Source: Armatimonadota bacterium (GTDB taxonomy: Bacteria; Armatimonadota; Hebobacteria; CAIYQO01). Taken from it: a DNA stretch of 26,273 bases. The notes beneath the pieces are model-generated. The model made no database searches and had not been told where the DNA came from. It saw nothing but the letters and a program-made list of their open reading frames with translations. Positions 1-26,273 of the stretch are shown in pieces. A program made the translations under genes and the position numbers. The stretch lies in assembly GCA_038248345.1 (NCBI GenBank), contig JBBRXO010000026.1, positions 1 through 26,273 of the forward strand. Direction: 5' to 3'. The first letter of the stretch is position 1. Each line of letters starts with the position of its first letter.

Positions 1-2
1 CG

Positions 3-539
3 CGCAAGATGGGCATTGAGCTGGAGAAGAAATCCCCGGCGGCGCGCGCCATCCTTGAACGTATGAAGGATGCCGAGAACGCGGGCTACTCCTTCGAGGC
101 GGCGGAAGCTTCCTTTGAAATGCTCATCCGCCGTGAGCTGGGTCTCTTCGTGCCGGAGTTCGAGGTGATCGACTTCCGCGTGCTGGTGGGTGAGCATGTG
201 TGGGGGCCGGGCAAATGCGACGCAGTGGTACGTGTGCGCATCGGCGAAGAGGAAGAGCTGATGGTGGCGGACGGCGATGGTCCGGTACACGCCCTCGACA
301 GCGCCCTGCGCAAAGCCATCGAGCCGCACTTCCCCAAACTACGCGAGATCCACCTCACCGACTTCAAAGTGCGTATCGTAAACGACCGCGCCGGCACCGC
401 CGCCCGCGTGCGTGTATTGGTAGAGAGCAGCGACGGCACCGGCAACATCTGGAACACCGTCGGCGTGCACGAAAACCTGATAGTAGCCAGCCTGGAAGCG
501 CTGACCGACGCGCTGCATTATGGGATTGCGCGGGGGTAG
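3..539 (+). CDS. cimA: Citramalate synthase (LeuA/CimA family), C-terminal allosteric domain; 5' end lies outside the window
   Basis: Frame is open from base 3. Motifs GYSFEAAEASFE, GDGPVHALDSALRKA, LTDFKVRI, GTAARVRVLVES and WNTVGVHENLIVASLEAL are typical of the CimA-type C-terminus. Confidence 0.85.
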   Translation, partial: RKMGIELEKKSPAARAILERMKDAENAGYSFEAAEASFEMLIRRELGLFVPEFEVIDFRVLVGEHVWGPGKCDAVVRVRIGEEEELMVADGDGPVHALDSALRKAIEPHFPKLREIHLTDFKVRIVNDRAGTAARVRVLVESSDGTGNIWNTVGVHENLIVASLEALTDALHYGIARG

Positions 540-565
540 GATAAATTTAACCATTGATAGCACAG

Positions 566-600
566 AGGGCACAGAGAGTAATAATCTCTATGCCCTTTTA
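566..600 (+). terminator. Candidate intrinsic terminator after cimA
   Basis: AGGGCACAGAGA (566-577) / TCTCTATGCCCT (585-596) form a 12-bp stem with one mismatch, followed by TTTATTT. Confidence 0.45.
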
Positions 601-693
601 TTTGCCTGGAAGTGACATCATATTCGTAAACGTCAAACTCTCCCCATCTTATTGAGAGGAAAAAAGCAGATATGTGACTGTTGCCGCGGGTTG

Positions 694-1002
694 ATCGCCC
701 GCGGCAGCAGCCTGGCCGGCCCGCACCGCGACGACCTGCGCCAGTTCGGCTCGCAAGGCGAGCAGCGCACGGCCGCGCTGGCGCTGCGCGTGGCGGAGTT
801 CGAGCTGCAAAACAAGCTGCTAAGCGAACCGCCGCTACTCTTATTGGACGACATCCTCAGCGAGCTGGACCGCACCCGCCGCGCCGCCCTCCTGGCCCCC
901 ATGGCGCAGGTGATAGTCACCACCACCGACGTAGACGCCCTCGGCCTCCCGCCCCACGCGGATGTGCATCAGTATCGGGTCTGCGGGGGTGGGGTGGGGT
1001 AG
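694..1002 (+). pseudogene. recF: Orphan 3' fragment of recF (about 100 codons) with an internal deletion
   Basis: IARGSSLAGPHRDDL-RQFGSQGEQRTAALALRVAE...PLLLLDDILSELDRTRR...QVIVTTT contains the RecF signature and Walker B region. The N-terminal Walker A region is absent, and the roughly 9-10 residues normally between GPHRDDL and FGSQG are missing. Confidence 0.85.
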
Positions 1003-1013
1003 AGTCACCGGAA

Positions 1014-1042
1014 TTGCATATTTCCGCTGTTACTGATAATCT
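1014..1042 (+). promoter_or_regulatory. Sigma70-type promoter, probably giving a leaderless mRNA for the DUF488 cassette
   Basis: TTGCAT (1014-1019), 17-nt spacer, extended -10 TG-a-TAATCT (1034-1042), ATG 6 nt later at 1049, no Shine-Dalgarno. Confidence 0.55.
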
Positions 1043-1048
1043 TAGCAT

Positions 1049-1945
1049 ATGATTTTTGAACGCCAAAAACGATTGCTCGCGTTATTGGACACACTTGGCG
1101 GTGAGATCAGCAACCTGGATTACCAGAAATTGCTCTTTCTCTTCTGTTATCAAGTCGAGGAATCCCCTACCTATGAATTTGTGCCGTACAAGTTCGGTGG
1201 CTTTTCTTTCACCTCGTACGCAGATAAACGCCGTCTGATTGAACAGGGGTTTCTCGTCAATGATGAGCGAATCTGGTGCCTGACTCCGCTGGGGAGAAGC
1301 AATGCTGCTGTCGCCCCGCAAGTTCAGTCAAAGATGGCCGGCTTCGCGCAGCATTACGCTGATTTACGCGGTGACAAGCTGGTGGCAAAGGTATACCGCC
1401 AATATCCGTACCACGCGATAAATAGCGAGATTGCAGCGCGGGTACTGGCGGGCGATCCGGCTCGTTTACAGGCTATTGAGCAGGCACGACCGCAACATCA
1501 TATCCCAGGTATCTGCACGATAGGTTATGAAGGTCGTTCACTGGAAGGCTACCTGAATATACTGATACGCTCCGGTGTATCAATTCTGTGCGATGTGCGA
1601 AAAAATCCACTTAGCCGGAAATATGGATTCTCCAAGGGTACCCTGAGTAATGCCTGCAGTGGAGTCGGAATAATCTATATGCATCTACCCGAGTTGGGCA
1701 TCGCCACTGAAGAACGGCGAAATCTAGTCACGCAGGCGGATTATGACGCCTTGTTTGAAACCTACCGAAGTAACACCCTGCCACAACAGACGGTGGCCTT
1801 AATGAGTATCAAAGAGCTGGTAGCCCACGGTAATTACCTGGCCTTAACATGTTATGAAGCAGACGCACGCCAGTGCCACCGCCAATGCGTCGCTGAAGAA
1901 TTAGAAAAACTGTACGGAACAACATTCATACCGGATCAACTCTGA
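1049..1945 (+). CDS. DUF488-domain protein with an N-terminal winged-helix (Panacea/SocA-like) region
   Basis: The C-terminal half carries DUF488 motifs CTIGYEG, ILCDVRKNPLSRKYGFSK, YMHLPELG and ALTCYEADARQCHR. The N-terminal half has QKLLFL...YEFVPYKFGGFS, resembling the QKLxY...F...YGP pattern of DUF4065-like domains. Confidence 0.85.
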   Translation: MIFERQKRLLALLDTLGGEISNLDYQKLLFLFCYQVEESPTYEFVPYKFGGFSFTSYADKRRLIEQGFLVNDERIWCLTPLGRSNAAVAPQVQSKMAGFAQHYADLRGDKLVAKVYRQYPYHAINSEIAARVLAGDPARLQAIEQARPQHHIPGICTIGYEGRSLEGYLNILIRSGVSILCDVRKNPLSRKYGFSKGTLSNACSGVGIIYMHLPELGIATEERRNLVTQADYDALFETYRSNTLPQQTVALMSIKELVAHGNYLALTCYEADARQCHRQCVAEELEKLYGTTFIPDQL

Positions 1946-1957
1946 ATGGAGTAGAGT

Positions 1958-2797
1958 ATGCCGAAAGAGCGCATTCTTATTACGGTTAAAACATATCCTG
2001 ATTTGTCGGAATCATACGGTGAGACGGTATGCACTGCCGGTATTCGCGAGGATGGATCGTGGGTGCGGATATATCCAGTCCCATTTCGTAGACTAAATGA
2101 AGAGCAGCAGTATAAAAAATTCGACTGGATTGATTGCGAATTAATTAAAAATCGCAAAGACCAGCGGCCCGAATCATATCGCCCAATCAATGAAAATCAA
2201 TTTGATCCAGTTGGTCATATTGGCACCAATAATAACTGGCAGGAACGCCGAAAGCTAGTACTTCAAGCATCGCATGTCTATACATGTAGGCAGACGTTGA
2301 TTGATGCTGCTAAATCGAACACAATGTCACTTGCGATTTTTAAGCCGACACGGATTATTAGATTTTTTTGGAAAGGACAAACTGAGAGAGAATGGGATCC
2401 TTCTAAAATTCATGCCATGCGAAACCCGGCTCAGATTGACTTGTTTGAGGAGGAGCAATGGCGAAAAACATTCCAGATTATTCCCAAGTTACCTTATCGC
2501 TTCTTCTATCAATTTGAAGATGAAAATGGAAAAACAAGTACAATGCAAATATTTGACTGGGAAATCGGCGCACTATATTGGAATTGCTTACGCAATACCA
2601 ATGGGAATGAAATGATTGCCTTGGAAAAAGTTCGCTTGAAGTACGAAGACGAATTTATGCAAAAAGACCTGCACTTCTTCTTGGGTACAACAAAGAAGAA
2701 TCATCGTAAAGCTCCTAATCCATGGACAATCATCGGCGTATTCCCGATACCATATGAACAGCAAATTCCAGAAGAGCAGCAGATCCCCCTGTTCTAA
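1958..2797 (+). CDS. Uncharacterised DUF488-partner protein (possibly dual-OB-fold-like nucleic-acid binder)
   Basis: 279-aa ORF 12 nt after the DUF488 stop, with a GGAG SD. Motifs ILITVKTYP, ETVCTAG, WVRIYPVPFR, DQRPES, DWEIGALY and LHFFLGT. Visibly AT-rich. Confidence 0.75.
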   Translation: MPKERILITVKTYPDLSESYGETVCTAGIREDGSWVRIYPVPFRRLNEEQQYKKFDWIDCELIKNRKDQRPESYRPINENQFDPVGHIGTNNNWQERRKLVLQASHVYTCRQTLIDAAKSNTMSLAIFKPTRIIRFFWKGQTEREWDPSKIHAMRNPAQIDLFEEEQWRKTFQIIPKLPYRFFYQFEDENGKTSTMQIFDWEIGALYWNCLRNTNGNEMIALEKVRLKYEDEFMQKDLHFFLGTTKKNHRKAPNPWTIIGVFPIPYEQQIPEEQQIPLF

Positions 2798-2808
2798 CCC
2801 AAAACACC

Positions 2809-2857
2809 AAAACCCCCGCCCACCGGTTTACACCGGTGGGCGGGGGTTTTATTTTTT
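2809..2857. terminator. Bidirectional intrinsic terminator between convergent genes
   Basis: Perfect 19-bp inverted repeat AAAACCCCCGCCCACCGGT (2809-2827), loop TTAC, ACCGGTGGGCGGGGGTTTT (2832-2850), followed by ATTTTTT. T-runs are present on both strands. Confidence 0.9.
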
Positions 2858-2874
2858 GCTTTCACAAGCGCGGA

Positions 2875-4047
2875 CTATTTGTGGCGGTTGTGTAGTTCCT
2901 GGATCAGGGCACGGCCGATTTCGTCGCGCTGGATCTGGTTGGTGCCTTCGTAGATCTGGGTTATTTTGGCGTCGCGCATGTATTTTTCGATGGGGTATTC
3001 GCGCATGTAGCCGTGGCCGCCGTACACCTGGATGGCGTCGGTGGTCACCTGCATGGCCATATCAGAGGCGAAGCATTTGCTCATGGCGCTGTAGAGCGTG
3101 TAGCGCTGGCCGGGGTTGGCGTCGATGTGGCGGGCGGTGGCGTATACCAGTGCGCGGGAGGCTTCTACCTTCATGGCCATGTCGGCGAGGAAGAAGCGCA
3201 GGCCCTGGAAGCTGCTGACCGGGACGCCGAACTGCTTGCGGTTGTTGGCGAACTCCACTGCCAGGTCAAGCGCACCGGCGGCAATGCCTACCGCCTGGGC
3301 GGCGACACCCGGGCGCGAGAGATCGAAGGTCTTCATGGCGGTGACGAAGCCGGTGCCCTCTTTGCCGAGAAGCTGGTCTTTATGAATGCGGCAATCCTGG
3401 AAGACCAGCTCGCAGGTGGCGCTGGCGCGGATACCGAGTTTATCTTCTTTCTTGCCGAAGGTGAAGCCGGGGGTGCCTTTTTCCACGATGAAAGCGGACA
3501 TACCACGGGCGCCTTTCTCCGGGTTGGTAATGGCGAAGACGGTATATATTTCGGCGACATCGCCGTTGGTAATCCACTGCTTGGTACCATTAAGGATGTA
3601 GTAATCGCCATCTTTCACCGCGCGGGTGGTGAGACCAGCTACGTTGGAGCCGGCAGAGGCTTCGGTGAGACCAAAGGCGGCCAGCTTGCGTCCGCTGGCG
3701 ATCTCCGGCAGATATTTCTCTTTCTGCTCTTCGGAACCGCTGACGATGATGGGGATGGTCCCCAGACCGGTAGCAGCAAAGGCCAGTGAGATACCGCCGC
3801 ACGCCTTGGAGAGCGTCTCGGTCACCAATACCATGTTCATGTAAGGAGTGGAGCCGCCGAGGCCACCGTATTTCTCGTCGATATATACACCGCACAGGTC
3901 AGCGGCACCCATCGCTTTGATGACTTCCCAGGGGAATTCGCCGGTTTCATCGCAATGAGCGGATATCGGGCGAATTTTCTTTTCGGCGATTTCATGCGCG
4001 CAATCGCGGATGAATATCTGTTCTTCGGACAAGCCATAATCGAGCAT
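2875..4047 (-). CDS. Acyl-CoA dehydrogenase (butyryl-CoA dehydrogenase-like)
   Basis: AFGLTEASAGSN, LNGTKQWITNG, KEDKLGIRASAT, RKQFG and GGHGYMREYPIEKYMRDAKITQIYEGTNQIQ (catalytic Glu). SD AGGAG. Confidence 0.95.
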   Translation of the reverse strand: MLDYGLSEEQIFIRDCAHEIAEKKIRPISAHCDETGEFPWEVIKAMGAADLCGVYIDEKYGGLGGSTPYMNMVLVTETLSKACGGISLAFAATGLGTIPIIVSGSEEQKEKYLPEIASGRKLAAFGLTEASAGSNVAGLTTRAVKDGDYYILNGTKQWITNGDVAEIYTVFAITNPEKGARGMSAFIVEKGTPGFTFGKKEDKLGIRASATCELVFQDCRIHKDQLLGKEGTGFVTAMKTFDLSRPGVAAQAVGIAAGALDLAVEFANNRKQFGVPVSSFQGLRFFLADMAMKVEASRALVYATARHIDANPGQRYTLYSAMSKCFASDMAMQVTTDAIQVYGGHGYMREYPIEKYMRDAKITQIYEGTNQIQRDEIGRALIQELHNRHK

Positions 4048-4281
4048 CTAGTTATCTCCTAAAATCGATAGTTCCAGGGTCACAAAATGCCCCGGCCTAA
4101 ACCGATTGATTATACCGGAAATGAAGGTATCACGTCAAAAAAACCGCCGCAGCAACAGGAGTTAATCTATTTTATCAGCCTCTTTATTGTCAGAAGTAGT
4201 GTTTTGCAGCGCTGTTAGTAATACATTTAGTGTATCGAGCGTCTGGTTTGGCTTATGGCGGCATCGTTCATATGATAAACC

Positions 4282-4459
4282 TTGTCTGAACCCGGATTTA
4301 CCTGATTATAAGGATTTTCCTGATAACTTGTGAGAACCCACCAGGAATATCGGTTATTAGCGCCCTTCATGGTGCTTGATCTTATAGCCACCTGCTTTAG
4401 CGCGTGGTGCCTCAATTATCCCTAAATCCTTATTATCCCACAAATCCGGGTTCTGACAA
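4282..4459. repeat. MITE/REP-like element with 36-bp imperfect terminal inverted repeats
   Basis: TTGTCTGAACCCGGATTTACCTGATTATAAGGATTT (4282-4317) matches the reverse complement of 4424-4459 at 30/36 positions. The interior 4358-4409 resembles 18115-18167. Confidence 0.7.
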
Positions 4460-4574
4460 TAATTCATTTCCCGGCAAAGTGGAGAAAATGCCCCAGCCAG
4501 AAGACGCCGGCGATGGCGGCTATGTGGAGCGCCCACCAGAGGGGTTTGAGGAATTTTATCTCGTTCATGTATGC

Positions 4575-5042
4575 TTACCTCCAGAGAAAATGGCCGGCGG
4601 CGTAGACGGCAGCGAGGGCGAACAGGTGGACGTACCAGAAGCCGGTGTTCGGGTAGCGGATGAGCGCCCAACCCTTCACCATGCGAGGGGCGTCGATGTT
4701 GGGGAAAAGCTGCAACTCGAATATCGCCAGCCCGACGTAGAATTTGGCGATGACGATGAGGATATCCGGGTAGATGGGCCGCATCGCCAGCGAGAAGTGC
4801 ATCATGGTGATGACGCCGATGATGCAGGTGAAGCCGTTGAGGATATTGGCCAGGTGCAGCGTCCGGCGGAAATAATAGAGCGCCGGCAACGCCACCATGC
4901 TGAGCAACCCGGAGATATACGGCACATACCCCCAGGGGACCTTGCTCGGGTTGTGAAAGCTGGAGTGCATCATGAACCCACCCGCCGACAACAACACCAG
5001 CGCGAGGATTAACTGCGCTTTGATGGATAATCTTATTGGCAT
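4575..5042 (-). CDS. Small multi-pass membrane protein of unknown function
   Basis: 155 aa, SD GGAGGT before the ATG, about 5 hydrophobic segments, several His residues in or near the helices. Confidence 0.8.
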   Translation of the reverse strand: MPIRLSIKAQLILALVLLSAGGFMMHSSFHNPSKVPWGYVPYISGLLSMVALPALYYFRRTLHLANILNGFTCIIGVITMMHFSLAMRPIYPDILIVIAKFYVGLAIFELQLFPNIDAPRMVKGWALIRYPNTGFWYVHLFALAAVYAAGHFLWR

Positions 5043-5153
5043 GTTTACCTCCGATAGTAAGGAATTATGTAAACATTATACTCGCAGTAATGACAAAACG
5101 GGGTAGATTCTGCACAAAGTTGTGTTGTTTTTATGACAAATATCCCTGGGATT

Positions 5154-5285
5154 GTATCCCGCGCCCGCTGTGGCGCGTTATTGTCAGTAAATACGCGCCC
5201 GCTGTGGCGCGTTATTGTCAGTAAATACGCACCCGCTGTGGCGCGTTATTGTCAGCAAATACGCGCCACGGCGGGCGCGGGCTAC
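5154..5285. repeat. REP doublet whose left arm plus spacer is expanded into three tandem 34-bp units
   Basis: Unit CGCGCCCGCTGTGGCGCGTTATTGTCAGTAAATA occurs at 5160, 5194 and 5228 (third copy has 2 substitutions). The right arm 5262-5285 is the near-exact reverse complement of 5154-5177 and ends in CTAC (GTAG on the minus strand). Confidence 0.85.
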
Positions 5286-5345
5286 AGAGGGATGTTGCCC
5301 AGTCCTGATACCCCGTTCTCGAATGGCGCCCATGAGAACGGGTAT

Positions 5346-5478
5346 AACCACGGAGGCACAAAGACACGAAGAGAGAAATATATTAACACACTGGGCACAG
5401 TGAACACAGAGACGGTCGGGGAATGCGGGTATTCCGCCTGCCCTTTTTCTCTCTTTGTGTTTTTGTGCCTTCGTGGTT
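5346..5478. repeat. Long inverted repeat (33-bp arms)
   Basis: AACCACGGAGGCACAAAGACACGAAGAGAGAAA (5346-5378) pairs with 5446-5478 with 3 mismatches, all G:T on the + strand. Confidence 0.8.
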
Positions 5479-5496
5479 TTCCTCGTTCTATCTTAA

Positions 5497-5520
5497 ATGG
5501 GCGGGACGCCCATGTTACGG
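5497..5520. repeat. REP-like palindrome (copy 1 of the family also at 18189)
   Basis: ATGGGCGGGACGCCCATGTTACGG is nearly identical to 18190-18213. A related piece lies at 5326-5342 and a similar GCAGGCGAGACGCCTGC follows at 5521. Confidence 0.7.
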
Positions 5521-5663
5521 GCAGGCGAGACGCCTGCGCTGCCAGCAATCGATTCCGCCCAATATGTAAGCCTTTTATGCCAGCTGGCAGATATTTGCGC
5601 GTTTGCGTGTGACAAATAATCTATTTTCGCCACATTCTCCGGCGAAATATGCTAAACTAAATC

Positions 5664-6338
5664 ATGCTACCGTACCGTGACAATAATCCGAGCCGGAGTT
5701 TTCCGGTGGTCACTATCACGCTTATACTCATTAATGTGCTGGTCTTCCTCTATATGATCGGCCTGGGTGAGGAGGGGGCGGATGCTTTTACGCAGCAATT
5801 CGCCATGCATTCGCGTGACTTTACGAGTAATATCCCGATTACCCATCATGCGATAACTTCAGTTTTTACCGCTATGTTCCTGCACGCCTCGTGGATGCAC
5901 CTGCTGGGTAATATGCTTTATCTGTGGATTTTTGGCGACAACATCGAGGATTCCATGGGGCCAGTGCGCTTCATCATCTTCTACCTGCTCTGCGGGGTGG
6001 TGGCCGCCGTGGCGCAGATCGTCAGTGCACCCCATGTGGCGATGACGATGCTGGGAGCCAGCGGTGCTATCGCCGGGGTGCTGGGGGCCTACCTGGTGCG
6101 TTTCCCCAAAGCGCAGGTAGATACGTGCCTTTTCATCATCATCTTCTTCACTACTGTTCGCCTGCCCGCCATCCTGGTACTTGGTTTCTGGTTTGTGCTG
6201 CAATTATTTAATGGCACCAACAAGAACGGAGGCGAGGGCGGTGTCGCATATTGGGCACACATAGGTGGGTTTGTTGCCGGTATGATTCTAATATATATAT
6301 TTGCGAAGAAAAGCCAGTCGGAATTAAATGGCTATTAG
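5664..6338 (+). CDS. Rhomboid family intramembrane serine protease
   Basis: AMFLHASWMHLLGNMLYLWIFGDNIED, catalytic GASG, AYWAHIGGF (catalytic His), multiple TM helices. Confidence 0.95.
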   Translation: MLPYRDNNPSRSFPVVTITLILINVLVFLYMIGLGEEGADAFTQQFAMHSRDFTSNIPITHHAITSVFTAMFLHASWMHLLGNMLYLWIFGDNIEDSMGPVRFIIFYLLCGVVAAVAQIVSAPHVAMTMLGASGAIAGVLGAYLVRFPKAQVDTCLFIIIFFTTVRLPAILVLGFWFVLQLFNGTNKNGGEGGVAYWAHIGGFVAGMILIYIFAKKSQSELNGY

Positions 6339-9300
6339 CGGGGTACCGATGATGAATTTCGATCCGGTATTTTCAGCATCAAGCGCGGAACCCATACACG
6401 GAGTAGCCTCCGCCGAAGTGTGGTGTGCTGGCTTGCCTGGCCAACAACTGACCACCCCCGGAGCGATAATCGCCGTGCATCTCGCCGGGCTGGGCGGGGT
6501 ATCACAGACCTTCGGGCGCAATACCGGCAAGATTATCCTCCACGGGGTACTCACTCGTGCCCATGCTGTGCTCCCTGCTGGATCGGTTCTCTTACTCAAT
6601 AACGCCAGCATGATCTTCATCTGGGCGCTACATGCCGATGAGGAGTATGCTGTTTCCCTCCGTGAGCATCTGCGACGCAATATCTGCGCCACCCCGATAG
6701 AGTTGCCGAACGGCGAATTGATATACCCCCGGCTGATCTTCGCCCATTTACTGGTCACCGCGCCTGTTGATGCCAATCTGGCCTTCCAGCAGACCGAGCG
6801 GGTGCTGACGCAAAGCCCGGAATTCCTGGCTCCACCGCAAGCGATGTCACAATCACTGCCCGCCAATGAAGCGTTCGACAACCGCCTTAATGCGCTGCGC
6901 CTCTTTGGCCGCAAAGGGATCATGGAGCGGGTGATCAGTCACTTGCAGTTGCCTGCTCCCCATCCGGCCACGGTGATTATCTACGGCCCCCACCAGGTGG
7001 GCAAGGATCGTCTCTTGCACGAAGTGGATGAGCTCTTACATAAGCATCACCTGCCGCTCGCGCATCATTCCTGTGTGGCCCGGGACAGTGTAGTGCCGGG
7101 GACGCTACTCACCAAAATCCTACAGCAATTCCTCGCCGCTTTCCCTGCGGGGGTGCTCCGCCCGCGGCTGGCCGCGTTGCTGCTGCGCTACCCGTGGCTG
7201 GCAGCGCGTTTCACCGGCCTGGGGGAGAGGAATGCGATAGTCCGCCCGGCGAATATCGACGAATTAACTGCCGGTCTGCATGAGCTGCTGCGTGCCCTCG
7301 CCCAAATGTTGCCACATATCGCTGTAGTGGATGAACTGCAGCACGCAGACGCGCTTTCGTTACTCGAGCTGGCAGCGTTGCAACAGCGAAAAGACCATGC
7401 GCTCCGGCTGGTTGTCAGCGTGGAACACTCCGAGGAACAGTTGCCGCCCGCCTTTCGAGAATTTTTGTACGCGAAACCGTTGGTCATCCGCCTTCCGTGG
7501 TACACACGCGCCCAGGTAAAAGAGTACCTCCACTGTTTCTCCGCCACGCTAGCCACTGAGGAGGTGCTGGAAGAGCTGTACCAGTCCTCGCAAGGGGCAC
7601 CGCTGGCGCTGGAGGAGACGCTGACCACCTGGCTGCAGGAAGGCAAGTTACAGTTCCAGCATAATCAGTGGATAGCCATATCAGCAGTGCCGGCGCCGCC
7701 GTCCCGGTGGGAGAGCAAGCCCACCGTCCAGGAAGAAGTTGACCTTAGCCCGGTGACCGCAGATTTGCTCGCGCCCAAGGAGATGGAACGCCGGGTAAAT
7801 ATCTTGCTCGCTATCCGTATGCTCGGTATGCACCTGCGGTTATATCCCGACAATAGCTCAATGGTGGTGAATTCGCTGCATAAAACGCAGCAATTGTTGG
7901 AGGAATTGCCGGATTTTTATGCCAAAATTCTCATCTCCTATAATGATGGAGTACTGGCTATTGATGGCCACCCACTTTCGCAACGTTACTTGCAGTTGCC
8001 GCTCCAGGAGGTTCGCAACTGGTTCCAATATGGCAGCATCGGCGAATTACAGCTGATGCGCGGTATCACCAGTGCTGAACTCACGCTCTGCTTGCGCACA
8101 CTGGCCGGCTATGATGATACATCGGAGCGCCCCCTCATCGAGATACTGCGCGAGCTGCCGCTGCCCCATGTGCGTTGCTTGTCGTTGTATGAGATCACCC
8201 AACCGATGCAGATAGAGCCGGGGGATAAGATAACTGATGCGGAGAAATTGCTGGCAACCTTCACGCAGATTCTGCACAGTGAGGCAACTCCCACTGCCCC
8301 GCTGGTGCAGCAGCTATTAGTGGAATTCTCCATCGCTCCCATCGCCGAGCGGCGATCCTTGCTGGGATATCTGCTCCAACTGGTTCGTTCACATCAGGTG
8401 CCCGTCATCCCTGCCACCCTAAGTTATATTTTCGTCCAACGGCTGGACTTCGAGGATGACCCGGTGGCGCTGGCGGAGCAGCTGGTCATCCTGGAACATG
8501 CCTTCACGCAGCAGCTGGGCCTGCACGTCTGGCGAGATGCCATCACTATCCTTGAGGCGGTACACCATCGGTTGGCGATAGAACAGGAGGAAATTATCCG
8601 GCAGGCGTTGCTGGCATTCCTAATCTCCGTCGGCAATCCCACGGCGCTGGCCCCGCTGCTCTATTACCGCTCGAATGAGAGTGAATTGCCGGAAGGAGCC
8701 CGACGTATTTACGAAACCCTCGGGAAGCTGGCTTTCGATTCTCTCGCCTATACCATCAAGATGACTGACCAGCTGGATTCATATCCGCATATGCTAAATG
8801 CATTGCACCTCTTCCAGAAGCCGGAGCTGGATGAGCTGGCGCAGACGCTCCGTGACCCCGGCACCCGAATGACGGTCATCAATCTGCTGCACGCCCTGGC
8901 TGCCGCTGGCACCCTGGGCGCACTGGGCGCTATTGAAGAGAAGTTGGCGCACCCTGACCCCGAAGTGCGCATCGCCGCCCTGGATGCGGCGGTTAATATC
9001 GCCGGACAAAAGGTGGCCACCCAAGTAGTGAAAGCGCTGGCCGACCCGGATTGTAAGGTACGTGCGCGGGCCGCTGCGGTGGCGGGGCGGTGTCAGAATG
9101 ACCAGGTGCTGGATTCCCTGACAAAACTTGCGCAAAAGGATGAAGATGAAGAGGTGCTGTGTGCCGTCTGTCAGGCGCTGGGGCTTTTTAATGATGACCG
9201 TGCCCGGGCAGAGTTGCTCATACAATTACATCCCACCGGCCTCCGCACTTTACACAAACATAGCGAAAAGATACGTAGCGCCGCCTGCCAGGCGCTGGCC

Positions 9301-9405
9301 AGCCACCGCGCTGACATGGCCGTTCTCAACGCGCTGGAGAGTGCCGCAACCGGCAATTTTCCACATTTGAGCATAGCAGCCCGCCGCGTCCTCCGGGGGG
9401 AGTAA
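6328..9405 (+). CDS. Large multidomain signalling-like protein: degenerate GGDEF-like domain + AAA/STAND-like NTPase + helical domain + HEAT repeats (start may be 6349 or 6352)
   Basis: LFGRK...VIIYGPHQVGKD (Walker A-like), AVVDELQHAD (Walker B), SQGAPLALEE (GNPL-like), and C-terminal HEAT repeats LAHPDPEVRIAA, LADPDCKVRARAA, DEDEEVLCAVCQALG. Confidence 0.8.
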   Translation: MAISGVPMMNFDPVFSASSAEPIHGVASAEVWCAGLPGQQLTTPGAIIAVHLAGLGGVSQTFGRNTGKIILHGVLTRAHAVLPAGSVLLLNNASMIFIWALHADEEYAVSLREHLRRNICATPIELPNGELIYPRLIFAHLLVTAPVDANLAFQQTERVLTQSPEFLAPPQAMSQSLPANEAFDNRLNALRLFGRKGIMERVISHLQLPAPHPATVIIYGPHQVGKDRLLHEVDELLHKHHLPLAHHSCVARDSVVPGTLLTKILQQFLAAFPAGVLRPRLAALLLRYPWLAARFTGLGERNAIVRPANIDELTAGLHELLRALAQMLPHIAVVDELQHADALSLLELAALQQRKDHALRLVVSVEHSEEQLPPAFREFLYAKPLVIRLPWYTRAQVKEYLHCFSATLATEEVLEELYQSSQGAPLALEETLTTWLQEGKLQFQHNQWIAISAVPAPPSRWESKPTVQEEVDLSPVTADLLAPKEMERRVNILLAIRMLGMHLRLYPDNSSMVVNSLHKTQQLLEELPDFYAKILISYNDGVLAIDGHPLSQRYLQLPLQEVRNWFQYGSIGELQLMRGITSAELTLCLRTLAGYDDTSERPLIEILRELPLPHVRCLSLYEITQPMQIEPGDKITDAEKLLATFTQILHSEATPTAPLVQQLLVEFSIAPIAERRSLLGYLLQLVRSHQVPVIPATLSYIFVQRLDFEDDPVALAEQLVILEHAFTQQLGLHVWRDAITILEAVHHRLAIEQEEIIRQALLAFLISVGNPTALAPLLYYRSNESELPEGARRIYETLGKLAFDSLAYTIKMTDQLDSYPHMLNALHLFQKPELDELAQTLRDPGTRMTVINLLHALAAAGTLGALGAIEEKLAHPDPEVRIAALDAAVNIAGQKVATQVVKALADPDCKVRARAAAVAGRCQNDQVLDSLTKLAQKDEDEEVLCAVCQALGLFNDDRARAELLIQLHPTGLRTLHKHSEKIRSAACQALASHRADMAVLNALESAATGNFPHLSIAARRVLRGE

Positions 9406-9474
9406 AGGTGATGTACATCCCGCTATTATTTAGCCCCGCTTGCTCACATTATTGCAATCTTAACGACCCAAGTA

Positions 9475-9483
9475 TGGTATAAT
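9475..9483 (+). promoter_or_regulatory. Extended -10 promoter for aspA (probably leaderless)
   Basis: TG-G-TATAAT at 9475-9483, ATG 7 nt downstream at 9491, no SD between them. Confidence 0.6.
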
Positions 9484-9490
9484 ACAACCG

Positions 9491-10903
9491 ATGATATATC
9501 GCACAGAGATAGATTTGCTGGGGGAGCGTGAAGTGCCGGTGGATGCTTATTTTGGCATTCATACCCTGCGGGCGGCGGAGAATTTCCCGTTGTTGGGGCA
9601 GCCGCTGCACGCGGAGCTGATCGGCGCGCTGGCGACAGTGAAGGCCGCCTGTGCGCGGGCGAATATCCGCGCGGGGCGCATCCCGGCGCGGCTGGGCGAG
9701 GCGATCATCGCCGCGGCTACCGAGGTAGCGGGCGGGGCGTTGCGCGGCGAGTTCATCGTAGATGCGCTGCAAGGCGGCGCGGGCACCAGCGCCAACATGA
9801 ACATGAACGAGGTGCTGGCGAACCGCGCACTGGAGCTACTGGGCGAGGACAAGGGGCGCTACGACCTGCTCGACCCCCTAAATGTAGTCAATGCGGAGCA
9901 GTCCACTAACGACGTCTTCCCCACCGCGGTACGCGTGGCGGCGTTGCGCCTGCTGCTGCCGCTCATTGAGGATTTTAGCCAATTGCAGGGGGTGTTGCAG
10001 GAGAAAGAGCAGCAGTATGCCGCCGTGGTGGGGCTGGGGCGCACCGAGATGCAGGACGCCGTGCCCATCACCGCCGGGCAACGCTTCGCTGCGTGGGCGG
10101 GCGCCGTGCAGCGCGACTGGTGGCGGCTGCATGTGGTGGAGGAGAAGCTGCGCCAGGTGAACCTGGGCGGCACGGCGATAGGCACCGGGCTGAACGCTGA
10201 CCGCAAGTATATGCTGGTGGTGGTGGATGATCTGCGGCAGTTGACCGGATTGAACGTGGTGCGCGCGGAGAATATGATTGACCTGACGCAGAACGTGGAC
10301 GTTTTTGTGGAGGTCTCCGGCCTGCTGAAGACGGCCGCGGTGACGCTGGCGAAGATCGCCGCCGACCTGCGCCTGCTCTCCAGCGGGCCAGCGGGGGGCA
10401 TCAATGAGATCAGTCTGCCGGAATGCCAGGCAGGCTCCAGCATTATGCCCGGCAAGGTGAACCCGGTGATCACCGAGGCGATGACGCAGGTGTGCTGGCA
10501 GGTGATGGCCAATGACCAGGCGATAACGCTGGCGGCGCAGGGCGGGCAACTGGAGTTAAACGCCTTTATGCCACTAATTGCGCATAATCTGCTACAATCA
10601 TTAGAGTTATTGCACAACGGTGTTACCATTTTTAACCAACGTTGTGTCACCGGGTTGACGGTGAATTTGGCGCAGACCACCCACTGGCTGGAGCGCAGCG
10701 CCGCGTTGGCCACCGCCGTCGCCCCGTATATCGGGCACCAGCGTGCCGATGAAATTGCGCGGGAAGCCCAACGATGTGGCCTTACGATACGCGAAATGCT
10801 CGTGCAAGAGCAGCTTTTCACCCCTGCCGAACTGGACAAAATCACCAGCTCCTATGAGCTGACCACCCCCGGTATTGCGGGAGCAAAATGGGTGAAAAAA
10901 TAA
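9491..10903 (+). CDS. aspA: Aspartate ammonia-lyase (aspartase; fumarase/aspartase superfamily)
   Basis: RTEIDLLGE, YFGIHTLRAAENF, QGGAGTSANMNMNEV, QSTNDVFPTA, GRTEMQDA, signature GSSIMPGKVNPV, GQLELNAFMP. Confidence 0.9.
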   Translation: MIYRTEIDLLGEREVPVDAYFGIHTLRAAENFPLLGQPLHAELIGALATVKAACARANIRAGRIPARLGEAIIAAATEVAGGALRGEFIVDALQGGAGTSANMNMNEVLANRALELLGEDKGRYDLLDPLNVVNAEQSTNDVFPTAVRVAALRLLLPLIEDFSQLQGVLQEKEQQYAAVVGLGRTEMQDAVPITAGQRFAAWAGAVQRDWWRLHVVEEKLRQVNLGGTAIGTGLNADRKYMLVVVDDLRQLTGLNVVRAENMIDLTQNVDVFVEVSGLLKTAAVTLAKIAADLRLLSSGPAGGINEISLPECQAGSSIMPGKVNPVITEAMTQVCWQVMANDQAITLAAQGGQLELNAFMPLIAHNLLQSLELLHNGVTIFNQRCVTGLTVNLAQTTHWLERSAALATAVAPYIGHQRADEIAREAQRCGLTIREMLVQEQLFTPAELDKITSSYELTTPGIAGAKWVKK

Positions 10904-10972
10904 AAAGCTAACTTTCTGGAAATGAAAGTATACTTTGTTGTGTATTTTCTGTATATTATGGAATAATGGAGT

Positions 10973-12529
10973 ATGAGTCTTATGTTAACTCGCTGGCGAG
11001 CTATAATTATAGGCGCGCTATTTGTTAGCGCGCTCGTTGGTGCGCTGATTAACAGCGTGTCGTTACCAAACCGCTTCATTGTCGCTGACATAATTCGGAT
11101 ATTAACTGCCTTAATTGTGGGCGGATTTATTCTGTATCTGAGCAAGCGCAATAATGTACCTATCGGAGAACGGCGCGGTAGGAATTGGCTGGGGTGGGCG
11201 GCGATCTGTTTTGGCCTCGCCGCGTCGACACTACTCTTTGATCATTTGAAATTATTGCCCGATATACTTAAAATTATACAATTAGATGGGGTATTATTCA
11301 TCGGCGGCTTGTTGCTACTCGCCTTTGGCCTCATACTCAAGCATGGGCATGTTCGTGCCGCCCCGATTAACTGGACAGTGACCGCAGTAGATATAGCACT
11401 GATGGTAGGCGCCTCGCTCCTCCCGTTCTTCATGATGACCGACTGGCAACAATCCGTAAAGACATTCTCGGTAATGGAAATCTCCATCTTTTCCGGATCA
11501 ATTATCGCACTACTCACTATCATGGTGGCTTTGCCGCTAGTGCAGCATCGCGAGACGGCGCCTACTTTACGTACCCCGGGTATCGTGCTCATCATCGCTG
11601 TGATGTTGCTTCTCATCGGGTGTGACAATATCCGTTGGTGCTATCAATTCTCCGACCTCTCCTATTCCGGGTTAGGTAGCTGGATGGCCGGTTTCCTTTT
11701 GCTGGGGATCTCCATCATGTGGGAGCTGGATGCACTACGGAAAGCCTCCCCTCCCGAATTGATGACGGATGTGGCCTATGGATTGTTAAGCGAGATTTTG
11801 CCATTATTGGCCATGTTCATGGCGGTCATCTTCGTCTTCCTGGCCTTGACGACCGATCTGCAGCGCAACTATCAGACGCTCACCGTCCTCACCATGTTGC
11901 TCTTTCTCTCACTGGTTCGCCGCGTCCTCGCTTACCTGCAGATGCGCTGCACCGTGGATGAGGTGCGCGCCCAGGTGACTGAAATTGAGCAAGCGGTGAT
12001 TACTGACAATCTCACTGGTCTGGCTAACCGACGTTTTCTTATGCAACGCATGAACGAAGAGCTGAGCCGCGCCAAGCGCTTCAATCGCCCGGTGGCGGTG
12101 ATCTTCTTTGACATCGATTTCTTCAAAATGGTCAATGATATTCATGGCCATGACAATGGCGATCGTGCCTTATGCCATATCGCCAATATCCTGAAGAAAG
12201 CAATCCGCTCCAATGACGTTATCTCCCGGTTGGGCGGCGAAGAGTTCGTCATCCTCCTCCCCGACACCAACCAGTCTGTTGCCACTATGCTGGCGGAACG
12301 GTTGCGCAATCTGATCGAGATTTCCACTCTCACCCTCTCCGATGGTGTCGAATTGCAGATGACCATCAGTGGCGGAGTCGCTGCCTATCCGGAGACCTGC
12401 GAGGAAGTAGACGAGTTGCTCAAAGCTTCTGACACCGCCATGAACCAGGCGAAGAACAGTGGCCGCAACCGCATCGTCGCCGCCCCGGCCAAACAGCGTT
12501 TGTTCTTGAAACCGATGGCCAATGAATAA
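10973..12529 (+). CDS. Membrane-anchored diguanylate cyclase
   Basis: Multiple N-terminal TM helices. C-terminal TDNLTGLANRR, DIDFFKMVNDIHGHDNGD, I-site RSND and active-site GGEEF. Confidence 0.93.
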   Translation: MSLMLTRWRAIIIGALFVSALVGALINSVSLPNRFIVADIIRILTALIVGGFILYLSKRNNVPIGERRGRNWLGWAAICFGLAASTLLFDHLKLLPDILKIIQLDGVLFIGGLLLLAFGLILKHGHVRAAPINWTVTAVDIALMVGASLLPFFMMTDWQQSVKTFSVMEISIFSGSIIALLTIMVALPLVQHRETAPTLRTPGIVLIIAVMLLLIGCDNIRWCYQFSDLSYSGLGSWMAGFLLLGISIMWELDALRKASPPELMTDVAYGLLSEILPLLAMFMAVIFVFLALTTDLQRNYQTLTVLTMLLFLSLVRRVLAYLQMRCTVDEVRAQVTEIEQAVITDNLTGLANRRFLMQRMNEELSRAKRFNRPVAVIFFDIDFFKMVNDIHGHDNGDRALCHIANILKKAIRSNDVISRLGGEEFVILLPDTNQSVATMLAERLRNLIEISTLTLSDGVELQMTISGGVAAYPETCEEVDELLKASDTAMNQAKNSGRNRIVAAPAKQRLFLKPMANE

Positions 12530-12545
12530 CGGCCCCGCCCGGCTG

Positions 12546-14459
12546 TTACTGCCCCAGCACCACTGCCAGGGGGTTCCTTCCCTCCAAGGCCAGTATCCCG
12601 GCCCAACGTTGGAAGTCCGGGTAGCTGGCTAGTGGGTAGGTACCGCGGTTGCTGGCCATCTCGCAACTGTAGCGGAGGATATTTCCAGCAACTTTCACTT
12701 CATCATGATAGGCGCCGATGCCGCTCGTCTCGCTTACAGCGGGAGGTGGATTCAGCGGTTTCCAACCCGCAGGGAGGGTGTAGTCGGCAGTGAGATGCAG
12801 GCTGGCCGCCATACGCCGTTGCAGCGGCATCCGGCGCTCGGTAGCATTGCGTACTGGGTTGGGCTGGTACATGAAGGTAGGCAGGTATAACAAGCGCATG
12901 GTTCCACCGATCTGCGCAGTGGCGGAGGTAAACTTCGCCGCGATCGTCAAGGGAAGATTCGGATTATCCCGGTTCTCCACGGTAATCCCTGCTACTTGCA
13001 CATCCTGCCCCAGCCGTGGAGCCAGTAGCCCGCCCAGCACAGTGGTATAATCTTCAGGATCAATACCCGCCAACATGCCACGTTGAATGGCGGCCGGGTG
13101 CCCCTGGTAAATCAGCTTCAGCTGCCCCTGCAGTTTACCGTCCGGGGCTATGGTGGCGGTGATGGCGATATCGGTACTGTTCACCGCGGCATCCGGTGCC
13201 GGTAACGTCACCAGCTCCCCGTCGCCACGGATGATAAGGGCATCGGCCCCGGCTACCAACGGTGGCAGTAACTCTGCAGGGCAATCGGCATCAGTAGCGT
13301 CCAAATAGCGGTCACCCTCCGGGGTTCGGGCGACGAGGATGACGTGGTTGTACTCACTCGGCCCATATATTTTACGATCCAATATCCCTTTGTCGGTGGT
13401 GCGCACCAGTACGTACGAGCTCTCGATGCCTGCCGCTTTCAGTAAGGCGCGCAACAGAGTGGCCTTATCTTTGCAATCGCCGTAGTTGCGCAGCATTACC
13501 TGCAGCGCCGCATGGGGTTCATCACTCTGCCCGCCCAGCTCAATCCCAACATAGGCCAGTTCACGTACGGCTTTATGCAAGACGGAGATCTTTTCCCCTG
13601 CACTGGTACATCCCCTGGTCTTTTCGTCCGCCACGCGCTGAATCTCCGGTGTCACTGCAGCTTTACCGGTCGTCAGTTTGTCATACCAGGCGGATACTGT
13701 ACCCCAGCTGGTGAGGGTGCTGACGCGGGCCGTCCCCAGCATCTCTTCCAGCGGCGGCACCCACGCCTCATCCAGCTTCAGCGCCGGTATCTTCGTCACA
13801 CGCCAGCGGTAGCTGTGTTCTTTACCCACTGTAGCCTCAGTGATGACCGGCTGCGCCGCACCAGTAAAGCGTACCGTCAGCGGCATATCACGGGGGAGGG
13901 TGAAGCTGATATTTGATTCCAGCAGGGGGTAAATATGTTGCAGTGGGATGCGTGCGCCCAGATCGCCGGGCAGGCGCGGTGTGGCACGGCGCGTCAATGT
14001 CTCTACCTCCAACACCGCGCCGGGTACAGCCATGGGCAATGGGATGTTACGTACTACTGTAGAATCATACCAGCCGGTGCCGGAATAGGCGCTGCTTTCG
14101 GTTATCAATTTCGCCTCTACTGGGTACTCTTCCCCAGCCAGTAGCGTGCGGGCGACCGTCACCTCCACCTGTTCGGCGGATTTATCGTAGGGTACTATCC
14201 ACTGTGCCAACGCGGCCGCATCACGGGTGAGCAGCTTCAGCAGGATACGCTCGCGCGTGGTCACCGCTCCGGCAGCATCGACACTGACATCCACATCGCG
14301 CAGCAGCCACACAGCATCCGCCCCCGGATACTCTTCCGCGGTTGGTGAGTTGTTTATCCGCTCCAGTAACGCGGCGTCCGTGATCGGGGCAGCCAGCAAC
14401 ACACTGCTGACCAGCAGGAGTAATAGCGTAAGCAGTGATAATCGGCATGTCGTCATCAT
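12546..14459 (-). CDS. Exported DUF3857 + transglutaminase-like domain protein
   Basis: Signal-peptide-like N-terminus, YPGADAVWLL, and an intact Cys-His-Asp triad in GDCKDKATLL, YNHVI and YLDAT. Confidence 0.88.
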   Translation of the reverse strand: MMTTCRLSLLTLLLLLVSSVLLAAPITDAALLERINNSPTAEEYPGADAVWLLRDVDVSVDAAGAVTTRERILLKLLTRDAAALAQWIVPYDKSAEQVEVTVARTLLAGEEYPVEAKLITESSAYSGTGWYDSTVVRNIPLPMAVPGAVLEVETLTRRATPRLPGDLGARIPLQHIYPLLESNISFTLPRDMPLTVRFTGAAQPVITEATVGKEHSYRWRVTKIPALKLDEAWVPPLEEMLGTARVSTLTSWGTVSAWYDKLTTGKAAVTPEIQRVADEKTRGCTSAGEKISVLHKAVRELAYVGIELGGQSDEPHAALQVMLRNYGDCKDKATLLRALLKAAGIESSYVLVRTTDKGILDRKIYGPSEYNHVILVARTPEGDRYLDATDADCPAELLPPLVAGADALIIRGDGELVTLPAPDAAVNSTDIAITATIAPDGKLQGQLKLIYQGHPAAIQRGMLAGIDPEDYTTVLGGLLAPRLGQDVQVAGITVENRDNPNLPLTIAAKFTSATAQIGGTMRLLYLPTFMYQPNPVRNATERRMPLQRRMAASLHLTADYTLPAGWKPLNPPPAVSETSGIGAYHDEVKVAGNILRYSCEMASNRGTYPLASYPDFQRWAGILALEGRNPLAVVLGQ

Positions 14460-14475
14460 TTGCTAATTGTAGGCG

Positions 14476-15507
14476 TTACTTTTCAAGTTGTCGAATCTTT
14501 AATCTATCCTGCAATTGCTGGAATCCCCGGTACACCATCTCCGGGGTGATGTAGGCCATGCATTTAACCTCGTCACACTGGCGCTTATTGCATTCCAGGC
14601 ACGGGAGATCGGCAGAGATTATCACGTGTTCAGTGCCGCAGGGGGCAAACATCTCCTGCGTAGTTGGGCCAAAAAGCGCGACAATCGGCAATTGCCGGGC
14701 AGCAGCGATGTGCATGGGGCCGGTATCGCCGGAGATGAAAACAGAACATTTATTCAGCAGCGCCACCAACTCGAGCAAATTTACTTTCCCGGTGAAGATG
14801 ATAGGCTTATGCTTCGTTAACGCCGTGATAGCATGGATACGCGCCACATCCATCGGGCCACCGAAAAAGACCGGAGTATAACCGCCCTCGGTCAGCCAAT
14901 CGCTCAATTGGGCGAAACCCTCGATAGTCCACTGCTTGGTGGGGAAGCTCGCGCCGGTATTCAAGCCAACTACATTCCGCGCACCCGCCAACCCCGCCTG
15001 CTGCCAGAGTTGGTCGGCCTTCTCCCGCGCGTCCGGGGAAGTCCACATCTCCAGATAATTATGCGGGGTATCGGGCACACCGAGATTTCGCAGGAGCTGC
15101 AGGTATTGTTCCATTGCGTGCCCGGGCGGGAGTGCTGTCGAGGATGGACTATTGTAGAGGAATTGAAATCCGGGCTTGGCAAATCCGCCACGGCGCTTGG
15201 CGCCGCTCAGACCGGTGAGAATAGTGGCGCGCTCGTTATCATAGTGCAGGCAAATCGCCAAATCATAGGAACGGCTCCGTAATAACTTTAGATTTTCATA
15301 ATAAACGGAGAGGTGCTCCATTTTTTTTGGCGCATCGATGGGGTATATTTTATGCAGTAGCGGATTATGCTGGACGATCTGATAGGAATTACGGTTCACC
15401 ATCATCTCAATTTCCGCGCCCGGATACGCATTATGCAGCACTCGTATCGCCGGTGTTGTGAAGAGCAAGTCTCCCAGATATTGCATATTAATGACGAATA
15501 TTCGCAA
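14476..15507 (-). CDS. Glycosyltransferase family 9 (LPS heptosyltransferase-like)
   Basis: YLGDLLFTTPAI, GASFPTKQW, TGKVNLLEL, ISGDTGPMHIAAA, VALFGPT, LPCLEC...C...CM. Start placed at TTG 15507 behind a GGGGTG SD; the ORF track extends to 15519. Confidence 0.92.
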   Translation of the reverse strand: MRIFVINMQYLGDLLFTTPAIRVLHNAYPGAEIEMMVNRNSYQIVQHNPLLHKIYPIDAPKKMEHLSVYYENLKLLRSRSYDLAICLHYDNERATILTGLSGAKRRGGFAKPGFQFLYNSPSSTALPPGHAMEQYLQLLRNLGVPDTPHNYLEMWTSPDAREKADQLWQQAGLAGARNVVGLNTGASFPTKQWTIEGFAQLSDWLTEGGYTPVFFGGPMDVARIHAITALTKHKPIIFTGKVNLLELVALLNKCSVFISGDTGPMHIAAARQLPIVALFGPTTQEMFAPCGTEHVIISADLPCLECNKRQCDEVKCMAYITPEMVYRGFQQLQDRLKIRQLEK

Positions 15508-15587
15508 TGGACACCCCAATATATATGCGCAGAAGGTCAGCCGCAGACCAACGCGCTAGCTATAGATATGCTGACAACTCTGAACTG

Positions 15588-15766
15588 TTACTTCTCGCGT
15601 TGGCGGCACGTTCTCTCATAGGCGATGGCATAGCGGAGGTACATGTAATAGGCGTGCCCGAGATCTTATCTGTCCTGCAAGTAATCATGTTATGGCATTC
15701 ATACCCAGTGCATTAAAACGGCAGCGGATAACCTTTCCGCACCACCACGCTCATAAACCGGGACAA
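15588..15766 (-). pseudogene. Possible decayed C-terminal remnant of a family-2 LPS glycosyltransferase
   Basis: 15659-15588 reads GHAYYMYLRYAIAYERTCRQREK* and 15766-15728 reads LSRFMSVVVRKGY. Both recall the C-terminus of WaaE/KdtX-like GT2 proteins, and stops separate the two pieces. Confidence 0.35.
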
Positions 15767-15837
15767 TCTACCCTCAAAGATACCAGAAGATAAAATCATT
15801 GGCAAATAAATTTATCCTCATCTAAGCAAAAACTCTA

Positions 15838-16746
15838 CTATTCGGCCTGTTCGCGCGCGTGGTAGCTGCTGCGCACCAGCGGGGCGGACTCCACATGGCG
15901 GAAGCCCAGGGTCATGCCATATTCGGCGAGGGCGGCGAAATCTTCGGGCGGATAGTAGTGCTGCACCGGCAGGTGGCCGGTGGAGGGGCGCAGATACTGG
16001 CCGATGGTGACGATCTCAACTCCGGCGGCGCGGAGGTCGCGCAGTGTCTCATGCACCTCTTCCAGTGTCTCGCCTAGCCCCAGCATGATGCCGGATTTCG
16101 TCGTCAGGGTAGAATCCATCTCCTTCGCTGCCTGCAAGAGCATGAGCGAACGGTGATAATCGGCATTTTTGCGCGCCAATGAATAGAGACGCGTTACCGT
16201 CTCAATATTATGGTTCAACACCGCAGGTTTTGCATCAACCACCTGCTGTAAGGCCGCTAGATCACCCTGAAAGTCGGGGATGAGTACCTCTACTTTACAT
16301 TCGGGGGAGAGAGCGCGGATCTGGCGGATGCTCTCGGCGAAGACGAAGGCTCCGCCATCGGGAAGATCGTCGCGGGTGACCGAAGTGAGCACGGCGAAGC
16401 GCAAACCCAGCGTCGTCACCGCCGCTGCCACCCGGCGCGGCTCGTCCAGATCATACTCGCTGGGCTTGCCCACCTCCACTGCGCAGAAGGCACAGCCGCG
16501 CGTGCAGACATTGCCCAATATCAGAAAAGTAGCCGTACGCGACTGCCAGCATTCGCCGATATTGGGGCAACGCGCACTCTCGCACACGGTATGCAGCCGC
16601 TGCTCTTTCACCAGCTTCTTCAGCTCCAGATAGCCTTCCCCGCGCGGGGCAGCTACCTTCAGCCATTCCGGGCGCGCCGCCGCCCCTGCCAAGCGCGGAT
16701 CATCCGTGCGATAACGCGCGATAACGCGCACCGGTTTTTCGTTCAT
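15838..16746 (-). CDS. lipA: Lipoyl synthase (radical SAM)
   Basis: CESARCPNIGEC (CX4CX5C), CTRGCAFC (CX3CX2C), NHNIETV, GQYLRP, RSSY. Start taken at ATG 16746; the frame extends to 16779. Confidence 0.96.
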   Translation of the reverse strand: MNEKPVRVIARYRTDDPRLAGAAARPEWLKVAAPRGEGYLELKKLVKEQRLHTVCESARCPNIGECWQSRTATFLILGNVCTRGCAFCAVEVGKPSEYDLDEPRRVAAAVTTLGLRFAVLTSVTRDDLPDGGAFVFAESIRQIRALSPECKVEVLIPDFQGDLAALQQVVDAKPAVLNHNIETVTRLYSLARKNADYHRSLMLLQAAKEMDSTLTTKSGIMLGLGETLEEVHETLRDLRAAGVEIVTIGQYLRPSTGHLPVQHYYPPEDFAALAEYGMTLGFRHVESAPLVRSSYHAREQAE

Positions 16747-16785
16747 CTGTTTCCATCTTCCTGGGGTGATTGTTGACACTCATTA

Positions 16786-16881
16786 GTAGGGGCACATGGC
16801 ATGTGCCCTCGTGACGAGGTATAGGAGATATGACCAATTGAAGGTATGGTTATGAGGTGGGCACAAGCCTTGTGCCCCTAC
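16786..16881. repeat. GTAG-type REP doublet (REPIN-like)
   Basis: GTAGGGGCACATGGCATGTGCCC (16786-16808) and the inverted copy GGGCACAAGCCTTGTGCCCCTAC (16859-16881). Confidence 0.8.
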
Positions 16882-16929
16882 AATTGGGTTGTGGGCAGAA
16901 TCCTCGTTAGAGACTTACACCGCGCGTCC

Positions 16930-17958
16930 CTACTTCCTACCCTCTAATTCCCCAATCCGCTTCTCCATCTCCTTGATCCGCTTCACCATTTCGGGGAGTT
17001 TGAAGGTCAGCGCCTCGGCGCGCAGAGCTTCGCGAGAGGGGCGGGCCGGGTAGCCGCTGTAGGTGGCACCCGCCGGCACGTCACCGGTGACACCGGCCTG
17101 CGCGGCAATACGCGCACCAGCGCCAATGGTGCGGTGATCGCCCACGCCTGCCTGTCCGGCGAGGATGGCCCAGTCGCCTATCACGACGCTGCCCGCCAGC
17201 CCCACCTGCGCGATAATTATGCAATTGCTGCCGATAGTACAGTTATGCGCCACCTGCACGTGGTTGTCGATCTTAGTGCCGCGCCCGACGACGGTGCGCC
17301 CGGTGGTGGCGCGATCCACGGTGCTGTTGGCGCCGATCTCTACGTCATCCTCGATCACCACCGTGCCCAGGTGGGCGATCTTCTCCCAGCCTGCTGGCGT
17401 GGGGTTGTAGCCGAAGCCGTCACCAGCGATCACCACCCCCGCATGGAGCGCCACCCGGTCGCCGATAGTGCAGTAATCGTAGATAGTGACGTGGGAATAG
17501 ATCAGACAATCAACCCCGATGGTGACGTCGTTGCCGATACACGCCTGCGCGCCGACCATGGTGTTCGCGCCGATAACGGAGTTCATCCCGATGGTGGCTA
17601 ATGCGCCGACGGAGGCGGAAGGGTCGATCTCTGCCGTCGGGTCGACGACAGCGGAAGGATGGACGCCCGGCTTCACCCCAACGCGCCAGTCAAAGATCGC
17701 CAGCACCTGGCTGAAGACCGTGCGCATATCGCCCGCCACCTGCACCACCGGCTTCACCGTGCTGGTGACGCCCACCGGCGCCAGTAGCGCAGCGGCAGCG
17801 GTACCCTCCGCCTCGGCCAACAGGCTCACGTCTTTGATGTAAATCAAATCACCCGGCCCAGCGCCATCCAGCCCCGCCACCCCGCAAATCCGCGTGTCCC
17901 CCGCGCCAATCAACTGCCCACCCAGTAAATCCGCCAACTCCGCCAACGAAATATCCAC
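16930..17958 (-). CDS. lpxD: UDP-3-O-(3-hydroxyacyl)glucosamine N-acyltransferase
   Basis: N-terminal LAELA..LGG, hexapeptide repeats, [45 protein letters not shown] start with SD GAGGTG. Confidence 0.96.
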
Positions 17959-18038
17959 ATAGCACCTCTTTCGTAACTACTATAATTATTCTGCGTTGGG
18001 CGGGGGATTCCTGCAAGGATTCGGCAGAGGGGATATTA

Positions 18039-18167
18039 CGCTAGGATTGAAATCCCGGCTGCAGGGCGCGACGCGCCGGTCGTCCGCCTTCGCGGACTTT
18101 TCTGAACCGAATGATAGCGCGCTTTAGCGTGCTTGCCGTTGTTAGCCACCTCCTTCAGGGGGTGGTG
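18039..18167 (+). repeat. Composite REP-like element, copy A
   Basis: Reverse-complement match to 21507-21645, with shared blocks GGATTGAAATCCCGGCTGCAGGGCGC, CCTTCGCGGACTTTTC and TTGTTAGCCACCTCCTTCAGGGG. Confidence 0.85.
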
Positions 18168-18188
18168 TTAAGATTTTTACCCCGTTCT

Positions 18189-18213
18189 CATGGGCGGGAC
18201 GCCCATGCTACGG
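18189..18213. repeat. REP-like palindrome (copy 2; GTAG on the minus strand)
   Basis: CATGGGCGGGACGCCCATGCTACGG matches 5497-5520. Confidence 0.7.
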
Positions 18214-18278
18214 AACTTGGAAACCAACCTTGTCTTTTCCCCCATTCCCCCGCATAATTACAGCATTAACGGAGGTGG

Positions 18279-19529
18279 ATGATGCGGGCGGAGATATTTT
18301 CTATTGGGACAGAGTTGCTGTTGGGGCAGATTGTGGATACCAACGCGGCGTTTATCGCGCAGCGGCTGGCGGAGGTGGGGGTGTCGCTCTTCTATAAGAG
18401 CACAGTGGGCGACAACCCGGAGCGGCTGCGGGCGGAGTTGCAACGCGGATACGACCGCTCGGATATCATCATCTGCACGGGCGGGCTGGGGCCTACTGAG
18501 GACGACATTACCGCGGCGGGCATCGCCGATGTGTGGGGTGCGCCGCTGGAGATCTTCCCGGAGGCGCAGGAGTTTGTGGAGGGGATCTTCCGCAGCCGCG
18601 GCTTCACGCTGACGGCCAACCAACTGAAGCAGGCGATGCTGCCCGCTGGCGCGGTGATGATCCCCAACCCGGTGGGCACTGCGCCCGGCTTCATGCTCAC
18701 CGTGGACGGGCGCACCGCCATTGTGCTGCCCGGCCCGCCGAATGAGATGGGCCCGATGTGGCGCGCCACCGTGGCCCCTTACCTGCAGGCACGCAGCGGC
18801 CAGGTGATCACCTCGCGCACGCTCCGCTTCTGTGGCATCGGCGAGGGTGCGCTGGAGCTGAAGTTACGCGACGTCATCCACGCGCAACAGAACCCCACCG
18901 TGGCCCCCTATGCCAAGACCGGCGAGGTGCATATCCGTATCACCGCCCTCGCGGGTACCGATGCCGAGGCGCGCGCGCTCATCGCCCCGGTAGAGAAGAG
19001 CATCCGCGAGATCGCCGGTGAGTACATCTACGGCGTGGACGAGGAAACGCTGGAGGAGGCTATGGGCATCACGCTGCGCGCGCGCGGCCTGACGCTGGCG
19101 GTGGCGGAGTCCTGCACCGGTGGCCTGCTGGGTGGGCGTATCACCGGTGTGCCGGGCAGCAGCGACTATTTCCTCGGGGGCGTCATCAGCTACAGTAATG
19201 AGGTGAAAATGAAAATCCTCGGCGTCTCCCTGGCCACACTGGATGCGCATGGCGCGGTGAGTGCCGAGACGGCCATCGAGATGGCGGTGGGGGCAACGTG
19301 CGCCACCGGGGCGGATATCGGCGTAAGTATCACCGGCGTCGCCGGGCCGGGCGGTGGCAGCGCCGAGAAGCCGGTGGGCACCGTCTACATCGGCCTCGCC
19401 GTCCCTGGTGTGACTCCGCGCGCGCTGCGTGCCGACCTCTGGGGCGACCGCGCCACTATTCGCCAGCGCGCGGTGCAGCGGGCGCTACTGGAGCTGCACA
19501 ATGAATTGGCCCGCCTGGAGGAGAACTGA
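18279..19529 (+). CDS. cinA: Competence/damage-inducible protein A (MoCF-like + PncC NMN deamidase domains)
   Basis: IGTELLLGQIVDTNA, VGDN, TGGLGPTEDDIT, GTAPG, LPGPPNEM, AESCTGG, PGSSDYF, GAVS, ITGVAGPGG. SD GGAGGT. Confidence 0.95.
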   Translation: MMRAEIFSIGTELLLGQIVDTNAAFIAQRLAEVGVSLFYKSTVGDNPERLRAELQRGYDRSDIIICTGGLGPTEDDITAAGIADVWGAPLEIFPEAQEFVEGIFRSRGFTLTANQLKQAMLPAGAVMIPNPVGTAPGFMLTVDGRTAIVLPGPPNEMGPMWRATVAPYLQARSGQVITSRTLRFCGIGEGALELKLRDVIHAQQNPTVAPYAKTGEVHIRITALAGTDAEARALIAPVEKSIREIAGEYIYGVDEETLEEAMGITLRARGLTLAVAESCTGGLLGGRITGVPGSSDYFLGGVISYSNEVKMKILGVSLATLDAHGAVSAETAIEMAVGATCATGADIGVSITGVAGPGGGSAEKPVGTVYIGLAVPGVTPRALRADLWGDRATIRQRAVQRALLELHNELARLEEN

Positions 19530-19741
19530 TGCCCGAAATACCTGACGTAATCGGCTACCGCCCCGCCGAAGCCGAGGAAACGCTGACCGCCGCCGGCTAC
19601 ACCGTAACCCAGCTAATCGCTGATCCCCCGCGCTGGATGCCCGCCAACCACAGCCCGCGGGTAGGCCGCCAACGCCTGCTGGCAGATGGCACGATAGAGC
19701 TGCTGATAGTAGAGGTGCCGGAAAGCCCGGACGGGGAGTGA
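19529..19741 (+). CDS. Small stand-alone PASTA-like domain protein
   Basis: IPDVIGY..AEAEETLTAAGYTV...RVGRQ...GTIELLI fits a single PASTA fold. It is coupled to cinA through a TGATG stop/start overlap. Confidence 0.7.
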   Translation: MPEIPDVIGYRPAEAEETLTAAGYTVTQLIADPPRWMPANHSPRVGRQRLLADGTIELLIVEVPESPDGE

Positions 19742-19800
19742 GAAAATAAAGCCTGGTGCGCAACCCCTGGGAACGCCAATCTCCGCATTGGCCCGTACCG

Positions 19801-20721
19801 TCACCCCTGCAGCCGCACCACATTCGGCTTCCAGCCCAGCTCTTTCAGCGCGGTTAGGTAGTCTGTTTCGGTCATCTCCGCGGGCTTTTTGCCGGTGAGG
19901 GCGACGATTACGCCTTCCATTACGTTGGTGCCGAAGCTGCGGCCGTCGAAGTTGGGGGTGGTACCGATGAGGAGCGCCGCGCCGCGCTCGCGCAGTAGTT
20001 CTACGTCGGCGGCGGTGGTGGTGTTGGTGATGATCACCTTGCCGTCGAGACGCGCGGGCATGTAGCGGCGAATGAAGAGGAAGTCGCCGGCGATGACGTC
20101 GGCCCAGTCGAAGTATTTGCCGTGCTTGTTGCTGACGATCTTCTCCTGCTTGCTGCCGGTGGGGTACATGATGCTGAAGGGCAAGCGGCAGAGGATGGGC
20201 AGCAGCAGGTCGGCGGCGAATTTCAGCGCACCCATGGAGCGCATGGGGATGGGCAGCCCCAGCCCGAAGATGAGGTCGCCGAAGATCACCTCCGCGCCCA
20301 GCCCGGGCAGCGCCTCCGCCATGCCGAAGCGGTCTACCGCCGAGACCAGCAGCACTTTCTTGCCGCAGAAGTCGTACCGCCCCTCGTTTTGCAGTTGCAG
20401 TACCGCGTTGCGCTCCAGCGTGTGCTTCAGCCCCGAGCCATCCACCACCGGGGTGATCTTTGCCATGCGCGCCAGCTTCAGCGCGTCCTGGATGACGAAA
20501 CGGCGTCCGGCAGCGATGAGGTAAAGGTCGATGCCCCCCAGCCCAATGGCGTCCACCTTGCCGTCCAGTTCTGCAATGAGCCGCTGTGCCGCCGCCATGT
20601 CGCCGTCGGTACCGCGCCGTTCAATAAGCACCTCACGCCCGCCGAAAGAAGCCGTAACAGATTTATCCCGCGTGGTAGAGCCGAGGCTGACGGAGACGAC
20701 ATGGAGGGGGCGTGTGGACAT
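19801..20721 (-). CDS. Conserved protein of the family usually auto-annotated 'quinate 5-dehydrogenase' (function unverified)
   Basis: VVSVSLGSTTRD, ERRGTDGD, ELDGKVDAIGLGGID, PVVDGSGLK.TLER, DRFGMA, GRSFGTNVMEG. Confidence 0.75.
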   Translation of the reverse strand: MSTRPLHVVSVSLGSTTRDKSVTASFGGREVLIERRGTDGDMAAAQRLIAELDGKVDAIGLGGIDLYLIAAGRRFVIQDALKLARMAKITPVVDGSGLKHTLERNAVLQLQNEGRYDFCGKKVLLVSAVDRFGMAEALPGLGAEVIFGDLIFGLGLPIPMRSMGALKFAADLLLPILCRLPFSIMYPTGSKQEKIVSNKHGKYFDWADVIAGDFLFIRRYMPARLDGKVIITNTTTAADVELLRERGAALLIGTTPNFDGRSFGTNVMEGVIVALTGKKPAEMTETDYLTALKELGWKPNVVRLQG

Positions 20722-20750
20722 AGTGATTACCTGCTTAGGTCTGTAGGTCT

Positions 20751-20800
20751 ACCTAACCCCCATCCCCTTCCCCGCGAGGGAAGGGGATGGGGGGTTAGGT
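20751..20800. repeat. Strong GC-rich palindrome (REP-like or terminator-like) between co-oriented genes
   Basis: ACCTAACCCCCATCCCCTTCCC (20751-20772) / GGGAAGGGGATGGGGGGTTAGGT (20778-20800) form a 22-bp stem with one bulged G. Confidence 0.75.
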
Positions 20801-20806
20801 TATCCT

Positions 20807-21349
20807 TTACTCTTCTTCGGCGAAAAAGAATTCGGCGCCGGTGTCGAATTTATTGGCAAAGGCTTCCGGGTCATCCTGGAACGAGGTGGCGATTTTCTGC
20901 TCGCCGAAGGCCTGGAAAGTGGCCACCAGCAGCGCCATAGTGGCTTTGTCGAACTCCTGATGCAGCGCTTCGTAATCTTCCGGCACGGAGGCGACGTTGC
21001 CTTCCAGATAGGCGTCGGGGTCGATACTGTACTTCTTCTCCATCTCTTCAAAGCGAGCCTGAAAATCACGCTCGTACAGTTCGCCGGAGCGGTCTTCCGC
21101 GATTGCCTGGATGGCCCACACCAGCAGGAAGAACGAAGCGTCATCGGGCAGCACTTCCGCTTTGCGCAAGGCCTGATAAAGCGCGACGCGGTCATCTAGC
21201 TCTGACTCCAGATCCAACTCGGCCGCGCGGTCATACCATTCGGTACCTTCCAGCTTTTCCAACAAGGCTTCATCGAGATCAGCTACAAACATATCCTCAT
21301 CGAAAATCTCGACATCGGATAATTCCTCATCAAATTTATCAGTAGTCAT
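20807..21349 (-). CDS. Highly acidic hypothetical protein
   Basis: 180 aa from ATG 21349 (SD AAGGGG). Hand count gives about 50 D/E against about 14 K/R. Confidence 0.8.
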   Translation of the reverse strand: MTTDKFDEELSDVEIFDEDMFVADLDEALLEKLEGTEWYDRAAELDLESELDDRVALYQALRKAEVLPDDASFFLLVWAIQAIAEDRSGELYERDFQARFEEMEKKYSIDPDAYLEGNVASVPEDYEALHQEFDKATMALLVATFQAFGEQKIATSFQDDPEAFANKFDTGAEFFFAEEE

Positions 21350-21506
21350 AATATCCCCTTTCATTTAATTGAGCATCCTGCGCGGAGGCAACCATCAATC
21401 TCGCCGCCCCTCAAAATTGCTATTATCGGCAATAAACCGCAAAAAGCGTTGGCATATTGTACCATAGAATTGGCGATGTGGCATTAGTGGTTTGAGAGAA
21501 GTCCTT

Positions 21507-21645
21507 CACCACCCCTGAAGGAGGTGGCTAACAACCCGCCGTCGCCATCCTGGCTATGGCGGACAGGCGGCAAGCGCGCTATTGTTCGGGCCCGAAAAGT
21601 CCGCGAAGGTGGAAGCGCCCTGCAGCCGGGATTTCAATCCCAGCG
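21507..21645 (-). repeat. Composite REP-like element, copy B (inverted relative to 18039-18167), carrying a 33-bp insertion
   Basis: Reverse-complement alignment to copy A. The extra segment CCCGCCGTCGCCATCCTGGCTATGGCGGACAGG lies at 21535-21567. Confidence 0.85.
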
Positions 21646-21741
21646 GGAATATGAGCCTCTGATCTTGATATTCCTCCTCTTCAGGGTTATACTGCACAAT
21701 AATCTGTTTTACACGGAAACGCCGTTACCGGGGGAGAAACT

Positions 21742-23934
21742 ATGCGAGTTATTATCTGCTTTTGTTGTGTTATGCTGTGTGCGATAATGGGATTAGCGGC
21801 CGGGCAGGCAGGCGCGAAGGTCGCCCAGCCGTATGTGTTTACCGATGACACCGCCGTCATCACCGTGCCCACTGCTGGCGCTGATATCGCTTACACAGTG
21901 AAGACGATCACCGCCGCTGGCTGGGGGCCGGTGGCGACGGTGACTGCCGCCGTTGTGGATCATACAGTGAAGGTTACCCCGCTTTGCGAAGGCATTCATA
22001 TCGTCACCTTCCCGACGACTCCCCCGCAGGAAGTGCGCTTTCTCGCACTTCAGCCCCCGCCCGCTATCGACAAGCGCCGGGTAGCAGCGAATCTACCACT
22101 CTCCAGTCGCAAATTGCTGCACGGCGAGAAATATACCTTGCTCTCGATGGGCGATTCAGTCACCAATACCGGAGATTACGAAAGCATGCTGGTGATGCTC
22201 TTGCAGCGTGCCACTGGCAACAAAAATATCACCTTTATCGACCGCTCATACCCCGGGCGCTCCGTCGATGCTTCCGTGCGCTTTTTCCCCGAGGATGCGC
22301 TGACGATCCATCCTGACCTGGGTGTTATCATGTACGGGTTGAACGACCAGGCCGCCGGGTGCGCAGTAGAGGGTTATCTGGATCAATACCATTGGCTCCG
22401 CACGCAACTGGCCGTGAAATGCCAGGCGGACAGCATATTTATGACGCCTACCCCTGATATCAGCCTGGGTGACATACCAGGACCATATGGAGAATATATC
22501 CTGCGCACATTCGGCTTCGCCGCTCGCCTCACCACTTTTGCCAATGCGAATAAGATCCCTCTGGCAGATACCTTCCATGCCGTGTGGGGAAAAGGTGGGG
22601 AAACGCTGGATGCCACCGGGATCACGTTGTGGCCTAAATACCCGCAAGGCTATAGCGCACAATTTACCTCTATGATGGAGACCGAGGGCCGCGGTGACGG
22701 AATCCACATCAATGTTCTCGGTCATCTAAGCGTCGCGCAGGCCGCCTTTCGCGCCATCACGGGGATTGCCCCTGCTCCGTTGCCGTTGTCCTTTACTGCC
22801 ACCAGCAACTGGACGGACAACGGGGTGGTGAGCAACGTCACCGTCAAAAACATCTCCCACGAAACACGTAGCGGAAAATTGTCGCTGTACCCGATCCCCG
22901 ATGGCGCAGTCGCTACCACTTATGATGGGCAATACATCCTGAAACCGGGCGCAAAAACTACTTTCCAGGTCAGCTGGCCGCAGATAAAGACTCCGGAAGA
23001 TCTGCTGAAATATCCGAATAACCAGTACATCACGCCCTATCAGCCGCTATTCAGCGTGTTTGACGCCGCGGCGGGTGGTGGTGTGCTTTACTACCTGGAG
23101 GCGCCCTTTGTGGTTGATGCCAATTTCACCCGCGAGCGTCTGCGAGTAGTAGGCCAGACGGCTACGGTGACGTTGCAGCAGGGGAAGCGGCGTACGCCAG
23201 TGACGGTGACCATCCCCGACGGCGCGGAAGTTGGCCGTATCCCGCTGGTACAGAAGATAGAAAAACGGGGGAAGACGGGCTATGCGACGGCGGAGATCGC
23301 CTATACCCGCTACGGTGCCGCACGTACCGGCGAGGCCACTGTGGATGGCGACCTGCAGGAATGGGATGCCCACCACTGGTCTCCAGTGGGCGATCCCGTA
23401 CAGGCGCGCTGGACGCAGGGGATAATTGATGGCCGCACTACTCCGCAGGAATGTCAGCTGAACTGGGCGTTCAAAGCGGGGCAGAAAGGCGTCTTCTTTG
23501 CCGCCAAAGGCACCGGGAAATTGACAAAGGATCGTTTCACGCTCTTCTTCGACAATCGCGCCCCCGAGTTGCTGGGCACCCCCGGACGCTACTATTGGGT
23601 AAGCGGGAACATCGGCGCCGCGGGCAAAATAGAGCTGGGCAAGGGGGAAACCTCCGCCGTGGCCACTGGCATGACCGGTGCCTGGCGCGCGACCCCGGAA
23701 GGAATAGCGCTGGAGCTGTTCATCCCCTATGACCTGCTGGAAGCCACCGCCTGGCCCGCCCGCGGGGATCTGGGCCTCTCCATCTGGTGGGTACATACCA
23801 ACACCAAAGATGCCAAAGGCACCAACCTCTTCTGGTCAGAGGACGGCCAACCCTGGAGCACCCGCTGGTACGGCGTAGTGACACTGGACGATACCGGAAC
23901 CAAACCGTTGCCTTATATGGTTCGGGTTAAGTAG
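21742..23934 (+). CDS. Secreted SGNH/GDSL hydrolase with C-terminal beta-sandwich (CBM9-like) domains
   Basis: Signal peptide, block I MGDSVT, block II YPG, block III YGLND, block V GDGIHIN, and C-terminal TVDGDLQEW typical of CBM9/DOMON-like modules. Confidence 0.85.
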   Translation: MRVIICFCCVMLCAIMGLAAGQAGAKVAQPYVFTDDTAVITVPTAGADIAYTVKTITAAGWGPVATVTAAVVDHTVKVTPLCEGIHIVTFPTTPPQEVRFLALQPPPAIDKRRVAANLPLSSRKLLHGEKYTLLSMGDSVTNTGDYESMLVMLLQRATGNKNITFIDRSYPGRSVDASVRFFPEDALTIHPDLGVIMYGLNDQAAGCAVEGYLDQYHWLRTQLAVKCQADSIFMTPTPDISLGDIPGPYGEYILRTFGFAARLTTFANANKIPLADTFHAVWGKGGETLDATGITLWPKYPQGYSAQFTSMMETEGRGDGIHINVLGHLSVAQAAFRAITGIAPAPLPLSFTATSNWTDNGVVSNVTVKNISHETRSGKLSLYPIPDGAVATTYDGQYILKPGAKTTFQVSWPQIKTPEDLLKYPNNQYITPYQPLFSVFDAAAGGGVLYYLEAPFVVDANFTRERLRVVGQTATVTLQQGKRRTPVTVTIPDGAEVGRIPLVQKIEKRGKTGYATAEIAYTRYGAARTGEATVDGDLQEWDAHHWSPVGDPVQARWTQGIIDGRTTPQECQLNWAFKAGQKGVFFAAKGTGKLTKDRFTLFFDNRAPELLGTPGRYYWVSGNIGAAGKIELGKGETSAVATGMTGAWRATPEGIALELFIPYDLLEATAWPARGDLGLSIWWVHTNTKDAKGTNLFWSEDGQPWSTRWYGVVTLDDTGTKPLPYMVRVK

Positions 23935-23971
23935 GTAGGGGCGGAAGGTGGCAATGCGGTATGATGATGTC

Positions 23972-24262
23972 TTAACTAGCCTTCCGTTCATACCGCCTTT
24001 GCCGCGCCATGTTCAACTGGTAAAAACTCTCCAGATTCAACCACAATTCCGCGCTGGTGCCAAAAGCCTCCGCCAGGTCCAGCGCGGTGTCGGCGGTGAT
24101 GCCTTTGTGGCCATTGATGATCCCGTTGATCAATTGCACCGGTCGCCCGATCTTCTCCGCGAGCGCCTTCTGCGAAATTCCCCACTCCTCCAGCGTCTCC
24201 TTCAGAATCTCTCCGGGATGTATGGCAATGGCCGGTATTAAATTGTTATGCGTCTGCATCAT
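23972..24262 (-). CDS. higA: HigA antitoxin (HTH)
   Basis: IHPGEILKE, ISQKALAEKIG, INGIINGHKGITADTALDL, FGTSAELWLNL. Confidence 0.92.
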   Translation of the reverse strand: MMQTHNNLIPAIAIHPGEILKETLEEWGISQKALAEKIGRPVQLINGIINGHKGITADTALDLAEAFGTSAELWLNLESFYQLNMARQRRYERKAS

Positions 24263-24293
24263 GGTCGTTTTTCCTTATCACACTGGTTATTCA

Positions 24294-24590
24294 TCATTTG
24301 TGATAGTCGATGATCTCGATTATCAGTAAGTAGTTCCCCTGCTTATCCTGTTCAATAGTGAAGATCAGGCGGTATTGATCATTGAGTCGAATGGCATGTT
24401 GGCCTTCGCGATCACCACGAAGCTTTTCCATGCGTTTACCTTTTAGCGCTCGGATATCACGCTCATCCTTCGCCGTCGCGATAATTGCCATAACACGAAA
24501 AAATGCCTTAATTACACTGTACTGGTACTTCAAACTGACACCAGTCTGATATAAATTCACCAGGTCATGGTTTTTAAAAACAAAACGCAT
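24294..24590 (-). CDS. higB: HigB toxin (RelE/ParE superfamily mRNA interferase)
   Basis: MRFVFKN...EKLRGDREGQHAIRLNDQYRLIF...IIDYH. The toxin is upstream of the antitoxin, as in higBA. ATG 24590 follows SD AGGGTG. Confidence 0.92.
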   Translation of the reverse strand: MRFVFKNHDLVNLYQTGVSLKYQYSVIKAFFRVMAIIATAKDERDIRALKGKRMEKLRGDREGQHAIRLNDQYRLIFTIEQDKQGNYLLIIEIIDYHK

Positions 24591-24628
24591 TAAAAACACC
24601 CTATCACGGAATCACCTAACCTATGTTT

Positions 24629-24657
24629 ATTATCGTATGACAGCATGTATTTGTCAA
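24629..24657 (-). promoter_or_regulatory. higBA promoter with an overlapping candidate operator
   Basis: Minus strand reads TTGACA (24657-24652), 17 nt, GATAAT (24634-24629). The inverted repeat TGACA-N9-TGTCA (24638-24656) overlaps the -35. Confidence 0.7.
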
Positions 24658-24785
24658 TGGGTTATTTCTCATAAACTGGCACTCGTTTTACCCCTGAAAA
24701 CATAAGGTAGCCCCGGAGGAGCGACAGAAACAAACCGCTCTCCCCGCCACCTTCGGGGCGGGATAATAGTTTGGGGGATCTGGCA

Positions 24786-24842
24786 CCACGGGTTGCGTGC
24801 CGATACTCGCTTCACTCATATAGGCGCTTCACCCGTGGCTAA
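24786..24842. repeat. Degenerate REP-like palindrome upstream of aroA
   Basis: CCACGGGT (24786-24793) ... ACCCGTGG (24831-24838), with a further GC hairpin near 24740-24762. Confidence 0.4.
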
Positions 24843-24917
24843 CATCTTTTGCCCTTTCATTGCAATCACCCACTCCCACAAAGGAATCCCCCTTACTCCT
24901 GGCGAAATAATATCACC

Positions 24918-25988
24918 ATGAGCACACAATTATGCATCACTGGCAGTGGCCCGTTGCGCGGGGAGATTCGCGTGGCGGGGGATAAGTCTATCTCGCACCG
25001 CGGGCTGCTCTTCGGCGCGCTGGCTACCGGAGAGACTACGCTGTCGGGCTTTCTGGCGTCGGAGGATACGCGGGCTACCGCGGGGGCGTTGCGGGCGCTG
25101 GGGGTGCAGATTGATGAGGGCGAGACGGTGCGCGTGGCGGGCGTGGGCCTGCACGGGTTGCGCGCCCCCGCTGGCCCGCTGTGGATGGGCAACAGCGGCA
25201 CCACCACGCGGCTGCTGCTGGGGGTGCTGGCCGGGCAAACCTTCACCAGCGTGCTGGCCGGGGATCCCTCGCTTAGCAAGCGCCCGATGGACCGCGTACT
25301 GATACCGCTGCGACAGATGGGCGCGGTGGCGGGCGGGCAGGGGGAGAAGCATACCCCGCCGGTGACCATCACCGGGGGTGCATTGCGCCCCATCAGTTAT
25401 AATTCGCCAGTAGCCAGCGCACAGCTGAAGTCGGCCATTTTACTCGCCGGGCTGTATGCCGACGGCGTCACCACGGTGACCGAGCCGGTAAAGTCGCGCG
25501 ACCATACCGAGCGGATGCTGCGCGGTTTCGGCGTGGAGGTGGTGGAAGACGGGCTGACGGTGAGCGTGCGCGGCGGGCAACAGTTGACCGGGCGGCACGT
25601 GGCGGTGCCGGGCGACATCAGTAGCGCGGCCTTCTTCCTGGTGGCCGGGTGCATCATCCCCGGTGCCGAGATCACCGTGCGCCACGTGGGGGTGAACCCC
25701 ACCCGCGCCGGCGTGATAGACGTGCTGCAGGCGATGGGTGCCGACCTGACCATCACCAACGAGCGCGAGGAGGGCGGTGAGCCGGTGGCCGACCTCACCG
25801 TGCGCCACGGCCAGCTGCACGGGGTGGATATCGGCGGGGATATTATCCCCCGGCTGATAGACGAGCTGCCGATACTGGCGGTAGCCGCCGCCTTCGCCAC
25901 CGGCACCACGACCATCCGCGACGCCGCCGAATTGCGCGTGAAGGAGAGCGACCGCATCGTCACGGTGGGCAATTTCCTGCGCGACATG
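24918..25988 (+). CDS. aroA: EPSP synthase, first 357 codons only; the reading frame continues into unrelated sequence
   Basis: Absent from the ORF track because there is no stop before the window end. Motifs GDKSISHR, GNSGTTTR, SLSKRPMDRV, ASAQLKSA, SRDHTERML, PGDISSAAF, LIDELP and ELRVKESDRI are present. The C-terminal DHR region is absent. Confidence 0.93.
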
Positions 25989-26273
25989 GCCTCCGCAGCC
26001 AAAGCCGCCAAGAGTGCCCCGGTGTATTTGGCGCCCTTCTACGGCCCCTGGCGCCCCGCCGATGACCTGCAGGCCTGGTGGGACGCCACCCTGGCCGTGG
26101 CCACCGGCATCGACGTGATGATTCCGCAGGACGGGGCCAGCGGTCACGCCGACGCCGACGTAGACGTGCCCCATTACTTCGCCGCCATGCAGGCCGCCAC
26201 CGTAGGCCGCGGCCGCATCTTCGGCGCCACCATCGAGAGCTTTAAGCAGACCGATGGCTACCCCATCAATGGC
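25989..26273 (+). other. In-frame non-AroA coding segment resembling the DUF4434/DUF5109 glycoside-hydrolase-like TIM barrel; runs off the window
   Basis: ASAAKAAKSAPVYLAPFYG...WWDATLAVATGIDVMIPQDG...YFAAMQAA...FGATIESFKQ matches a recalled DUF4434 pattern (PV.xxPF...W...L...GID...PQDG...E.F). Confidence 0.55.

Follow-up and report, generated by a model that had tools for sequence, protein, structure and literature searches.

Genes encoding DUF488 proteins are reportedly associated with genes for OB-fold proteins, as Burroughs and Aravind are said to have described in 2023 (NAR Genom Bioinform), and DNA-end processing in virus-host conflicts was reportedly predicted by the same authors. Among catalogued systems, the closest to the locus presented here is PDC-M19, one of the phage defence candidates listed in PADLOC. 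The PDC set (PADLOC-DB v2; Payne et al.) is introduced, in the part of the preprint that deals with it, as 145 predicted candidates, identified through 'guilt-by-embedding' in systems of the BREX, DISARM and type I restriction-modification (R-M) kinds (bioRxiv 10.1101/2024.01.29.577857). In the searched literature we found neither the name 'PDC-M19' nor experimental work on the pair (defence, damage- or modification-response), and a search for 'DuOB' or 'dual OB' retrieved only unrelated papers.

Several other described systems resemble one of the two proteins encoded by the locus, termed here A and B. Like DarG (7YK3), A has a helical domain fused to an enzyme domain, from a family linked to nucleic-acid/ADP-ribose chemistry. 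Yet, A differs in lacking a macrodomain (none was recognized by Pfam) and in its reversed domain order with the head at the N-terminus, and its partner is the OB-fold protein B instead of the DarT ADP-ribosyltransferase. Passages of PMC13621843 state homology between DUF4065 proteins and the C-terminal domain of DarG, and cite work on ssDNA mimicry; the dual antitoxin action of DarG is described in a section of PMC8832971. With the Panacea proteins (DUF4065, PanA/SocA), treated in part of the latter source, A shares a head resembling the DarG C-terminal domain, but this head has no DUF4065 match and A is not accompanied by a toxin of a known kind. In turn, archaeal ParB-CTPase - HTH - DUF488 fusions, one of which bound CTP as stated in an excerpt of bioRxiv 10.1101/2025.10.10.680097, also carry DUF488 behind a DNA-binding head, although this head is a ParB CTPase and that of A is DarG-CTD-like.

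As for B, it resembles DuOB (PF22557), reportedly the dual-OB partner of DUF488 analysed by Burroughs and Aravind, in the presence of two OB folds in one chain, with middling scores. No match of B to this model was obtained at E ≤ 10, and B would therefore belong, at best, to a distantly related sister family that this model does not capture. A B homologue of a Gordonia phage reached 18.6 bits, below the DuOB cut-off of 27, and the protein atlas gave a DuOB cluster as a lead for B (score 0.84). B also resembles beta-clamp-binding proteins, for which the bacterial consensus is worded in one passage of PMC12309361 as 'QL[S/D]LF or more generally QxxLF'; the putative motif of B is situated at the extreme C-terminus, as that passage indicates for PolC.

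We conclude that the cassette is almost certainly an intact copy of PDC-M19, since both proteins match the respective models over their full length and their genes are adjacent. A matches PDC-M19A (PDLC04505) with an E-value of 1.8e-101 (residues 3-289 on profile positions 2-285 of 294) and B matches PDC-M19B (PDLC04508) with an E-value of 1.3e-111 (residues 1-270 on profile positions 1-266 of 269). Both are also covered at full length by phage protein families, A by PHROG 14939 (E 1.1e-43) and B by PHROG 25907 (E 3.5e-69). The preliminary description presented the pair as a candidate uncharacterized system; it is not an unknown one, for PADLOC already lists the same pair. We noted no family-level difference from PDC-M19; locally, this copy is not embedded in R-M, BREX or DISARM, and the tail of its B carries a 6-residue duplication.

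A two-gene cassette in a variable slot

The window (the whole analysed stretch of 26,273 nt) contains the following features in and around the cassette:

652-1002, plus strand: 3' remnant of recF (only the C-terminal third), bordering the variable slot on its left
1014-1042, plus strand: proposed promoter, a weak sigma-70-like match, unconfirmed
1049-1945, plus strand: gene A (PDC-M19A), 298 aa
1850-1882, plus strand: codons for C268-x-E270-x5-C276-H277-R278, likely active site, invariant in 36 close sequences and in 21 sequences including divergent pairs
1946-1957, plus strand: 12-nt spacer between A and B, from reading of the sequence
1958-2797, plus strand: gene B (PDC-M19B), 279 aa
2762-2797, plus strand: duplicated tail QQIPEE-QQIPLF, a 6-residue insertion relative to 34 other aligned B sequences
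2780-2794, plus strand: QIPLF pentapeptide, a QxxLF beta-clamp-binding-type motif, B residues 275-279
2802-2857, both strands: bidirectional hairpin terminator from the terminator scan, common to the cassette and the convergent ACAD gene
2875-4047, minus strand: acyl-CoA dehydrogenase (ACAD) gene, convergent to the cassette

Both ORFs are real and lie 12 nt apart on one strand, as initially described, and the GGAG at 1948-1951 reads as the ribosome-binding site of B, 6 nt upstream of its ATG. No Shine-Dalgarno sequence precedes A. The claim that the cassette has its own promoter at 1014-1042 did not hold: the sigma-70 promoter scan made no call there, and no such site was found upstream of the gene in 10 other loci. 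By eye, the segment offers a weak match (TTGCAT, 15 nt, GATAAT, or alternatively 17 nt followed by TAATCT), which ends about 8 nt upstream of the ATG of A. A conserved promoter or leaderless start upstream of A was considered and rejected, as the 10 loci share no common upstream motif. At the other end, the strong terminator hairpin that had been noted is indeed present, with 19-20 pairs (13 G-C) at 2809-2850, a T run to 2857 and an inverted repeat (I1) with 26-nt arms, but it does not belong to the cassette alone: the scan called it on both strands, and in the common flank the sister genome (G001) possesses a related hairpin in the corresponding position, despite its different cassette. No Rfam RNA family was detected in the window.

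The greater AT content of the cassette relative to its flanks was confirmed both by overall GC and by GC3. The GC content of the cassette is 0.456, whereas the genome averages 0.540 (sd 0.041, 1.75-kb windows); equally low values occur in only 2.2% of 10743 genome windows. GC3 amounts to 0.52 in A and 0.41 in B vs. 0.78 in cimA and 0.74 in the ACAD gene. The recF remnant said to abut the cassette also proved genuine: the ORF at 652-1002 covers only positions 248-339 of TIGR00611 (NCBIfam recF), scoring 67-70 bits vs. a cut-off of 172, and an intact recF is located elsewhere in the same genome (contig C105). Compared with the 3' end of this intact copy, the remnant shows 88% identity over 343 aligned nt, without any difference in the final ~100 nt that were compared. 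The ORF upstream of the intact recF was considered as dnaN and dismissed, its start resembling a response regulator by eye.

The cassette occupies a variable slot in which the sister genome carries a different cassette. G001 keeps only the last 58 nt of recF, with the same end point, followed in the same slot by genes for an HD protein (PADLOC dGTPase model, E 4.7e-14) and for a free-standing DarG-CTD-like protein, which did not match Pfam DUF4065 at E ≤ 0.1. Homology between the two genomes resumes at ~2774-2777 (blastn match from 2777), inside the last 8 codons of B, and G001 reads ..HHQIPLF-stop in the frame of B without a B gene, so that 8 codons from the end of a B gene have been kept there. 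We detected no att-like direct repeats flanking the cassette, only short ones at chance level. The neighbours within the window are housekeeping genes and the cassette is not part of a defence island here.

Horizontal acquisition of the cassette, also suggested at the outset, is supported by its foreign composition, by the lack of B in same-family genomes (0 of 11) and by the position of the closest B relatives in a distant family. The near-identical relatives (E ~1e-141 to 1e-146) come from only 3 genomes of this other family, and B matches among 40 relatives were limited to 3, with only 35-41% identity.

Domain architecture of the two proteins

The structure model of A (pLDDT 94.2) comprises a helical/winged-helix head similar to the DarG C-terminal domain (residues 2-142) and a DUF488 domain with a Cys-phosphatase fold (residues 151-298). 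The head aligns with chain D of 7yk3 (Z 11.5, rmsd 3.5 A, 137 residues, 15% identity; Foldseek prob 1.00), a similarity at the fold level only. This chain, unnamed in the fold-search table, was taken as the DarG C-terminal domain on the basis of a passage of PMC13621843. The original reading of a Panacea/SocA-like N-terminus is retained as regards this fold match to a DarTG structure and dropped as regards family membership: residues 1-164 gave no match to Pfam DUF4065 (PF13274) at E ≤ 10, their sole match being HemN_C (E 0.0011).

Pfam DUF488 (PF04343) was assigned to residues 165-284 of A (E 6.5e-25, 88.6 bits vs. a cut-off of 22.2). The cut-off of DUF488-N3a (PF22751) was not reached (25.1 bits vs. 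27, residues 228-287 only), and a precomputed DUF488-N3a label is present on some close A homologues. No significant match was obtained when profiles of A and B were compared with PDB sequences (best E-values 0.052 and 0.14), and no solved DUF488 structure is detectable by sequence. In fold searches, residues 151-298 matched laforin 4r30 (Z 9.1), KAP 1fpz (Z 8.8), PRL-1 (Z 8.5) and SsoPTP (Z 8.4-8.5), and also the N-domains of tetrapyrrole and diphthine methylases (Z 8-9.9); these values barely exceed the caution line of 8. As modelled, the DUF488 domain of A is a Rossmannoid phosphatase fold of the Cys-phosphatase/rhodanese-phosphatase superfamily.

All DUF488 motifs originally quoted for A are present and invariant in 36 aligned A proteins (T157, G159, Y160, D182-V183-R184, S189-R190-K191, G193-F194, C268, E270 and C276-H277-R278). 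Pairs down to 30% identity (21 sequences) still keep D182, R184, R223, C268, E270, C276, H277 and R278. This pattern of conservation makes it likely that the C-x-E-x5-C-H-R motif constitutes the active site. The canonical C-x5-R loop of phosphatases is not a conserved feature: this A has an Arg five residues after C268, but the 36 sequences do not all keep it.

For B, neither a Pfam or NCBIfam family nor a recognizable toxin or enzyme domain was found. In its structure model (pLDDT 87.6), two OB folds (OB1, residues ~1-105; OB2, residues ~106-265), which align to RPA, HIN, LEF-3, Stn1, PriB and RecO, precede a flexible C-terminal tail (pLDDT 62 in the last block). The best Foldseek matches are tandem-OB DNA binders, namely RPA (8aaj, E 8e-5), HIN (4jbm, prob 0.98) and LEF-3 (7yny, prob 0.99), and nearly all VIA-align matches (Z up to 6.4) are OB folds, although the fold matches are middling (TM 0.2-0.37). 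The model hence supports B as a double-OB-fold protein of the nucleic-acid-binding type, and the proposed partnership of a Cys-motif enzyme with such a protein agrees with the motif and phosphatase fold of A and the two OB folds of B. The ETVCTAG, WVRIYP and DQRPES motifs attributed to B are all present, their core residues (E22, V24-C25-T26-A27, W35, R37, Y39-P40, D68, R70 and E72) being invariant in 35 aligned B proteins; E22, C25, R37, R44, D68, R70, R97, K177 and D200 are kept in pairs down to 30% identity.

The C-terminal tail is a further conserved element of B. The pattern Qxx[LIMV][FLMIY], ending ≤3 residues from the C-terminus, was found in 109 of 120 close homologues vs. 0.047 expected per tail. 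Among 19 complete tails from divergent bacterial pairs, nine conform to the strict pattern and five more present, by eye, a Q-x-x-[LM]-x-[FL] hexapeptide.

Pairing, mobility and gene neighbourhood

We found that the pairing of the two genes, which had been put forward as a test of the module, is conserved. All 12 fetched loci have an A homologue immediately preceding B in the same orientation (two of these loci are cut by a contig end). In the phylum sample, B is encoded by 28 of 401 genomes including this one (~7%), and in each of the other 27 a DUF488 match lies within ~100 nt of B: 12 possess a full-length co-directional A, and in the rest only the DUF488 part is matched, co-directionally in three and convergently in 12. 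Every bacterial genome locus in which B was found thus also has a DUF488 gene alongside, but given the convergent arrangement in 12 of 27 genomes, co-expression need not hold. The pair is very common: in a 90%-identity protein collection searched at E ≤ 0.001, B is represented by 6089 clusters and A by 5417. Across phyla, A and B show 60-68% identity, which is unusually high for immune genes; such conservation, judged from sequence, fits a conserved housekeeping-like target and recent spread equally well.

B homologues are also encoded on 23 plasmid records, of which 11 are typed as conjugative, and on seven records of temperate Gordonia phages. On Rhizobium plasmid pRL8, the pair adjoins genes for a toprim-DUF3991 protein, a DUF1419 protein and a large DEAD/DEAH helicase, a set typical of plasmid leading regions, while on Sulfolobus plasmid pSOG2 the B homologue adjoins an integrase gene. 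In the Gordonia phages, the gene is located next to an annotated repressor in the lysogeny-control region, the usual place of prophage-encoded host-protecting genes. The 'immunity repressor' of these phages was considered as a hidden DUF488 protein and rejected, as it gave a weak HTH only in Pfam and an hhalign probability of 0.1% against the A profile.

To describe the gene context, 95 neighbours from the 12 loci were compared with PADLOC at E ≤ 1e-8. The matches of mad3, mad8 and AriA to two ABC-transporter ATPases (L007, L008) and of QueC (L010) were judged housekeeping by Pfam content and therefore dropped. As a raw count, eight of the 12 neighbourhoods contain a PADLOC match. Established systems are represented in four of them: type I R (L004), type I R and S around the pair (L006), a CBASS cyclase with a 4TM effector and AbiJ (L009) and a type IIG R-M directly upstream (L010). 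The other four positives (L003, L007, L011, L012) match only further PADLOC candidates, themselves found by the same embedding logic, and L002, L005, L008 and L013 have no PADLOC neighbour at this threshold. The suspected association with defence genes is therefore seen in eight of 12 other loci and not in the present window, with its housekeeping neighbours.

Possible roles of the pair

Overall, we lean slightly towards a conflict or defence role of the pair. The best explanation of the cassette, to which we give an even chance, is a horizontally acquired PDC-M19 copy that likely serves as a conflict (anti-phage) module acting on replicating DNA. Mechanistically, B would be tethered by its tail to clamps loaded on DNA, where its OB folds would hold single-stranded DNA or primer-template junctions. 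A would be recruited there, or released from B, and its catalytic cysteine would alter a nucleic-acid terminus or a sugar-phosphate adduct, a chemical change that would halt replication of the invading DNA. The DarG-like head of A would bind B or DNA and restrain the system. In this exact form, the clamp-tethered DNA-end mechanism is doubtful. In favour of the best explanation we counted the full-length PDC-M19 matches, the conserved pairing, the patchy occurrence across phyla, the carriage on plasmids and phages, the frequent R-M or other defence genes nearby, the different cassette in the G001 slot and the features of the two proteins. We counted against the best explanation the housekeeping neighbours here and the four of 12 loci without a defence neighbour, the four of eight positive loci with matches to candidates only, the high identity of both proteins across phyla, the convergent genes in 12 of 27 genomes, the Gordonia phage B whose repressor neighbour has no detected DUF488, the unconserved C-x5-R loop in A and the middling fold matches of B.

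The similarity of the A head to 7yk3 chain D may also be read in terms of DarTG logic, that is, of a toxin-antitoxin-like module. B would then be toxic, sitting on the sliding clamp and on ssDNA and blocking forks, and A would be a two-way antitoxin whose head binds B, perhaps mimicking ssDNA in the OB groove, and whose DUF488 domain undoes the lesion; a phage would free B, and replication would be aborted. The dual action of DarG is a precedent, the homology of DUF4065 antitoxins to its C-terminal domain and the cited ssDNA mimicry suit the proposed head, and the co-directional form has the order A then B, 12 nt apart; moreover, the DarG-CTD-like protein and HD enzyme in the G001 slot resemble an effector-plus-inhibitor pair. 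Nevertheless, B has no recognizable toxin or enzyme domain, and the 12 of 27 genomes in which only the DUF488 part was matched, convergent to B, imply that a head-dependent antitoxin is not general. We regard this explanation as unlikely.

The carriage of the pair on plasmids and temperate phages, the pRL8 gene set, the integrase neighbour on pSOG2 and the existence of PHROG families for both proteins would suit a service to mobile elements, in which the pair helps plasmid or phage DNA that enters the cell to become established or to replicate, or counters defence, with B coating ssDNA at clamp-loaded junctions and A processing ends. Yet, the copies found are mostly on chromosomes (in the phylum sample, 28 of 401 genomes), several of them lie within R-M operons of the host (L006, L010, L004) and the phage copy sits beside the repressor in a lysogeny-control region, which renders this role improbable. 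The clamp-binding-type tail, described in a passage of PMC12309361 as a hallmark of repair and replication factors, points in turn to an accessory module for DNA repair or damage tolerance without a conflict role, in which an ssDNA binder recruited by the clamp would deliver the DUF488 enzyme to stalled forks, where it would clean blocked termini. High conservation of both proteins across phyla and housekeeping neighbours, here and in four of 12 other loci, agree with it, but the very patchy distribution (28 of 401 in the phylum, 0 of 11 in the family), the foreign composition, the replacement of the cassette in the sister genome, the carriage on mobile elements and the R-M, CBASS and Abi genes among neighbours make it quite improbable.

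The present locus is a sighting of an already catalogued candidate, and its value is confirmatory rather than that of a discovery. It nonetheless provides a natural comparison, as the slot is filled by a different two-gene cassette in each of the two sister genomes. It also offers experimental handles: the Cys/His/Arg site and DarG-like head of A, and the invariant polar cluster, single invariant Cys and clamp-type tail of B. Returning to the conflict reading, PDC-M19 could conceivably be a sliding-clamp-riding immune system, in which B would sit on clamps by means of its polymerase-style QxxLF tail and probe the ssDNA or primer-template junctions that foreign replicons present, A would carry out a previously undescribed cysteine-dependent reaction on a nucleic-acid end or sugar-phosphate adduct, and the DarG-like head would supply the DarTG logic of 'bind partner, reverse chemistry'. 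If this doubtful proposal were true, the pair would represent a new class of replisome-coupled defence and the first activity assigned to DUF488.

Identity and layout of the cassette

The cassette is a genuine, intact and horizontally acquired member of a catalogued, functionally uncharacterised gene pair. Both of its proteins match PDC-M19, a two-gene phage defence candidate in PADLOC, over their full length (A, the product of the upstream gene, as PDC-M19A, E 1.8e-101; B, that of the downstream gene, as PDC-M19B, E 1.3e-111), and the novelty proposed for the pair in the preliminary description therefore falls away. Protein A also carries the Pfam domain DUF488 (E 6.5e-25). Pfam and NCBIfam searches assigned B to no family, and each protein has one full-length PHROG match, to a family of unassigned function. 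The PDC set comprises 145 candidates chosen for their embedding in BREX, DISARM and type I R-M loci, and in the available portion of the text its own authors call these systems untested (bioRxiv 10.1101/2024.01.29.577857); later papers, in the extracts at hand, treat PDC entries as unvalidated. A literature search for 'PDC-M19' gave no paper naming the system, and none of the listed matches for 'DUF488', by title and opening of the abstract, is about the A-B pair. A survey of ParB-like folds mentions, in its excerpted text, an archaeal ParB-HTH-DUF488 fusion which bound CTP.

The draft genome is 2.98 Mb in size and the window corresponds to one entire contig of 26,273 bp, in which the neighbours of the cassette are housekeeping genes. 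The locus consists of the following features:

652-1002, recF remnant (RecF C-terminal part), upstream of A
1049-1945, + strand, A, ORF of 298 aa
1958-2797, + strand, B, ORF of 279 aa
2809-2857, hairpin terminator of 19-20 pairs with a T run, directly 3' of B

The two genes are separated by 12 nt, and a GGAG is positioned 6 nt 5' of the B start. GC content of the cassette is 0.456 vs a genome mean of 0.540, and only 2.2% of 10,743 genome windows of 1.75 kb each are as low; GC3 equals 0.52 in A and 0.41 in B, whereas cimA and the acyl-CoA dehydrogenase gene (ACAD), which flank the cassette, reach 0.74-0.78. An intact recF is present on another contig of the same genome (G000:C105, 1343-2566), and the remnant duplicates its 3' third with 88% identity over 343 nt, the last ~100 nt being identical. 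The preliminary description was thus largely right about the cassette, as its two ORFs, terminator, AT-richness, recF remnant and DUF488 domain were all found. The promoter which it placed at 1014-1042 gained no confirmation: a promoter scan made no call at this site, which is weak by eye and absent from the regions upstream of A at 10 other loci.

A further DUF488 match in the genome (G000:C47:3814-4221) aligns with the A profile over its DUF488 portion only (E 1.3e-14). The same-genus genome (G001:C95) and two genomes of the family have weak matches of the same kind, and the gene is probably a vertically inherited paralogue unconnected with the cassette. Elsewhere in the window, an ORF for a HigB-like toxin of the RelE family (24294-24599, - strand; Pfam E 2e-11), without an identified antitoxin partner, sits in a second AT-rich patch (GC 0.415). 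An intergenic tandem repeat (5160-5267; 34-nt unit, 3.2 copies, 95% match) has internal palindromic GC-rich ends and gave no family in an Rfam search. Positions 6328-9405 encode a 1025-aa protein combining an AAA_16 ATPase domain with HEAT repeats at its C-terminus, for which a PADLOC search at E<=1e-8 returned no match.

Architecture of the two proteins

The structure model of A is confident (pLDDT 94.2). Its head, residues 2-142, shares the fold of chain D of 7yk3, the M. tuberculosis DarTG structure (Z 11.5, rmsd 3.5 Å over 137 residues; Foldseek probability 1.00). This chain, unlabelled in the fold table, was taken as the DarG C-terminal domain on the basis of the available part of PMC13621843, which also describes DUF4065 proteins as homologous to that domain. 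Since the head itself does not match Pfam DUF4065 even at E<=10, the label 'Panacea/SocA-like' earlier attached to it is valid only indirectly, at the level of the fold. Residues 151-298 adopt a Cys-phosphatase fold (laforin, KAP, PRL-1, SsoPTP), with Z of 8-9, near the caution line of the comparison tool. Yet, instead of the canonical C-x5-R of Cys phosphatases, A possesses the invariant DUF488 motif C-x-E-x5-C-H-R. A search of PDB sequences brought up no DUF488 structure. Burroughs and Aravind (2023) reportedly assigned DUF488 to a RapZ-C/DUF488/DUF4326 clade and are said to have predicted for it a role in DNA-end processing in virus-host conflicts.

In turn, the model of B (pLDDT 87.6) retrieved in Foldseek tandem-OB DNA binders, i.e., RPA, HIN-200 domains, LEF-3 and CST, with E down to 8e-5. 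VIA-align returned nearly exclusively OB folds at middling scores (Z <=6.4), likewise close to the tool's caution line. A Gordonia phage homologue of B shows a sub-threshold match to Pfam DuOB ('dual OB-containing domain'), and the DuOB cluster of the protein atlas is a weak lead for B as well.

Protein B terminates in QIPLF. The bacterial clamp-binding motif is given as 'QL[S/D]LF or more generally QxxLF' in the accessible text of PMC12309361, and by its sequence the B tail fits this motif of bacterial beta-clamp binders. A Qxx[LIMV][FLMIY] pattern ending <=3 residues from the C-terminus was present in 109 of 120 close B homologues, with 0.047 expected per tail. Divergent bacterial pairs supplied 19 complete tails; 9 of them show the strict pattern, and by eye another 5 carry a Q-x-x-[LM]-x-[FL] hexapeptide, 3 have SLF or PLF but lack the Q, and 2 have neither. 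The archaeal homologue encoded by the Sulfolobus plasmid pSOG2 (locus L057, 2498-3364) has the tail ..SSGIDKWLQ, which we take to resemble archaeal PCNA-binding tails; the tail of B may therefore track the clamp type of the host.

Partnership, gene neighbourhoods and possible function

At E<=0.001, the B family pools 6089 clusters and the A family 5417, and both span many phyla at 60-70% identity. At all 12 fetched genome loci, two of them interrupted by contig ends, an A homologue lies directly upstream of B on the same strand. Within the same-phylum sample, B occurs in 28 of 401 genomes (this genome counted) and 24 of 207 genera, with none in the 11 same-family genomes, and DUF488 of any kind in 146 of 401. 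Comparison of coordinates located a DUF488 match ~100 nt or less from B in each of the 27 other B-carrying genomes. This partner is a full-length co-directional A in 12 cases, a co-directional DUF488 part only in 3 and a convergent DUF488 part only in the remaining 12; thus, the partnership is constant, and the A head and gene orientation are variable.

Homologues of B are also encoded by 23 plasmid records, 11 of which are typed conjugative, and by 7 records of temperate Gordonia phages, where they adjoin an annotated repressor gene. In phage Nymphadora (locus L035, 3024-4828), gene 43, the B homologue, overlaps the stop of the immunity repressor gene 44. This arrangement, found in all 7 records, lies in the lysogeny-control region, and no DUF488 was detected in the repressor neighbour.

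PADLOC analysis of 95 ORFs lying no more than 7 kb from the pair at the 12 loci revealed, as raw counts, established defence systems at 4 loci (type I R; type I R and S flanking both sides; type IIG R-M; CBASS with AbiJ), solely other untested PADLOC candidates at 4, and no defence match at the other 4. Matches on ABC transporters and QueC were removed from the count as housekeeping. At one locus (L011, 1999-2862), a DUF5131 protein matching the PADLOC candidates PDC-M41B and PDC-M30B (E about 1e-120) is encoded directly 3' of the pair and overlaps the B end.

The pair thus combines a defined architecture, a constant partnership, mobility and frequent, albeit not universal, company of defence genes. 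We tentatively propose that B would be held on loaded sliding clamps through its C-terminal tail and that its OB folds would bind ssDNA or junctions. The DUF488 domain of A would act there on a nucleic-acid terminus or a sugar-phosphate adduct via its invariant cysteine site, and the DarG-like head would bind B or DNA as a control. The same head, with its DarTG counterpart, also suits a toxin-antitoxin module in the DarTG style, which we consider less probable. A function serving plasmids and phages is rather unlikely, and so is a plain repair module.

A variable slot in the two sister genomes

The sister genome G001, which belongs to the same genus and is 77% complete, retains the ACAD flank and the terminator region at 88% identity, together with the final 58 nt of the recF remnant, the end of which forms the left border of a variable slot in both genomes. 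No att-like repeats were found flanking the cassette. In G001, the slot is filled by another two-gene cassette (locus L034, on G001:C111, 2731-4005 and 4058-4627). One gene encodes a protein with Pfam HD and HD_assoc_2 domains that matches the PADLOC dGTPase model (E 4.7e-14), and the other a 189-aa protein matching the C-terminal part of the PADLOC DarG model (2.8e-10). The 189-aa protein also has a weak match to the head of PDC-M19A (4.6e-5; hhalign E 0.0017, probability 15%). This cassette looks like an effector-plus-inhibitor pair.

Homology between the window and G001 restarts at ~2774-2777, within the last eight codons of B, and ..HHQIPLF-stop is still readable there in G001, though the B gene is absent. 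In the window, the B tail is duplicated at 2762-2797 (6 residues, QQIPEE-QQIPLF), a feature unique among 35 aligned B proteins; the second copy belongs to the flank common to G001, and the homology junction coincides with the duplication. The shared tail points to a former B gene in this place and to in-frame replacement of the cassette. Judged from these 24 nt, it would be simplest to suppose that the slot already held a B gene when the lineages of the two genomes diverged and has exchanged cassettes since.
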